Shown: piece by piece, positions 1-64,000 of the stretch
How positions within the stretch are numbered: position 1 is the first letter of the stretch
How the letters are laid out: each line of letters starts with the position of its first letter
Source of the DNA: a virus
Lineage: Duplodnaviria; Caudoviricetes
Length of the DNA stretch: 64,000 nt
IMG/VR virus record: IMGVR_UViG_3300038345_000144
Strand: one strand, 5' to 3'
Translations under genes and position numbers: made by a program
The notes under the pieces: model-generated
Database searches by the model: none
Told to the model about the DNA's origin: nothing
The model's input: the letters and a program-made list of their open reading frames with translations, nothing else

Positions 1-24
1 ATATAGGTCTCCCTTCAAATGTGT

Positions 25-465
25 TTAATACCAACTTCTATGGTCTTCTTCGACGGTTTCCATACCATCATATTCGCTAATATGCCACTGGACATCATCA
101 GGAACATCTACAATGTGAATTTCGGCATAGTCACCGTTAGCCTCCGAACCCAGTTCCTTAATAACTGAAATCAAAAGCGGGTCGGTACGATTATCGTATG
201 AGCATACTTGGTGGCTAAACAAGATAATATCTTTGCAGTCGTTATATTCGACCTCTTCGCCTGCATCCTGCTTGAGAACATATAAGCGGTCAGTTGGCGT
301 ATTATTCTTCTCATAATAATCGTTTGGAACCTTTTTGAATACTTGAGTGTCATAACTCTTCCTTAAATAAAGGTGAGCCTCGCCATACTTTCTCTCACAA
401 TAAAGCATAAGTGCCTTTGTAGATAATCCAAATCCACCGTATCTCTCATTTATTGCTACTTCCAT
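25..465 (-). CDS. conserved phage-type hypothetical protein
   Basis: 146 aa; INxxYGGFGLS...RxDPxL...EYDGxE pattern recalled from phage hypotheticals; AGGAG RBS. Confidence 0.8.
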   Translation of the reverse strand: MEVAINERYGGFGLSTKALMLYCERKYGEAHLYLRKSYDTQVFKKVPNDYYEKNNTPTDRLYVLKQDAGEEVEYNDCKDIILFSHQVCSYDNRTDPLLISVIKELGSEANGDYAEIHIVDVPDDVQWHISEYDGMETVEEDHRSWY

Positions 466-483
466 AGTAATTTCTCCTTAATT

Positions 484-1083
484 TTAGTCCTCTTCTGGTC
501 CTGGGTCGTTATAATAATAATTCTTCAAGTTATTTTCCCCGTCTGAAGTATCAAACTTGTAGTCCAGTATCTTAATAGTATGTGTGTTATTGCATAATTT
601 TGAGAAAAAAGCAGTTAACTCACTCATAAGAGCCTTATCATCAGTTATTTTACCAACAAGACTGTAACCAGTTGTGTCTTCGGGGTCATTAGGATTGCCC
701 CAAGAGTCAATAGCACTGTCATAGTCCAAATCAAAGGTAACAAGGAACTCCTTTGACCCATCTTCGTTTTCCTTAACGGAAACAATGTGAGTATTATCCC
801 ACCACTCAACCTTACACAAATCCATATATTTGTTAAGGATAGTTAAAAACTCTTCGTCAGCATCAAGGCTGAAATCATAATCATCCAATCTACGAAGTAA
901 ATCGGCTTCATATTCAAAGCCCTCTAACTCATATTTTAATGTCCAATCATCTTTGCGGGCTTGTTTGAATTCTTCCTCGGTCATTTCCTTTTGAGCCAAA
1001 AATTCATTTAACAAGGGTTCCTGTAAAAAGTTAATTGTAAGTTTTGCAAGAAACTTAACTCCCTCACGGTCCCAATTTATCAT
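484..1083 (-). CDS. hypothetical protein
   Basis: ORF; start moved to MINWD after AAGGAGAA RBS. Confidence 0.75.
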   Translation of the reverse strand: MINWDREGVKFLAKLTINFLQEPLLNEFLAQKEMTEEEFKQARKDDWTLKYELEGFEYEADLLRRLDDYDFSLDADEEFLTILNKYMDLCKVEWWDNTHIVSVKENEDGSKEFLVTFDLDYDSAIDSWGNPNDPEDTTGYSLVGKITDDKALMSELTAFFSKLCNNTHTIKILDYKFDTSDGENNLKNYYYNDPGPEED

Positions 1084-1096
1084 AGTTTTCTCCTTA

Positions 1097-1879
1097 TTAT
1101 AAGCAATTTTCCAGTTCATCAGCATACTTATAAAATGCCTTGAACTCCTTTAGGGCATTTATAGTAGCCGACACTAATGACTTAAATTTATCCTGACTGT
1201 CAAAAGTAGTCCTGATACGGAAATCGTCACCGTCTTGGTTAGTAATATCCACTATAAATCTGAACATTTCATCGCCGTCTTTTTCTACCTTTTCCAGCGT
1301 AATAATCGGCATTTTGGTATCTACTGCCATAATGGTAAGAGTATCGTTGAATTTGAAATCACTCTCAAAAAATCCTTCAATAGTGCCGTGGTTGGTTACG
1401 ACCTTTAATGTCTTGGAAGAGTCATCTACCTTGCAGATAAAGTCCTTAACCAAGTAAACAAAGTCCTTAATACCAAATTTCGGGAATTTCGTGTATTTCG
1501 TGTGCTTGGCTATCCAATTCTGTACCTCTTTAATACCATCGTTTGACAGGTCGGTATGTAGATGTTGGACAATTCTCGATGTGGAGCCTTTTCCCCACGA
1601 CCAATGACCAGGGTGTACCAATGAGTCCCAAAATATCTTTCTAATAACAATACCGTTGTTAGAATAGTCCGATTTACCCTCTGAAAAGTCTAATAATTTC
1701 AGGATAAAATATTCACCTTCGTCACACTCGCCAATGAACATTATCTCATTTTTAATAGGATAATATCCTAAATTCGGGTGGCTACGGTCACTTCCACAAG
1801 TATGTCTTATCTCATCATTCAAGGAAAGTCCATTATCTTTGCACCATTTATCAAATTTTGCAACAGTGGTATCTTTCAT
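1097..1879 (-). CDS. hypothetical protein, two-domain (A+B) member of local paralog set
   Basis: N-terminal half resembles 1906..2244; C-terminal half resembles 2587..3498 (both end FYKYAxxLENCL). Confidence 0.8.
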   Translation of the reverse strand: MKDTTVAKFDKWCKDNGLSLNDEIRHTCGSDRSHPNLGYYPIKNEIMFIGECDEGEYFILKLLDFSEGKSDYSNNGIVIRKIFWDSLVHPGHWSWGKGSTSRIVQHLHTDLSNDGIKEVQNWIAKHTKYTKFPKFGIKDFVYLVKDFICKVDDSSKTLKVVTNHGTIEGFFESDFKFNDTLTIMAVDTKMPIITLEKVEKDGDEMFRFIVDITNQDGDDFRIRTTFDSQDKFKSLVSATINALKEFKAFYKYADELENCL

Positions 1880-1905
1880 ACAGTATTCCCCTTTCTATAT
1901 CTCCT

Positions 1906-2244
1906 TTAATCCTCAAACTTTGCTGTTGGAAACGGAGTATATTCCGTGTTCTTTGCTAATAAACTCTGGATAGTTTCTACTCCGTCTTCATCAAATTTAA
2001 TCTCTGTTGTGCCTAATCTATACCAACCATCGTCGCCATTGGTTAAATCGCCAATAACAAACTGGTCATAGTTCAAATTAAGAGCAAGAGCCTTACGGGA
2101 GCCGTCTTTTGCTGTATATAACAAGCAAAACGCACTATCTTCCGCAAAGGAATATCCATCGTGGTCATAATTATCAATACCACCCTCGTCTTCAGGGATA
2201 TTATTGGCTAAACACCACTTTTTAATCTTATCAAAATAAGTCAT
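1906..2244 (-). CDS. hypothetical protein (domain A paralog)
   Basis: DGVETIQSLLAKNTEYTPFP matches DGIKEVQNWIAKHTKYTKFP in 1097..1879; start MTYFD after GAGGAG. Confidence 0.75.
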   Translation of the reverse strand: MTYFDKIKKWCLANNIPEDEGGIDNYDHDGYSFAEDSAFCLLYTAKDGSRKALALNLNYDQFVIGDLTNGDDGWYRLGTTEIKFDEDGVETIQSLLAKNTEYTPFPTAKFED

Positions 2245-2257
2245 ATTAAACTCCTCT

Positions 2258-2551
2258 TCAAGTATTTTCATCTAATGAAATGCTAAATCCTACTATAATA
2301 GGCACACAATCATTATATTTATCTAAAACAGATTTGTCTAACACAAAGGAGTTAGGACCTAAACTGATACGAGAGGAAGCAATAAATTGTTCTTCAGTAA
2401 TCTTTGGCACATCAAAGTCTTCTTTGATTTTCTCATAGGTATCATCAGACATATTTTTCCAAATAAGTTCCAAAATATCATCATCCTCATATTTATGAAT
2501 AAAACAATACTCACAATCTAACCAAACGGTCACAAAATACTCTTTTCCCAT
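2258..2551 (-). CDS. hypothetical protein
   Basis: ORF; start MGKEY after AAGGAG. Confidence 0.7.
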   Translation of the reverse strand: MGKEYFVTVWLDCEYCFIHKYEDDDILELIWKNMSDDTYEKIKEDFDVPKITEEQFIASSRISLGPNSFVLDKSVLDKYNDCVPIIVGFSISLDENT

Positions 2552-2586
2552 ATTAGTATCTCCTTTACTCTTCCTTATTCTCCTTT

Positions 2587-3498
2587 TTATAGACAATTTT
2601 CTAAATCTTCTGCATATTTGTAAAATTGAGGATAGGTTTTAAGGCTTTCTATCGTTTGTCTAATGAGATTTTCTAATTGTGTTTCATTGTCTATATAACA
2701 CTTTAGACTAAATCCTTCCCCATCTTCGGTATTTATATCAACAATAAATTTATATCTAACTTCCTCTGGAAAAACTTTTTTCTCAATTTTCATTATTGGG
2801 TCACTAATACCAATAGCATATAAGCATAAAGTATCTTCAGCCGTATTAGTAGTATCAAAAAAGTAATCTCCTGATGGAATAGTAATCTTAAGTTTATTAG
2901 ACTGTTCATTTATACGATATATAAAGTCTTGAACTACTTTTTGCGGCTGACCTCTAATTTGCCATTTTTCTTTGCCTGATTTAGTTAAGACTTGAATATA
3001 TATTTTTGGTGTATCATTTCCAGTATTACTTTGGCTTTTCTCTATATCAATATAAATATCTAAAGCATTATTCATTGTTCTAATGGTACGCACATATATT
3101 CCTAAACTTCTTAAATGGTTAGCAATAGGGTCAAGAGTTTTTTCCATTACCTTATAAAAATCATCTCGGCTCCAATCATCATCATTCACCATACTATAAA
3201 GGTCTTTAGGCACACCACCCAGAAAATCAGCAATAGTATAATCAAAAACAGAAAAGTCGTGTTCTGTTTCTCCAACTACGCCATAACAAAAATCATAATC
3301 TTCTGGTTCATCACTATTATAGCCCTCCCACGCATCCATACTCACCATATATAACTGTGTTCGACATCTATTATTATGTTCTTTGAACTTTTTAGAACAC
3401 AACGCTATGGTATCTAATACATCACTACGAGTTACGGATTTACAAAAGGATTTACCTATACTATCTGCCATTATGGTAATTGCTTCAGATTTGTTCAT
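2587..3498 (-). CDS. hypothetical protein (C-terminal domain B paralog)
   Basis: 303 aa; C-terminus shared with 1097..1879. Confidence 0.8.
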   Translation of the reverse strand: MNKSEAITIMADSIGKSFCKSVTRSDVLDTIALCSKKFKEHNNRCRTQLYMVSMDAWEGYNSDEPEDYDFCYGVVGETEHDFSVFDYTIADFLGGVPKDLYSMVNDDDWSRDDFYKVMEKTLDPIANHLRSLGIYVRTIRTMNNALDIYIDIEKSQSNTGNDTPKIYIQVLTKSGKEKWQIRGQPQKVVQDFIYRINEQSNKLKITIPSGDYFFDTTNTAEDTLCLYAIGISDPIMKIEKKVFPEEVRYKFIVDINTEDGEGFSLKCYIDNETQLENLIRQTIESLKTYPQFYKYAEDLENCL

Positions 3499-3503
3499 TT
3501 GTC

Positions 3504-4400
3504 TTATCCTCTCTGTCTGATTTTTTGTACCTCATTAAACATATCGTCAACAGTCATATCGGGCGTATAATCGTACTGGTCCTCGGCTAATGATGATACG
3601 GCAAATTTCTTATTAACTGCGTCAATGAAGAAGGTATATGAGCCTTCATCACCCATATAATTCTCCTGCCACATCTTTTCAGGGATTTTCTCCTGAAGTT
3701 TCAGATGCTCAATAGCGAGGTTATCAAATGAGATTACAGCAAAATTCTGTCTATATTCTGTCAAGATATTTTGTAAATTCTCGATATTTTCCAGAATTTC
3801 TGACTTATGCTCTTCGTAATAATCCCTACCTCTGCCTAAAATCTTATAGCCAAGAATTAAAAGTCGGAGGTTATGGTCGGATAAATTCTTCATATCCTCT
3901 TTGGTAATAACACCGTCAATGCAGTGAATAACCGTATTTTTGAGACCATTATTCCATAAAATATCATCTCTGGAGTTAATCAGGGAGATGCCAACACCAT
4001 AAATGAGTTCTCTATCCTGCCAGTCCTTTAATGTCTGGAGATGGTCTTTGAGATGTCTCTGGTTGATGGTAAGGTTGCAAATTACTCCCTTTTCCTTCAT
4101 TCTCTCTAAAAAAGCCTCCAAGTCAGGATGGGACAAATCGTTCGCATTGAGAGCAATTTCCTGTCCTCTATGGAGAGTATCAAAAAGAGGCTGGCTCAAA
4201 TCAGCGTGTTGACCCTGTTCATTACAGCCTAAATAACAATATTTACAGCCACCGTTACATTTAGTAGTGATGGTTATATCGTTACTTTCTGCAAAGTCAG
4301 GTGTAAGATTATCCAAGTCATTTGCTCTAATCTTCGTACCGTTGCTGAAGAGTGTTACCTCATAATTTCCATTCTTGTAATGTGCTAATAATTTAGGCAT
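3504..4400 (-). CDS. radical SAM domain protein
   Basis: CxxxCxxC motif ITTKCNGGCKYC near the N-terminus; NLTIN and GVGIS barrel-like strands; no C-terminal SPASM cysteines. Confidence 0.9.
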   Translation of the reverse strand: MPKLLAHYKNGNYEVTLFSNGTKIRANDLDNLTPDFAESNDITITTKCNGGCKYCYLGCNEQGQHADLSQPLFDTLHRGQEIALNANDLSHPDLEAFLERMKEKGVICNLTINQRHLKDHLQTLKDWQDRELIYGVGISLINSRDDILWNNGLKNTVIHCIDGVITKEDMKNLSDHNLRLLILGYKILGRGRDYYEEHKSEILENIENLQNILTEYRQNFAVISFDNLAIEHLKLQEKIPEKMWQENYMGDEGSYTFFIDAVNKKFAVSSLAEDQYDYTPDMTVDDMFNEVQKIRQRG

Positions 4401-4418
4401 AATTTCTTATAATTCCTT

Positions 4419-4658
4419 TCAACCTTGTATCTTTTCAAATTCATCTTCTGTATAAATATGTAAGTGTAGTTCTTTTACAATATCCGCATATTCTTTAGAA
4501 TACCCTTCAACTATTCCTTTGTAAATGGGTCCATAAGCCCCCTCTTCAAAATAATAGCAATTTGGACAATGATAGTGTGCTTCTACCACACCCCAACATT
4601 CTTCTGTATATTCTGAATACGGGTTAGATGTACCACATACGGGGCATTTCTTTTCCAT
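4419..4658 (-). CDS. small zinc-ribbon protein
   Basis: CPVC...CPNC; start MEKKCP after GAGGT. Confidence 0.7.
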   Translation of the reverse strand: MEKKCPVCGTSNPYSEYTEECWGVVEAHYHCPNCYYFEEGAYGPIYKGIVEGYSKEYADIVKELHLHIYTEDEFEKIQG

Positions 4659-4659
4659 A

Positions 4660-4932
4660 TTACTTACCTCTATATTTTTCAAACTTTTCGATGTCGAGAG
4701 CATCTTGCAACTCACTAATCAATTCTTCAACATTATACCACCAAATAGTCAACTCACAACGGTCAGAATTACTGCCGTTAGCATATTCTTTGGCTAAACT
4801 GCAAAATCTGACAGGCTTATCGTCAAATTTCACAACTTCTATGGTTGTATATGTTTCGCAGTAATCTCCAATTCCAGGTTCAGCCCCTTCGTGAATAATA
4901 GGTTGTCTTAATTTGATTTTTTCAAGTACCAT
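4660..4932 (-). CDS. hypothetical protein
   Basis: ORF with AGGAGG RBS. Confidence 0.7.
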   Translation of the reverse strand: MVLEKIKLRQPIIHEGAEPGIGDYCETYTTIEVVKFDDKPVRFCSLAKEYANGSNSDRCELTIWWYNVEELISELQDALDIEKFEKYRGK

Positions 4933-4946
4933 ATAAGCCTCCTTGT

Positions 4947-5276
4947 TTAGGTTTCATAGTTTTTCAGACCATTTTCAATCATTTCAGCACGGTATTGCCT
5001 GCCTGTAATCTCTTTTTCATCACGATGAGATATTAGAGGCAAGGTGTCCTCATATACAGCCTCAAGGTCTAAATCCGAGATATGAACATCGTTTGTAGAG
5101 GCAATTCCCCTACCTTCAGGGCTTAATAAGAAAATATTGAGAATATTGTACTCATCACCCTGTATATAGTCACTGTCCTTCAAAAACGCATATTGCTGTC
5201 CTCGTCTTGACTTCATATATGCCTTTTTGCCTGCTGGAAGATTGTATAATTCATCATAAAAAGCCTTTAAGTCCAT
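4947..5276 (-). CDS. hypothetical protein
   Basis: ORF with AGGAG RBS. Confidence 0.7.
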   Translation of the reverse strand: MDLKAFYDELYNLPAGKKAYMKSRRGQQYAFLKDSDYIQGDEYNILNIFLLSPEGRGIASTNDVHISDLDLEAVYEDTLPLISHRDEKEITGRQYRAEMIENGLKNYET

Positions 5277-5290
5277 AAAAATCTCCTTTT

Positions 5291-6544
5291 TTAGTCTTGA
5301 GGTGGGTAGGCAGGGTTTTTAACCGTAATACTTACCTCAAAAGTTCCTTCTAAATCATCATAGGTGCATTTTGTTCCTACAATTTTTAATCCAGTATCTT
5401 TAACACGGTCAACATATACTTGTTCTACTCTGTCAGAAAAATCATCATTTCTATAAGCATAAATATCGCTATCACATATACCATAAATAATATCTTTTAC
5501 GATTTTTTGCTTATCCTCACATCTCCAGAACATCTCTGATAATTGTTGGATAGAATAACAAGGCTTGGGATATACCGTTACTAACGAGTGAGTATCAGTA
5601 TCACAATCAGGCTGACTTATACAAACTATCACAGGACGGTGTGTGATTATACAATCTGGTTTCTCAAAGGTTATATCACAATTACCGTATATATCGTGCC
5701 AAACGCCAAAATTCAAATCAAGCGTAGGTTCATCTGCCATATCAGGGTTTTCTTTGAAAAATTGGCATAAATACTCCTCTAACTCTTTATTAAAGTCCGA
5801 TGCCTCAATAGCGTCTATAATACTATCCCCTAATTTGGTTTCTAAAACATTACGGTCAATTTTTGACTTAACTTCTTGAGCACTTACTCGCCTTTCCCCT
5901 TCAACACTACCCTCGGCATACATTGAAATATCTACTTCCAACCAATTTCTATTGTGTTTATTTCGAGGTAAACATCCGTGAATTGTGTGTGCTATGATAT
6001 TCTGTCCTTTAATATAAGGGTTCATAATGCCCATTTCATATAAGTCACAAACCGCCATAATATTTTTTGTATCAAATAATTTAGGCAGTTTTCTTTTAGC
6101 GTCTGGGTCACATTTTTTGAGTTTGTCTACTTCTGCTGGGGTTAATTCAATACTATGAACGGGAATATCTACCATATTAGATAAAACCTTTGGCGGGTAA
6201 TGCGTATTGTCTGAAAGATATATCTGCTTACCATAACAAATCTGCTGAAGAGTTGTTTGATTTTTGTCTAATACATACCAATAATCTTTCGTTTGAAAAT
6301 ACACATCGTCAAAATGTGGTTCAAAGATTTTATTTTCTACAAAATTAAGGAAAATATGATAATCTGGACTGCCCTCTAATTTGTGGGTATAATCAGGCTG
6401 AAGTTTCTTTATTGCGTCTTCAATTTTCGTTTCTTCATCAGGAAAACGCTTAACCAGCAACCTCAAAAACTCCACATCCTCCTTCGTCTTATCAGGAGCA
6501 GGGGGTTCTGGTATAGTTGATTGTTTAATTTTATCAAAGTCCAT
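5291..6544 (-). CDS. hypothetical protein, GLKI...NP family
   Basis: 417 aa; both termini similar to 38636..39958. Confidence 0.8.
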   Translation of the reverse strand: MDFDKIKQSTIPEPPAPDKTKEDVEFLRLLVKRFPDEETKIEDAIKKLQPDYTHKLEGSPDYHIFLNFVENKIFEPHFDDVYFQTKDYWYVLDKNQTTLQQICYGKQIYLSDNTHYPPKVLSNMVDIPVHSIELTPAEVDKLKKCDPDAKRKLPKLFDTKNIMAVCDLYEMGIMNPYIKGQNIIAHTIHGCLPRNKHNRNWLEVDISMYAEGSVEGERRVSAQEVKSKIDRNVLETKLGDSIIDAIEASDFNKELEEYLCQFFKENPDMADEPTLDLNFGVWHDIYGNCDITFEKPDCIITHRPVIVCISQPDCDTDTHSLVTVYPKPCYSIQQLSEMFWRCEDKQKIVKDIIYGICDSDIYAYRNDDFSDRVEQVYVDRVKDTGLKIVGTKCTYDDLEGTFEVSITVKNPAYPPQD

Positions 6545-6556
6545 AGTAATTACCTC

Positions 6557-6772
6557 TTATTTTATGCTAATAAACACCGTATTATCATTGATGTCAATAT
6601 CGCTTACCTCACGCTCAAACCATTCCTTCTCTTCATCGGAGGCTGGAAAGTTCATCTTCTTCTTGAGTTCGTGAATTCTTCCTGAATAATAGATGTTATT
6701 GCCTATTTCATCTGATAAACAGCAATCCATAAGAACGCTGTGCCATACCTTCAAAAGTGCTTTAAGGGTCAT
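6557..6772 (-). CDS. small hypothetical protein (~70-aa family)
   Basis: MTLxxLL...IYxG...EVxxI pattern shared with 8886, 42898, 52466. Confidence 0.7.
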   Translation of the reverse strand: MTLKALLKVWHSVLMDCCLSDEIGNNIYYSGRIHELKKKMNFPASDEEKEWFEREVSDIDINDNTVFISIK

Positions 6773-6774
6773 AA

Positions 6775-7212
6775 TTAGTCCTCCTCAATTTCATAGTCAG
6801 GATTGCCTCTATAACTCTCTAATTCCCACGGCTCACCATCTTCCCAAGTAAAGTGAAATCTACAATACATTCCAAACAAATAACCATTGAACCAAGTTAG
6901 ATAAGGTCTGCTTTGGTAATAATTGTCCCCCGTGTATTCAGGAATATCAACGGGCTTACCGTCAACAAATACCTTTTGTACTCCCTTATAGCCTAAATAT
7001 GCTAAAAAATCAGACAAGCGACCCTCTTTCTCTGCACTTTGATATTCAAGGGAGGGACCATCCATTTCTTCACCGTCCCAGTCATAATCATCTTCCTTTA
7101 TAGAAGTATCAATTTTGATTACTTTGGGTATGGTATATCCTGCAATTTGAGTTACAAAAGCACAACTGGACGAACTATTTGTCTCAAAAACTTCTCCTCT
7201 AATTTGTATCAT
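6775..7212 (-). CDS. FETNSS-motif protein 1
   Basis: N-terminus MIQIRGEVFETNSSSSC. Confidence 0.85.
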   Translation of the reverse strand: MIQIRGEVFETNSSSSCAFVTQIAGYTIPKVIKIDTSIKEDDYDWDGEEMDGPSLEYQSAEKEGRLSDFLAYLGYKGVQKVFVDGKPVDIPEYTGDNYYQSRPYLTWFNGYLFGMYCRFHFTWEDGEPWELESYRGNPDYEIEED

Positions 7213-7224
7213 ATAGTATTCTCC

Positions 7225-7932
7225 TTAACCAATTTTCACTACCTCAAATTTAGTAGTAGCGTCTTTATCCTGAATTAACTTACTTAATTTTTCAATCATT
7301 TCTACCATTTGATTGCCCTCATCGCCTTCAAAATTAAAGTTTTTCAGGAGCGTACATAATCGCTCTGCTGTCTCAAAGGAACCACCTCGTCTGCATACAT
7401 CGGAGGCAACTAAAATCACAAATAATGTGCCAAAGGATATTTGCTCATCAGATTTTTCTGCTACTATTCTTTGAAGCGTATTGTCAAAATCTATGTAGTC
7501 CATATAGGTATTATAGACATCAATGGCTTTTTTCAAAAAGGAAAAGTTTTCCCCGTGTTCATAGAGTTTTACATAGTCAAAGCACTTTATCCAACAGAAA
7601 AATGCCAGTTCGTAATTCTCTTGAAGTTCACTTATATAACCCTGTGCCATCCATTTTCTCAAATATTCAGGCATCTCTTTAGCGTTAATAATATTCTGGT
7701 AATTATCGGAAAATACATAAGCCCTTACGGTCTCATCTACTTCCGTATTACAAGAATACACAAAATGACATATAGGGCAAATTCCTACTAACTCCAGAAA
7801 TTCGCCCTTATCATCATTATAAATATCCTCGTAGCGGAGGTTTTGTTCCCACTTCCATTTACGAGGTTTTATTGCCTTGTTACAACAAGGACAGAGTGTT
7901 TTATTACCGAAATCAAAACTTACCTTAAACAT
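7225..7932 (-). CDS. zinc ribbon + TPR-like protein (DUF2225-like)
   Basis: CPCC...CPIC, then helical region ending CRRGGSFETA. Confidence 0.55.
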   Translation of the reverse strand: MFKVSFDFGNKTLCPCCNKAIKPRKWKWEQNLRYEDIYNDDKGEFLELVGICPICHFVYSCNTEVDETVRAYVFSDNYQNIINAKEMPEYLRKWMAQGYISELQENYELAFFCWIKCFDYVKLYEHGENFSFLKKAIDVYNTYMDYIDFDNTLQRIVAEKSDEQISFGTLFVILVASDVCRRGGSFETAERLCTLLKNFNFEGDEGNQMVEMIEKLSKLIQDKDATTKFEVVKIG

Positions 7933-7946
7933 AATAAATTCCCTTC

Positions 7947-8417
7947 TTATGTGAGCCTAATGTGGAACGATTTAGCGTCTGGACCGTATTTTTGGGTAAT
8001 ACCCCATTCATAATGGTCGCTCTCACAAAAAGCGATTGACTTTGAGCCAAAGAAGATATTAGCAAAGGTACTGCTACTTCCTGCAATAAATCTACCACTA
8101 AAACCGTTTTCCTGAATATCCTTTACAATTTCCATTACTTTAGGGTCATCACATTTAATGTCCTTTACACCAATAGCATATAAAGAACCGATAATGCGTG
8201 TGATGTAATCCCACTCGTCCTTGAGGCTATCAGCCCACAAATAGTGGACATTAAAGTAATAGTCAATCAGGTTTTTGCCCTTGCCTATTTCAATAAAATC
8301 CTTATCCGTAGGCAGTTCAATGCTTGTAGGAATATTGACTGTATCATTTTCAAAATACACAAACACATTACAGTCAGAACTGTTAGTCTCAAAGGTATTA
8401 CTTCTTATAACAAACAT
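7947..8417 (-). CDS. FETNSS-motif protein 2
   Basis: N-terminus MFVIRSNTFETNSSDC. Confidence 0.85.
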   Translation of the reverse strand: MFVIRSNTFETNSSDCNVFVYFENDTVNIPTSIELPTDKDFIEIGKGKNLIDYYFNVHYLWADSLKDEWDYITRIIGSLYAIGVKDIKCDDPKVMEIVKDIQENGFSGRFIAGSSSTFANIFFGSKSIAFCESDHYEWGITQKYGPDAKSFHIRLT

Positions 8418-8422
8418 ATGGA

Positions 8423-8875
8423 TTAGCCTCCACCTAATAGAATATACGCTATATTTTTATATTCACCTAAATAACCGTCGTGACCATAATAATCTCTATT
8501 TTCGGTTCCAAAAAACAGATTAAGTATGTCAGACTCACCAGCACAATGCCACATACAGCGAGGCTTTGGATAACCTAAATCTCTTTCAGGGTCTCTCTCA
8601 AGTTCCTTTTTCTCGGTCTTGATAGCCTTAATAAAGTCGGTATTTGAGCCATTATAGATGATTTTATCAACACCGTGTCTATATAGCCAGTTGGCTAATT
8701 TTTCGGACTCTTCTGCATCCAGTTCTCTAACAACTTTACGGAAAATATCTCCCGTATCATTATCAGCCGACAAATCAATTGTTTTAGTAAGTGATACCTC
8801 TTGCTCTTTTGGAATAATAAGAGCGTGGCACTCGGAACTATTAGTCTCGAATAATCCATATCTAACATTAAACAT
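8423..8875 (-). CDS. FETNSS-motif protein 3
   Basis: N-terminus MFNVRYGLFETNSSECH. Confidence 0.85.
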   Translation of the reverse strand: MFNVRYGLFETNSSECHALIIPKEQEVSLTKTIDLSADNDTGDIFRKVVRELDAEESEKLANWLYRHGVDKIIYNGSNTDFIKAIKTEKKELERDPERDLGYPKPRCMWHCAGESDILNLFFGTENRDYYGHDGYLGEYKNIAYILLGGG

Positions 8876-8885
8876 AAATATATCC

Positions 8886-9086
8886 TCACTTCAGCATAAT
8901 AATTGTAACGCTGTCATCTGACCTAATTCTATCAACTTCACTCTCAAGGATTTCCGTCTTATCAGGACCATCATAAGTAGCACGAAAATCACAACAATTT
9001 CCCTTATAAACTACTCTTCCGATAGTATCGTGGACAGCAATCTTGTCGTAAGCACTAATTAAAGCAATAACCTGTTCCATTTTCAT
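8886..9086 (-). CDS. small hypothetical protein (~70-aa family)
   Basis: VVYKG...EVDRI pattern; AGGAG RBS. Confidence 0.7.
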   Translation of the reverse strand: MKMEQVIALISAYDKIAVHDTIGRVVYKGNCCDFRATYDGPDKTEILESEVDRIRSDDSVTIIMLK

Positions 9087-9100
9087 AAGCCAAATTCTCC

Positions 9101-9583
9101 TTAATTGCCTTTTTCAATGACATCGTACTTATCGTGGTCATAATCATCTGCATCAGGCGGGTCGTCACTATTATCGTTTCCTGTGTCTACCCAACCACCG
9201 CCAAATAAAAATCTATCTAACAAATTCTCATTGGCAAATAGGTCATTTAACGGGATTTCGTAGCCGTGGTCAATATAACCTGGGTTATTCTCGGCATATT
9301 CCCCGTCGCCCCACGCAGTCCATCTTAATTCTGGGCAGTCAATCTCTTCAACGCCCTTACTCTTGAGATATGCAATAAAGCGTTCAACTTCTTCTCTACC
9401 ACTATCCACGCAGGCTTGATAAATATAATTGATGGTATCACTCTCGGAACCAAATGACCAGCCGTACTCACCACCAGTTAAATGTACCCTTTTCGGGATA
9501 TAGATGTTTGCGTCTTTAGGGATAACTAAACAGTGTACTGAAGAACTGTTAGTTTCGTATAATCCGTATCTAATATTTATCAT
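9101..9583 (-). CDS. FETNSS-motif protein 4
   Basis: N-terminus MINIRYGLYETNSSSVH; also GEYGW, GYIDH and TGNDN motifs. Confidence 0.85.
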   Translation of the reverse strand: MINIRYGLYETNSSSVHCLVIPKDANIYIPKRVHLTGGEYGWSFGSESDTINYIYQACVDSGREEVERFIAYLKSKGVEEIDCPELRWTAWGDGEYAENNPGYIDHGYEIPLNDLFANENLLDRFLFGGGWVDTGNDNSDDPPDADDYDHDKYDVIEKGN

Positions 9584-9589
9584 ATTAAA

Positions 9590-9904
9590 TCACTCCTCAA
9601 AATATGGTTTTTCTCTGTCCTGTAATGTCCACACGACAATTTTCTCAATATGCAGATTTTCAAATCCGCACTGCTTTATATTATCATTAAGTGCCTGCTT
9701 TAGTCCAGAGAAATCGAACTGTGGTTTACCAAAAAGATAAAAAAATCTCTTATTAGCCACATCGTCTTTCCACGCACCGTCATTACGCTCTTCGACAAAG
9801 GTAAGTCCGTGGTCTCTTAAAACCTCATCACAATCAGCGTCGGTCCAATCCATATATTCTATGGAATTGCCCTTAACGAACATAGTAACATCGTACTGTT
9901 TCAT
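9590..9904 (-). CDS. hypothetical protein
   Basis: ORF with RBS; termini weakly resemble 9921..10559. Confidence 0.7.
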   Translation of the reverse strand: MKQYDVTMFVKGNSIEYMDWTDADCDEVLRDHGLTFVEERNDGAWKDDVANKRFFYLFGKPQFDFSGLKQALNDNIKQCGFENLHIEKIVVWTLQDREKPYFEE

Positions 9905-9920
9905 ATCAATTTCTCCTAAC

Positions 9921-10559
9921 TCACTCTATTGGTGCATCAAAATTTATGTTACTGCTATCATATTCTGTAATATCTAATGGCTCGACCTCAACACGGGTAA
10001 TTGTGAGTGTATGATTTCCCAGCGTATTATGAATAAAATCGTTAAGAAAATGCTTCAACTCATCATATTGGCTTTCAGGAATGGGAGGATATATCTTATG
10101 AACCTTTACGCTGTTTTGCCATTCGTAATAATCTTCCAATTCCTCGTCTCCATCACATTCGCAAATACCGTACATCTCGAATTTCTCTTTAGCCCTAACC
10201 GTCTTATCTTCTTCTTTATACTCAAAATCGGTTTCCCAAACCGTATCGAGGTGTCCGTTGATAATTTTATTCATACCATTAGCAAAGTCAGGGTCTAATT
10301 TACCTGCTGTAAAACCTAATCCATAGAAATCCTCTCGCTTAATTTCCAAGAAATCACTCATATCATCTATTAAATTAGTTTTTTCATACAGTAAATCATC
10401 ATCTTGAGAATTGTCAGGAACACTCATAATCTGATTATATTTTTCAATTGAAAAATCAGGATAATAACGACGCTCCCACTCGATAAACTCTTCAAGGACA
10501 AATTCCTGTTTAGCGTACATAATTAAAGTGACAAATAATTGAATTTCGTACTTTCTCAT
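9921..10559 (-). CDS. hypothetical protein
   Basis: 212 aa with AGGAG RBS. Confidence 0.75.
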   Translation of the reverse strand: MRKYEIQLFVTLIMYAKQEFVLEEFIEWERRYYPDFSIEKYNQIMSVPDNSQDDDLLYEKTNLIDDMSDFLEIKREDFYGLGFTAGKLDPDFANGMNKIINGHLDTVWETDFEYKEEDKTVRAKEKFEMYGICECDGDEELEDYYEWQNSVKVHKIYPPIPESQYDELKHFLNDFIHNTLGNHTLTITRVEVEPLDITEYDSSNINFDAPIE

Positions 10560-10571
10560 ATCACTTTCTCC

Positions 10572-11336
10572 TTATTTCTTTCTCTTTAGAACCTCTTGAG
10601 TCATTTTTTCCTGAAGAGCCTCATAATAATCGTCATCAGAGGAATATTCCTGTTCCGCAATCTGCTCTGAAGACTCTTCATAAATCTCATCAAAAGTATC
10701 TAAATCAATGCCCCACTTCTCTCGGAAGGCAGTTTTATACTCCTCCCACTCCTTTTTCCTCTGCTCTTGGGCTTCTGCATCCTTTTTGAGTCTTTCAATC
10801 CATTCAGGCTTAAACTCCTGTTTAGCGAGAGAACACTCTTCCCACGGAATTTCCTCATCAGTGTCACCGTCAAAGACTTTAACGACATAGTTAGGGTCTT
10901 TTGCCATCTGCTGAATACGGTAGCCGTCTAAATAATTGATACCTGTGGGACTATCTTCTATCTCGCTTCCCCAACTCTCCCACTCGGAAAAAGACTCATA
11001 ACCTTCAGCAAAGAAACTCGCCATCAAATCTTCTTTAGCCATATGAGAGTGAAATCCTGTGGCTCTTTCTTTATCTACTGTAACTGGAGCACCATCGACA
11101 AAAATCTCTTCAACTCCATTTTCCAGTAAGAAAGTAAAAAATGAGTTAGTATCATCAAAAGCAACTGCCCAACCATCAATTACATAGCGATAGTAACCGT
11201 CAAGGCGTGAGTCACCTCTTGAGTCAATTTGGACCGTTTTAGGGATTTTTATTGCGTCTGGACGATAACTGATTACACTAAATACGCAAGCACTGGAACT
11301 GTTTGTCTCAAACATACATCGTCTTATCTGTAACAT
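10572..11336 (-). CDS. FETNSS-motif protein 5
   Basis: N-terminus MLQIRRCMFETNSSSAC; charged C-terminal extension. Confidence 0.85.
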   Translation of the reverse strand: MLQIRRCMFETNSSSACVFSVISYRPDAIKIPKTVQIDSRGDSRLDGYYRYVIDGWAVAFDDTNSFFTFLLENGVEEIFVDGAPVTVDKERATGFHSHMAKEDLMASFFAEGYESFSEWESWGSEIEDSPTGINYLDGYRIQQMAKDPNYVVKVFDGDTDEEIPWEECSLAKQEFKPEWIERLKKDAEAQEQRKKEWEEYKTAFREKWGIDLDTFDEIYEESSEQIAEQEYSSDDDYYEALQEKMTQEVLKRKK

Positions 11337-11347
11337 AATGTTTCTCC

Positions 11348-11737
11348 TTATTGCTCTTCTAAATAAAAACTAACTGCTGTGTAATCGTCAACTGATGCTG
11401 TTGTAATATCCGCACAACGAGAAGGCGGGAAGGCTCCAAAGTAGTAAATGGCATATGTACCTACAAGATGGTCAATCATATACTCATCATCATCTTCTAC
11501 ATACTTCTGATACTGCCTTTGCCAGTAACCATCGCTGTCCTGCTTTAACTTCTCAAGAACATCTTTGCCCTTAATGAATGTAACAACACCATCGTCATTC
11601 TTTTTAGCAAAAAGACGCTCTTCAAGTTCCTCATCTTCAGACCTCTTCCAAAGTTTGTAGTCTGGGGTCTTCATAATGATAAGGGAATGAACGCTGGAAC
11701 TATTAGTTTCAAAGATACAATTTCTTATCTGTAACAT
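11348..11737 (-). CDS. FETNSS-motif protein 6 (subfamily B)
   Basis: N-terminus MLQIRNCIFETNSSSVH; full-length similarity to 14876..15238. Confidence 0.85.
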   Translation of the reverse strand: MLQIRNCIFETNSSSVHSLIIMKTPDYKLWKRSEDEELEERLFAKKNDDGVVTFIKGKDVLEKLKQDSDGYWQRQYQKYVEDDDEYMIDHLVGTYAIYYFGAFPPSRCADITTASVDDYTAVSFYLEEQ

Positions 11738-11751
11738 AGTATTTTCTCCTT

Positions 11752-12195
11752 TTAATCAAGAGGCTCAAACGGAGGTTTGGTAAGATAAACTTCTGAACCA
11801 TTAGGCATTTCTCTATACTCTAAATGACCTACCGTAAACCTATCTCCTTCTCTTTTACGCAATTCGTGTGGGAATTGACAAAATAACTTACCGTGAATAC
11901 CATCATTAGCAACGGCTCTTAATTTATGTGAGATGGGGTCATAGACAACTTCAACAACTAATTTGCTATTGTCTAAAGGCTTACCACCCTTAACCTCAAT
12001 TACGATTGCTCGGTTATCACCAACAGTAATATACTTGATTGATTTTTCCAGTAATTCAGGCTCAATGGAGTCTTTTCCCCAGTTATCATACGCTACGGGG
12101 GCAGTATGCCAGTCATTTTCTTCGGTACAGTCATAGACCAAATAGTGACAATTTACATCAAACTCGTTGTTTTCAATAAGTTCTTTTAACTTCAT
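11752..12195 (-). CDS. hypothetical protein
   Basis: 147 aa; N-terminal half resembles the ~70-aa family. Confidence 0.7.
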   Translation of the reverse strand: MKLKELIENNEFDVNCHYLVYDCTEENDWHTAPVAYDNWGKDSIEPELLEKSIKYITVGDNRAIVIEVKGGKPLDNSKLVVEVVYDPISHKLRAVANDGIHGKLFCQFPHELRKREGDRFTVGHLEYREMPNGSEVYLTKPPFEPLD

Positions 12196-12197
12196 AA

Positions 12198-12479
12198 TTA
12201 GCCTCCTAACAAGCCAATGAATACTAAACTATGGACATCAACTCCACCCTCTTTGGTTGCAATAAGCCCTTCAGGGGTTAAGCCCTGATAATCAAACTGG
12301 TAAACATAGCCATAAGAAGTAACTGCAAATACAGGTGAACCTCTATCTGTGGCTGTCAAAAATAATTTAGTATTATCATCACCAAGAATTATTAACCCGT
12401 TAGGGTCGGGAGTTACCATATCAGGCATTAAAGCATTATTCAAAGACAACTTTCCGTAAGCAAATGTACTAAAAGTCAT
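12198..12479 (-). CDS. hypothetical protein
   Basis: ORF with AGGAG RBS. Confidence 0.7.
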   Translation of the reverse strand: MTFSTFAYGKLSLNNALMPDMVTPDPNGLIILGDDNTKLFLTATDRGSPVFAVTSYGYVYQFDYQGLTPEGLIATKEGGVDVHSLVFIGLLGG

Positions 12480-12501
12480 AGTAATTTCTCCTTTTCTTTT
12501 A

Positions 12502-13203
12502 TTATTCGGGTCTTTCTAATGGATTTTTACACGAAAGGTACACAAGAATTCCTGTTTGCTCGAAACTATATTGTGGTTGTGTACTATTCATACCCAGTTC
12601 TATGTTCTTAAGCCCAAATTCCTCTAACCTGTTAATTAAGGCATTGGCTATTTTTTGCGGGTCTACGCATAAGACATAGTTACTGGAATTTTTCTTTGTC
12701 ATAAAGAGTTCGGTTTCCTCAAAATATGGTTCAAATATATCCTTGACGGTCTCATACTTTACGACCTTATTTGTATAACTTGACCTAAAAAAGAACCCAA
12801 AAGTTGGTAATTTTGACAAGTTAATTACATAAAATGTCTGGTCATTACAGATTATCTCTGCTGACAAGGCATAAGGTCGGATTATTGTATGTTCGGTTTT
12901 TGGACCTTTAGGATATATCTCATATTGAGGAAGATTGACCAAGAAACTAAAGCCTAAAGTAGGTCTATATCCCGTGTGCTTTGAGTCGGTAAGCATTTTC
13001 TCGATAAATGTCTGTAAGTCATCATCTGGGATATTATCTATTGCAGATATAAAAGTATTGATAGACTCTGCCACATCTGCATCAAACTGCTTTAGTTTAT
13101 CACTAAAGTCCATTCGGACCTTGTTAAAGTCATCTTGTCTTGCTTTTCTGTCTGCGTTAAAGGAATTTACTTTATGCTGTACTTGGTCAATATTTATTCC
13201 CAT
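12502..13203 (-). CDS. hypothetical protein, GLK...NPL family
   Basis: C-terminus RLEEFGLK...KNPL. Confidence 0.75.
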   Translation of the reverse strand: MGINIDQVQHKVNSFNADRKARQDDFNKVRMDFSDKLKQFDADVAESINTFISAIDNIPDDDLQTFIEKMLTDSKHTGYRPTLGFSFLVNLPQYEIYPKGPKTEHTIIRPYALSAEIICNDQTFYVINLSKLPTFGFFFRSSYTNKVVKYETVKDIFEPYFEETELFMTKKNSSNYVLCVDPQKIANALINRLEEFGLKNIELGMNSTQPQYSFEQTGILVYLSCKNPLERPE

Positions 13204-13214
13204 AAGGGTTCTCC

Positions 13215-13601
13215 TTATTCTTTAAGAATAGCGTAACTATCACTAATCAAATCAATAGCAAAATTACCCCAGTCACCTGTGGCAATCTTGTTTTCTACCT
13301 GATTTACAGTGCCTCTTGCGAACATACCGTTCTTAACACCCTCGTTATAAGGGTGGCACAAGCAAGAGTGGAACAGAACAATCTCCCTGCCCTTGATAAT
13401 TGCTAAAATGTCCTCATCGGTCATCTTCAAAAATCTATTGGTGTCAATGGAGTTATCCTTTTCGTTCAACTCAATACGATGTGCAGGGGCTACTAATGAG
13501 TTATTACACTTGTCGCAACAACCCATTGTGTAGGGTACGATAGGTTCGGGAAAGTTACTAACTTCTGTGAAGGCTTCCCCACAAATATCACAAATCTTCA
13601 T
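13215..13601 (-). CDS. zinc-finger protein with DUF4314-like C-terminus
   Basis: CDIC...CCDKCN; RGTVxxV...WG; start MKICD after AGGAGG. Confidence 0.6.
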   Translation of the reverse strand: MKICDICGEAFTEVSNFPEPIVPYTMGCCDKCNNSLVAPAHRIELNEKDNSIDTNRFLKMTDEDILAIIKGREIVLFHSCLCHPYNEGVKNGMFARGTVNQVENKIATGDWGNFAIDLISDSYAILKE

Positions 13602-13614
13602 AGGCAAATCCTCC

Positions 13615-14622
13615 TTAATCGTTAGTAAATACTGAAATACCGCCCTTACGGTGTGCCGCCAAATAGAAATCGTGGCTGTGGAGGACATAAGTATTACCGC
13701 CTGCTCTCCACCAAATCAAGTCTGTAATCTCTCTGCCGTTATACTCAAGAGGTGGTAACTCTCTTACATTTCTGATAACAACATTACCAGAGTCGGGGTC
13801 AAAGTCTGTTGAGAGGGATTGATTTGTCATATCCAATACATAAGCCTGACGGAAATCGTTGATTTCGATAATCTCGCCTACATAGTGGTCATCAGTATTG
13901 AACATCTCTGCTACTGCCTTTTCCTCGGCTTTCTTGAACTTGATTGTACTTCTCTTGCTCATACCGTCCTTCATCATACCCATCCAGAGGTAGCCAGGTA
14001 TTACATACTGACCGTTTTCGGTATCTCTCTCAAAGCCTAACAAGGAATTAACGCCATCAGTACAAACCTTGATAATACCAAGTCCCTTTGGTCCGATATA
14101 CTTAACAGGAACCTTGATGTCAAATTCGCTGTTATATCCCTTTGGTGATACAGTTACATTGATATAATCGTTGTTAAAGTCCTTCTCACCCTCGTTGTGG
14201 ATAGCATACTCTCTGTAATCAAGAGCGTGTCCGTGTGCATAAGCGTTCTCTTTTGCTGTGGTAATACCAACATAAGACCTGATTGGCTGAATACCCTGCA
14301 ATCTTCCAGCACAATAGTTAACCAAAAGGGCAAAATAAAGGTCATTTGCCGAAATGTCATAACCAAAGCCTGTTCTTTCCATCAACTCGTCCCAGAATGT
14401 AAGGATTGTAGTGATGTCCTCAAACAACTCATCGTCAATCTTGCCTGAAAAGATTTCGTCCATCATAGGACTAACTTCACTCTCCCAGCAATCAACAAGG
14501 TTGTCTAACTGGAATTTAGCAATCTTCGGGTCTCTTGCAAATCTGCTGTAAATTCTGCCGTTGTCCTTATCTCCGTTCATTACACGGGTAAGAGCAACCT
14601 CTACTCCATAATCTTTAATCAT
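13615..14622 (-). CDS. hypothetical protein
   Basis: 335 aa with RBS. Confidence 0.8.
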   Translation of the reverse strand: MIKDYGVEVALTRVMNGDKDNGRIYSRFARDPKIAKFQLDNLVDCWESEVSPMMDEIFSGKIDDELFEDITTILTFWDELMERTGFGYDISANDLYFALLVNYCAGRLQGIQPIRSYVGITTAKENAYAHGHALDYREYAIHNEGEKDFNNDYINVTVSPKGYNSEFDIKVPVKYIGPKGLGIIKVCTDGVNSLLGFERDTENGQYVIPGYLWMGMMKDGMSKRSTIKFKKAEEKAVAEMFNTDDHYVGEIIEINDFRQAYVLDMTNQSLSTDFDPDSGNVVIRNVRELPPLEYNGREITDLIWWRAGGNTYVLHSHDFYLAAHRKGGISVFTND

Positions 14623-14640
14623 AGTGCTTGTATTTCTCCT

Positions 14641-14856
14641 TTATTCGGTAATTCCCCACTTCTTTTCGTACTCTTCGGTAGTCATTTTGCCTTCAAGAAG
14701 TAACTTAATGTCATCATTCTTGTCAGTAAACTTCTGCTTACGCTCCAAGTCTTCCTTTGTGGGCGGGTTTGTTTCTCTGTCGTGCATACGCTGTAATCTA
14801 TCAGCGTCCATCATAAATGCCTTTACATCTTCGGGTAAGTCTTTATACTGTCCCAT
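14641..14856 (-). CDS. hypothetical protein
   Basis: 71 aa; GGAGGT RBS. Confidence 0.7.
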   Translation of the reverse strand: MGQYKDLPEDVKAFMMDADRLQRMHDRETNPPTKEDLERKQKFTDKNDDIKLLLEGKMTTEEYEKKWGITE

Positions 14857-14875
14857 AATTTACCTCCAAAATTAT

Positions 14876-15238
14876 TTAATCTGCATAGTAGAAACTAATT
14901 GCTGTGTAGCCGTTCTTTTCGGCTGTTTCAATATCCATATAGTTAGGTGGATAAGCGTCAAGTTCTCTAATTGCAAAGGAAACAACATCATATTCTTGGT
15001 CAACATACTTTGCCCATCTGTTGTTCTTTTTCATTTTCTCAATGACCTTTTCACCTGAAATGAACTTTACATCGCCACTATCCTTATCAATAGTGTTAAC
15101 CTGCATAAACATCATATCTTTAATTTCGCCACTGTTTCTTGAATTCCACCACTTGTTGTATTCTGCGGTAGAAACAATGACTAAAGTATGTGTGCTTGAA
15201 CTGTTGGTTTCAAAAAGTCCTGCTCTAATCTGGAACAT
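14876..15238 (-). CDS. FETNSS-motif protein 7 (subfamily B)
   Basis: N-terminus MFQIRAGLFETNSSSTH. Confidence 0.85.
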   Translation of the reverse strand: MFQIRAGLFETNSSSTHTLVIVSTAEYNKWWNSRNSGEIKDMMFMQVNTIDKDSGDVKFISGEKVIEKMKKNNRWAKYVDQEYDVVSFAIRELDAYPPNYMDIETAEKNGYTAISFYYAD

Positions 15239-15250
15239 AATAATTCTCCT

Positions 15251-15862
15251 TTATAAAAATGTTTCAAGTTGGTCTAACTTGTTTACTGTACCATCGTCAT
15301 TAAAATCGACTATGGCTAATTGATAAACACAATATACATCGGTCTTCCCTCCGAAAAGGGAGTTTTTTATCGTATAGTGGTTAGGGCTATGAAGGTGTCC
15401 GTGTATAACTGTTTTAGGCTTGTTATCCTTGATATACTGGGAAATTCCTTTTAACCCACAATGAGCGTCGTCTTTATTCGGGTTATATGGACCATCGTGG
15501 CAGAATAAGACATCGGCTTTAGGTAGGCTCTTACAGACTATTATTCCCTCTGGCTGTTCATAGCCAAATGCCTGTGTCGGCTTATATCTATGGGAGCCAT
15601 TCAGTCCCGTATAGTGAAAATTGCCCAATTCCATCAACTTATGGTCGAAATTAGGGATATTTTGTAGGGTATCAGGCATATCGTGGTTGCCATAAAGCCC
15701 GTACATCAGAATATCCTTAAAATGCTCTTTCATCTGATTGACTTCAGCAACATAATGGTCGCCCAACAGGATAACCCTGTCCAAATCCACTAATTTATCC
15801 TTATTTTTCTCATATACACCCCTATATATGCCGTGGGTGTCGGTTATTACTAAAACTCGCAT
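15251..15862 (-). CDS. calcineurin-like metallophosphoesterase
   Basis: DTHG, LGD, GNHD, CHD and HGHLH metal-binding motifs. Confidence 0.9.
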   Translation of the reverse strand: MRVLVITDTHGIYRGVYEKNKDKLVDLDRVILLGDHYVAEVNQMKEHFKDILMYGLYGNHDMPDTLQNIPNFDHKLMELGNFHYTGLNGSHRYKPTQAFGYEQPEGIIVCKSLPKADVLFCHDGPYNPNKDDAHCGLKGISQYIKDNKPKTVIHGHLHSPNHYTIKNSLFGGKTDVYCVYQLAIVDFNDDGTVNKLDQLETFL

Positions 15863-15889
15863 TGTATAAAATTCCTTTCACATTAAGTT

Positions 15890-16417
15890 TTATTCAGCAA
15901 ATACACGGGCAAAGTTCTTGTCTTCTTCAGAAAAATGGAACTCTTTGCCTTTATAGTCTACTGAAATCTGATTGTTTGCGTCAACTGAATATCTAAATTT
16001 TTGAGAAATCAGGTTAATAATCTCTTCTTTTGGAAGTTGAACGGAAATAACAATACAATCGCTAAAGGCACATATCAAAATATTTGCATTATGCCCCGCA
16101 ATTTGATTAAGTCCTTCTTCTAACTTCTCTATTTCTCTGGATTTAGGTAGTCTTTGAGTTGGGAATAAGCCGTCGGCAGAATTATACCAAATAAAGCCAT
16201 TATGTTCGGCTCCCGCTTTGAAGTCTAACATTGTAGGGCTGGTATTTAATAGGTCAGCAAGTTGGTCAATCTGTTGATTGTCCGTATAGTAAGTTGTTAT
16301 TCCCCATTTAGACGATATACAAACTCCCCCTCCTAAACGGTTGCCAATAGGCTTTATTGTGCCGTCATATACTTCCATAGCGTCGTCCATCATAGTGACT
16401 AAATTATCAATTGTCAT
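15890..16417 (-). CDS. hypothetical protein
   Basis: start MTIDN after GAGGAG. Confidence 0.75.
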   Translation of the reverse strand: MTIDNLVTMMDDAMEVYDGTIKPIGNRLGGGVCISSKWGITTYYTDNQQIDQLADLLNTSPTMLDFKAGAEHNGFIWYNSADGLFPTQRLPKSREIEKLEEGLNQIAGHNANILICAFSDCIVISVQLPKEEIINLISQKFRYSVDANNQISVDYKGKEFHFSEEDKNFARVFAE

Positions 16418-16435
16418 ATGCCGTTTCTCCTCTCT

Positions 16436-16475
16436 AAAAAACAAAAGGAGATTGTGCATTTCTTACACAACCTCC
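16436..16475 (-). terminator. leader intrinsic terminator-like hairpin
   Basis: minus strand GGAGGTTGTGT-aagaaat-GCACAATCTCC-TTTTGTTTTT. Confidence 0.65.
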
Positions 16476-16490
16476 ATCCAAGCATACCAT

Positions 16491-16508
16491 TATTATAATT
16501 AAATAGTC
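16491..16508 (-). promoter_or_regulatory. putative promoter element GACTATTTAAT-TATAAT
   Basis: 18 bp identical to 41599..41616; contains perfect -10 TATAAT. Confidence 0.65.
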
Positions 16509-16527
16509 GTTCCTTGCCTTACACGAT

Positions 16528-16544
16528 TGTAACATAATTGTAAT
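16528..16544 (+). promoter_or_regulatory. TGTAAC-N5-TGTAAT direct repeat (WalR/OmpR-type box)
   Basis: matches TGTWAH-N5-TGTWAH; same motif at 41118 and 50114. Confidence 0.5.
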
Positions 16545-16551
16545 ATAAGGC

Positions 16552-16594
16552 AAAAAGAAGAATAGTGCCTATCAAACCGATAGACACTATCCTT
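16552..16594 (-). terminator. intrinsic terminator of pilus operon
   Basis: ATAGTGTCTATC-ggttt-GATAGGCACTAT-TCTTCTTTTT just after the adhesin stop. Confidence 0.8.
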
Positions 16595-16612
16595 TAGTTA
16601 GTTAAACCACGA

Positions 16613-19600
16613 TTAAGCAGTTTCTTCAGCACCGTCTTCTCTCTTCTTTTTGAAGATAAAGACCTTCATCATACCAGCCATCATTATGCAGATAATAATG
16701 ACAAATGTTGTGGTTGAAGTGTCCTTGAAGCCCGTAGGACTTGGGACAACTGAACCTGTGATATGGTATGTTTCATTACTGTTATAGTAATACTCTTCAG
16801 GGAGGTCAATACCGTTGAAGGAGATAACCTGACCCTTATTTACGATAAGAGTATTAGGGATAGCAGTATTAACTGTGCAAGGAATACCGATTGTGTAGGA
16901 AGACCTACCAGAAGTAGAACTACCCAACATACCGAACTTGACTGTTAATTTATTGCCATCGACAGTAACCGTAATGTTGTCATAACTGCTCAAAGGCTTA
17001 TCGTTAATCAAGATGTTTGCCTCATCTATTGTTACAGAAGCAGGGAGATTATCAGTAACGATTACATCAGTTAAGTCTGTATTCTCTCTGTTCTCAACCT
17101 TCAATGAGTACAAGAGCATATCGTCCTTGAATACTTCGTGCGGTGCTGTTTCTGTACCACTTTCAGGGTTAGAAGTGAGCGTTACAAGAAGTTCAGGTAA
17201 ATGAATTGTAGCATATGTTGTATTTACGGAAGGAGACTGCTCAACGAATGTTCCGTTCTTCTTCTCATCACGATAGAGAGTAGCGGTATTGTTGACCTGT
17301 GTTTCCTCGAAAATAGCATCTGCCTTCTCATAGATTACGATGTTAAATGCTCTTGCGGAGGAGCCATTACCTAAAATGAACTGCTCGCCGTTGACATCCT
17401 TACTGTAATCTACAACGATACCATAGACCTTCAATCCCGTAGGAATAGTCTTTGTCCAACCGTGCTCTGTGTCAATGTTATCAAAATCAGGTTCAGGGTC
17501 TAATGAGTACCAAACTTCACCCTTTGATGTTGTTGCAGTACCATCAGGCTTGTAACCACCGATTGTAGGAACATAAACGCTCTGGAGTGTACCAGCACCG
17601 TCTAACTTATCCTTGATAACCATATTTGTAGAGATGGTATCTTGGCTCTGACCATAGAAAATCTTGTAAGAATAGTTCTCACCTGGAACGATATTTACAG
17701 TAGAAGAATACTGGTTATTACCACGGGCAACTGAACCAAACAAACCATAAGCCTCTGCCTGTGGAGCGTAGTAATACAATGTTGTTGCCGCAGTTGATAC
17801 ATAGTAATCGTCTCTGTACTGCTCGTACAAGTCAGCATAATACTGTCTGTCCATTCTCATATTTCCATAGTAAGTATAGATGTTGTCATATACCTCGTCC
17901 ATATTAGAAGTATTGACGAAGAACATAGAGATATTACCCTCTGTTCCCAATATGAGAGCGTCTTGGTATGTACGCTGTGTTAAGAACTCTACATATACCT
18001 GTGAGTATTTAATATCGTGCATTGTGACGATAAGCATTGTTCTACCACTATTCTGCCAGTTGTTGACAAACTCGTAGTCATAGAACTCGGTAGAAATTCC
18101 ATAACCGTCCTTACTTGAGTCGTTATTGTTATTACCAATCAAGTAAACGGCTGAAGGGTTAGGTGATGCCTCTGGTAAGAGTACATAGAAAATACCTGAA
18201 CCAATCGGAGTTGTTGGAGTATTTCTGTCAGCGTGGTAGTTTCTTACGCCTGCAAATGCCCAAATACTTGAAACTCTGTTTGTAGGGTCTTCAGTTCTTT
18301 CATTGTTCTTGATACTGGAGTCAATAGACAATGCTGAAGATGGCAACTTGACAAGTTCATACAAGTCCTCAAATGCGTTAGGGTCAGTGTGTGTATGGTT
18401 CAAAACATAGTGCTGTGACTCCATACTTGCCTCGTCAAAGTTGAGGTCCAAATGACAACCAAGTTTAATTACTGTGGAAGCGTTAATATCAAAGTCAGAC
18501 TGTACCTGTGTCTTTACTCTTGCAGAAGACTTTAAGGTAACGAACGGGTCGAGCAATACTCTGATATAGAAGTGTTCAGAAGAGTCTGTAACGAACTTCC
18601 AAGCAATAGTACCTTCAGGGAGATTAACTGTTTGTGCTCTATTACCCCAGTATTCATTCTCGGTAAATAAAATCCAATCAGTATCGCCTGCCCTCTTAAC
18701 ATAGATAGAGTAAGGAATATCGCTTACATAAGTATCTTTTTGCTTTAATGTCCAAGCGACATCTTCATTTGTACTTACATCAGCATCATAAATCTCGATT
18801 GTGAATGTGAGTTTTGAGAACTCATAGTCATTCTCGCCCAAAATTATGTTACCGCAAGCAGGGTTCCACATATTGTAGTCATCGCCTGCACCAGAACTCA
18901 AGTAAACATCACCAATATCCATCCAGAGATTTACATTCTGGTTAACCCAACGGAATGTAGTATTTCCATCTGTATCAGTAAATGATGTCCACGGTGAAGT
19001 GTTCTGATACTTAACTGCCCACTCAAGTCCAGAAACGCCAGAACCATTAAGGATTGCGTTCTGTGAGTGCTTTGTAGGCTCGTAACCAACTCTACCGATT
19101 GTGAAGTTAGCCTCATCTCTCTGATAGAGTGCAAAACGATAATCTACTGCCTCTGCCTCGATGATATGTTCCTCACCATCAAAGATGACTTTAGCGGTAT
19201 TGTGTACGATAGTTCTACCACTATCACCCAACAATGATGTAGGATAACGGCAGAGAACATACATAGCACCGTAACCACTCTTACTATTTACACTATCACA
19301 ATTCTTGTAAGTGCCTTGCTGACCATATCCAACAACTTCACCCTCGCAGTCGTCAACGACATAGAGAGCCATTGAAGAGTAGTCAGATGAAGGGCAATAG
19401 AAAGATGTAGAATAAGTCCATAATACATAGAAGTAGTCATCAGAGTCTTCAGGTCTTGAACCCCAACTATTCTGCCATACAGTATAAGAAGTACCTGTAC
19501 CTCTTGTAGATGAATAGGAGTTACCGCTTCTTGGAGCAACTCTTACATTCATTTCATAAGACTTCTGTGTATCAAACTCACCATCGTTATCAGTATCAAT

Positions 19601-22600
19601 CATAAAGATAACAGGGAAAGTGACATTTGTACCATAAGAAGTGTACTGTGATGAATAGTTAATTGTAATGTTAAGACCTGCTGAACTGTTAGACAAGTTC
19701 GCATTATTTACAATAGCCCAGTTGTTAGAGTCATAATCCTTATAAGAGAAGAACATTTCACTTGATGTGTTAGGATATTGAGGTAACTCTGAAGCCAAGT
19801 CTGTGTTATTAGCATAGAAGATGGTCTTCGGAATGATAATCTGAATGTTTCCTTCAGGAATATCGTTACTGTTTTCCATTACATTGAACGCAACGTGCAA
19901 AGACGCTGTGTGTGAGTAACTACCATTTGCAAAATACAAGTGACTTGCATCAATCTTATCAGAATTGTTTGCCCAATATGCAGAACACTCAAAAGAGATA
20001 CCATTCTCATTGATTGTAGCAGTCATAGGCTCAAATACTGGATGATACTTTGTACCGAGTGCGGGTTTTGTTGCAGTTGTGAGTTGGTTGCCCTCGTCAT
20101 CAAACCAGCCTACAAGTCTCTGGTCTGCAACGGAAATACCAGGCAACGGTCCAAAAGTAACGCCTGCAACAACCTGTGTAGGTCTATAAGTTACACCGTC
20201 AATAGTAACGGCTGACTGATATACTCTACCATTTGTTGTGAAGTTGTTAGTGTAGCCTGAAACATCAAAGTAGACATAGCCACGCTCACCCCATTTAGCA
20301 ACAAGCGTTGTGTCTTTCTTAAAGTATGATGCTGAAGCAGTTGAGTATGTTATTGTTGTACCATCTTCCTTTACCTCATACCAATACAAGAATGAATAAT
20401 CATCTTTTGTAGGGATATAAGAACCAAGACCAACAGCACTATTATAAGGAACTGTTATTGCCTCGATTTCGGAACCGCCCTGTGTATCAAATGTGATTGT
20501 AACAGGTTCGTGGTTATCTTCTTCAGGGTTGTATGGGTTATACGGATTATCCTCTGGGTCAAGAGAGTCACCGTTTCGCTCCCAAACAGCGTGAAGAACA
20601 TTGTTTGTAGTGAGGTCAAGAACAGTCTCGTTGACAATTACCTGATTACCGTCCTTATCTACCCACTTAACAAGGTCATAACCCTGTCTTGTAATTGAAG
20701 GCAAGTAAGTTACCAGATAATTTTTAACATCAGGGCTGTAACCTGAACCAGGATATACACAAGAATATGTTGAAGTCTGACCGTTGATTTCACAATCATA
20801 CTCAAAAACAACTTTAGGTTCGAGCATAAGGTAAATATCAGCAGTATCACCATAAGTTACACGGTAATCATAAGCATAAACATAGTCATAATGATACTTT
20901 CCGTTACCATCATCAACATAAACGCTGTTATAACTATATCTACCAATCTGCTTTGACCAGTCAATACTGTTTGTGTTAGGGTCAATAGGGTCATCAACGG
21001 CAAACAATGTAGAATATACATATCCGAACTTGTCTTCAGGCTTGAATTCGTTATTGCTTGTAAGACCGTCAACATAGTTATTTGACCACTTGAAAGTAGA
21101 ACCGCTTAAATAAATGCTGAAATATGTTGAGAAGTTGTTGTGTGTCCAGTTATCATTACTATTTCCTCTGTTATAAGGAACTGCAAGAACTAACTCTCCG
21201 TCCTTGTACCACTGTCCATAGAACTTAACTTCAATATCTTCAGGGTTCTCATATTGAGAAGTTACATAATCAGCATAATGCACTCTCAAATAGACAGGAG
21301 GCATTATATAAGCATAAATGTCGCAACTTTCGTTGAATTTAGTGTTGTACTGATGTACTAATCCCCACGGATTGTCGTCCTCACCATTATAGGAATAACT
21401 AATTCCACTATCTTCATTGTAGAAGGTATAACCATTTTGAGAGAAGATTTCCTTACCGCTTTCAAAGTCACAATCACTACGCTTACTCCAGAACATAACG
21501 GTATCATCACCGAGTCTCTGGTTATAAGCAATACCAAAATCAATAAACTTTGCACCTGTTGTAGTTTCAATAATTACAGGGTCATACATCTGTGTACCGT
21601 CATAGGCATTGACATAATGAAGCGTAACTGTGATATTTTCAATTTTTCTCCACTGTGCGTAAAGAGTGATTGTTTCACCAGTCTGTGCTAATCCCTGAAC
21701 ACCGTCAGAAACCGCATAAGAAGTACCAGTGCCGTCAGCAGAGGTATTGTAACCTGTGAGTATGTATTCAGCATCAGAACTGAAAGCATTTGACAAAAAA
21801 TATAACTCGTCAATAGCCAATGTCTTTGTAATAGGCTCAAGTCCTTCTCTATTACCATCAATAATCAATGTGTAAGTGTCGGAAACATCCCAGTGAGCAT
21901 ACAAAGAAGTAGCAGTCATTTCAGGGTCATATTCCTCATATTTGTTGTCGCTTGAGTCATACCAACCTGTGAATGTATAGCCGTTTCTTGTAGCCGTAGG
22001 GAATGAGAAATCAGTTGTTTCAGTAGTAATATTGAGGGCATTGAAGGAAATTTCGCCACCATTACCATAGAAGTTAATTGTCTTCTGAACCTTTACCCAA
22101 GTACCAGCATATTTAGGTAAGAAACCGTTACCTAAAAGTGTGTTAAGAGGCATTGTTGTATTGTCAGAAAGTCTTACCCAGTCCATAGTATAAGATGAAC
22201 CATCAGTTGTAGTCCAAGCCTTATATCCCATACTGGTTGATAAACGGTTAGACCAACCTCTACCAACGATAACCTTATTAAGACTATTACAGCCACCCAA
22301 GAAGTAGCCCCAATATGCACCTGTATAAACCGTCCAACCAGAAAGGTCAACTGTTGTAAGGTTAGTACAGCCATTAAATACATTAGCACCGCCCCAAGAA
22401 GTATCTGTAAGACCTGTCAAATCCCAATTAAATTTAGGGAAAGTAGTCAAACTGGTACAATTTTGGAACATACCATATATAGTAGTTACCTTGTGCATAT
22501 CCATCGGTAAGTCTACTGTGGTTAATGCTCCGTCATTTAAGAACATTTCCTTTGCTGTGGTAAGATTACCAGTATTAGAAGGCATCTTAACTGACTCAAG

Positions 22601-23632
22601 ACCAGGCATATAACCAAACATACCCTCCATAGTAGTAGCACTACTAAAGTCACAGTCACTAAAATCAACCGACTTTAATTTAGGGCAGTTATTACCATAT
22701 TTATTACCAAATAACCAAGAAAAATCGGAAACTTGGCTGACATCAAACTTGTAGAAATCTACAATATTTTCCAAGTTCTTAAAGTCAGAGAAAATACCGT
22801 TATAACCCCAGAAACTATCGCCGTGACGGAGTGTAGTTGCACCAGTAATATAATCTTTGAAGATAATAGTTTTAACTAAATCAGTGTTCTGATAGTATGT
22901 ATCGCCAACTAAACGACCATTATCTCTCAAAAGTTTAATGCTGTTGTTTCCGTTAGATAATGCACCATAAGTCTCTGTGTCAGGAGTATTACCCTTCTGA
23001 ATTACAAGAGTACCGTCGGCATACAAAACAGAATATGCGTCTGTACCCAAAATTGCGGGTTCAGTACCTCTTGTAGCACCTCTTGAAGGCTCTTCTTCAG
23101 GTTCTTCTCCATCAGGATTTTCTCCATCGGGATTTTCAGCGTCAGGTGTTTGTTCATCAGGGGAACCAGCATCGGCAGGAGTTTCGCCGTCTGTTCCATC
23201 TGAATTACCACTTGTATCACCGTCAGTAGTACCATCGGTTGTTCCGTCGGTATTACCGTCCTGTCCTGCGGGAGCACCTAAAGGTCCTTGCTGACCTTCC
23301 TCACCATTATTATCAGGTGCGGGAGTGCTGTCTCCATCATCAGCAGGGTTTTCGGGTGTTTCCCCGTCTACGCTGTTTGCTCCGTTTGTGGTAGGGTTCT
23401 CTGTACCATCGTCCTGAATTGTCGCAGGGTCAGGTTTATCACCATCCGTATCGGAGTTCTCACTACCGTTGTCAGAAGAAGGAGCCTTGTCGGGAGTCTC
23501 TGTATCAACTACTGTTGTTGCAGTTGTAGGGTCTCCTGACTCTAACTCATCTGCCATTACTGTAATACTTCCGCTAAAAATATTGATAACGAAAATAGGA
23601 AGTAAAGCAAGAGTTAATAATCTTTTCTTCAT
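16613..23632 (-). CDS. large sortase-anchored surface adhesin (BspA/DUF285-like LRR, InlB B-repeats, DUF11-like domain)
   Basis: signal peptide; acidic linker; VTTIYGMFQNCTSL-type LRRs; TRNGYTFTGWY-type repeats; VIVTDNLP; C-terminal VPSPTG + TM + KKKR. Confidence 0.85.
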   Translation of the reverse strand: MKKRLLTLALLPIFVINIFSGSITVMADELESGDPTTATTVVDTETPDKAPSSDNGSENSDTDGDKPDPATIQDDGTENPTTNGANSVDGETPENPADDGDSTPAPDNNGEEGQQGPLGAPAGQDGNTDGTTDGTTDGDTSGNSDGTDGETPADAGSPDEQTPDAENPDGENPDGEEPEEEPSRGATRGTEPAILGTDAYSVLYADGTLVIQKGNTPDTETYGALSNGNNSIKLLRDNGRLVGDTYYQNTDLVKTIIFKDYITGATTLRHGDSFWGYNGIFSDFKNLENIVDFYKFDVSQVSDFSWLFGNKYGNNCPKLKSVDFSDCDFSSATTMEGMFGYMPGLESVKMPSNTGNLTTAKEMFLNDGALTTVDLPMDMHKVTTIYGMFQNCTSLTTFPKFNWDLTGLTDTSWGGANVFNGCTNLTTVDLSGWTVYTGAYWGYFLGGCNSLNKVIVGRGWSNRLSTSMGYKAWTTTDGSSYTMDWVRLSDNTTMPLNTLLGNGFLPKYAGTWVKVQKTINFYGNGGEISFNALNITTETTDFSFPTATRNGYTFTGWYDSSDNKYEEYDPEMTATSLYAHWDVSDTYTLIIDGNREGLEPITKTLAIDELYFLSNAFSSDAEYILTGYNTSADGTGTSYAVSDGVQGLAQTGETITLYAQWRKIENITVTLHYVNAYDGTQMYDPVIIETTTGAKFIDFGIAYNQRLGDDTVMFWSKRSDCDFESGKEIFSQNGYTFYNEDSGISYSYNGEDDNPWGLVHQYNTKFNESCDIYAYIMPPVYLRVHYADYVTSQYENPEDIEVKFYGQWYKDGELVLAVPYNRGNSNDNWTHNNFSTYFSIYLSGSTFKWSNNYVDGLTSNNEFKPEDKFGYVYSTLFAVDDPIDPNTNSIDWSKQIGRYSYNSVYVDDGNGKYHYDYVYAYDYRVTYGDTADIYLMLEPKVVFEYDCEINGQTSTYSCVYPGSGYSPDVKNYLVTYLPSITRQGYDLVKWVDKDGNQVIVNETVLDLTTNNVLHAVWERNGDSLDPEDNPYNPYNPEEDNHEPVTITFDTQGGSEIEAITVPYNSAVGLGSYIPTKDDYSFLYWYEVKEDGTTITYSTASASYFKKDTTLVAKWGERGYVYFDVSGYTNNFTTNGRVYQSAVTIDGVTYRPTQVVAGVTFGPLPGISVADQRLVGWFDDEGNQLTTATKPALGTKYHPVFEPMTATINENGISFECSAYWANNSDKIDASHLYFANGSYSHTASLHVAFNVMENSNDIPEGNIQIIIPKTIFYANNTDLASELPQYPNTSSEMFFSYKDYDSNNWAIVNNANLSNSSAGLNITINYSSQYTSYGTNVTFPVIFMIDTDNDGEFDTQKSYEMNVRVAPRSGNSYSSTRGTGTSYTVWQNSWGSRPEDSDDYFYVLWTYSTSFYCPSSDYSSMALYVVDDCEGEVVGYGQQGTYKNCDSVNSKSGYGAMYVLCRYPTSLLGDSGRTIVHNTAKVIFDGEEHIIEAEAVDYRFALYQRDEANFTIGRVGYEPTKHSQNAILNGSGVSGLEWAVKYQNTSPWTSFTDTDGNTTFRWVNQNVNLWMDIGDVYLSSGAGDDYNMWNPACGNIILGENDYEFSKLTFTIEIYDADVSTNEDVAWTLKQKDTYVSDIPYSIYVKRAGDTDWILFTENEYWGNRAQTVNLPEGTIAWKFVTDSSEHFYIRVLLDPFVTLKSSARVKTQVQSDFDINASTVIKLGCHLDLNFDEASMESQHYVLNHTHTDPNAFEDLYELVKLPSSALSIDSSIKNNERTEDPTNRVSSIWAFAGVRNYHADRNTPTTPIGSGIFYVLLPEASPNPSAVYLIGNNNNDSSKDGYGISTEFYDYEFVNNWQNSGRTMLIVTMHDIKYSQVYVEFLTQRTYQDALILGTEGNISMFFVNTSNMDEVYDNIYTYYGNMRMDRQYYADLYEQYRDDYYVSTAATTLYYYAPQAEAYGLFGSVARGNNQYSSTVNIVPGENYSYKIFYGQSQDTISTNMVIKDKLDGAGTLQSVYVPTIGGYKPDGTATTSKGEVWYSLDPEPDFDNIDTEHGWTKTIPTGLKVYGIVVDYSKDVNGEQFILGNGSSARAFNIVIYEKADAIFEETQVNNTATLYRDEKKNGTFVEQSPSVNTTYATIHLPELLVTLTSNPESGTETAPHEVFKDDMLLYSLKVENRENTDLTDVIVTDNLPASVTIDEANILINDKPLSSYDNITVTVDGNKLTVKFGMLGSSTSGRSSYTIGIPCTVNTAIPNTLIVNKGQVISFNGIDLPEEYYYNSNETYHITGSVVPSPTGFKDTSTTTFVIIICIMMAGMMKVFIFKKKREDGAEETA

Positions 23633-23633
23633 T

Positions 23634-24287
23634 CTAAATTTCCTCCAATTTTGTTATAAGTATAAGCCTATCTGTTCCTTCGCCTATGCAAGTGGATAAT
23701 ATCAAGTATCTTCCATCTGCAAGGTCATATTTCGCTTTTAAGAATTCTAAATTATGTTTTACATAAAGGTTATCGTAAGCACTGATTTTATCAGTAAATA
23801 GTGGTGTGATACTGTAAGTTTTGTTTTCTGTTATAAAAGTTCCTGTCTGATGAGTTGATAGATAATTTTCATCCATAAAGTCATCAAGATTTCCAAACAT
23901 TAGCCCGCCTGTCATATGGTGTCCGTAGATAACGATATAATCATCATCTAAAGTGGCATCAGCGTCTATATAGAGCGAGCCTGTTAAACTACTGTTTCCA
24001 TATAAATCTCTATTCAAGTAATTATATGTATCAGTGGCTTGTAGTACAGGGTAATCAATATTGGTGTTATCTATTGTTAGCCACCCTACTACATCAGGGT
24101 TGATTTGTTTTAGTTTTTCCAGAGAGAACTCTTCCTCGGCTACTGGCTTGACCTCTGAATAAGTCTCGGCTTTTGCTCGCTTTTGGATTGTTGCACTGTC
24201 ATACAAGAAAAACAGCATTATGGTTACAACAACCGCACAAAAGAGTTCAATGAGTGTAGTTACTACGAAATTTAACTTCTTCATCAT
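23634..24287 (-). CDS. srtB: class B sortase
   Basis: N-terminal TM; NPDVVGWL, IDYPVLQ, IYGHHM..GLMFGNL, LSTC and catalytic Arg. Confidence 0.9.
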   Translation of the reverse strand: MMKKLNFVVTTLIELFCAVVVTIMLFFLYDSATIQKRAKAETYSEVKPVAEEEFSLEKLKQINPDVVGWLTIDNTNIDYPVLQATDTYNYLNRDLYGNSSLTGSLYIDADATLDDDYIVIYGHHMTGGLMFGNLDDFMDENYLSTHQTGTFITENKTYSITPLFTDKISAYDNLYVKHNLEFLKAKYDLADGRYLILSTCIGEGTDRLILITKLEEI

Positions 24288-24790
24288 AGTCCAAAGCGTC
24301 TCACATCAAGTATTACTACACCAACTATCTGACTTTTATCAATAACTCCGAAATCTCGGCTGTCCGTATGAAACTCTCGGTTATCACACAAAACATAGTA
24401 TTGATTTTCTCCTAAAGTAACCTTGTAGTCGCTATTGGAGTTGTCAGAAGTATAAATATTATCTTCATACACCAAATAGTTATTCTGGAAAACACTACCA
24501 CTCTGACTTACATAAATCTCGTTATTTGGGGTTCCTACGAGTCGTCCGATGTATAATTCACCGTTGTATTTATAAACAACCACATCTCGTAAGGTAAAAT
24601 CCGAGTTAATTCTCGAATAAACTACGGTGTCGTGAAACTTAATGTTTGGCGACATACTATCGGAGTCCTGCGTAGTTACACCAATAACGAAAGTAAAGGT
24701 TATAATCAGCATTAGTAGAAAAACACCAAGTTTTGCTACTATCTCAACACCAGTTGAGTGCTTTTTTGTAAATTCCTTTATCTTATTCAC
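24284..24790 (-). CDS. S26 signal peptidase-like protein, probable SipA-type pilin chaperone
   Basis: SMSP box B and DNR..TDSRDFG box E; box D reads IGRLVG and lacks the catalytic Lys. Confidence 0.8.
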   Translation of the reverse strand: MNKIKEFTKKHSTGVEIVAKLGVFLLMLIITFTFVIGVTTQDSDSMSPNIKFHDTVVYSRINSDFTLRDVVVYKYNGELYIGRLVGTPNNEIYVSQSGSVFQNNYLVYEDNIYTSDNSNSDYKVTLGENQYYVLCDNREFHTDSRDFGVIDKSQIVGVVILDVRRFGL

Positions 24791-24819
24791 TTAACTTCCC
24801 TACCCATCTTAATTAGTTA

Positions 24820-26124
24820 TTATTGTTCGTCTTTCTTAACCTTAATCTTTCTAATAACGACTAAAGCACCGCCCATAAGACCAGCCAAAGCGATGAAAGG
24901 TAATACTCTCATCAAGAAACCTGTTGTAGATGGAGCGTTTGCCGTATTATAGAACTCTAATAAGAAACCCCTATTAGTAACTTCTTTAGACACATCCGTT
25001 AGAGAGTTCCTTGAAAGATAGTCTGAAACTGGCTTTCTTGTTACACCAAGTTGACCATTAGGCTGTAATACCTCATCTGTGAAAGAGTCATCAGATGTTG
25101 TTAATGTGTAAGTCAACTTTGTATTATTTGTCTCGATTACAGATAAAGATACATAAGGAGCAATACCGTAAATATAGCAACTTTTATCATCTGCCAAGCC
25201 AACAGCATAAGATTTGCTTGCTTCTGCTAACTGTCCCTCAACAGTACCAGCGAAAACGATGCCCTCGTAAGGAACCTCCTCTGCACCAGGAGCCGTATTT
25301 ACACGCTCATCTCTTAAAGTGATGGTGAACGGGAATGGGTGAGTAGTATCTGCCATATTACCGTCAATCTGCTTTGTAATAATAACATTATAAGTTTCAT
25401 AACGGTCAACAGAATTATCATCACCTACGCTGTATGTATAAACATCGTCAGCAGTTCCATCTTCGCCATCTTGACCAGCAGTATGAGTCTCGATAACATC
25501 TCCACCAATGACATAGCCTGGTGTTTTCTTGGTATCTGCAACTACGACAGGCGGGATTTCATCAAGGAGTACATAACCACTGATTTCTAACTTACCACTT
25601 GTGCTATTTCTTACTACATAAACATCAAGTTCTCTTGTAGTGTCAAAATCAGCACTTCTCATAATACCTGCTCTATACAAGTTTTCTGTTGGGGTTACAT
25701 CGGTAATTGTGTAACGATAGATACCAGGATTTTCAAACTTATCCAAATCTACCGTAAGTTCGATATTTTTAACCAACTGCTTGTTCAAAGCCGTACCCTC
25801 TGACTCTACTAATTCAGGAGTAAAAACAAGTTCAACTCCCTCGGTAAGACCACCTTCAGGACCAGCCAAAACTGGAGCCGAGATATTAGCGGAGTCTGTT
25901 ACTGCACCAAGATTTGTTGATGGTGCGATGCTGAATATATAAGTAATTTCGGGTGAATAAGACTTATCATATCCAGTATTTTGAATAATTATTCCTTTCG
26001 GAATACTGATTGTGGTGTCGGAGGTATTCGATATACCATCTTCACCGATTGTTGCCGCAAATGTAGGTACTGCCATTATCCCTACGGTGAGCAACGCAAC
26101 TAAAACCTTTGCGATTTTCTTCAT
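24820..26124 (-). CDS. putative backbone pilin (sortase B substrate)
   Basis: signal peptide; FxxPGIYRYTIT domain; C-terminal PSTTG + TM + basic tail. Confidence 0.75.
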   Translation of the reverse strand: MKKIAKVLVALLTVGIMAVPTFAATIGEDGISNTSDTTISIPKGIIIQNTGYDKSYSPEITYIFSIAPSTNLGAVTDSANISAPVLAGPEGGLTEGVELVFTPELVESEGTALNKQLVKNIELTVDLDKFENPGIYRYTITDVTPTENLYRAGIMRSADFDTTRELDVYVVRNSTSGKLEISGYVLLDEIPPVVVADTKKTPGYVIGGDVIETHTAGQDGEDGTADDVYTYSVGDDNSVDRYETYNVIITKQIDGNMADTTHPFPFTITLRDERVNTAPGAEEVPYEGIVFAGTVEGQLAEASKSYAVGLADDKSCYIYGIAPYVSLSVIETNNTKLTYTLTTSDDSFTDEVLQPNGQLGVTRKPVSDYLSRNSLTDVSKEVTNRGFLLEFYNTANAPSTTGFLMRVLPFIALAGLMGGALVVIRKIKVKKDEQ

Positions 26125-27458
26125 TTGTTCGTGTTTCCTTTCTTCTTTTTAACAACTATTATTGTTGCAGTTAAGCCAGTGATACCAACCAGTGCTATTC
26201 CTGCAAGAATAAACAAGTTAATATTGTCACCTGTTTTAGGTGAAGGCGGGAAGATAATCAAAGGGTTGTCTTTAACTGTGATAGGCACTAAAATACTACT
26301 GCCCTCATAGGAAACGCCCTCTGCATCTGGAGTTATATAGAATTTATCGGGATTGATTTCATATCCAGCAGGAGCCTTTGTTTCTTGAATATAATACTCT
26401 CTGCCGTCAATAGGAACTGTAAACTCTAAATTACCGTTGGCATCGGTAAGTCCAACACAAGGATTGCCGTTAATATCGTCTACAATGTTACCATCAGTAT
26501 CATAAAGGGTAAATTCTGCACCCTTGAGGTAATACTTAATGTTACCAGAAGAAACTTTGGCAATCTTAACATTAAAAGAAGTATAAGCAACAGGACTGCT
26601 CATCATAGTTACTGTATAAATATTATCACCGTCTTGTTTTGCCCAAGAGCCAGTATTTCCGTGTTCAGCAACTTCGTCCTTTACTACTGAATAGCCCTTA
26701 TCTAAAAGTCCTTGTAAAGTAACCTCATACATACCATAAGCGTCAGAACCACTTGTAGCGTTAACAGGGTCCATAAGGAGCATAGGCTCATTGAAACGAG
26801 CAACGCCCTTAACTACTGTTGTATTAGTCTTTTCAACTACTACGGGTTCATCAAAGGTATAAGCCAGAGGCTCAAGAACAACAGGGTCATTATCTACTAC
26901 TGTTTGTCCGAAAGGTTCGTGGCTTTCTGTAAACACAATGTCATCAGCAATTTGTGTTCCATCGTTGTCTACAAACCTAAAAATAATATTACTATTAACA
27001 ATCGCTGGTACATAAACAAATCCAGTATCTTTTACACCACTGGCGGTATAGAAGTGATAACTGGAAAGAACTAATTGACCATTATCATATAACACAGTAA
27101 CATCGAGAAGTCTGTATTCGTTCTGTGATGTATTGGTCAAGCGGTATCTGTAAGTACCTGCGTGGTCAAAAGGTGTAACATCAAAGGACATTGTGATGGG
27201 CTTTGTCTGCTTTTTACCGTCTGACAAAGAAAAGTCGAGAGTTTCAGTCTGTAATACGACACCACCCTCAACACCTTTTTCAATTCCATCAATTCCTTCG
27301 GGTTCTTCTGCTTCGAGAGTATAAGAGAAACTGCGTGAAGTTATGGAAGTTCCCTCGAAACTATTAGTTTGACTAATAGTTATACTGTCGTCTGCATATA
27401 CTACACCTCCGAAAAGCATTACACATACACATAATAAGGCTATCACGGCTTTTCGCAT
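26121..27458 (-). CDS. putative ancillary/base pilin with SpaA/CnaB domain
   Basis: signal peptide; LKGAEFTLY..TDANG..ETKAPAGY E-box; SPKTG + TM + KKKK. Confidence 0.8.
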   Translation of the reverse strand: MRKAVIALLCVCVMLFGGVVYADDSITISQTNSFEGTSITSRSFSYTLEAEEPEGIDGIEKGVEGGVVLQTETLDFSLSDGKKQTKPITMSFDVTPFDHAGTYRYRLTNTSQNEYRLLDVTVLYDNGQLVLSSYHFYTASGVKDTGFVYVPAIVNSNIIFRFVDNDGTQIADDIVFTESHEPFGQTVVDNDPVVLEPLAYTFDEPVVVEKTNTTVVKGVARFNEPMLLMDPVNATSGSDAYGMYEVTLQGLLDKGYSVVKDEVAEHGNTGSWAKQDGDNIYTVTMMSSPVAYTSFNVKIAKVSSGNIKYYLKGAEFTLYDTDGNIVDDINGNPCVGLTDANGNLEFTVPIDGREYYIQETKAPAGYEINPDKFYITPDAEGVSYEGSSILVPITVKDNPLIIFPPSPKTGDNINLFILAGIALVGITGLTATIIVVKKKKGNTNK

Positions 27459-27620
27459 TGAGTATATTCCTCCCTATACAAATTATTATTTCTCTGATAT
27501 TTCTACCAGTAATTAACAAGATAATTATATCATCTTATTTGTTCAAAAAATACAATTTTTAGTCAACTATTTAAGGCAATTTGCCCCAAATATTGCCTAA
27601 ATATCACCTTTTTTTAATAT

Positions 27621-27657
27621 AAAATGCCCCCGTATATAATTACTACACACGGGGACA
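27621..27657 (-). terminator. intrinsic terminator
   Basis: TGTCCCCGTGTGTA...TATACGGGGGCA-TTTT after the vWA gene. Confidence 0.7.
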
Positions 27658-27676
27658 ATTTATGCGTATATTTACT

Positions 27677-28348
27677 TTACTGGAGTTCTTCGTCCATCTT
27701 GGCAGATGCTTCATCAACCATAGCGTCAAACGCCATCGGAGCAAAGGAGTCTGCCTCCATTCTCTTGCCTCGTACTAAAGAAGCCGTACAGGACATAGCC
27801 TTATAAACGGAGTCTGTTCCTGCCTTGCTTGCTGTGTACTTCTTGGCTAATCGAGCATCAATACCCAAATCGCCAGAAACCTTCTCAACATCAATATTTG
27901 CACCAATAAAGGAGAATATCCAACTATACTTTTCTCTCTGGTGCTTAATCATACCCTGAACATCCTGCCAAGAGTATTCCTTACTGGCATTTTCCATACC
28001 ATCAGTAATAATAGTAACCATAACGGTTCCTGCTCGCTCTTCTTCAGGTGTTTTTGCTAAATTCGCACCAACTGAATTGATTGTCTTACCTACTGCATCG
28101 AGCATAGCCGTACAACCTAAAGGTCTATATTCCTTGTCGGTCAGGGGTTTTACATCTTTGAGAGGCACTCTGTCGTGGAGGACAATATATCTGTCATCGA
28201 ATAAAACTGTGGTAACTAATGCGTCACCCTTCTCCTTCTTTTGGTCCTCAATCAGAGTATTGTAGCCTCCGATGGTATCTTCTGTGAGCCGTCCCATTGA
28301 ACCACTCATATCGAGAATAAATACCAGTTCTGTTAAGTCTTTTCTCAT
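27677..28348 (-). CDS. von Willebrand factor A (vWA) domain protein
   Basis: MIDAS DMSGSM, TAMLDA, IITDGMENAS. Confidence 0.9.
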   Translation of the reverse strand: MRKDLTELVFILDMSGSMGRLTEDTIGGYNTLIEDQKKEKGDALVTTVLFDDRYIVLHDRVPLKDVKPLTDKEYRPLGCTAMLDAVGKTINSVGANLAKTPEEERAGTVMVTIITDGMENASKEYSWQDVQGMIKHQREKYSWIFSFIGANIDVEKVSGDLGIDARLAKKYTASKAGTDSVYKAMSCTASLVRGKRMEADSFAPMAFDAMVDEASAKMDEELQ

Positions 28349-28812
28349 TCGTCTTGTGTTCCTTTCTTTTTATTTATTTGTTTTCTTGGGTGTATGGTAT
28401 TCCATACATACTCCAAAAATGCGTCTTTATTTACCATAATCTGGTCATAGACATCTATCTTCATCTCGTCGCCGTATTTCGTTAAGTTAAAGAAGTCAAG
28501 GCTCTTTGATAATTCGTCATTGATGTCCAGTACCAACGGTGTCCATTTATCATTGGCAAACATAGAGGTTATTTCAACTTGGTTATCTTTTCTAATCCAA
28601 ATGGTTTCCCACTCGCATTTGCTCCAGTAATAATACCTCAAGTCTTTTTCAAATTGCTCGCAAAAATCTTTATAATCAGGGTACTTTCTAATGAGTTTTT
28701 TAAGGTCTTCCATAAGACTATAATGATTGAACACATTAAATTCCCTAATGTTCCTACGATTAAAGTCCTCTATATAAACCATCCACTTTAAGTCATTTAG
28801 TTTTTTAGTCAT
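28345..28812 (-). CDS. conserved phage-type hypothetical protein
   Basis: YYYWSKCEWE...KIDVYDQI pattern; GGAGGT RBS. Confidence 0.75.
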   Translation of the reverse strand: MTKKLNDLKWMVYIEDFNRRNIREFNVFNHYSLMEDLKKLIRKYPDYKDFCEQFEKDLRYYYWSKCEWETIWIRKDNQVEITSMFANDKWTPLVLDINDELSKSLDFFNLTKYGDEMKIDVYDQIMVNKDAFLEYVWNTIHPRKQINKKKGTQDE

Positions 28813-28834
28813 AAAAATTACCTCCGAAAAGAAT

Positions 28835-28861
28835 AAAGCGGGCTTGAATACCCGCTTTTTT
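28835..28861. terminator. possibly bidirectional terminator hairpin
   Basis: AAAGCGGG-cttgaata-CCCGCTTTTTT. Confidence 0.65.
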
Positions 28862-28912
28862 GCGTATTGTACTTAATTTTCTCTCGATATAGGTTTTTAT
28901 TACCATAATCCT

Positions 28913-28941
28913 ATTATATACCTTAATTTATATTTTGTGAA
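28913..28941 (-). promoter_or_regulatory. sigma70/SigA-like promoter
   Basis: TTCACA-17 bp-TATAAT on the minus strand with AT-rich upstream sequence. Confidence 0.7.
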
Positions 28942-28967
28942 GTGAGTTGAATGATTTTTTTATTTTT

Positions 28968-29279
28968 TCAGGCTAAAGTATCTAAATAATCCAGCAATTC
29001 ACGGACCGAGCCAATAGAATAAGGCGTTTCAAGGGTTCCCATAGACCTATCGTAAACCCACCATTCTTCACCCTCGCCAGTATCATTCCAGATAGCATTA
29101 GCAAGGTGCTGTACCATATTCATATTTTCTTCGTCAACTTCGTGCTTGATTAACTCCTTCATAGAATAAAAATCCATAAGGTAATCAACGCCAATATCAT
29201 TATCCAGAAGTAACTGTATAGCATCATCAAAGGATAAATCATTCTTCTTAATGTAATCTTTTGCTTCCTGAATAGTCAT
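28968..29279 (-). CDS. hypothetical protein
   Basis: start MTIQEA after GGAGGT. Confidence 0.7.
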   Translation of the reverse strand: MTIQEAKDYIKKNDLSFDDAIQLLLDNDIGVDYLMDFYSMKELIKHEVDEENMNMVQHLANAIWNDTGEGEEWWVYDRSMGTLETPYSIGSVRELLDYLDTLA

Positions 29280-29298
29280 TATTTTGTACCTCCAACCA

Positions 29299-29535
29299 CT
29301 ATATATAGCGTTTTGCTTCTTCAAAACTGTTATAACTACAAGATGTAGTACCTTCACTTAATCGAGAAACAAAGTAAAACCTGCTACCCTCGTTTGTAAC
29401 ATCGGCTACAATAATTGCAGTATCTTCGTCCTGAATATTAACACCAAGCACCCTAATCGTAGACTCTGGATAGGCACTCCTGAACAATTTTTTGAATTCT
29501 TCTCTTAATTCCATAGCCTGTTCTTCGGTAATCAT
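29299..29535 (-). CDS. hypothetical protein
   Basis: 78 aa with RBS. Confidence 0.7.
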   Translation of the reverse strand: MITEEQAMELREEFKKLFRSAYPESTIRVLGVNIQDEDTAIIVADVTNEGSRFYFVSRLSEGTTSCSYNSFEEAKRYI

Positions 29536-29536
29536 A

Positions 29537-30025
29537 TTAAACCTCTTTCTTTATGTATAAGTGCCAAGCCGTATAACAGTCATCGTCAGAAGGCTCTGCG
29601 TCCTCATACTTCTGGATGTAGCCCAAACTTCCCATCAAGGCTTTGCAATAAAGATGTTCGTGCTTCCAGTCGCCCATTATAATATGAATATGAACTCCCT
29701 CATCATCTTCGTAAAGTTCGTCCACCATTCCATAGAAATTATGGTCACGGAAGTATTTTTCAATGAATTCTTCTGTTGTCATAGAGCCATCATTTTCAGG
29801 GGGAGCCAATTCTTTCATATCATAAGTACGGAGTTCGTCAGTATTCAAAACACCGTCAAGTAAAACAAAAGTACCCCAAGTACCCTTATCATTCTGACCA
29901 TCACGCTCATCTAACGCTCTCAAATCCGAGGGGATAGTGCCAGGTCCGATACCGTGTGTGGTAAAATACCAATATCTTCTCTTCTCGTAAGGAACTTCAT
30001 CTGAATATCTTGCAGGCTTTTCCAT
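29537..30025 (-). CDS. protein with DarA C-terminal-like (polyvalent protein-associated) domain
   Basis: YWYFTTHGIGPGTIP...WG...LNTDELRTYDM resembles the DarA_C pattern. Confidence 0.45.
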   Translation of the reverse strand: MEKPARYSDEVPYEKRRYWYFTTHGIGPGTIPSDLRALDERDGQNDKGTWGTFVLLDGVLNTDELRTYDMKELAPPENDGSMTTEEFIEKYFRDHNFYGMVDELYEDDEGVHIHIIMGDWKHEHLYCKALMGSLGYIQKYEDAEPSDDDCYTAWHLYIKKEV

Positions 30026-30026
30026 A

Positions 30027-30410
30027 TCAATTCTCCTTATTTTCTGCACATTTTGTCGGGTGGTATTCTTTCCACTCTTCCAAAGTTACGCTAAATTGGT
30101 TAAGATAATCCTTAACGGCATTACCTACTCTATAATCTGGGTCATCTATCAACTGGTCTAACCCATAGCCCTGTGAAACCACCATCGCTCTAACATACCA
30201 GTCCGTATCGTTAATCAGAATATCAAGACCATATCCTCTACTGGCAACCATTGACCTGATAAATGGGTTCACATCATAAACCAACTTATCCAGTCCATAG
30301 CCGTGACTCGCCGCACCTCTGCGGATATAATCACTCTTGTTATCCACAATTTTATCTAACTCTGGGTCTGTTCCGTAAGGTGTCCACTCACAAGTTTTAG
30401 ATATATACAT
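30027..30410 (-). CDS. LRV/HEAT-like 22-aa repeat protein
   Basis: three GYGLDxLxxDxxxxV/IR repeats. Confidence 0.7.
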   Translation of the reverse strand: MYISKTCEWTPYGTDPELDKIVDNKSDYIRRGAASHGYGLDKLVYDVNPFIRSMVASRGYGLDILINDTDWYVRAMVVSQGYGLDQLIDDPDYRVGNAVKDYLNQFSVTLEEWKEYHPTKCAENKEN

Positions 30411-30420
30411 AAATTCCCCC

Positions 30421-30885
30421 TTAATGGTCTAAAAAGTTTCCAAGACCGTACTTTGTTCCGTTAAAATCAGTGTATTCAGGCTCGAAAGTAATTCTGCCAG
30501 TGATATATACAACTGTTCTCTTACCGTTCTTCTCAAAATCGGCTAATAAGAACTTGCTGTCGTCAACCTCGCCTGTGAAGTCCTCAATATATTCAATATA
30601 TTTAGTAACCCAAGTTTTTATGGCTACCCAGAATATGTTTCTACCAATCTCACCGATATATCTTTGATTTTTGGAAAACTTCATAACAAAGGTAATCTCT
30701 GGGTCAATGAATTTTTCGAGATTTTGCTCAAATCGCTCTCTACACTTCTCTGCAAGAGCCTCATCACCATATCCCCATTCTGTACCGTCAGAACACCATT
30801 CCTCAAACCAGCCTAACAGGTACTCTCTATCGTCTTTATCGTCCATAGAAATTGTTGCTGTAAGAACAAGGTCAGTAAATTTCAT
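30421..30885 (-). CDS. hypothetical protein
   Basis: ORF with RBS. Confidence 0.75.
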   Translation of the reverse strand: MKFTDLVLTATISMDDKDDREYLLGWFEEWCSDGTEWGYGDEALAEKCRERFEQNLEKFIDPEITFVMKFSKNQRYIGEIGRNIFWVAIKTWVTKYIEYIEDFTGEVDDSKFLLADFEKNGKRTVVYITGRITFEPEYTDFNGTKYGLGNFLDH

Positions 30886-30898
30886 ACAAAATCTCCTT

Positions 30899-31489
30899 TT
30901 ATGCTAAATATTCCTTAAATTTTTTTATTCGCAAGTCTTTACATTCATCTTCACCTAACATTTCTCTATCGCCAATATAGATACACATAAGGAGCAATTT
31001 AACTTTACCCAACTTGTCTAATTCGTCGGTAAATTTGGAATATGCGTCGTGACACCCCCAAGCACCCCAACGGCTTGCGTGTTTCTCTTGCCACTCTGAT
31101 TTAATTTCATAGGCACATTTTTCAACAAGTGGGAGGTCAATTTCTTTGATACAATCATATACATCGTCAATGCCAATACTCATACCTGCTCCTAACCAAA
31201 TTTCATTTCTACATACAGCATCAGTGAGTAAAGGAAAAGATTTGATTAACAAGTCTTCTTTCTCTCGATTAGTTAGTCCATCAGGGACAATAAAATCACC
31301 TAATTTGTCTAACTCCGCAAAAACATCTTCTATGGCAGGAGCCATATATTGTTCAGGATGGTCAACAATCCATTGTAACTCGGCTTTTGTTAAACCTGCA
31401 TAGTCGCTCATATCCAAACGACTTTTATCTATACCTTTTGCTTTAAGTTGGTTTTGAAAATAGTCCATTGAACCTGAATAGTCTCTCAT
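30899..31489 (-). CDS. hypothetical protein
   Basis: ORF with RBS. Confidence 0.75.
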   Translation of the reverse strand: MRDYSGSMDYFQNQLKAKGIDKSRLDMSDYAGLTKAELQWIVDHPEQYMAPAIEDVFAELDKLGDFIVPDGLTNREKEDLLIKSFPLLTDAVCRNEIWLGAGMSIGIDDVYDCIKEIDLPLVEKCAYEIKSEWQEKHASRWGAWGCHDAYSKFTDELDKLGKVKLLLMCIYIGDREMLGEDECKDLRIKKFKEYLA

Positions 31490-31502
31490 ACAAATACTCC
31501 TT

Positions 31503-31895
31503 TTATTGTCCTAAATTTTCATTAACTAATCCATCAAATATGAATTGGAATAGAAAATCATCGCAAAACTCTCTGAAGGCTTCCATATTGGTTTCATAAT
31601 AACCCTCTTTCTTCATTTCATCAATAACATCAGGGTCATCAACAACCTTATCAAAGATTTTCAAAAAGTCGCTGTCTGGATAGTCGGTATAGACATCATC
31701 CAGTACCTCTTCTTTGAGATTTTCCACATCATCTTCAGACATCATTTCTACTGGCTGATAGTCATAAAAATCTCTGCCTGATGGGTGGCTGATGGGCTTA
31801 CACCACTTCTCGTTCTCAAAAGATAAACGATATTTTAGGTTTTCCATAACATTGTCATAGTAACCATTATTTTTAGCATATTGAAGTGTCAACAT
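31503..31895 (-). CDS. hypothetical protein
   Basis: ORF with RBS. Confidence 0.75.
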   Translation of the reverse strand: MLTLQYAKNNGYYDNVMENLKYRLSFENEKWCKPISHPSGRDFYDYQPVEMMSEDDVENLKEEVLDDVYTDYPDSDFLKIFDKVVDDPDVIDEMKKEGYYETNMEAFREFCDDFLFQFIFDGLVNENLGQ

Positions 31896-31907
31896 ACTGG
31901 TATCTCC

Positions 31908-32246
31908 TTATAATTCTAACTGCAAACCTATCCTTACGGGATAAGGCTGTCCATAGATTTCGGTTTCTATACAAGCCGAGTTGGTATGAACATAAACACC
32001 CTCATAAGAGTCTTCCTCTCTTTCCCAAGTAAAATCAAACTGCTTATAGTTCTTTAACAAGAACTCTCTTACTTGGGTATTCCTGATTTTCATACAAAAA
32101 TCTTTGAACTCCTCTAAACTGTTGCAAGGAGCGATAACACCCTCACCCCCGATGGATATACCACCAGAACGAGTGTTTGCAATACCTAATTTGGTATATA
32201 TCTCTTTTAACTGATTACCAAGTTCAATACATTCTGTTAATCTCAT
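31908..32246 (-). CDS. hypothetical protein
   Basis: ORF with RBS. Confidence 0.7.
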   Translation of the reverse strand: MRLTECIELGNQLKEIYTKLGIANTRSGGISIGGEGVIAPCNSLEEFKDFCMKIRNTQVREFLLKNYKQFDFTWEREEDSYEGVYVHTNSACIETEIYGQPYPVRIGLQLEL

Positions 32247-32257
32247 ACCATATCTCC

Positions 32258-32782
32258 TTATTTATTGCCCCAGCGTAGATAGAATGGAACGCCATTATAT
32301 TCAGTACGCAATACATCGCCATCTAATTTACCACCTTCATCAAAGACACTCTGAACAAGCGTAGCAAATTCGTCTTTTGGAGATTGTCCATAAAAATCAA
32401 TGGTAACAAAACTTCCATTTAACTGAATTTGGTAGGAATAACCACTTAAATCCCACATTCTTTTAGCAATACTGATTACTCTATCGCAGGCTTCTGGAGT
32501 TAATGCTTCTTTGGGACAATTTGAACCCTCGCTCCAAGTACAATTCCACCAACGAACCCCTTTAAGATGATTTTCGCTGGATAAAACGGTCTTAACCCCA
32601 AGATTTTGCCACAGTTCTGATATGTGCTTTGCATCACGGTAAAAAGATATGATACAGGGTTCTTCATTCCCGTGTTCATAATACATACCAATATCTACAA
32701 ATTCTTGTATGATACTATGCAATTCTTGAAATAACGGTATGCAATCGTCACGAAGTTCAATCAATTTCTTTTCTGTAAGCAT
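32258..32782 (-). CDS. hypothetical protein, paralog of 37563..38057
   Basis: KLIxL/IRDxC, GV/IxW, AKR and YxGV shared. Confidence 0.75.
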   Translation of the reverse strand: MLTEKKLIELRDDCIPLFQELHSIIQEFVDIGMYYEHGNEEPCIISFYRDAKHISELWQNLGVKTVLSSENHLKGVRWWNCTWSEGSNCPKEALTPEACDRVISIAKRMWDLSGYSYQIQLNGSFVTIDFYGQSPKDEFATLVQSVFDEGGKLDGDVLRTEYNGVPFYLRWGNK

Positions 32783-32794
32783 AAGAATTCTCCT

Positions 32795-32983
32795 TTATAA
32801 GTCCCAATAGCCGTATTCAACAGCGTATTTATACACTTCTTGGGCAAAATCGCTGGCTACTTGCTGTGCTTCAATAAACTCACGAAAATAACCCAAGTCC
32901 TCAAATACAGTTGGAGTTATATGAACTTTAATGTTGTTGTATTTCATTACACTATTCAATATATAGTTTGGGAGGGTTTCCAC
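32795..32983 (-). CDS. hypothetical protein
   Basis: short ORF tiling the operon; start uncertain. Confidence 0.5.
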   Translation of the reverse strand: METLPNYILNSVMKYNNIKVHITPTVFEDLGYFREFIEAQQVASDFAQEVYKYAVEYGYWDL

Positions 32984-33125
32984 TATTGAAATTATCTAAA
33001 CGAATATCCCCAAACTTATCTGAAACCATAATAACAGCGTCATCAGGAACCGATGCTAACCATTTCTTCAACTCGGCTACTGTAACCGTGTCATTCTGTC
33101 GGAGATAGAATAATACCTTTTCCAT
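32952..33125 (-). CDS. hypothetical protein
   Basis: start MEKVL after AGGAGG. Confidence 0.6.
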   Translation of the reverse strand: MEKVLFYLRQNDTVTVAELKKWLASVPDDAVIMVSDKFGDIRLDNFNSGNPPKLYIE

Positions 33126-33136
33126 ATAAACCTCCT

Positions 33137-33700
33137 TTAAGGCAACCATTCATAAAGTACGCCACAATCACCAACATACTTGCCCTCTCTGGTCTCAACT
33201 TGGAACTTAATTTTCGTATGAGTGTCATTAGGGTCAATGTAATACCTACCATTATAGTAGATTACACCTGTAAGGGCTGTGGAGTCTTCTCTGCCATCAT
33301 AAGCAGGAATAATGAGCCTAATATCCTTATTGAGTTCTTCAAGATAATCAGGAACTACCATTGTTTCCATAAACTCAACGAATTTCTGGCACTTACCAAG
33401 CATAGTAAGTACATCGTCAAGGTTCATTTCGCTTGTCTTCTTACCGTCAATCTCACCCTCATAGAAGGTAGCAATACTTACCGAGAAGTCCTCGCAATAA
33501 TCGTTAATCCCCAGCCTGATATTGATGTTATACTCAACATCATCTATGGTTTTAACGAACTTATAGGTTTTTGATGTTAAAGGAAGAAGATTTCTATGAA
33601 TTGAGTCGTCTATAAAGTCCTTTTCAACTCTGGGGTGAGGTGAGTTATCAAAACAACTCTCATAGATGTTTGATTTTACTGAAAAAGTATCGTACAGCAT
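33137..33700 (-). CDS. hypothetical protein immediately downstream of array 1
   Basis: 187 aa; AGGAGG RBS. Confidence 0.8.
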   Translation of the reverse strand: MLYDTFSVKSNIYESCFDNSPHPRVEKDFIDDSIHRNLLPLTSKTYKFVKTIDDVEYNINIRLGINDYCEDFSVSIATFYEGEIDGKKTSEMNLDDVLTMLGKCQKFVEFMETMVVPDYLEELNKDIRLIIPAYDGREDSTALTGVIYYNGRYYIDPNDTHTKIKFQVETREGKYVGDCGVLYEWLP

Positions 33701-33756
33701 ACTAATTCCTCCTAAAAATAATGTAGTTTCTTATTATTAGCATAGAAACTGAATAG

Positions 33757-34133
33757 TGTCAACCTCCATAACTGGAGAACAGAACTGGAAACATCCAATT
33801 TTCCACAAACATTTTCTCCAAGAAAAACCCCCATTCACACGGGGAAGATACGGTAGATTTCATACTGGAAGGTGTAAACAATGAATAACCTCCGCAGATA
33901 CGGAGAATTCTTGAATATCCCGCAAAATAATGGTACTCGATTGATAAACCCCCAACAAGTGAGGAAGGTGTCCAGCGGTTTTAGAGTCGGTTGCTCTACC
34001 TGAAAAACCCCAGCAATAAGGGAAAGTGTGATGTCAGCATCTTGACCGAACAACCCCCAAAAAATGAGGAAAGCAGTCTAACCGTGTCCGAGCCTGGTGT
34101 ACTACCTGATAAACCTCCGAGAAATCGGAGAAG
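33757..34133 (-). CRISPR. degenerate type I-E-like repeat/spacer array 1 (7 repeats, no cas genes)
   Basis: + strand units GAnnAACCYCC-N-GRGGAA/GGAGAA starting near 33757, 33822, 33883, 33943, 34002, 34048, 34108; mostly ~60-bp period; reverse complement resembles GTTTTCCCCGC..GCGGGGGTGATCC. Confidence 0.75.
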
Positions 34134-34145
34134 TTAATTGATTTT

Positions 34146-34484
34146 TTAATCGTCTACGAGCATTTCCCAAGCCCTGTCGTCTTCTACTACCTTCTGGACC
34201 AAAATAAATGCTTTGAGAGCGTCAAACCAAGTAGAATTAACAAAGTTCTCGGCTTTACCCATAACCCAAACACCTTGATAGGTTAAATTGCAGGTAAAAT
34301 CATAGCCGTCAACTACTAACGGAACTTCATCAGTGTCCCAACCGTTTGCTTCTGCTGTCTTGTAGTCAAAGTGCTCGTCTTCTTTGACATACTGGGCAAA
34401 TGTCTTATAGGTCATCAATAACTCATAGTTATAACCAGAGTCATCACAAACCTCAATAATATCGTTATAAGGAATATAAGCCAT
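34146..34484 (-). CDS. hypothetical protein immediately upstream of array 1
   Basis: 112 aa; stop codon 12 bp before the first repeat. Confidence 0.75.
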   Translation of the reverse strand: MAYIPYNDIIEVCDDSGYNYELLMTYKTFAQYVKEDEHFDYKTAEANGWDTDEVPLVVDGYDFTCNLTYQGVWVMGKAENFVNSTWFDALKAFILVQKVVEDDRAWEMLVDD

Positions 34485-35212
34485 TATTCGTCCTCCTCAT
34501 CTGTTTCTTCACGCTCATCATAGTCACTCTGCTTGTAAGCATAATAGCCGTCTCCGAGGTCAATTTCTCTGCCATCATATCTTGAGATAAAGTGAGCAAT
34601 ACCGTCTACATCAATACACTCATCAACGATTGCGTCCATATCAAAAGAGATGGAACCATTCTTAACGAGTTCACGCATTTCAGACTTACCGAACTCCTGA
34701 ATGAACCACTCACCGTAACTGCTGTAATTATTGGCTACATCTTCAACGAGATAATCAACCAAGAGTTCTTCAGGGTCGTCTTTACCGATATATTTACCGT
34801 TCTCGTCAATCTCTTCTTCCTTGATTACACCAGCGTCAACACATTCCTGAATTAAGCGGTTCTCATAGGTTCCTGATACACGGTCAGGCTCGTCAGCGAT
34901 GTCACTGGCATAACCCTCGTAGTCTTCTCTACAATAGTCCTCAAACCAATCATCATCAACAGCATTGGATAAAATCCATTCAACAAATTCAGGTGTGAAG
35001 GCGTCAAGTCCTAAATCGTCCATACAGTTATCAATGTCTGCATAAGTAGCCTTTTTACCCTCATCTTCGGTAAGTACCCAGAATGTACCCTCTGGAGTTC
35101 TAAACTCTGTTGACCAGTCTTCGTAGCCCCACTCTTTAACCTGAATTTCTGACTCTTTAATGTCCAAATAATCAGCCAACAATTTTACTCTGTCTTTAAT
35201 GTTATCCAACAT
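34484..35212 (-). CDS. conserved phage-type acidic protein
   Basis: VLTEDE...DGIAHFISRYDGRE pattern; start MLDNI after GAGGAG. Confidence 0.75.
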   Translation of the reverse strand: MLDNIKDRVKLLADYLDIKESEIQVKEWGYEDWSTEFRTPEGTFWVLTEDEGKKATYADIDNCMDDLGLDAFTPEFVEWILSNAVDDDWFEDYCREDYEGYASDIADEPDRVSGTYENRLIQECVDAGVIKEEEIDENGKYIGKDDPEELLVDYLVEDVANNYSSYGEWFIQEFGKSEMRELVKNGSISFDMDAIVDECIDVDGIAHFISRYDGREIDLGDGYYAYKQSDYDEREETDEEDE

Positions 35213-35216
35213 AGTC

Positions 35217-35423
35217 TTACTCCTCATCATTAAAAATCTTATCTAACTTTGTACGCCAATCCATAGGAAATCCAGCATACATAGGACAACCCTCTGGTTT
35301 ACCCCATTCACCAAATTTCATAAAGATACACTTATCACAGCCTGTTTCTTCACAATAGGCAACCAAACCATAAGCACACTTACGAGCATATCTATCATTG
35401 TCATTAGGCTTCTTTTTAGTCAT
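35217..35423 (-). CDS. small Cys-rich protein
   Basis: YC..GCDKCIF..GC..PMDW; paralog of 38455..38634. Confidence 0.65.
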   Translation of the reverse strand: MTKKKPNDNDRYARKCAYGLVAYCEETGCDKCIFMKFGEWGKPEGCPMYAGFPMDWRTKLDKIFNDEE

Positions 35424-35793
35424 AACGCCACCTCGCTATATCTTCATATTCTACGGTGATTTCGGCTATATAATAATACTCGTTAGAGCCTGTTAAGCCT
35501 AATTCTTCAAAATCTGCCTTGATTATAAAAATCATACTGTTGTTGTCATAAAGAGCCTGGTTGACCTGTTCCTCGGTAAGCGTTCTACTGGGATTTGCTC
35601 GGTTGTACTCTTCAAGATTAACCAAGTTTGTTTTACCATCTCGACATCTGGAGATGAGATTATCGGTAATGATTTTTAGCGGGCTTATACGACACTCAAG
35701 GTCACTTAAATCACTATTGCTTAACATAGTGTTTTGAGGAATTTTGGGTAAGTGCTTGGTCAAATCAAACACGCCTCCTACTTTAATGTTCAT
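35416..35793 (-). CDS. hypothetical protein
   Basis: ORF with RBS. Confidence 0.7.
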   Translation of the reverse strand: MNIKVGGVFDLTKHLPKIPQNTMLSNSDLSDLECRISPLKIITDNLISRCRDGKTNLVNLEEYNRANPSRTLTEEQVNQALYDNNSMIFIIKADFEELGLTGSNEYYYIAEITVEYEDIARWRYD

Positions 35794-35804
35794 AAACTTA
35801 CTCC

Positions 35805-36113
35805 TTATAAATAATCGTGAACAAAGGTGTTAATCTTCTTTTTGTCCTCTTCAGAAACCTTATAGGTCTTAAAGAACTCTCTCAAAACATCAGATAACTC
35901 TGCGGGTCCAAATATTACACCATTATCATCGTCAATCATTTTATATCTTGGAGAATATCTGGAAAGCCATTTTTCGTCATCACACAGTATTCTGATGCCA
36001 TTATATTGTGTCTGGGCTTCCATATAGAAAGTATCGTTCAGACAACCCTGCTCATAGGCTCCGTCCTGAAAAAAGACATCAACGATTTCATTTTCTGATA
36101 CTTCGTGTGCCAT
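35805..36113 (-). CDS. hypothetical protein
   Basis: ORF with RBS. Confidence 0.7.
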   Translation of the reverse strand: MAHEVSENEIVDVFFQDGAYEQGCLNDTFYMEAQTQYNGIRILCDDEKWLSRYSPRYKMIDDDNGVIFGPAELSDVLREFFKTYKVSEEDKKKINTFVHDYL

Positions 36114-36123
36114 AGGCTTCTCC

Positions 36124-36432
36124 TTATTCTTCTACCAGTTTGCCAAGATAAGCAACTTGAGCGATTTTTCCCTCTAACTTGATATACTGTCTCAATTCTG
36201 GAGAGGGTTCAAAAGGCTTTAGACCTTTGTATTCCTCATCAAATATAGTTCTGATGTTTCCAAAATAATCAGTCAACAGAGATACTTCAAGTTCGTTATT
36301 GAAGATTGCTAACATCTCATCGTCAGCACCCTCGGTCATCCAATCCTCACAGCCTGCTAACTTTGCCTGCTCTGCACGGAACTGCCTGATTAAGGCACAC
36401 TGTTCTTTATTCAATATGTTGCCCATATTCAT
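36124..36432 (-). CDS. hypothetical protein
   Basis: ORF with RBS. Confidence 0.7.
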   Translation of the reverse strand: MNMGNILNKEQCALIRQFRAEQAKLAGCEDWMTEGADDEMLAIFNNELEVSLLTDYFGNIRTIFDEEYKGLKPFEPSPELRQYIKLEGKIAQVAYLGKLVEE

Positions 36433-36450
36433 ATCCTTTCGTTATACCAT

Positions 36451-36510
36451 TTATACCTGAAAGGGTATAATCTGTCCTAATTCCTGCTAAATCATACCCT
36501 ATCGGGTATA
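36451..36510. promoter_or_regulatory. pair of ATACC-N6-GGTAT palindromes 40 bp apart
   Basis: TTATACCTGAAAGGGTATAA (36451) and ATCATACCCTATCGGGTATA (36491). Confidence 0.45.
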
Positions 36511-36618
36511 TAAGGCTTGTAAATCCGTTTCTGTCGGACTTTCTCCAAACATTCTTTCAAATGTTTCAATCAGTTCAAGTCTTTTTTCTTTCTCTTCAGG
36601 GGTTAATTCTTTTTCCAT
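36499..36618 (-). CDS. 39-aa small protein (not in ORF track)
   Basis: MEKELTPEEKEKRLELIETFERMFGESPTETDLQALYTR; GAGG RBS; fills an operon gap. Confidence 0.55.
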   Translation of the reverse strand: MEKELTPEEKEKRLELIETFERMFGESPTETDLQALYTR

Positions 36619-36620
36619 AA

Positions 36621-37193
36621 TTAAACCTCATCATAATCTATTCCATTTTTCTCCAAACAATTAAGACCGTCCTTGTGAAGCATCATACGGTCTCCACTAT
36701 CATAGTCGTACCACAGACCCTCCTCATCAAGACATCTTTCAGCCTCGGCTCCGTCACCTGTTCTAAAGATTACTCTATAAACAGGGTCGGCATCGGGGTC
36801 ATAATCAAAATTCTCTTCAAGTTGGTCCAAAATGCTCTTAACCAGTTCATCTTTATTTGTAATACAAGACTCAAATTCTATATTGGTATTACGCTCCAGA
36901 TAAACAGGAAGGGTCTCAAAATCAGAGTCCAGATAAACATTCTCCAAAAAATTCTTTAAGTCTTCTGGGTCTTTGATAGTGCCTTCTTTTAATAAATAGT
37001 CTATCGTAGTCTGCTTATCTAATTTAATGAGAGGATATTCGATGATAATATCATCTGCTTCTGCCTCAAGGTCATTTGATATAACCCTAATTCCATTATC
37101 TAATATAAATTCGTGAGCCTCTGGTGGTAAAAAATCTAAAATGAAGTCTACCATACCACAAAACTCACAAAAGTTACCAATTATTTTTCCCAT
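36621..37193 (-). CDS. hypothetical protein
   Basis: ORF with RBS. Confidence 0.75.
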   Translation of the reverse strand: MGKIIGNFCEFCGMVDFILDFLPPEAHEFILDNGIRVISNDLEAEADDIIIEYPLIKLDKQTTIDYLLKEGTIKDPEDLKNFLENVYLDSDFETLPVYLERNTNIEFESCITNKDELVKSILDQLEENFDYDPDADPVYRVIFRTGDGAEAERCLDEEGLWYDYDSGDRMMLHKDGLNCLEKNGIDYDEV

Positions 37194-37218
37194 AATACGC
37201 TTCTCCTTTAATCTTTTC

Positions 37219-37548
37219 TTATCTATGCCAAACGCTTATAACAGCCTCATAAGCAGAATTAAAGATAGACAGAACACTGTCAGGGTGGGCTAATTGATAC
37301 TCATATTCAATATCCTTAACACCTTCAGCACTCTTTACGCCGATTGCTGTATGCTTAAACGCCTCTTTTAAGGCATCAAACGACTGATATGTATAAAAAA
37401 CATCATCCAGTACGCCATCTTCGGCTCTGTCTAATGCTTGGTGGACCACTCCCCACGGAACATCAGGTCTAACACCTAACTTCTTGGCAATTTTGTTCTG
37501 ATACTCTCTAAACGAGTGGTTGTCGTTGATTAACACGCAGTAATACAT
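37219..37548 (-). CDS. hypothetical protein
   Basis: ORF with RBS. Confidence 0.7.
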   Translation of the reverse strand: MYYCVLINDNHSFREYQNKIAKKLGVRPDVPWGVVHQALDRAEDGVLDDVFYTYQSFDALKEAFKHTAIGVKSAEGVKDIEYEYQLAHPDSVLSIFNSAYEAVISVWHR

Positions 37549-37562
37549 ATTAGTTCTCCTCC

Positions 37563-38057
37563 TTAAATCCTATTTTTTATCAGCCAAGATACTCCACCGT
37601 ATTTTGATGTATATACGCCTGCCTCTGCTGTTTCTTTCAAATCAGGGAAAACTTCCTTCAATAACTTAACCAGTCTTGGGTTATCGTCCTCTTGGAACTG
37701 AAGTGCTGTTTGTCTTGAAATGGTAATATTGCAAGAAGGCACACTGATTTCATCAAGTCTCTTGGCACACTGAACCAAGTTATTCAGGATGGTGTTATCT
37801 AAAGGCTGTTCGGTTACTTCGTTATCCCCTGTTCGATTTATCCAGTTAATGCCTCTATAACGGTAAACGCCATCGCCAACATCAGTTCCCTGACCGTTAA
37901 ACATCGCTTTGAAAGTAGCATTATCCTTGTAATATGTACCAATAATTGTACCAACGGCTATAAAACCATAACTGTTGATAATGCCCTTAATATAAGAACT
38001 TAACTCTTGGCATAAACAATTATCCCTGATGTTAATTAACTTCTGTTTTGAAATCAT
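37563..38057 (-). CDS. hypothetical protein, paralog of 32258..32782
   Basis: shared motifs with 32258..32782. Confidence 0.75.
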   Translation of the reverse strand: MISKQKLINIRDNCLCQELSSYIKGIINSYGFIAVGTIIGTYYKDNATFKAMFNGQGTDVGDGVYRYRGINWINRTGDNEVTEQPLDNTILNNLVQCAKRLDEISVPSCNITISRQTALQFQEDDNPRLVKLLKEVFPDLKETAEAGVYTSKYGGVSWLIKNRI

Positions 38058-38068
38058 AGGTCTTCTCC

Positions 38069-38443
38069 TTATCGGGTCATAAAGATAACAATTCTACCAC
38101 TTGAAAGGTAATATCCGTCCATTGAAGAAGGCAGGTTACATACCAAGAAATCACATAAAGACTTCTTTGAGTCTTCATTGTCCGTATAATCTAAATACTT
38201 TTTAAGCAATTCCTCGCCTGAAGTATGGTCAGCCCAATACTCTAAAAAGTCCTCATAATAATCAAACAACTGGAAGAATACCCAAGCGTTCTTATCAAAT
38301 CCTGTATAAGCACTGCCTATCATATCAAAGAGTTCTTCGGCTTCCGCAGGAGTTAGTTTATAAATTGTACCCCTTGCTCCCATATCATCTTCGGTAATAG
38401 TGGTTAGATATTTAATAAATTCGTCTTTGTCTTGTTTATTCAT
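38069..38443 (-). CDS. hypothetical protein
   Basis: ORF with RBS. Confidence 0.7.
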   Translation of the reverse strand: MNKQDKDEFIKYLTTITEDDMGARGTIYKLTPAEAEELFDMIGSAYTGFDKNAWVFFQLFDYYEDFLEYWADHTSGEELLKKYLDYTDNEDSKKSLCDFLVCNLPSSMDGYYLSSGRIVIFMTR

Positions 38444-38454
38444 ATTTGTTCTCC

Positions 38455-38634
38455 TTAATCAAACCAGCCAAAAGGTTGACCATATCCGTCGCTGTCCTCA
38501 AACATACAGGTACGGTATGGGTTGTTTTTCACATCGAAAGGACAACCAACACAACCTTCAGGCTCCTTATTTTTACAATACTCGGAAATGGCTCTTGCAT
38601 AAGCCATTAACTTTACGGCATTATCATCATCCAT
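38455..38634 (-). CDS. 59-aa Cys-rich protein (not in ORF track)
   Basis: MDDDNAVKLMAYARAISEYCKNKEPEGCVGCPF...C...QPFGWFD; AGGAG RBS; paralog of 35217..35423. Confidence 0.65.
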   Translation of the reverse strand: MDDDNAVKLMAYARAISEYCKNKEPEGCVGCPFDVKNNPYRTCMFEDSDGYGQPFGWFD

Positions 38635-38635
38635 A

Positions 38636-39958
38636 TTAGTCGTCTCCTTGTAATAGCGGGTTTTTTATTATAAATCCAATATAAACACAGTTTAGTTTAT
38701 CTGAAATAACATCACTATAATATTTCGCAGTATTGATTTTAATATTATTTTCTTTAAGTCTTGGTTTCAAAATGTCACATAGCACATCATCTAATTTATA
38801 ATCTAAAACTGTACCACTATCACTAAAATACACACAAAGGTCATAGCGATACTTCATAACATTTTTAGACATAGGAATAACCACTTCAGGTATATTGATT
38901 TTTAGGAATTCCCAATTAAAAAAACTGCTGAAATGTGAGCCATATTCGTCAGCAGAGGACAATACGGCAACTACATTAACTGGGTCCGTATTTACTACTA
39001 AAGCAGAGTCGCTCCAATCGTAATGTATAACCCTTTCAGTGCCATCATCGTCTTTATAAAAGTATGCACCTATGGTTAAAAGAAACTCTTTTTCAGTTTT
39101 TGCTTGAGGGGACGCACTGAAAAAATCATAGAACAAGTTTTCTAATGGCTCGCTTAAGTCCTCGGATTGAAGGGCTTTTGTGATTTCCTGTGTAATCTGT
39201 TTGGTATTTAAGTCTCCAAAGATTTCTTGTTGCTTTTCCTCTAATTCCCTCTTTGCTAACAGTTTCATACCATCCGAACTTCCCTCGATATAAACTGTAT
39301 AACCCTCAATAAACTTACTTGACCTACCACTCTCACCAGCACATCGTATATCCGTAGTAATAACCTTTTCAGGAATATTATCAATAAAAGGCTTAAATAT
39401 ACCTAAAGCATCTTTTATGATATGAACATCACTATAACTACAACCATTAACGGTACTATCCATATTGCGTTCTGCCTGTACGAATTTCTTGAATTCAGTG
39501 ATTTCCATATCAGTTAGAGCAATTGAGGTTGATTTGAATGTAATGGTATTAGAAAGTGGAAGAAAATCTGCTTCATCTCTTGCCCTTACACAAGCATATA
39601 GGTCATCTACGGGAAAATAACAAGCCGTTGCCGTATTATATTTAGGTACTTTGGTAAGGGTTTTATTGTCCTCATCCAATATATAATAATAGGCTTCCAT
39701 TGTATCAAGATATATGCCTTGTGGTTTTCCTAAAAAAGTAGAGGTAAACAAAAAGCCAAAGTGATATTGTTTATTATATGGGTGCAATTTATCTTCACGA
39801 TACATCTCTTTTTTACAGTTAACCACATTGAAGGATTGCATAGCGTCAGTAAACGCATCCTTCTCATTTGGAAATTTAGCAATAACGCTTTTTATTACTT
39901 CCTTATTAGTCTGGAAGTTAGTTTCCTGTCCTGCTTGTTTTAATCTCTCTAAATCCAT
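38636..39958 (-). CDS. hypothetical protein, paralog of 5291..6544
   Basis: 440 aa; MDxxxLKQ, FPxE and YxLD motifs; C-terminal IKNPL. Confidence 0.8.
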   Translation of the reverse strand: MDLERLKQAGQETNFQTNKEVIKSVIAKFPNEKDAFTDAMQSFNVVNCKKEMYREDKLHPYNKQYHFGFLFTSTFLGKPQGIYLDTMEAYYYILDEDNKTLTKVPKYNTATACYFPVDDLYACVRARDEADFLPLSNTITFKSTSIALTDMEITEFKKFVQAERNMDSTVNGCSYSDVHIIKDALGIFKPFIDNIPEKVITTDIRCAGESGRSSKFIEGYTVYIEGSSDGMKLLAKRELEEKQQEIFGDLNTKQITQEITKALQSEDLSEPLENLFYDFFSASPQAKTEKEFLLTIGAYFYKDDDGTERVIHYDWSDSALVVNTDPVNVVAVLSSADEYGSHFSSFFNWEFLKINIPEVVIPMSKNVMKYRYDLCVYFSDSGTVLDYKLDDVLCDILKPRLKENNIKINTAKYYSDVISDKLNCVYIGFIIKNPLLQGDD

Positions 39959-39969
39959 TACTAATCTCC

Positions 39970-40509
39970 TTATGCTCGCTTAACGAAATTCACTACGCTA
40001 TCCTGAACATTGTTTTTTATGCCATTAACGGTGAACAATTTTTCTTCTACCTTCGGAGGCTCAATATAGCCCTTTTCAAGGTTATAAAAAGCACCATAAA
40101 GCGTACCATCGTAAATCTTAATCAACTCTGCTTTGTCAAAAGTAACAAACTTGACCTTTGCATCGTTGATAGCGTCAAGATACATACAGACCCTTTCCTC
40201 AACAGTATGTCCAAGTTCTAAAGTGTTTTCTTTAGTAAACGCAGGACAAGGGTTATTATAATCGTTCAGGTCATAAAAACGAATACCAATAGCGGGATGT
40301 CCTAAAAACAAGCCCAAACAAAGTGTAAAGCCAGTATCTTCGGTAAAAGCAATATCAGGTTGCTTAACTACCGCATTTATTTGGTCAATTACCCAGTTTT
40401 CATACTCGTTTTCACGAAGTTGATTAGTTGGCTTGATGTTTGTTCCATCTAAAGATGTATCAATTCTGATAATCACTGTTTCTGTGTTATTCAAAGCGTG
40501 GTTGTTCAT
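39970..40509 (-). CDS. hypothetical protein
   Basis: ORF with RBS. Confidence 0.75.
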   Translation of the reverse strand: MNNHALNNTETVIIRIDTSLDGTNIKPTNQLRENEYENWVIDQINAVVKQPDIAFTEDTGFTLCLGLFLGHPAIGIRFYDLNDYNNPCPAFTKENTLELGHTVEERVCMYLDAINDAKVKFVTFDKAELIKIYDGTLYGAFYNLEKGYIEPPKVEEKLFTVNGIKNNVQDSVVNFVKRA

Positions 40510-40522
40510 AATAAGGCTCCTT

Positions 40523-41095
40523 TTATTCTTTTGCCACCAATTCTATAAATTTGTTAATAGCGGTTGCTGTGTCTTCTGCCGTGATACTTTCAAAAGACTT
40601 ATCAACATTCCACCAATAAAAGCGTTTCTCATAAGGTTGCTCGATTTTATACTTACTAATCGCATAGTGGTGCATCTTGGCAACATAGCGTAACTCGTAG
40701 GTCTCGGAAAAGATTATGTACCAGCCCGCTTCCATAAAGTGAATTTTGTCCAGCACCTCTTTCGGAGCGACAGCCTTAAGCATTTGGGTTGCTTCTTCCA
40801 AAGACTTAATGCGTTCCTGTTGGTCTATCTCGTCCTGTCTTTTCTTATTTTTGATACGCTCAACATATTTATTCAGGTCTTCTTCAGTAAAACCGTTATA
40901 CTTATCTCCACCAAACCATATATCATCGTCATATAGTCCGTCTACAACAGGTATATATACTGTTATTGGACCATAACAGGCAAAAATGTCAAGCACCTCA
41001 TCGTTCCACGGCAACTTGATTTTACCTATGATGCGTTCATAACAAAACGGTTTCTTGTCATAAATATCCTTAAAATATGCCTTTAATTCACTCAT
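40523..41095 (-). CDS. hypothetical protein
   Basis: ORF preceded by TGTAAT boxes. Confidence 0.75.
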   Translation of the reverse strand: MSELKAYFKDIYDKKPFCYERIIGKIKLPWNDEVLDIFACYGPITVYIPVVDGLYDDDIWFGGDKYNGFTEEDLNKYVERIKNKKRQDEIDQQERIKSLEEATQMLKAVAPKEVLDKIHFMEAGWYIIFSETYELRYVAKMHHYAISKYKIEQPYEKRFYWWNVDKSFESITAEDTATAINKFIELVAKE

Positions 41096-41117
41096 ATTGG
41101 ATAGGTTCCTTCCTAAT

Positions 41118-41156
41118 ATTACATTTAGATTACATTTATATTACAAACAAATTACA
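41118..41156 (-). promoter_or_regulatory. four TGTAAT boxes at exact 11-bp period
   Basis: ATTACA on + strand at 41118, 41129, 41140, 41151. Confidence 0.7.
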
Positions 41157-41538
41157 TTGACTCGTAAGCCTTCCTGACTACCTTGCCAAATTCAAAGCCT
41201 GTGATTGCTACTGGATTTCCATTATAGCACCAATACTTGGGCTTATAATACTCCTGCTCATTGTCCCAAAGAGTATAAGCACGGTACATAGCACCGTTCC
41301 AGTTACCCTGTTCAACAGCGTCTTTGCAGGACTTGATAAGGTCGTCAGTAGTGAAGATATAACAGCCTATGGTATCTCTTTCCTGATACATAGCGTCTAA
41401 AATATCATCAAAGTTCTGCTCATTATACCTCTCAATAAGGTATTCCTTGTCATATTTCTTGTCTTTAATCCACTTGATTGCCTCTGTAACCCAATACTCG
41501 TTGAACTTATCATTCATTTTAAGCGTGTAGGAACTCAT
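41152..41538 (-). CDS. hypothetical protein downstream of array 2
   Basis: start MSSYT after AAGGAGAA. Confidence 0.75.
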   Translation of the reverse strand: MSSYTLKMNDKFNEYWVTEAIKWIKDKKYDKEYLIERYNEQNFDDILDAMYQERDTIGCYIFTTDDLIKSCKDAVEQGNWNGAMYRAYTLWDNEQEYYKPKYWCYNGNPVAITGFEFGKVVRKAYESM

Positions 41539-41557
41539 AATCTTCTCCTTTCGTACA

Positions 41558-41593
41558 TAAAAAATGTGGTGAGTCACATTATTCACCACATTT
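41558..41593 (-). terminator. leader intrinsic terminator-like hairpin
   Basis: AAATGTGGTGA-10 nt-TCACCACATTT-TTT. Confidence 0.65.
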
Positions 41594-41598
41594 ACCTA

Positions 41599-41616
41599 TA
41601 TTATAATTAAATAGTC
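41599..41616 (-). promoter_or_regulatory. putative promoter element GACTATTTAAT-TATAAT (copy 2)
   Basis: identical to 16491..16508. Confidence 0.65.
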
Positions 41617-41660
41617 ATTAAAACCCTGAATATTGGCAGTATTCGAGATTTACTGCTAAA

Positions 41661-41895
41661 AATCAGCCTCCGATAACGGAGAAAAACAATGTTAACTTCA
41701 CACTGCCAACCTGACTTTGAGAAACCTCCACGAACGGAGAAGTAATCCTGCGTGAGCATCCTACACACGGGGAAAAGTCTGATTGCGAAGTGTTCTTTGC
41801 ATCGGAAAGAATAACCCCCGTAAAACAGGGATAAAAAAATAATAAAGGGGATAGTTCAAAATTTGCCTCGAAAAACCTCCGAAAATTCGGAGAAG
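41661..41895 (-). CRISPR. degenerate type I-E-like repeat/spacer array 2 (4-5 repeats)
   Basis: units near 41661, 41719, 41754 (very degenerate), 41809, 41870; 41870..41916 is 44/47 identical to 34108..34154. Confidence 0.65.
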
Positions 41896-41914
41896 TTAAT
41901 TGATTTTTTAATCG

Positions 41915-42181
41915 TCATTCGTTAAGTTGGGCGATATAATCCATTATTTGCTTCACGGCAGAGTTGTCTACTGCCTGAATATTCCAGCCATCTTCTACAC
42001 ACTGAATTGCAGAAGTGTCCTGACCCTTCATATATGTAGTGTGGTTAGCAATAAATTCCCTGATTGTCTCATTGTCAATTTCACTTGCCTCACACTCATA
42101 CTCACGCTTAATCTCTTCGACCAATCTCTCAATATCAATCTCGATTGACGCACTTACTTCAATGGTTGTCCAATTACTCAT
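41915..42181 (-). CDS. hypothetical protein upstream of array 2
   Basis: 88 aa with RBS. Confidence 0.7.
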   Translation of the reverse strand: MSNWTTIEVSASIEIDIERLVEEIKREYECEASEIDNETIREFIANHTTYMKGQDTSAIQCVEDGWNIQAVDNSAVKQIMDYIAQLNE

Positions 42182-42193
42182 AGTAATTCTCCT

Positions 42194-42886
42194 TTACTTA
42201 ATATATCCTTTTTCAATAGCCAACTTAACAAGGGTCTGAACTGTCTTTACATCTGCATCTGAAGAACTAAAACCGTGACGATTGCAGAAGTCTCTCCTAA
42301 TTCCACAGGTTTCTGCAAAATCAAAGCCTACATCATTTGGACCATACTTGAGCCATTCAGCCTTTCTCTTTGGGGTAAGTTTGTTCAAATACTCCTGAAC
42401 ACGCTGAAAGATTTTGTCTTGGTTCTGAATAAGTATGTTGATGTAGTCAATATCGTTAATGTGGTAAGTGTCCCACATATAAGAAATTTGAGCAGAAACA
42501 TCAGGTCTGTTCATAAAACGAGCCGTCTCATTTATCCAATCACAAAGTCTCTCAATATCTGCCTGCTGAAGAATTCCTGTAAATTCCATCGGGTGCAGAT
42601 ATACATTTGCGGGTTCATATTGAGCGTCGGCAGGCTTAATTTCACAGCAACTACTGGAGTTGGGGTCTTTTTCTACAAAGAGTAACTTACCGAAGTAACG
42701 CTCCTTGATAATGGTACTCATAGTGTACTTTAAGGACTCTAACATCTTACGGAAGTCCTGAAAATCCTTGTCCGTTCTATATCTATCACCACAGTAATAC
42801 AAGCCGTTAATTCTAATCTGAAACTGCTTATAGTTGCTTATTTCCTTGTCGATTTCAATACAATTACTAAAGTTAATGCTTGCCAT
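42194..42886 (-). CDS. hypothetical protein
   Basis: 230 aa; YLHPMEFTG motif. Confidence 0.75.
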   Translation of the reverse strand: MASINFSNCIEIDKEISNYKQFQIRINGLYYCGDRYRTDKDFQDFRKMLESLKYTMSTIIKERYFGKLLFVEKDPNSSSCCEIKPADAQYEPANVYLHPMEFTGILQQADIERLCDWINETARFMNRPDVSAQISYMWDTYHINDIDYINILIQNQDKIFQRVQEYLNKLTPKRKAEWLKYGPNDVGFDFAETCGIRRDFCNRHGFSSSDADVKTVQTLVKLAIEKGYIK

Positions 42887-42897
42887 ATTAAATCTCC

Positions 42898-43113
42898 TTA
42901 TCTTAAACTAATACCGACAGTCAAGACATCACCGTTAACGCTCCAGTGCATTACTTGTTTCTCGCACCAGTCATTTTCTTTCATAACCGTAGTTATAAAA
43001 TCCGTACAAGTGCCATCATAAATAACGGTCTGTTGCCAAGCGTCTTTAACGACAAGCCTTGTGAAGTCGGATAAGGTATCACAACAACCTAAAAACATAA
43101 ATAAACGCAACAT
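42898..43113 (-). CDS. small hypothetical protein (~70-aa family)
   Basis: VIYDG pattern; RBS. Confidence 0.65.
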   Translation of the reverse strand: MLRLFMFLGCCDTLSDFTRLVVKDAWQQTVIYDGTCTDFITTVMKENDWCEKQVMHWSVNGDVLTVGISLR

Positions 43114-43130
43114 AAAGGGTCTCCTATTTA

Positions 43131-43499
43131 TTAAATGTCATCCTTGTACTCTTCAACCCATTCGGTAATGTTCTTAAATCCGTCATCTTGGGCATATTCA
43201 TCAAGTAACTTCTTGAACATCTTTTCCTCATCGGCGGTGAGTTCCCAATCAAAGTCTTGGTCGCCTTTATTACTATCTACAATAATATAGATAGCAGACA
43301 ATTTGCCTGTTTCAAAGTTGTATCGGATATACATATTTATCCAAATATCATCATCGTCATTGACTTCGGTTCCAAAATACTTATCTGTATCAAACCAAGT
43401 CTCAACATAAAACTCAATAGCAGGCTGATTATCAACAAATTCAGGGTCTATCAAGCGAACATTATCTTCCTTTAACTCAATCTGTCTCTGTTTACCCAT
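43131..43499 (-). CDS. hypothetical protein
   Basis: FYVETWFDTDKYFG motif; RBS. Confidence 0.75.
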   Translation of the reverse strand: MGKQRQIELKEDNVRLIDPEFVDNQPAIEFYVETWFDTDKYFGTEVNDDDDIWINMYIRYNFETGKLSAIYIIVDSNKGDQDFDWELTADEEKMFKKLLDEYAQDDGFKNITEWVEEYKDDI

Positions 43500-43511
43500 A
43501 GGTGTTTCTCC

Positions 43512-43709
43512 TTATTCTACGATAGACACATCACCCTCTAATGAAAGTGGTGGTTCTGTTTCTTCTGGTTTTGACTCCCGAATATCAATCGGGGGTCCAT
43601 ATACATCAACTTCAGGGGCTTCAGGTGGTACGCACCCTACCAACCCAAAAGTTGTACCTACTGCCAAAGCCAAAGCAGTAAAAGTTAATGGCTTTTTTGA
43701 CCTTTTCAT
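43512..43709 (-). CDS. small putative lipoprotein
   Basis: basic N-terminus, hydrophobic stretch, lipobox LVGC; VYGPP motif. Confidence 0.6.
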   Translation of the reverse strand: MKRSKKPLTFTALALAVGTTFGLVGCVPPEAPEVDVYGPPIDIRESKPEETEPPLSLEGDVSIVE

Positions 43710-44059
43710 TTAGCAATTCCTCCGTGGCTGGCAAAGTATTCCTGTCTGTTTTCGTGCCAGTTTTTCTCAACAACAAGTGTAGTAGTAGGATAGCCAAACT
43801 CTACTGAAATATGATGGGTACTTGAAAACCAAGCAATAATGTCCTGTTTAGCCTCATCATCAATCTCGAATTCAAGTTCTTTTAGCCCCTTTCGATTAGG
43901 AATATCAAGAGTACACCAACCAGTACCGTCATATTGTCCTAAATAATCAACCTCGCAAAAGTGTGAGGAAAAACCATATCCCTGTGAGGCTAAATATTCC
44001 TTAAATTCATTAGCGATTTCTTCAGTAATACCGCCGTTTCTTGTAGGAAATCTTGACAT
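43706..44059 (-). CDS. hypothetical protein
   Basis: ORF with RBS. Confidence 0.7.
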   Translation of the reverse strand: MSRFPTRNGGITEEIANEFKEYLASQGYGFSSHFCEVDYLGQYDGTGWCTLDIPNRKGLKELEFEIDDEAKQDIIAWFSSTHHISVEFGYPTTTLVVEKNWHENRQEYFASHGGIAK

Positions 44060-44070
44060 ATAGCCACCTC

Positions 44071-44478
44071 TTAAATCTCACTCATCTTGGTAAACCTACT
44101 CCAGAGTTCGTTATAGGTAATGTTTACCGTAGCGATATAATCCCAACCTTCAAAAGTACCACCTTCGTAATACTGGTCAAGGTTAACCTTCTTAATTTCC
44201 AAAGTACCATTCTCGGCTCTATCTGTGATTACCTTTTCAATATACTCAAGGAAGGCATCTTCCTTATCTTCATCATATTCGAACTCATCGAGATTACTGA
44301 AGGCATCAATTCCCTGATTACCAATACGCTCTGGAATGTCGCCCATAATGTCGTCGTAAGGGTGAAAGATAATCTCTTCGGACTTCAAATCTTCTCCGCT
44401 ATAATCACCCTGATAACCAATATTAGGGCAATTTATATAACCGCTTATTTCAACATAAATCTTTGCTTCGTCACTCAT
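44071..44478 (-). CDS. hypothetical protein
   Basis: start MSDEA after AGGAGG. Confidence 0.7.
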   Translation of the reverse strand: MSDEAKIYVEISGYINCPNIGYQGDYSGEDLKSEEIIFHPYDDIMGDIPERIGNQGIDAFSNLDEFEYDEDKEDAFLEYIEKVITDRAENGTLEIKKVNLDQYYEGGTFEGWDYIATVNITYNELWSRFTKMSEI

Positions 44479-44491
44479 AATATTATCCTCC

Positions 44492-44887
44492 TTAATCCCA
44501 CCAAGCATAAGCATAGTCAAGGTCAAGTTCATCAGCCTCATTTGCTAAATCCTCAAAGGCATTACGCTCTGCAAAAGACTCAAACTCACAATTCTTTGTG
44601 AATGTATCAATGCTCACACGGTAATCATCACGGTCAGCACTTACAACATATCCACCAAAGCGATAGGACTCTTTACCCCACTTTTCTGCAAAATCCATCA
44701 ACTCTTTGATAGTTGGAGCACAATTTTGTCTCTCTTCAAGGTCAACAAAACCCTCATCAATTAACTGCTTTAGTGTGTTATAGGACATTTCCTCAAACTG
44801 TCTGATACCACCTGAATAAGCCTCTTTGTCATAGGAACCAAAGATAATCTCATCTCTTTTTGGCTCATTCTTGCATAAATATTTCAT
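44492..44887 (-). CDS. hypothetical protein, paralog of 61452..61964
   Basis: GGIRxFEE...PT...GYxV..RxDYRV...ADEL...AWWD. Confidence 0.8.
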   Translation of the reverse strand: MKYLCKNEPKRDEIIFGSYDKEAYSGGIRQFEEMSYNTLKQLIDEGFVDLEERQNCAPTIKELMDFAEKWGKESYRFGGYVVSADRDDYRVSIDTFTKNCEFESFAERNAFEDLANEADELDLDYAYAWWD

Positions 44888-44898
44888 AGCGTCTCCTC

Positions 44899-45414
44899 CT
44901 ACTTCTTCCAGCACCAAAGAACGCCGTCTAACTCGACATCATCTAAAATAATAGCGTCATTTGGTATTGGATATTCCTGAATTTCCATATTGCCCTTGTA
45001 TTCTTCATAGTCCTCACTACCGCTTTCAATCATAGGCTCAATATAAGCGTCTACGACATCTACGGGAGCAGAACATAACCAAACACAATAGTTTCTATCC
45101 TCAATAACGGCATCAATAATTTTCTCCAGCACTTGTTGACACTGTTCTTCGGAGTCAAATAGTTTTGTGGCTTCCCAACCATCTTTCTCGGTTATAAGCG
45201 ACATTACTACCCCTCTTAATTGAGCGTTCAACTTATCTTTATAGTGTCTGTTGATAAACTCTAATGCCCCCAAATTGCCTAACTCCATAATTTCGTGGAT
45301 AAGCACTTCCTTTGGGTCGTGATAGCCCTCACCAAAAAGGCTATCATCACGATAGCCTTTCTTACTCTTATACATCTTTTGTGCATATTCACTGCAACTG
45401 GTAATGTCTAACAT
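44899..45414 (-). CDS. hypothetical protein
   Basis: start MLDIT after AGGAG. Confidence 0.7.
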   Translation of the reverse strand: MLDITSCSEYAQKMYKSKKGYRDDSLFGEGYHDPKEVLIHEIMELGNLGALEFINRHYKDKLNAQLRGVVMSLITEKDGWEATKLFDSEEQCQQVLEKIIDAVIEDRNYCVWLCSAPVDVVDAYIEPMIESGSEDYEEYKGNMEIQEYPIPNDAIILDDVELDGVLWCWKK

Positions 45415-45424
45415 ATTGTCTCCT

Positions 45425-45940
45425 TTAAGGTTGACCTTTGCATTGGAACCACTGTGGACAACTTGTACCCGAACAAGCAAGAGGACCGCCGTTATCACAA
45501 GCCATATTACCTATGGCTCCGTCATCATCCAGTATTTCGTTGATGATGCTCTCGTTTACCGTACCTCTAATCTTGTAGTCATCATCAAATCTGACGGCAT
45601 TGTTACTAATACCCTTTTCTTGCAACTGTGTAATAACATAGTCAGCAATATCAGCCCAGTATTCATCTTCTTGCTCGTCTGTAAGTTCCTCGTCAAGTCC
45701 AAGAGTGAATATGCCATCACCGTTCTCATACTTGCCTGCAACATCACTGACCGTAAAAGCAAGGTCAACACTATCTCCATTAAAGTACAGATTGAAGTAA
45801 ATGCGTATGCCCTCTTCCAAACTGCTCTTAATGTCTGCGGAAAGAACTCTGTTTACCTGTCTCCTGATATTTGACAATACCAAGAACTCGTCTATCAGAG
45901 TCTTCATTTCATTTAACTTATCTTCTTCGTAGCCTTTCAT
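45425..45940 (-). CDS. hypothetical protein with C-terminal Cys cluster
   Basis: CDNGG..CSGTSCPQWFQC. Confidence 0.7.
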   Translation of the reverse strand: MKGYEEDKLNEMKTLIDEFLVLSNIRRQVNRVLSADIKSSLEEGIRIYFNLYFNGDSVDLAFTVSDVAGKYENGDGIFTLGLDEELTDEQEDEYWADIADYVITQLQEKGISNNAVRFDDDYKIRGTVNESIINEILDDDGAIGNMACDNGGPLACSGTSCPQWFQCKGQP

Positions 45941-46332
45941 TTTTTACCACCTTCTACCATAGCCGACCTCAAAAGTGCGTGATGGTAGTTAAGGATAGCA
46001 GATGCAGGTGAACCCTGTTCATAGTACGCAAATGAGCCTAAATCAAGGTTTTCGGGGTCTTCAACGTCATCAAAGACCAAACTAATATCCCACTGTGGTA
46101 AATTTGCGTTGTCTTCTTCTTCCCAAGCACAATAAATACCCTCAACGGCATAGTAAGTCTTACCGCCTAATGTGATTTTATAGATAGGTTCATATACAAC
46201 TACAAAGTCCTTATCTCCGAACTCTTCACTGTTGACGATTTCCTCATCGGCATCAATGTAGGAGTCTGCTACTTCGTCGCTTACCAAATAAGCCTCAAGG
46301 TCTTCCATACGGTCAAATTCTTGAATTTTCAT
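45937..46332 (-). CDS. hypothetical protein
   Basis: acidic ORF tiling the operon. Confidence 0.7.
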   Translation of the reverse strand: MKIQEFDRMEDLEAYLVSDEVADSYIDADEEIVNSEEFGDKDFVVVYEPIYKITLGGKTYYAVEGIYCAWEEEDNANLPQWDISLVFDDVEDPENLDLGSFAYYEQGSPASAILNYHHALLRSAMVEGGKK

Positions 46333-46356
46333 TTCTTTAATTTCCTTTCGTTATTT

Positions 46357-46653
46357 TTACACAAGTTTTTCGTGCTTAATCTCAATATACTCTCCGTTAG
46401 CATAAGTAGCGTAGAGTTCGTCTTCAATGGCTTCCCACCAATCCGTGCCATACATCAGGCTGGCATAATTTGAAATACGAATTTGTCCCTGTGCATTTAC
46501 AGAAACCATATTCGGCACTTCTTCTATTGCCGTTGTGCTTTCAGGAAACTCTTTCTTGAGTTGCTCCCATACCTGTCTGGGGAGCCACAACTGATACTCA
46601 TTCTCGGTATCATCATAGACACTTACAAAATCATTTAACTTAATTTTTCCCAT
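46357..46653 (-). CDS. hypothetical protein
   Basis: ORF with RBS. Confidence 0.7.
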   Translation of the reverse strand: MGKIKLNDFVSVYDDTENEYQLWLPRQVWEQLKKEFPESTTAIEEVPNMVSVNAQGQIRISNYASLMYGTDWWEAIEDELYATYANGEYIEIKHEKLV

Positions 46654-46665
46654 AATCGTCTCCTT

Positions 46666-47040
46666 TTAATCTAAATGACATCTTGTATAGAACAATTCGT
46701 CAAAAGTCTTACCATCAATCTTCAGATTTTCCCTCACATAATCAATCTGTGGTCTCTGAACGGTTGTGCTTTGTACCATATAAGCAACAGGACAAATAAG
46801 GCTATCCCAGCCATCATATTTATCCCATTCTTTACGCATTTCAGGGTCTTTTGGTGTAACTAACCACCAACCACAATCAAGTCCCCACTTACTATGCTGT
46901 TCATCTCTGCCAAGTGTTTCCAGGTCAGTATAACCCATTTGTTTCAACATATACCCAATGATAGCATTTTCATTCTCGGTAGTGAAGTTTTCAATTATGG
47001 TTTCAATTTCTTCTTTTGAAGGGAATTTACGATTTGCCAT
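46666..47040 (-). CDS. hypothetical protein
   Basis: GLDCGW...QSTT motif; RBS. Confidence 0.7.
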   Translation of the reverse strand: MANRKFPSKEEIETIIENFTTENENAIIGYMLKQMGYTDLETLGRDEQHSKWGLDCGWWLVTPKDPEMRKEWDKYDGWDSLICPVAYMVQSTTVQRPQIDYVRENLKIDGKTFDELFYTRCHLD

Positions 47041-47051
47041 AGTTCACCTCT

Positions 47052-47384
47052 TTAAGTAACGCTCTTGATATATTCTTTAAGGTCTGAAATCTCGATTTCA
47101 ATATTAAACACAATCAAATCGCAAGCCAAATCAACCTCATCAATATAAACATCTGAAGGGTCTGTAAGAATTGTTACCAACCAGTCAAAGTCATTTTCAC
47201 TGAAGGTTTTATCACTATTCTGTGCGTTGGTAATTTCCTCTTGAGTAATTCCATTATCCAATGCAAAGTTAATGAAATCATCTTTCCAAACCAAGTCCTG
47301 CATACTGTCCCAGACATACTCTCGTAAGTCGGGTTTCTCAAAATAACTTGTCAAGTTACCCATTACTACTAAATTATATTTCAT
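47052..47384 (-). CDS. hypothetical protein
   Basis: ORF with RBS; resembles 59607 and 57322. Confidence 0.7.
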   Translation of the reverse strand: MKYNLVVMGNLTSYFEKPDLREYVWDSMQDLVWKDDFINFALDNGITQEEITNAQNSDKTFSENDFDWLVTILTDPSDVYIDEVDLACDLIVFNIEIEISDLKEYIKSVT

Positions 47385-47396
47385 AGCAATATCTCC

Positions 47397-47930
47397 TTAA
47401 AAAGTCTCTCCGATTACGCCTTCTACGAATTCTTTTACTTCATTAAAATCAAAGTCGTACTCTATTTTATCATATTCCTCATCGGTTAGTCCAATAATAG
47501 CCGTTGTAGAACCCATAGGAACATCGTGAGAAGACTCGCTACAAATCAAGGCTCTACCCTCAATATGATTTTTATAAATGAAGGTAGCCTCATAAGGTCT
47601 GCGGAGAACATCAAGTATCTTGTTGCAAACGGTATAGCCACTGGCTCCATTATATCTGCAACCATTAGCAAATACCAAATAATGTGAGTGGTTTCCAATC
47701 CAAGACTCTAAAAGGTCCGTACACTCAAGGTCATCAAAGTCAGCACTTTCGTACTCAATATAATCTTCTAAATTATTCTTGCTTACGGTATCACCATCAA
47801 CACTGTTATAACCGTCTTCGTCCCAATCACAACCAGCGTCTTTGATTTCCTGAATAGCCTCTGGGGTTAAATCATCTTTGAAACTGTAATAAGTACAAGC
47901 CTCAATAATATCCATCTTCTCGTATGCCAT
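47397..47930 (-). CDS. hypothetical protein
   Basis: YNGASGY and SSHDVPMG motifs; RBS. Confidence 0.75.
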   Translation of the reverse strand: MAYEKMDIIEACTYYSFKDDLTPEAIQEIKDAGCDWDEDGYNSVDGDTVSKNNLEDYIEYESADFDDLECTDLLESWIGNHSHYLVFANGCRYNGASGYTVCNKILDVLRRPYEATFIYKNHIEGRALICSESSHDVPMGSTTAIIGLTDEEYDKIEYDFDFNEVKEFVEGVIGETF

Positions 47931-47941
47931 AAGTATTCTCC

Positions 47942-48418
47942 TTAATTCGCCCTGTCTTTTAATGGGTTGACTATCTTAATGTGATAGGTATGAAAATAGC
48001 ACTTACTATCATCATCAATTCTGCCACCACAAGTTACACCGATAACCTTTATGCCCTCAAAGTCCTTAATGATAGACTCAATATGTGTTGCTAACATATC
48101 ATTTTGCCAATAGTTGTAGTCGTGTGGGTTTTGAATGTTATCAAATACTGGTCCTTCTATACGGGAGCCTGTGCTATTCATCTTGTCATAAAGATTGTAA
48201 TAAAAGGCAATATTACCACTTCCCGTTCTGGGTAAACCAACGCCAAAGAAGATGTCAAGGTTGTCATTTGAGGGTAACTCGCCTCTTTCGGTTACGCCTA
48301 CAAGATAATCACCAAATCTTTCCTCGGTTAATTGGTCGGTTATAGCCCTTTTGAGTTTTAACATAATTCCGCTATCGCCCTGATTTGCCTGTCTCATTCT
48401 GTCTGCTATACTTGGCAT
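47942..48418 (-). CDS. hypothetical protein, GIK...NPL family
   Basis: C-terminus GIKVI...IVNPL. Confidence 0.7.
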   Translation of the reverse strand: MPSIADRMRQANQGDSGIMLKLKRAITDQLTEERFGDYLVGVTERGELPSNDNLDIFFGVGLPRTGSGNIAFYYNLYDKMNSTGSRIEGPVFDNIQNPHDYNYWQNDMLATHIESIIKDFEGIKVIGVTCGGRIDDDSKCYFHTYHIKIVNPLKDRAN

Positions 48419-48430
48419 AAATGTTCTCCT

Positions 48431-48940
48431 TTAATATTTGAATTCTTCTTGGAATGTTTCAATAGAGATAATCGGTAAACCCGCATATATTTCTTGTAAG
48501 CCAACAACCAACTCATCATCAGGATTGTTACGGCTTTTTACTGATGGGAATTCAATCTCTGGTACTGGGTATGGATATTCCGCAGGGTCGCCTGTCATAA
48601 TGCCAGTATGTCTCTCTGGGATATATTCACCCTCCCACTCAAAGTCCACATCATCAACACTGACAGTAATGAAAATTGAGTAGAAATCAGAGTCCGTAGG
48701 CGAATAATCAACCCTCTTACCCGAAATCTTGCGAACATAGATAAGGTCATACTCGTCTACCTTCTCTTTAGGTATTTTTGTGACCTTTGTGTAGTAAGGA
48801 ATGATGAGAGCGTTCAATTTATTGATAAACGATATATCATTTACCATTTCCTCTGCTCTCTTAAAGGCGATGTCTGCCTGTTGACCCTTTTCTGCCTTTA
48901 ATTGAATGTGTATTGTCTGTATAAAATCAGTGGTCTCCAT
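48431..48940 (-). CDS. hypothetical protein
   Basis: ORF with RBS. Confidence 0.7.
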   Translation of the reverse strand: METTDFIQTIHIQLKAEKGQQADIAFKRAEEMVNDISFINKLNALIIPYYTKVTKIPKEKVDEYDLIYVRKISGKRVDYSPTDSDFYSIFITVSVDDVDFEWEGEYIPERHTGIMTGDPAEYPYPVPEIEFPSVKSRNNPDDELVVGLQEIYAGLPIISIETFQEEFKY

Positions 48941-48950
48941 AAAGTTCTCC

Positions 48951-49145
48951 TCATTTTGTTTGTAGATAAATTTTGTATGCCTCTTTGACTTTAGGGATAT
49001 TCATATAGCCGTTTTCTTTGTCTCCGCAAGGCTCCTTAACTACCTGCTCTAACGCCGTCATAAGTTCCTGACAACGACCTCTACCACAGGCTTTTACATT
49101 TCCCTGTTCGTCAAATACTTTTGCATACAATTCTTCAATAGTCAT
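48951..49145 (-). CDS. small hypothetical protein
   Basis: LYxxVFDxxGxVKACGRxxC pattern. Confidence 0.7.
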   Translation of the reverse strand: MTIEELYAKVFDEQGNVKACGRGRCQELMTALEQVVKEPCGDKENGYMNIPKVKEAYKIYLQTK

Positions 49146-49160
49146 AAACTTGGTCCTTTC

Positions 49161-49661
49161 TTAATCATACATATTACTTGGTGTAGTGTTAACAATCTCT
49201 CTTAACTTATCAACGGTATATACACCTCTCTGAATATCCTCGTATAGATGGTCAAAACAGTTGTCATTGATAAATGGAGAGTCAACTTCAACCTTTGTTG
49301 GTGTAAAATTGAAGAATACCGTAGCATAATCTCCGTACTGATGCCAACTATAATCGGTAATCTTGTGTTCTTTGATTTTCTTTATTAAATCTAATAATTG
49401 AGCATCATCAAACACTAATTGGTCTAACCCTTCGCTTCGGTCAAACAACAACATAAGGGTTGTTTCTTCGTTATAAGTGTCCCAAATCTGCCAGCAAGCA
49501 TTTTGAATATTATTCAAAGTCTGGAGGGATAATTCGCCTGCCAACTTTTCCCATTCTTGCATTTCCAGATAGGCTAAACAACTACATATTGTGTCTTCAT
49601 TAGCCCCTAACCACAATATATCGGCATCAGTAAGTCCATCTAAATACTTCCAACCGTACAT
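49161..49661 (-). CDS. hypothetical protein
   Basis: ORF with RBS. Confidence 0.7.
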   Translation of the reverse strand: MYGWKYLDGLTDADILWLGANEDTICSCLAYLEMQEWEKLAGELSLQTLNNIQNACWQIWDTYNEETTLMLLFDRSEGLDQLVFDDAQLLDLIKKIKEHKITDYSWHQYGDYATVFFNFTPTKVEVDSPFINDNCFDHLYEDIQRGVYTVDKLREIVNTTPSNMYD

Positions 49662-49671
49662 AAGTTACTCC

Positions 49672-49992
49672 TTAATCAAAACTTTCTATTTTTCTAAAAC
49701 AGGTTCTATCACAAAAATATGGCTTACCATTTGCTATGATAATGTCGGAGGTAGACATACTTCTGCCTTTATAATCGGCTGGGTGATGTTGATTAAACTC
49801 ACAAAAGAGCGACTCAAGATAATCATAAATATCAAGTAAGTCGGTCTCATCTACCCTGTTATATACCTTTTCATAGTTATCAGTAGTAAACTTAAAGCCA
49901 TTTTCGGTGCAGAACTCATAGTCCATAAAACCAAAAGTTCTAAACTGTGGGCAATCGTGTGGGATTTGCCAAATCTCAAATGCTACTATCAT
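49672..49992 (-). CDS. YodL-like domain protein
   Basis: IWQ...NYEKVY...LESLFCEFNQHHPADYKGRSMSTSDII...YFCD..F matches the YodL signature. Confidence 0.75.
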   Translation of the reverse strand: MIVAFEIWQIPHDCPQFRTFGFMDYEFCTENGFKFTTDNYEKVYNRVDETDLLDIYDYLESLFCEFNQHHPADYKGRSMSTSDIIIANGKPYFCDRTCFRKIESFD

Positions 49993-50003
49993 TTCCTATC
50001 TCC

Positions 50004-50075
50004 TTACTCTTCACTGCATAAGCACCAGAATAGTTCAATCCCTAATATCATAAATAGGGCAATTATTCCAGCCAT
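50004..50075 (-). CDS. 23-aa hydrophobic peptide (not in ORF track)
   Basis: MAGIIALFMILGIELFWCLCSEE; GAGGTG RBS; stop fused to the next RBS (TAAGGAG). Confidence 0.55.
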   Translation of the reverse strand: MAGIIALFMILGIELFWCLCSEE

Positions 50076-50113
50076 TCTTTTTCACCTCATTTAACCCAGT
50101 TTCCTTCGCCTAT

Positions 50114-50141
50114 ATTACATTTATGTTACATTTAGATTACA
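50114..50141 (-). promoter_or_regulatory. three TGTAAY boxes at 11-bp period
   Basis: minus strand TGTAAT-CTAAA-TGTAAC-ATAAA-TGTAAT. Confidence 0.7.
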
Positions 50142-50408
50142 TTACTCTAACTCAACATCGAGTATGCCGTCTGATGTAACATAGAAATTCTTGATATTTC
50201 GCATAGTAAGGGTGTTTTCAGCGTTCTGAATGGTTAATGCTGGACCTGTCAGGTAGGTTTTACCGTTATTATGGTCAATCTGAAACTTCAGCAGTTTATC
50301 ACCATTCAATAAACCCTCTGTTGCATTATTCTTCGACCAAATACGCACTTGACTGTTATTTTGGTCGCCATCTGGTCTGTAATGTAAAATCAATTCGCCT
50401 AACTGCAT
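50142..50408 (-). CDS. hypothetical protein downstream of array 3
   Basis: start MQLGE after AAAGGA; the longer track start lies inside a repeat. Confidence 0.7.
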   Translation of the reverse strand: MQLGELILHYRPDGDQNNSQVRIWSKNNATEGLLNGDKLLKFQIDHNNGKTYLTGPALTIQNAENTLTMRNIKNFYVTSDGILDVELE

Positions 50409-50434
50409 ATGTGTATTTCCTTTCTTATATATAA

Positions 50435-50935
50435 ATAGTGCCTCCATATCTGGAGAAATTTAGTTTTAACATAAGTCTTTATGTGTTCCCAAGAAAAACC
50501 TCCGAACAGAGAAATAGCGTACTATTAAGGGTGATGTTGTTTAGTCCACCGATAAACCCCCGTGTTCGGGGAAAAGACTCAAGGTATTTTTGCGTTGATT
50601 AGTCCAACCGAATAACCCCCCATATATACGAGGAAACCTAAACCATTCTGACTATATCAGGAGTACCGTCAGATAAACCCCCGTGTGTACGGAGAAACGG
50701 AAAAATTGGCTCTTTTTTGCATCATTTGTCCGAACAACCCCCGTGTGCGAGGAAACCGAGATTATCCATATATAAGTAGCAATACCCGTGGAATAACCCC
50801 CAATATTGGGGAAAACTCAAACGAAGATGTTATGGAAGTTATTTATGAGGAATAACCCCCGTGTTCGGGGAAAATAACCTCCACCAGTTTGTTTTATGCC
50901 AAAATAAGAATAACCATCAATGATACGGGTCATAA
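50435..50935 (-). CRISPR. type I-E-like repeat/spacer array 3 (9 repeats, 32-35 nt spacers)
   Basis: units near 50435, 50493, 50551, 50610, 50672, 50732, 50791, 50850, 50908; best copy on minus strand TTTTCCCCGAACACGGGGGTTATTC; 58-62 bp period. Confidence 0.85.
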
Positions 50936-51201
50936 ACAATCCTACCACCCGTAATACGAGCATTTGTTATAGATATACGATGTTGAGAAAATCCTCTTGT
51001 AAGCACATCTGCATCTACATAAAACTTTTTACCATCGGCTCCCTCAATCTCGTATGAAGAAATCTCCTTTTGAGGATATTTCCACGGCTGGATAGAGTGT
51101 TCTATCATAGCCTTACCCGTCCACTTACCCTCTTTTTCGAGTTGACCGATAATTCTATAATCCTGTTGAGGTATGTTTTGAACATTGTAATAAACTACCA
51201 T
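50917..51201 (-). CDS. 94-aa protein embedded between two CRISPR-like repeats
   Basis: GGGAGGAG RBS directly after repeat 51214..51239; stop codon inside the repeat at 50908. Confidence 0.75.
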   Translation of the reverse strand: MVVYYNVQNIPQQDYRIIGQLEKEGKWTGKAMIEHSIQPWKYPQKEISSYEIEGADGKKFYVDADVLTRGFSQHRISITNARITGGRIVYDPYH

Positions 51202-51213
51202 TCAGCTCCTCCC

Positions 51214-51239
51214 GAATAACCCCCAAATATTGGGGATAA
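51214..51239 (-). repeat. solitary type I-E-like repeat (first unit of array 3)
   Basis: GAATAACCCCCAAATATTGGGGATAA, nearly identical to the copy at 50791. Confidence 0.8.
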
Positions 51240-51241
51240 TT

Positions 51242-51469
51242 TTATTTGATTTCTGTATCATCATACCACAAGTAATATGGCTTCAAGCAGTGATTTCTGA
51301 AGTATTTATCAATCTCCTTGATTTCCTCCACGCCTTCCTGCTCGGCTACTCTTGCATAGATTACATTATCTACGCCAAGTGTCTCGGCAACAAAGAAGAA
51401 CCTATTACCGTCCTTAAACTTGTCAGCCCAAAGCATATCGTCCCTGTGGATAAGTAGTTTTATTAGCAT
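51242..51469 (-). CDS. hypothetical protein
   Basis: 75 aa; stop codon 2 bp before the repeat. Confidence 0.7.
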   Translation of the reverse strand: MLIKLLIHRDDMLWADKFKDGNRFFFVAETLGVDNVIYARVAEQEGVEEIKEIDKYFRNHCLKPYYLWYDDTEIK

Positions 51470-51502
51470 ATATAAGTTCCTTTCAAGGTTTTCTGTTTTA
51501 TT

Positions 51503-52069
51503 TTACTCATCATCTGTGGTTTCGTAAAGTTCTAACTTATAACTATTAGTCTGCCAGTCAAATGAAACCATCTGGTGATAATCGTCCTCATTAGGCTCAT
51601 CATACGAGTTTGAATTCTCACGGGCATACTGATAAGCATAATCGTCCTTGTCACCGTACTCTTCCTGTTCTTCTGGGGACAAATCATCATACTCATCTTC
51701 GCCTTCTTCATAAGCCTCATCCCAATCTCGTCTGTCATATTCATAATCGTCTTCGTTGAAATCATCAGCAAAATCCTGTTGCTCAAAGCCTTCACCAAGA
51801 CCATCAGAGTTCTGACCACCAATCCAATCACTGATAGGGGCAAGTTCCGCTTCAGTTAATTCTCTCCTTGTTTTGAGTTCAATATAGCCTGAATTGTCAT
51901 TCTCCAACTCCCAACGAATACTGATAATAGCGTTTCTTGTGTCCATCAAAACATCGTCATCGTCAAGAAGATAACTTGTCATATTATCTTCCGTAAGATA
52001 TTCATACGCCGCATCATAATCGTTAACGGAGCCTGTAAGATTAAAGTATGTACGATAAATGTAAATCAT
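51503..52069 (-). CDS. conserved hypothetical protein with acidic insert
   Basis: GQNSDGLGEGFEQ motif. Confidence 0.75.
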   Translation of the reverse strand: MIYIYRTYFNLTGSVNDYDAAYEYLTEDNMTSYLLDDDDVLMDTRNAIISIRWELENDNSGYIELKTRRELTEAELAPISDWIGGQNSDGLGEGFEQQDFADDFNEDDYEYDRRDWDEAYEEGEDEYDDLSPEEQEEYGDKDDYAYQYARENSNSYDEPNEDDYHQMVSFDWQTNSYKLELYETTDDE

Positions 52070-52080
52070 AAGACTTCTCC

Positions 52081-52455
52081 TTATAATTCAATAGATTTAG
52101 GGTCTGCTAATGCTGTAACTATATCAAGTACATTCTGTGCCAAATTAGTTAAGGCTTTATTTTCCTTAAAGTTAGCCATTCTTCCCTTAATATAGTCTGC
52201 ATAATCTTCCCACTTCCAACCACCTGTGGAAAGTACGCTCTCGCCACACTCTTCAGAGATATTCTCAACTGTATTGTCGGCTACCATTTCCAAATGTCCT
52301 GAAACTACGCCAAGAACATCAGAAAGCGTTTCGCACTCTTCCTCAAAGGTATCATCTTCATAATCATAAACAAAGAAATTGCCTGTTTCTTCATTTCTCT
52401 CGTAGTAGAAACCGACATATCCTAAAATCTCTTCAAGTGATATAGAATTAGCCAT
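52081..52455 (-). CDS. hypothetical protein
   Basis: start MANSI after AAGGAGAA. Confidence 0.7.
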   Translation of the reverse strand: MANSISLEEILGYVGFYYERNEETGNFFVYDYEDDTFEEECETLSDVLGVVSGHLEMVADNTVENISEECGESVLSTGGWKWEDYADYIKGRMANFKENKALTNLAQNVLDIVTALADPKSIEL

Positions 52456-52465
52456 AGACTTCTCC

Positions 52466-52690
52466 TTATGTTCTGATGCAAAGTGTCTCATTAGGACCAG
52501 CACTTACACTATAAACCTCAACATCGTAGTAGGGCTTGAGTTTATCATCAAACTTATTAGCGATTGACTGGAAATTACCACTGCCAGGTCTGATGTTCAA
52601 AATAGGTGTATTTACCACCTCAAATACAAGTCTTTGATTGTTCTCCACAACATTAAGTAAATCGTATAACTTCATAAAGTAATCCTCCAT
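52466..52690 (-). CDS. small hypothetical protein (~70-aa family)
   Basis: MKLYDLL...EVYSV; true start probably the internal Met. Confidence 0.65.
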   Translation of the reverse strand: MEDYFMKLYDLLNVVENNQRLVFEVVNTPILNIRPGSGNFQSIANKFDDKLKPYYDVEVYSVSAGPNETLCIRT

Positions 52691-53145
52691 TATTTAATCT
52701 CAACTCTATAACCATTAACGCACTGAACACAATATCCGTACTCGTCAGAAAGCCAATCGGTCATTACATCTTCATCATCGAGTTCATTGAAGAAACGATA
52801 CATTTCGGTTGTAATGCCCTTGCCTTCAACAGTAAGGTTAAAAGGCAAATCTGCGTCATCGTTATACTCATTAGTATCTTCATCGTAAGTGTCCCACTCT
52901 ACGCCCTCAATATAAACTGTGATTGAGTTGTAGTAGAACTCTTTAAGAGCCTTTTCAAGTTCTTTTGCATCGAGATACTCATAGTCCTTGAGCAAATCCC
53001 ACTTGTCTGTACCGTTGTAACTCTCAAAAGTCTCTCCAAACGGAATAGCGGAAATAACGGCTAAAATGTCATCAAACATCTGCTCGTTATCCTCATACAT
53101 AGGATAGAGTTTTGCTCTTAATTTGTCTAATTCTTCAATATACAT
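52690..53145 (-). CDS. hypothetical protein
   Basis: C-terminal VEWD...LP...DWLSDEYGYCV pattern. Confidence 0.75.
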   Translation of the reverse strand: MYIEELDKLRAKLYPMYEDNEQMFDDILAVISAIPFGETFESYNGTDKWDLLKDYEYLDAKELEKALKEFYYNSITVYIEGVEWDTYDEDTNEYNDDADLPFNLTVEGKGITTEMYRFFNELDDEDVMTDWLSDEYGYCVQCVNGYRVEIK

Positions 53146-53157
53146 AGTTGTTCTCCT

Positions 53158-53484
53158 TTACTCATAGAAAAATATAACTCTCTTCGTTGACGGGCAGTAA
53201 ATTGTAGTGCCTAATCCATCTTCAGTAAGATATTGAGCGTATTCAGACACAAACTGCTCCCAATCAAGAAAATGCAGTTTAAGGAATGAGCCTAAATCTC
53301 CTATACCACATTCCGTAGAGTCCATTATGTCATTAAACCAAGACTCACCAGGCTGGGTAAACTTTACCTTCCAGTTTTCTCTGGAAAGGTCTCCATTTAG
53401 GTTATATTGCTTTTTAATATCAGTAATTTCGGAGTATTTAAGTCCTTGTTTTCCTAAATACAATTCCCACTGTGCTAAAGTCAT
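53158..53484 (-). CDS. hypothetical protein
   Basis: ORF with RBS. Confidence 0.7.
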   Translation of the reverse strand: MTLAQWELYLGKQGLKYSEITDIKKQYNLNGDLSRENWKVKFTQPGESWFNDIMDSTECGIGDLGSFLKLHFLDWEQFVSEYAQYLTEDGLGTTIYCPSTKRVIFFYE

Positions 53485-53493
53485 ATTAACTCC

Positions 53494-53946
53494 TTAATCT
53501 TCCTCATCGCCCCAGCCTTGATTTGGGTCTGAAGGACTTGGTTTACACTCGTCATAGGAAGCACCCTCTTTATAAGTAACCTTAATTGGGTACTCCAAAC
53601 ACTCATTGTTTCTATCATCACAAGCCATAACAATACCAATATCTCGGAGTGGGATGTTAATAGGCTCGCCATTATAGAAGTGCATCATTTCTTCATCAGT
53701 AACCCACGGAAGTCCTCTATCCCAAGTGCCTGCCTTAATTCGTCTGATGATTTCAGGTATCATATCCTTATTCCACACGGCAACAAGGTCATATACATCT
53801 TTCCCTCCGAAATGTCCGTAACCGTCATATTCGGGTTCTTCGAGGTTACTACCAAATTTAGGCGGTACTAACAAATAGCACCATTTCTTTTTATTATCTA
53901 AAATTGGCTTACCTGTAATACAATCTCTCCAACTAAACTGTCCCAT
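53494..53946 (-). CDS. conserved phage-type hypothetical protein
   Basis: MGQFSW...YDGYGHFGGKDVY...DPNQGW. Confidence 0.75.
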   Translation of the reverse strand: MGQFSWRDCITGKPILDNKKKWCYLLVPPKFGSNLEEPEYDGYGHFGGKDVYDLVAVWNKDMIPEIIRRIKAGTWDRGLPWVTDEEMMHFYNGEPINIPLRDIGIVMACDDRNNECLEYPIKVTYKEGASYDECKPSPSDPNQGWGDEED

Positions 53947-53957
53947 AATAAATCTCC

Positions 53958-54377
53958 TTATGAAATATTGAAATAGTCCATATAGTATAAAATGTCCCTT
54001 ACAACATCAACAAAAGACTTATCTTCAGCCTTCTTTGACGCTATAAGACATTTTTCACCTAACGGGGTAAGTGGAATATCAAGAGAAACTCCGTCCAAGT
54101 GCATAAACTCAATATCGGAGCCGTTTCTATGTGCTGTAAAGAAAAAGAATTTCTTTTGCGGTGTAATGCCAAACTTTATTCCTTTAGGGAACCACCATTC
54201 ACCATTTCTTTCAAAAGCACCAAAATTTTCAAACAACTCTCTGGTCTCTGGGTCATCATTACCACACTCACCGTAGCAGGTATCTTCTGCAAAGGTAATC
54301 TCTTTGATATTGAATATTCTCTCGTCCCAGACAGCATTATCTATAATGTCATAGCCGTTATTCTCATCAACTATCAT
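53958..54377 (-). CDS. hypothetical protein
   Basis: ORF tiling the operon. Confidence 0.7.
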   Translation of the reverse strand: MIVDENNGYDIIDNAVWDERIFNIKEITFAEDTCYGECGNDDPETRELFENFGAFERNGEWWFPKGIKFGITPQKKFFFFTAHRNGSDIEFMHLDGVSLDIPLTPLGEKCLIASKKAEDKSFVDVVRDILYYMDYFNIS

Positions 54378-54378
54378 A

Positions 54379-54774
54379 TTATTTGCCCTCTACATACTTA
54401 TCTACATATTCGTCCATAAATCTTTGAGCATCGTGGATATGATACTTGAGGTCTTTGCAAATACGAGTTATGAGGTCAGGAATATTGCTGTCCTCGTAGA
54501 TAGTGTAAAAAGTCTCGGTATCATCTACTTCTCCTGTATTCTTGTCAAAAGGCATATTCCAGTCAAAGTCATACTCGTTCATAGCACTGTTAATAGGGCA
54601 ATAAGCCTCTTTAACCCCAATCATATCAAGGTCATTAGGTTCCTCAATATAACCAAATACATAAGCCCAAATATAGTTATCGTCTCTGGCAAATTCAAGC
54701 CAACAGGTAGTAGAGTGTTCTTTCATAATCTCTGTAACGAACTCTTTTACGGTTGCATTGTCTAATTCTTTCAT
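54379..54774 (-). CDS. hypothetical protein
   Basis: YDFDWNMP..TGEVDDTE motif; GAGGTG RBS. Confidence 0.7.
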   Translation of the reverse strand: MKELDNATVKEFVTEIMKEHSTTCWLEFARDDNYIWAYVFGYIEEPNDLDMIGVKEAYCPINSAMNEYDFDWNMPFDKNTGEVDDTETFYTIYEDSNIPDLITRICKDLKYHIHDAQRFMDEYVDKYVEGK

Positions 54775-54777
54775 AAA

Positions 54778-55113
54778 TCACCTCAACCACATCTCGTAGA
54801 TAACATCATAAGAGATGTTCAACATCTTGCTCAACTTTGAAAACATACGCTCTCTTACAATGGAGTCACCTACACCAAAGCACTCATATACATCGGTTCC
54901 GTCATTCAAACAATCCCAAAGGTTCTCAAATGTAGCCTTTTCGTCAAGGTCCTGACCTAACTCATCAGTAGGGAAAGTCTTGGTGTAGAACTCTTTAAGG
55001 AACTGCTCTGATAATACTCTACGGGCATTTGGAGCCAATGCAATCTTTTCACCGTTCTTAACACGGGCAATCAATTCCTCTTCGGAAATTTCAGAATAAG
55101 CGTTAATATCCAT
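54778..55113 (-). CDS. conserved phage-type hypothetical protein
   Basis: FPTDELG...DVY..GVGDSIVRERMF; start MDINA. Confidence 0.7.
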   Translation of the reverse strand: MDINAYSEISEEELIARVKNGEKIALAPNARRVLSEQFLKEFYTKTFPTDELGQDLDEKATFENLWDCLNDGTDVYECFGVGDSIVRERMFSKLSKMLNISYDVIYEMWLR

Positions 55114-55114
55114 A

Positions 55115-55615
55115 TTATTCGTCTCCATTAAACATCTTAATAAGTTCTTTTTCGTATCTTCTTTGAACCGTACAAAGTTCATCAAATTGTAACGCATTTT
55201 CATAGGAAATGTCAACACAAATATGACGACCACTTCTGCCTAACAGGTACACTTTTACGCCTGTTTCAGCCTCAAACTGCTCTGCAAACTGGTTTACTAC
55301 AAAAGAGTAGTCTTCTGCGTCAAAGTCGTCCGTAATGTTAATGTCCCATATAGTACGGTTGTCGGACAACTGAATGTAACTTCCGTGGTCGCCTCTGTAT
55401 AAGTGATTTTCTCTTATATCATCAGCGAGTTTAACGGTTTGGACCATCATTTTCTTGAGTTCTTTGTAGTCATCAAAGTCCTCAACATCCCAATCGGTAA
55501 ACTTATCCAACTGGGCTTGAATACTATCCTTCTTGGTGAGGTTACACTCTAAAATGTCCTCATTATCCATCTGATAGTCAAACAATTCTCTTGCAATACA
55601 ATACATATCAGGCAT
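55115..55615 (-). CDS. hypothetical protein
   Basis: GRSGRH motif; AGGAGG RBS. Confidence 0.75.
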   Translation of the reverse strand: MPDMYCIARELFDYQMDNEDILECNLTKKDSIQAQLDKFTDWDVEDFDDYKELKKMMVQTVKLADDIRENHLYRGDHGSYIQLSDNRTIWDINITDDFDAEDYSFVVNQFAEQFEAETGVKVYLLGRSGRHICVDISYENALQFDELCTVQRRYEKELIKMFNGDE

Positions 55616-55628
55616 AAATATAGCCTCC

Positions 55629-55892
55629 TTAATTATAGCGTCTTAAATCGTCGTACTCTTCCAATATAATTCCCTTGAGCCTCTCAAACATAGGGTCATC
55701 AAGGCAACAATTCTCAATAGTGCCTGCAATACAGTTGATTACGGGGATATTGTCATAGTAGATTTCCCACCATCTATCATACCCACCTCTTGCCATACTC
55801 CAGTGAGTAGCAACTGCTAATCGTCCATCTTCATCGAATTTTCTTAAAATCTGTCTAAATCCGTTAATGCTACCAATCGTTACCATACTCAT
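55629..55892 (-). CDS. hypothetical protein
   Basis: ORF tiling the operon. Confidence 0.65.
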   Translation of the reverse strand: MSMVTIGSINGFRQILRKFDEDGRLAVATHWSMARGGYDRWWEIYYDNIPVINCIAGTIENCCLDDPMFERLKGIILEEYDDLRRYN

Positions 55893-56223
55893 CCACCTCG
55901 TCTTGTGTTAAGGATAAATTAACACACTTCTTGTTGTACTTGAACTTGGCGAATTTTTCACCAGCCGTATCGCCTTTTAACACAATAAGCCCCTTTGGAA
56001 TACCTTGCCAGTACCAAAAATACATATCACAGAGGTATGATGTACCATCGGATAAGATTACCTCAATAGTATAAATACCATCATCAGCAGGCAATTCTAA
56101 CAAACAAATGCAATCATATCCGTTAATCTCTTCTATTTTTCCGTGGAGATATACTGCGTATATACAACCACCTTTTTTGTATGTGCTGGATTTAGCATCA
56201 TTTCTTACGGCATATCCAATCAT
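55870..56223 (-). CDS. hypothetical protein
   Basis: ORF with GAGGTG RBS. Confidence 0.65.
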   Translation of the reverse strand: MIGYAVRNDAKSSTYKKGGCIYAVYLHGKIEEINGYDCICLLELPADDGIYTIEVILSDGTSYLCDMYFWYWQGIPKGLIVLKGDTAGEKFAKFKYNKKCVNLSLTQDEVDEYGNDW

Positions 56224-56591
56224 AATTCACCTCTGAAAATTCCAGAAACAATACGGCTTTCTGTTGGCTTAAAATCCAAATAGCGAGTATTGACTGCCTT
56301 CGCTCCTTCTGAAAGTGATAATGTAATATGAGGTACGGGAATTTGGTCATATAAATCCTTTAATATCGCTACCTGTTCATCTTGAGCGTAAATCTTGACT
56401 AATCTTACTTTATAGCCCTCATTTACTCCGTCATTACCATATCCAATAATCTCAAAATCAGCAGTAATGCCATAGAGACTATCATTAGTCTTTGCAGGCT
56501 TATACTCGGTGGTAATGTGCTTCTTTTCAATATTCCTCGCTAATGTATGAGGTAATTCCTCTGTAATGAAAAAGCCTTCATAATGTATCAT
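56220..56591 (-). CDS. 2H phosphoesterase family protein
   Basis: two HxT motifs, KHITT and PHITL. Confidence 0.7.
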   Translation of the reverse strand: MIHYEGFFITEELPHTLARNIEKKHITTEYKPAKTNDSLYGITADFEIIGYGNDGVNEGYKVRLVKIYAQDEQVAILKDLYDQIPVPHITLSLSEGAKAVNTRYLDFKPTESRIVSGIFRGEL

Positions 56592-56983
56592 TGTGCTTGT
56601 TCCTCGTCCTGCTGTGCAAATACGGTATTGCCTAACAATCCATAAAGATAATCGTCAATGTGTATGCCTACCCAAACTCTTACTGTATCATTACTGATGT
56701 CCTCAAAAGTAATGGTATCTTCCATCACCTTCAATCGGGATAATACAATGTGTGGGTCAAGTCTGCATAAGTTAGTCTTAAATACCGTTGAAAAAACGAT
56801 TGACTTATCAGCGTTGTTATTCTCCCACCACTTACAGTAGCAGTCATAAACGCCTTCAGTAATCTCGCTGTCGTGATTTTCCAATTTAGCCTTAACAGTT
56901 TCCTGTATGTTAATGCTTTGTGCCAATAAATCTACTCGTTTGCCCTCAAAAAGACAAACAGCAAACCATTCATAATTTTCCAT
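56588..56983 (-). CDS. hypothetical protein
   Basis: start MENYE after AAAGGA. Confidence 0.65.
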   Translation of the reverse strand: MENYEWFAVCLFEGKRVDLLAQSINIQETVKAKLENHDSEITEGVYDCYCKWWENNNADKSIVFSTVFKTNLCRLDPHIVLSRLKVMEDTITFEDISNDTVRVWVGIHIDDYLYGLLGNTVFAQQDEEQAQ

Positions 56984-57007
56984 CCTAAAGTGTTCCTTTC
57001 TTTTCAA

Positions 57008-57039
57008 TAAAAAATAGGTAGAATTCTACCTACCTATTA
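57008..57039 (-). terminator. intrinsic terminator
   Basis: ATAGGTAG-gtagaatt-CTACCTAT-TTTTT. Confidence 0.65.
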
Positions 57040-57315
57040 TCTGCTTTTTTCAGCCCAAAATGTTGAGCCTGTGTTGTTGTAATGTAACTTAATGTCAAAT
57101 GTTCTCAAGAGGAAATCTTCCATATCTGCTTGAGCACTGTCATCAAGATAGATATAAGGGCAGTGAAAGCCTCTGGAAGAAGCAAGAACTAATACGCCTA
57201 CGCCCTCTTCGGTATCTGACCACTCTCTCGGTTCAAACTTTACTCTGAAATCATACTGCTTTGCTAAATAATCATTTAACTCGGCTACAACTTTCTCGGT
57301 AATTCCCATAAACAT
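57037..57315 (-). CDS. hypothetical protein
   Basis: YNNTGSTFW C-terminus; RBS. Confidence 0.7.
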   Translation of the reverse strand: MFMGITEKVVAELNDYLAKQYDFRVKFEPREWSDTEEGVGVLVLASSRGFHCPYIYLDDSAQADMEDFLLRTFDIKLHYNNTGSTFWAEKSR

Positions 57316-57321
57316 TCTCCT

Positions 57322-57690
57322 TTATACTGTGGTATATGTAACAAACTCGTAAAGCCTTTGTAAGTCAATTGTAATAGGAAGGTAATACTGTATCATTGGT
57401 GTTTCTTTTTCAACGGTCTCAATGTACTGCATTTCCTTTGGTGTAAGTTGGGTTAGATTTGATACACCTATTAACCACTTAAAAGTCAGGTCTGTGTCAA
57501 ACTGAAACTTATCGAAAATTTCAAGTAACTTCTGGACCTCTTCCTTATTAAGTTCGGGCTGACCATTAAGCCAGTTTTCCATATCTGTCTCAATCCAGTT
57601 ACGAACTGCCTGATGTATTGTAGTATCAAAGTTCAGTCGGTTAAATATATCTAACGCACTGACTTCAAATCTTAAATTAAGCGTCGCCAT
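57322..57690 (-). CDS. hypothetical protein
   Basis: ORF with RBS. Confidence 0.7.
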   Translation of the reverse strand: MATLNLRFEVSALDIFNRLNFDTTIHQAVRNWIETDMENWLNGQPELNKEEVQKLLEIFDKFQFDTDLTFKWLIGVSNLTQLTPKEMQYIETVEKETPMIQYYLPITIDLQRLYEFVTYTTV

Positions 57691-57699
57691 TCTTGTACC

Positions 57700-58056
57700 T
57701 CATTCGATATTTTTCCAATTTTTCCAAGATGAGCGTTCTGCTTGCATATCATCAGTCATTCTCTCTATAACCTGAACCTTATCCTCGATATACGCTTCAA
57801 CAAGTTCTACCAAGTGAGGAACTCTCTCATCGTTCTTGTGAATAATCTTGTGGGAAAGAACAATGTCAATATCTGCCTCATCAAAAGGCTCCCACTTAAC
57901 TCTTTCTTGTCCTGAATAGTCTTCACCAATATAGAAACTCAATATTTGAACTCTACCGTCGTTGGCTTCTAATTCAGGAAAGATAGCCATAATGCCCTTT
58001 TCTTCTGTGTAAGGGTTATAATCTTCTCTAAAAATAACTTTAACCATAGAAATCAC
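57700..58056 (-). CDS. hypothetical protein
   Basis: KVIFR...AIFP pattern. Confidence 0.7.
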   Translation of the reverse strand: MISMVKVIFREDYNPYTEEKGIMAIFPELEANDGRVQILSFYIGEDYSGQERVKWEPFDEADIDIVLSHKIIHKNDERVPHLVELVEAYIEDKVQVIERMTDDMQAERSSWKNWKNIE

Positions 58057-58538
58057 CTCACATAAACCTCAAAAACATATATCAAACTCTGCATACTACT
58101 ATCATACTGGGCTTTTGTTGCTTTTATTTTTAATCCAAGTGACTGTACTCGGTCAATAATTGCTGTTCTAAACGGCTCTGTTGCCTCTAAAACATCTTGT
58201 CCAGAGTTTTCAATCTCTTCTAAACTAAAAATATCGTCATCAAAGTGCTTAAAATCATCAACAATTACTCCAGTTTTTCCAAACTGAATAAGCAAATGCC
58301 ATTTGTCTAAAAAATTTTGATAATCCATACCCATAACAATTTTGGAATTTTCCGACTGCCCTGTGAGATAATGTTCCATAAGGGTTTGTACGGATGTTTC
58401 AAATTCGTTAGAGTCTAAATACTCTTGAAACTTGGCAAAAGTTTTATCTATTTTAGCCTGTATTAAGGCTCTTTCAGTTGCTTCTTTTTGGTCTTTTTGG
58501 TCTTGTAACTTATTTAGTTTATCTAAATCCAAAGCCAT
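58053..58538 (-). CDS. hypothetical protein, GLKI family
   Basis: DRVQSLGLKIKATKAQYD resembles DRVKDTGLKIVGTKCTYD in 5291..6544. Confidence 0.75.
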   Translation of the reverse strand: MALDLDKLNKLQDQKDQKEATERALIQAKIDKTFAKFQEYLDSNEFETSVQTLMEHYLTGQSENSKIVMGMDYQNFLDKWHLLIQFGKTGVIVDDFKHFDDDIFSLEEIENSGQDVLEATEPFRTAIIDRVQSLGLKIKATKAQYDSSMQSLIYVFEVYVR

Positions 58539-58541
58539 AAT

Positions 58542-58943
58542 TTATTTCTCTCCATAGGACTCACCAAACTTTTTCAGTTCGTTAACTATACCTGCATCAA
58601 CCCAGTCATACTTTGAAACCTGTTCAACTACCTTCTTGATAAAGGTCTTAAGGTCCTGCTCGGTTATTAAAATGGTTTCATTATGTTCAGGGTCTTTCTC
58701 ATCATACAACTCTTCTGTGTATAGGAAATTAGACTTATCGAACTCTATTGTAATTCCAAGTAAGTACCAACTTTCTACTACACTGTCATCTGGGTAATAA
58801 ATGTTTCTATCTATTCCCCAAAAATATGTATATCCGAACTTGTTTTCATAGAAAATAACTTCTTCTTTCGAGCCTTTTTGATACTCTGGTATTTGATTGC
58901 CTAACTCTCGAAAAATTAAATCAAGTTCGCTCATTTTTCCCAT
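58542..58943 (-). CDS. hypothetical protein
   Basis: start MGKMS after AAGGAGAA. Confidence 0.7.
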   Translation of the reverse strand: MGKMSELDLIFRELGNQIPEYQKGSKEEVIFYENKFGYTYFWGIDRNIYYPDDSVVESWYLLGITIEFDKSNFLYTEELYDEKDPEHNETILITEQDLKTFIKKVVEQVSKYDWVDAGIVNELKKFGESYGEK

Positions 58944-58953
58944 AGTATTCTCC

Positions 58954-59217
58954 TTATCGCATACTCCAAATAACTGCATTTACAAAACGGAGAGCCTCAT
59001 CATTACCGTGGTTTATCTCATCTTTGCAACACTCCATTATTGCTTTGGGCATCTTTCTCGTAAGACTGGTATAACAACCCGAACAATAATATACATTGTT
59101 AGCAAAGGCTACCATATTATCAATATAGTCGTGGGAGCCACAACAGGTACAAGTTATCTTTTGTGCTCTCTCACTAAAATAGTTTTCGTGAGCATATACA
59201 ATATCAAAATTATCCAT
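58954..59217 (-). CDS. small zinc-finger protein
   Basis: CTCC...CSGC. Confidence 0.65.
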   Translation of the reverse strand: MDNFDIVYAHENYFSERAQKITCTCCGSHDYIDNMVAFANNVYYCSGCYTSLTRKMPKAIMECCKDEINHGNDEALRFVNAVIWSMR

Positions 59218-59581
59218 TGGCTTTCTCCGTATAAATCATAAACTGACTATCTTTAGCGTCAGTAGTAATACACATAACGGGTTCAGGCGGTATCTCTTCG
59301 ATTTTCTCAAGAGTAGGTCCATCAGGCGTACCTATATGACAACCCTTATACACATCGAAATTAACCGACAAACCCATAGCGTCCATAGACTTCATTTCAC
59401 CGTTGACATAGATATTCCAAAGGTGAATATCAGAACTCTTGCTTGTCCTGTCATTCGAGAAGGTCAGCAAGAACATTTTATAAGGCATCATAATCGGGGT
59501 AACGGCAATAACCTTATGCCATTTGCCGTCCGTACCCATTATTTTGTCGCCCTTTTTAATATCCTTAATCGCTTTTTTCAT
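59210..59581 (-). CDS. stand-alone Hint (intein-like) domain protein lacking splice-junction residues
   Basis: IKDIKKGDKIMGTDGKWHKV; block B SSDIHLW; block F PVMCITTD..SQF; no N-terminal Cys and no HN. Confidence 0.7.
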   Translation of the reverse strand: MKKAIKDIKKGDKIMGTDGKWHKVIAVTPIMMPYKMFLLTFSNDRTSKSSDIHLWNIYVNGEMKSMDAMGLSVNFDVYKGCHIGTPDGPTLEKIEEIPPEPVMCITTDAKDSQFMIYTEKANG

Positions 59582-59606
59582 ATATAAATTCCCTTCTAAA
59601 TCGTAA

Positions 59607-59975
59607 TTATAAATTGTAGAGTGTCTTTAACTTCTCAAGGTCAATTTTAACATTTACCCAGAAGCCAATAACATCTTCGTCTAAAGTGTACTCGTCAATC
59701 TTCAAACTCTCGACATCGACCTCTACTGCCGACCAGAACCTACTCTCATCTGATATATCATCATCAATCTTGTTGCATAATTCATCATATAAGGTATCAT
59801 CCTCGGCATCGTAAATGTCCTGCAAGTCCTTACCATTACCGTTATCACAGATAGCACTAAAGCCATTCTGCTCAATATCCTGTAAAAGTTGTTCGTGGGC
59901 TTCACCTATAAGGTCATTTCCACCAACCTTAAACATATCTATTGTGTTCATTAAAATATTCACGCCGTATGTCAT
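59607..59975 (-). CDS. hypothetical protein
   Basis: ORF with RBS. Confidence 0.7.
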   Translation of the reverse strand: MTYGVNILMNTIDMFKVGGNDLIGEAHEQLLQDIEQNGFSAICDNGNGKDLQDIYDAEDDTLYDELCNKIDDDISDESRFWSAVEVDVESLKIDEYTLDEDVIGFWVNVKIDLEKLKTLYNL

Positions 59976-59987
59976 AGATAGTTCTCC

Positions 59988-60410
59988 TTAAATTTTATCT
60001 AACCAACAGAAAATTTTGTATATGAATAGGTCATATTCTTGGTCAACATAACGCTGAAACTTGGTGTTAAAATAATCATCAAGTATATCGCACAACTCAT
60101 CATAAGTATTGCCGATGTCACCAATGTCACCGTTCTCTTCTAATTGACGGAGATAGAAAGCAATAAAGTGGCTCATAGTGTCACCATTTGGAAGTTCTTG
60201 TGTTTCCTCATACTTAAAAAGAGCAACTATGTCGTCCTTTGAAAACCCAGCCTGTGTTAATTCAGCATCAACTTCGCCCTTACATAAATCTTCTTGGCTA
60301 CGGTCATCGCCCTCGGCAACCTCATAATCAGGTCCTTGCACATAGTTAGCCATTCCGTCAATATAACGCATCCACAAGGCTCCAAAGTTTCTAAATGTAA
60401 ACTGGTTCAT
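59988..60410 (-). CDS. hypothetical protein
   Basis: ORF with RBS. Confidence 0.7.
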   Translation of the reverse strand: MNQFTFRNFGALWMRYIDGMANYVQGPDYEVAEGDDRSQEDLCKGEVDAELTQAGFSKDDIVALFKYEETQELPNGDTMSHFIAFYLRQLEENGDIGDIGNTYDELCDILDDYFNTKFQRYVDQEYDLFIYKIFCWLDKI

Positions 60411-60420
60411 AGTATTCTCC

Positions 60421-60789
60421 TTACTCGTCTATCAACTCAAAGCCCTTTGCATCTAACCAAGCCTTGAATTCTCTCTCACGACCATCGTATAAGTCCTCAT
60501 CAGTCCAGTCATATCCACAACCGTGCTCCATAAGGAAACCCTTACGATACTCAAAATAGCATCTTACCTTGTCGGCAATATCCATTCCCTGTTCCTCATA
60601 CCACTGTGTAAGCAAATCCTTAAATGTGGCATTAGGGAAATACTCAATAGCAATTACGCTGGTGAGCATATCGTCCAGACTATAATAATTGTCCTTCCAG
60701 TTTGCTTCACAAAAGGCATAAACAACCTCATCTAAAGCCTCATCTTCCATAATGTTCTTTGATGTGTAATCAACAGTAATCTTTCCCAT
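60421..60789 (-). CDS. hypothetical protein
   Basis: ORF with RBS. Confidence 0.7.
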   Translation of the reverse strand: MGKITVDYTSKNIMEDEALDEVVYAFCEANWKDNYYSLDDMLTSVIAIEYFPNATFKDLLTQWYEEQGMDIADKVRCYFEYRKGFLMEHGCGYDWTDEDLYDGREREFKAWLDAKGFELIDE

Positions 60790-60801
60790 AATTATTCTCC
60801 C

Positions 60802-61113
60802 TTACTGCTCAAATATGGCATAAGCCGTTTTTGCGTCCTCATCGTAACCTAATTCTTTAGCCTCATAGAACGATAAACCAAAGATTTGAATTTCTTGTTC
60901 ATCTATCGTGTTCTGAAAAATGGCAGTGATAATTGATTTATTTCCTTCGTTATGTCCCATATAGTAAATACCTGTATGGATTTTTGCATAATCAAGCAAA
61001 CCTTCCTTGTGTAACATTCCTTTTGCTACTACAACCGAATTATCGTCAAGGTATTCAGCCTTTAGGTTAGTGGGGTAAATCTTAAATTTGTTATTAACTG
61101 TATGTTCTACCAT
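60802..61113 (-). CDS. hypothetical protein
   Basis: ORF with RBS. Confidence 0.7.
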   Translation of the reverse strand: MVEHTVNNKFKIYPTNLKAEYLDDNSVVVAKGMLHKEGLLDYAKIHTGIYYMGHNEGNKSIITAIFQNTIDEQEIQIFGLSFYEAKELGYDEDAKTAYAIFEQ

Positions 61114-61138
61114 TTACTTTTTACTCCTTTGTGTGTTA

Positions 61139-61426
61139 TCACTTGAACTTTAGTATAACACTACCTTCTTCGATTGGCAAGGAAAGACGCTTCAATTCAT
61201 ACCATAATTGCTTACGGTCATAGTCTTGAACAGGCTCGTCAACATCAACTTTTACATTGATAACAAAGTCTAACTGCGTCTGGCTTAAATTCTCGTCATA
61301 ATCAAAGGCGTGTACTTGTTCTAAAACCTTGTTAAGTACCTCTACAATGTTTACGACCAAACGACGCTGTTCGTCTGGAGCCATATTTCTTTCCGTAGTA
61401 AAATTAAATTCAATCAACTGTCTCAT
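61139..61426 (-). CDS. hypothetical protein
   Basis: ORF with GGGAGG RBS. Confidence 0.7.
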   Translation of the reverse strand: MRQLIEFNFTTERNMAPDEQRRLVVNIVEVLNKVLEQVHAFDYDENLSQTQLDFVINVKVDVDEPVQDYDRKQLWYELKRLSLPIEEGSVILKFK

Positions 61427-61451
61427 CTAATTTCCTCCCTTACTTGATTTT

Positions 61452-61964
61452 TTAGTCCCACCAGGCTCTACCCTCGGTGTCGCTTAATGAAAGTTCATCA
61501 GCATTTTTAGTGAAAGCATAAAACTCATCGAGTATATCTCTATCGAGTTTGTATCTACTCTTATATTTAATACCTTCGATAGTTACTCTATAATCTGCTC
61601 TTGACATATCAACAGCATAACCTATAAAAGTAACAACTAACTCATCATTTTCATCAGCCATTGATGTCATTTTCTCTACAAGTTTAATAAACTCACCTAC
61701 TGTCGGGCAATTGTTAAAGCAGTCGTCCGTGTGCATAAAATCTTCAGCAACTAATGTTTTGAGTTGGTCAAGGCTTAACTCTTCAAATCTACGAATACCA
61801 CCAACATAATATTGGGAATACAATGGTGAAGTAGCCCAAATATCATCGCTTTGACTTGCTTCTTTCCAAGCCTTTTTGAAATCAGCATCATTATTTTTGT
61901 TGTAATCTTGTTTGAAGATAATCTGTTCTCTTCTGTTGATGTCTTTGTTATAATCAAAAATCAT
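61452..61964 (-). CDS. hypothetical protein, paralog of 44492..44887
   Basis: shared motifs ending AWWD. Confidence 0.8.
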   Translation of the reverse strand: MIFDYNKDINRREQIIFKQDYNKNNDADFKKAWKEASQSDDIWATSPLYSQYYVGGIRRFEELSLDQLKTLVAEDFMHTDDCFNNCPTVGEFIKLVEKMTSMADENDELVVTFIGYAVDMSRADYRVTIEGIKYKSRYKLDRDILDEFYAFTKNADELSLSDTEGRAWWD

Positions 61965-61992
61965 AATGTGGTTCTCCTTCCTTTTTAATATT

Positions 61993-62057
61993 GGGGAGAG
62001 GATTTGTAATACAACAAGTCAAGCAAGCGTTTCTCCTATCACAAAGAGCCTCTCCCC
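61993..62057. other. long intergenic stem-loop (candidate structured RNA)
   Basis: GGGGAGAGG/CCTCTCCCC and TTTGTAATA/TATCACAAA arms around a 25-nt loop. Confidence 0.5.
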
Positions 62058-62074
62058 CACACGAAAGAAAATTG

Positions 62075-62308
62075 TCAATATAAATCTTCCTCTAAATACC
62101 AATCGTATTCATTTTCTTCATCTTCGTCCTCATCATCGTCCTCGTCTTCTCGGCTATTTCGGTAGTTGTTCTGGTTATTACGATACTGTACTCGTTGATT
62201 GTGCCAAAACATAACCTTATAGACAATATAAAATATAAATAAGACAGCAACGACAATGATAACGCCTATTAAAGCATAATTTTCCATACCAATATACACC
62301 CCTCTCAA
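62075..62308 (-). CDS. small single-pass membrane protein with acidic tail
   Basis: hydrophobic ALIGVIIVVAVLFIFYIVY, then D/E-rich tail; start probably MENY. Confidence 0.7.
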   Translation of the reverse strand: MRGVYIGMENYALIGVIIVVAVLFIFYIVYKVMFWHNQRVQYRNNQNNYRNSREDEDDDEDEDEENEYDWYLEEDLY

Positions 62309-62830
62309 TTAAACGGGCATTAGTGTAAAGCACTTAATAGTGTAATATTCATTAGTCTCTAATTGCTCGTCAACCGCCTGATAAACATTACCATCGTATT
62401 TGACATACTTGCCCTCGTCCATATTGCCGTAGAGGACTACACCAGCGTCCTCAACATCACTATCAGATTTAGGACAACCATCAAAGTGTGTTAAAGGTGC
62501 TATGATATAGTAAGACCTACACATAGCCTCAATCTTTTCAGAGATAGAACTGGCGGTAGCATCACAAATTCTGGATAACTCTCTACGAGTAAGTTTATCC
62601 TCTTCGTGAATTTTATATCTCTCACACTCAAGAGCCTGAAAGTCTCCGTCGGTATCAAAATCAACCAACTTCTTGAGGCACTTAATCAGCATAGTAAACT
62701 GCTCTGTGAGGTTACTTGCGTCAGTGGATAATGACAGTGTATAGCCCTGATAGATTACATCATCGGCAGGGACATTGTTCTCATCGTGAATTCGGACCAT
62801 TCTCTGAAGTAAAACTGCGTCCTGTTCCAT
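62309..62830 (-). CDS. hypothetical protein
   Basis: ORF with RBS. Confidence 0.75.
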   Translation of the reverse strand: MEQDAVLLQRMVRIHDENNVPADDVIYQGYTLSLSTDASNLTEQFTMLIKCLKKLVDFDTDGDFQALECERYKIHEEDKLTRRELSRICDATASSISEKIEAMCRSYYIIAPLTHFDGCPKSDSDVEDAGVVLYGNMDEGKYVKYDGNVYQAVDEQLETNEYYTIKCFTLMPV

Positions 62831-62848
62831 AAATAAAACTCCTTTTTG

Positions 62849-63139
62849 TTACCTTAAAGCACATCTATTGAAATAGTGTTGCTTATTTTTTTCGATTTGT
62901 AAGTGTTCTTCTACTTTGTTTCTAAACTCGCCCTCATTTATTCTCAAGAGGCTAATCTTCAAATAACGAGGCAAGTCGTTCGGGACTCTCTGCTCTTTGG
63001 ACAACTGTATTAGATATAAACAAGTCTTATAGTTCTTAATATGGGTATGTGCAAACCCACTCATCATATTGTTTCTTACAATAAATCCGTTGGCTACTCT
63101 GATAATTACAAAAATCCCGTCATCATACATCATAAACAA
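62849..63139 (-). CDS. conserved phage-type hypothetical protein
   Basis: FIVxN..HTHIKNY..SLLR pattern. Confidence 0.7.
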   Translation of the reverse strand: MFMMYDDGIFVIIRVANGFIVRNNMMSGFAHTHIKNYKTCLYLIQLSKEQRVPNDLPRYLKISLLRINEGEFRNKVEEHLQIEKNKQHYFNRCALR

Positions 63140-63242
63140 TTACTCCTTAATAATTGCACTTGCTATTCCTAACTTGTCAATATTAAGTAAGTTACCCGCA
63201 CCAAAAGCGAGTATTTATTTTAGTCTTGCATATAGTTACTCC

Positions 63243-63635
63243 TTATAATTTGGTAATCTTTAATCGGCTATTCTCCTGATAACCGTAATTGATTACATCT
63301 TGGCGATTTTCGTCAAGTATCTCTGATACATAGTCTTTGAGTTCGTCTGCTTTAGATGTACCCTTATAAACCATATCTCCGTTTAAGACAAGTTCTATAT
63401 ACATATTGCCCGTCTCGGAGGCTCGTATGATATGGGACTTCTGCAACAGTTCCTTAAAGACATAATCTGTGTTCTGATAAATCGTATAACCTTTGCCATA
63501 GAGCATATACCAGTGAGCATAATCTCCCGTAATAATGAGAGTATTAGGGTCATCCACCAAAATAGGTTCTTCATCCTTAATGTGATGAACTTCCTGCTCT
63601 GGTTCGGGTTTCTTTAGTAACTTGTCTAAAAACAT
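63243..63635 (-). CDS. hypothetical protein
   Basis: ORF with RBS. Confidence 0.7.
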   Translation of the reverse strand: MFLDKLLKKPEPEQEVHHIKDEEPILVDDPNTLIITGDYAHWYMLYGKGYTIYQNTDYVFKELLQKSHIIRASETGNMYIELVLNGDMVYKGTSKADELKDYVSEILDENRQDVINYGYQENSRLKITKL

Positions 63636-63655
63636 TACTTTCCTTTCCGCATAAG

Positions 63656-63687
63656 TAAAAGCCCCCCAATGTTACTTGAGGGGCTTA
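63656..63687 (-). terminator. intrinsic terminator
   Basis: AAGCCCCTCAA-gtaaca-TTGGGGGGCTT-TT. Confidence 0.65.
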
Positions 63688-63720
63688 CCTACACTATAAT
63701 ACAGTATTCTCGTCAATTAC

Positions 63721-64000
63721 TTACTTCTTGCAAGATGCCTTGTAGTTCTCGTATGCGTCCTGAAGAGAGTCCTTGTATGACTCAAATGGTGTGTCCTCGA
63801 TAAGGATGAGGCACTTACCAAGAGCCTTTGTAATGTCATTCTGTGAAGTGACATATACCTTAAAGGAAACGCTCTGACCGTCTGCAAGGTCAATCTTGAA
63901 TGTGAAGGTGTAAGGTGCTCCATCGTTTTCAGTCTTTCTGACTGCGATGATTGTCTGAACACCTCTGGTGTCAATGGACTTTGCTCTAACGAGGATTTCG
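63721..64000 (-). CDS. 3' part of a gene truncated by the window edge; domain B-like
   Basis: open frame EILVRAKSIDTRGVQTIIAVRKTENDGAPYTFTFKIDLADGQ...FESYKDSLQDAYENYKASCKK*; resembles C-termini of 1097..1879 and 2587..3498. Confidence 0.7.
   Translation of the reverse strand, partial: EILVRAKSIDTRGVQTIIAVRKTENDGAPYTFTFKIDLADGQSVSFKVYVTSQNDITKALGKCLILIEDTPFESYKDSLQDAYENYKASCKK

Follow-up and report, generated by a model that had tools for sequence, protein, structure and literature searches.

Among the closest described systems are the solitary repeat units, or Racr; in the example reported by Camara-Wilpert et al. 2023 (PMC10651486), an AcrIC5 homolog is followed 11 nt later by RacrIC1, and both are transcribed together. 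Viral Cracr arrays were described by Liu et al. (bioRxiv 10.1101/2024.10.29.618823) as sets of non-identical repeat-like units, including units of type I-E, which undergo Cas-dependent processing and are sometimes found with anti-CRISPR proteins; in that study, a repeat variant with an altered loop was processed poorly. The locus analysed here lies in a 64,000-nt stretch of viral DNA (Duplodnaviria; Caudoviricetes) from the IMG/VR record IMGVR_UViG_3300038345_000144, which is referred to as the window. In it, a 94-aa open reading frame (ORF94) stands between a single repeat unit upstream (R0) and the remnant of a repeat (R1) at the head of a hairpin array (array 3) downstream. As in Racr and acr-racr loci (PMC10651486), a mobile element carries a single CRISPR-type unit that is not part of an array and directly adjoins a small gene, here presumably also in one transcription unit with it. 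Unlike Racr (PMC10651486), R0 is placed upstream of the ribosome-binding site of ORF94, is apparently a fresh copy of the first repeat of the adjacent array, is confined to one strain, and accompanies a protein without Acr similarity in the family libraries searched. By these traits, and by the orphan family to which its protein belongs, the locus differs from the known systems. The arrays of the window resemble Cracr (bioRxiv 10.1101/2024.10.29.618823) in being carried by a mobile element and in consisting of non-identical repeat-like units, and the altered-loop variant of that study has a parallel in the hairpin-less R1 remnant. However, Cracr have 2-3 shortened spacers (21-24 nt) that partly match host cas promoters, whereas the arrays here have 5-9 units, spacers of 32-35 nt for which no target was found, and a position embedded in protein-coding operons. 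With the virus-borne mini-arrays and the adaptation-less CRISPR-Cas systems of jumbo phages, as presented in the available text of PMC6858448 and PMC11656645, the locus shares a very large mobile element, the lack of nearby cas1/cas2, and a content that varies between related genomes. The mini-arrays in that text have repeats identical to those of the host, whereas almost every repeat differs here, and no gene placed between repeats is described in it.

All genes of the window are on the minus strand, and the GC content is about 0.38. Known families are nearly absent, with the exception of a sortase, SpaA/FctA-like pilins, and a 2339-aa repeat adhesin, and these families point to a Gram-positive host. 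They are found in a pilus-like cluster at 16613-28348, with the sortase at 23634-24287, the SpaA/FctA-like pilins at 24820-27458, and Listeria-Bacteroides repeats in the adhesin; such a cluster is unusual cargo for a phage-like element. No DNA similar to the window was found among GenBank phages. The relatives of ORF94 are on gut-metagenome contigs with sizes up to 162-355 kb, some of which carry tRNA genes, and the window is therefore taken to come from a very large phage-like or plasmid-like element. Two more arrays with the unit type of array 3 are present at ~33750-34135 (array 1) and ~41660-41896 (array 2). A start module of ~44 nt that includes the first repeat (34111-34154 and 41873-41916) is 95% identical between these two arrays, and in each it is joined to an unrelated gene immediately behind the stop codon.

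The features of the locus are listed in Table 1. R0 consists of a 6-bp G/C-rich stem and a 3-nt loop followed by GTTATTCG, and the handle, the Shine-Dalgarno sequence, and the ATG of ORF94 all fall within 20 nt. It is a lone intact unit, with the next intact repeat (R2) 336 nt away. The original prediction for this DNA had placed a repeat directly before the ribosome-binding site, ctga, and ATG of a 94-aa ORF on the minus strand, and this order is present, with the unit at 51240-51213 and not at 51239-51214 as first given; the stop of the upstream gene, also said to lie just before the repeat, is one or two nt from R0. A degenerate repeat holding the ORF94 stop codon had been proposed at 50908. 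The repeat itself was confirmed as real and not a chance match, as alignment with nine other haplotypes identified it as the 3' handle of the ancestral first repeat, and its 58-bp register with the array was reproduced, measured from the end of the remnant at 50908 to the end of the next handle at 50850. The TGA is not inside it, and the remnant starts only after the stop codon; where relatives have the unit intact, the last base of the TGA is also the first base of the repeat. The hairpin-plus-handle motif gave 12 matches against 0.43 expected, and exact GGTTATTC has only 11 occurrences on both strands of the window, 7 of which are inside arrays. Since no hairpin was kept in the R1 remnant, processing there is unlikely as judged from the sequence. 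No sigma-70-like promoter was found on the coding strand between the upstream gene and ORF94. At the distal end of array 3, the terminal unit is followed by an AT-rich stretch and the ribosome-binding site of the next gene. The first spacer-like segment (50875-50907) has a 3' end that resembles the 3' half of the repeat and directly abuts the next full repeat; no match to this segment was found in the other haplotypes, the window, or the phage and plasmid collections. Its composition suggests further scrambling at the proximal end of the array.

Table 1. Features of the ORF94 locus, in minus-strand order, with positions given in the window.
Feature	Position	Strand	Basis and remarks
Upstream gene, 75 aa	51242..51469	-	ORF list; function unassigned; TAA at 51244-51242; 12 nt upstream of ORF94 in all close relatives
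R0, 28-nt hairpin repeat unit, strain-specific	51213..51240	-	Alignment; between the upstream stop and the native ribosome-binding site of ORF94
Native Shine-Dalgarno sequence GGAGGAG (51212-51206) and 4-nt spacer CTGA	51202..51212	-	Sequence; kept, with one base changed, in relatives without R0
ORF94, 94-aa conserved gene of an orphan family	50917..51201	-	Translation, homologs, dN/dS; ATG at 51201, TGA at 50919-50917
R1 remnant, 8-nt 3' handle GGTTATTC	50908..50915	-	Alignment; ancestral first repeat minus the 17-nt hairpin; starts 1 nt behind the TGA
First spacer-like segment, 33 nt	50875..50907	-	Sequence comparison; unique to the window haplotype
Rest of array 3, eight hairpin units, period 58-61 nt	50433..50874	-	Sequence and hairpin scan; last two units degenerate
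Downstream gene, 101 aa	50142..50447	-	ORF list; directly after ORF94 in the array-less 83% relative

For the haplotype comparison, contigs encoding exact ORF94 or a 98% variant were used, and the region was extracted from each, which resulted in ten distinct haplotypes. R0 is found upstream of ORF94 in one of the ten, the window's own, which is also carried by contig L019. Over 3285 nt, L019 and the window are 100% identical, compared with ~87-99% in the flanks for the other haplotypes; the two may come from the same sample, so that the arrangement would rest on a single strain. The other nine haplotypes (L018, L020-L025, L008/L009, and L010) have a gap of 12 nt between the upstream gene and ORF94 with no repeat in it, and all have an intact first repeat whose first base is the last one of the ORF94 stop codon. 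Two further contigs, which were listed without DNA, also have the 12-nt gap. When aligned against L009, L010, and L011, the window shows two changes: 28 nt have been cleanly inserted between the region of the upstream stop and the native Shine-Dalgarno sequence, and a 17-nt deletion has removed the hairpin of the first repeat and left the handle. Between R0 and the first repeat of L008/L009, 24 of 24 positions agree. An assembly artefact was considered and judged unlikely, as the 28-nt insertion and the 17-nt deletion are precise and both are reproduced in L019. A scan of the JGI data for the ancestral or the derived upstream junction gave no match.

The arrays of haplotypes with an identical or 98%-identical ORF94 contain 5 to 9 units and are mosaics. 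The distal 136-149 nt of the window array are 91-95% identical to L008, L009, and L010, whereas the proximal spacers differ. Spacers common to several haplotypes stand in different orders, the loops beside the same spacer differ, and L023 corresponds to L018 with one unit added at the end proximal to ORF94. Two distal degenerate units and the last spacer are kept in most haplotypes (L020 and L021 are without the penultimate degenerate unit). This shuffling of units between haplotypes indicates that rearrangement at the level of single units is frequent in the population. In L022 (1565-1830), the 28-nt core of a last spacer that is universal elsewhere (window 50517-50550) is present within the last spacer in reverse-complement orientation and with different flanks, which looks as if one target had been sampled twice in opposite directions.

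Homologs of ORF94 were found at 98, 83, 75, and 66% identity, with 45 invariant columns. Homologs without flanking repeats, which the original prediction had named, jointly with an expression unaffected by Cas6, as evidence against its own reading, do exist. Throughout the relatives, ORF94 has kept its neighbours and its native ribosome-binding site. In the 83% relative (L011/L012), the order of the three genes is unchanged, with a 30-nt gap after ORF94 and no array, and no array is present in the 75% relative (L007). The 66% relatives (L001-L006 and L013) have one hairpin with an AT-rich stretch behind it, also with no array. The most distant homologs have no array either, and are tightly packed with other genes or placed behind a sigma-70-like promoter (L014 and L016). 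The dN/dS of ORF94 is ~0.1 in comparisons with close relatives, where dS is 0.07-0.09, and likewise with the 83% relative, where dS is ~1.1. By these substitution ratios, ORF94 is a real gene under purifying selection. It belongs to an orphan family, which has only 6 clusters in an exhaustive profile search of 1.84 billion representative proteins, and it is found only in huge gut-metagenome elements.

Taken together with the haplotype alignments, this distribution makes it very probable that ORF94 is an ordinary resident gene around which, in one strain, a copy of the first repeat was gained upstream while the original repeat lost its hairpin. The ORF94 gene would have come first, perhaps with one ancestral hairpin behind it. 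A type I-E-like hairpin array would then have grown downstream of ORF94, before the next gene, in one sub-lineage. Last, in the strain of the window, a 28-nt copy of the first repeat would have been placed between the upstream stop and the ribosome-binding site of ORF94, and the original first repeat would have lost its 17-nt hairpin and kept the 8-nt handle. A simple swap of positions fails as an explanation because R0 has both hairpin and handle and yet a handle is also left downstream; at least two events would be needed, for example, a duplication or template switch and a hairpin-stimulated deletion. By this account the repeats moved and the gene stayed, and the bracketing of ORF94 would be an appearance only. 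The arrangement is most likely a neutral by-product of the shuffling of repeat units, since the state is young and confined to one strain, although this confinement may also be compatible with an adaptive role.

If the units are processed, the rearrangement could still affect the RNA. The array is presumably transcribed with the operon by read-through, because no promoter-like site lies between the genes. As far as the anatomy of the repeats allows, a putative Cas6e-type nuclease would cut each hairpin at its base. With the R0 hairpin cut at its 3' base, the 8-nt handle would remain directly in front of the Shine-Dalgarno sequence, and cuts at R0 and R2 would release one RNA of ~350-370 nt, with the 8-nt handle, the Shine-Dalgarno sequence, ORF94, the handle remnant, the first spacer, and the R2 hairpin in this order. 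Such an RNA would be built like a giant crRNA in which ORF94 happens to be encoded. The ORF94 mRNA might be protected by its 5'-OH end and a bound 3' hairpin, or ORF94 might be repressed by Cas5/Cas7 loading over the ribosome-binding site. Work of Qi et al. from 2012 in Nat Biotechnol reportedly used engineered Cas6/Csy4 cleavage sites as insulators between cistrons. Like these, a Cas6-family hairpin just before a ribosome-binding site would part the cistron from the upstream RNA and define its 5' end; unlike the synthetic insulators, the effect of R0 is hypothetical, and R0 is probably an accident of rearrangement. It is doubtful, if conceivable, that R0 was recruited as a natural intercistronic site, where a putative Cas6e of the element would cut the operon RNA, the ORF94 mRNA would receive crRNA-like ends, and its stability or translation would depend on Cas6e or Cascade. 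Recruitment of this kind would be a natural counterpart of the synthetic Csy4 insulators and possibly part of a wider theme of hairpin-before-ribosome-binding-site control in the element.

The protein was searched for indications of a function connected with CRISPR. ORF94 had no match in the Pfam, PHROG, NCBIfam, and PADLOC family libraries, and tblastn gave no match in GenBank phages or PLSDB plasmids. No relative was found in IMG/VR, searched both by protein and by alignment, and the ESM Atlas gave no usable lead (best score 0.75). The AlphaFold2 model was mediocre, with a pLDDT of 67.5. With this model, Foldseek searches of PDB and BFVD returned only E values above 0.1 and no convincing match, and VIA-align against PDB representatives returned a best Z of 5.3 over 52 residues, with none of the matches convincing. 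The original prediction had read the locus as a candidate CRISPR-sensing anti-CRISPR or toxin cassette, in which Cas6-type cleavage would free a monocistronic ORF94 RNA and the protein could depend on a type I-E system active in the host. Extended to a cassette under selection, this reading would have R0 serve such cleavage or let Cas5/Cas7 on the handle occlude the ribosome-binding site, with ORF94 as an anti-CRISPR, toxin, or sensor tied to type I-E. If true, this would be a novel means by which a mobile element links a gene to CRISPR activity. The geometry fits, with handle, Shine-Dalgarno sequence, and ATG in close succession; with the R1 hairpin gone, a direct repeat through which recombination could delete ORF94 is no longer there; and acr-racr bicistronic operons are known in which the repeat lies 11 nt after the acr gene (PMC10651486). 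However, the bracketed arrangement occurs in one strain among the ten haplotypes and in no relative, and nothing suggests that it is under selection. Furthermore, ORF94 is kept with the same neighbours in repeat-less lineages, and no Acr, toxin, or defence family or fold was matched in the libraries and structure sets searched. A selected cassette is therefore unlikely.

A different reading of the locus denies the hairpin units any role as CRISPR-type processing sites and takes them for weak terminators, attenuators, or sites for other RNA-binding proteins, with R0 as one more intergenic hairpin. The units were found by an explicit hairpin scan, as the MAFFT alignment of the units was out of structural register. 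The geometry is that of type I-E, with a 28-nt unit (R0), stems of 5-6 bp, a GTT..TC handle, unique spacers of 32-35 nt, and a period of 58-62 nt. The repeats are not near-identical, with 51 distinct sequences and 33 distinct loops among 55 units, and this diversity favours hairpins of another kind. No leader was found; the ORF94 stop codon marks the start of the first repeat in all haplotypes, stop codons also immediately precede arrays 1 and 2, and no promoter-like site was found there. For the spacers tested, no targets were found in GenBank phages, PLSDB plasmids, the window or the extracted loci, IMG/VR, or JGI metagenomes, although the targets may just be unsampled. The three spacers common to the window and L025 differ at 6-11% of positions, which is approximately the synonymous divergence of the flanking gene, and drift at this rate also speaks for this reading. 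Several units score as terminator-like. Rfam gave no match to the repeats at the gathering threshold, and up to E of 10 there were only chance rows and no CRISPR repeat family.

Against this reading, the 8-nt 3' handle is nearly fixed across the 55 units, and compensatory changes, with CG or TA at pair 2 and GC or AT at pair 5, preserve the stem, although the stem-pairing counts for the 55 units are descriptive because the selection of units itself required pairing. G-U pairs in the stem form only in the RNA of the coding strand. A scan of the genome collection for paired handles returned mostly chance hits or unrelated arrays and one related mini-array, on a 3.1-kb contig of an uncultured Prevotella MAG (L029, 2540-2800). 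This is a canonical mini-array, with four near-identical 28-nt repeats of the same type, the same handle, and 33-nt spacers; no match to a Cas6e family was found in the incomplete MAG of this contig. With the period, the spacer length, the handle, and the canonical mini-array all on the CRISPR side, hairpins unrelated to CRISPR are distinctly improbable.

Capture of ORF94 by the array, as a giant spacer (the alternative offered by the original prediction) or as inserted cargo, for which the position of the gene between two repeat-derived elements in array register would speak, is hardly credible, as ORF94, its native ribosome-binding site, and both flanking genes are collinear in array-less relatives (L011), the inserted segment is a 28-nt repeat and not a gene, and the flanking units are not a duplicated intact repeat pair, the downstream one being a hairpin-less remnant. 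The gene in a spacer position is real as anatomy and, on the comparative alignments, is best described as a recent repeat rearrangement around a resident gene, neither a capture nor a demonstrably functional cassette.

Understood as such a rearrangement, the strain comparison gives a snapshot of repeat-unit mobility, with a precise 28-nt copy at a new intergenic site and the old copy disabled. Small as it is, the case can be dated, and it illustrates how solitary repeat units or new array sites may arise without cas1/cas2. The haplotypes with and without a repeat before the ribosome-binding site form a natural pair that could be used to test the effect of Cas6e processing on an adjacent gene. 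The more remarkable object is the array system, which is embedded in operons, has nearly every repeat different and yet hairpin and handle kept, and has its units shuffled between strains with an identical flanking gene.

Minor observations were made around the locus. A terminal hairpin and the AT-rich sequence TATTTATATATAA are present at 50420-50460 of the window and are kept in L001-L006 (3297-3335) and L013 (440-478); the array may have grown out of this hairpin as its ancestor, or they may be a terminator or promoter element. In the 75% relative, a tRNA-like gene cluster was read from the sequence ~1.4 kb downstream of the ORF94 homolog (L007, 4680-5340). Shortly past the 101-aa gene located downstream of array 3, the 11-nt motif TATATTACATT (plus strand) is repeated three times in tandem at 50111-50143.
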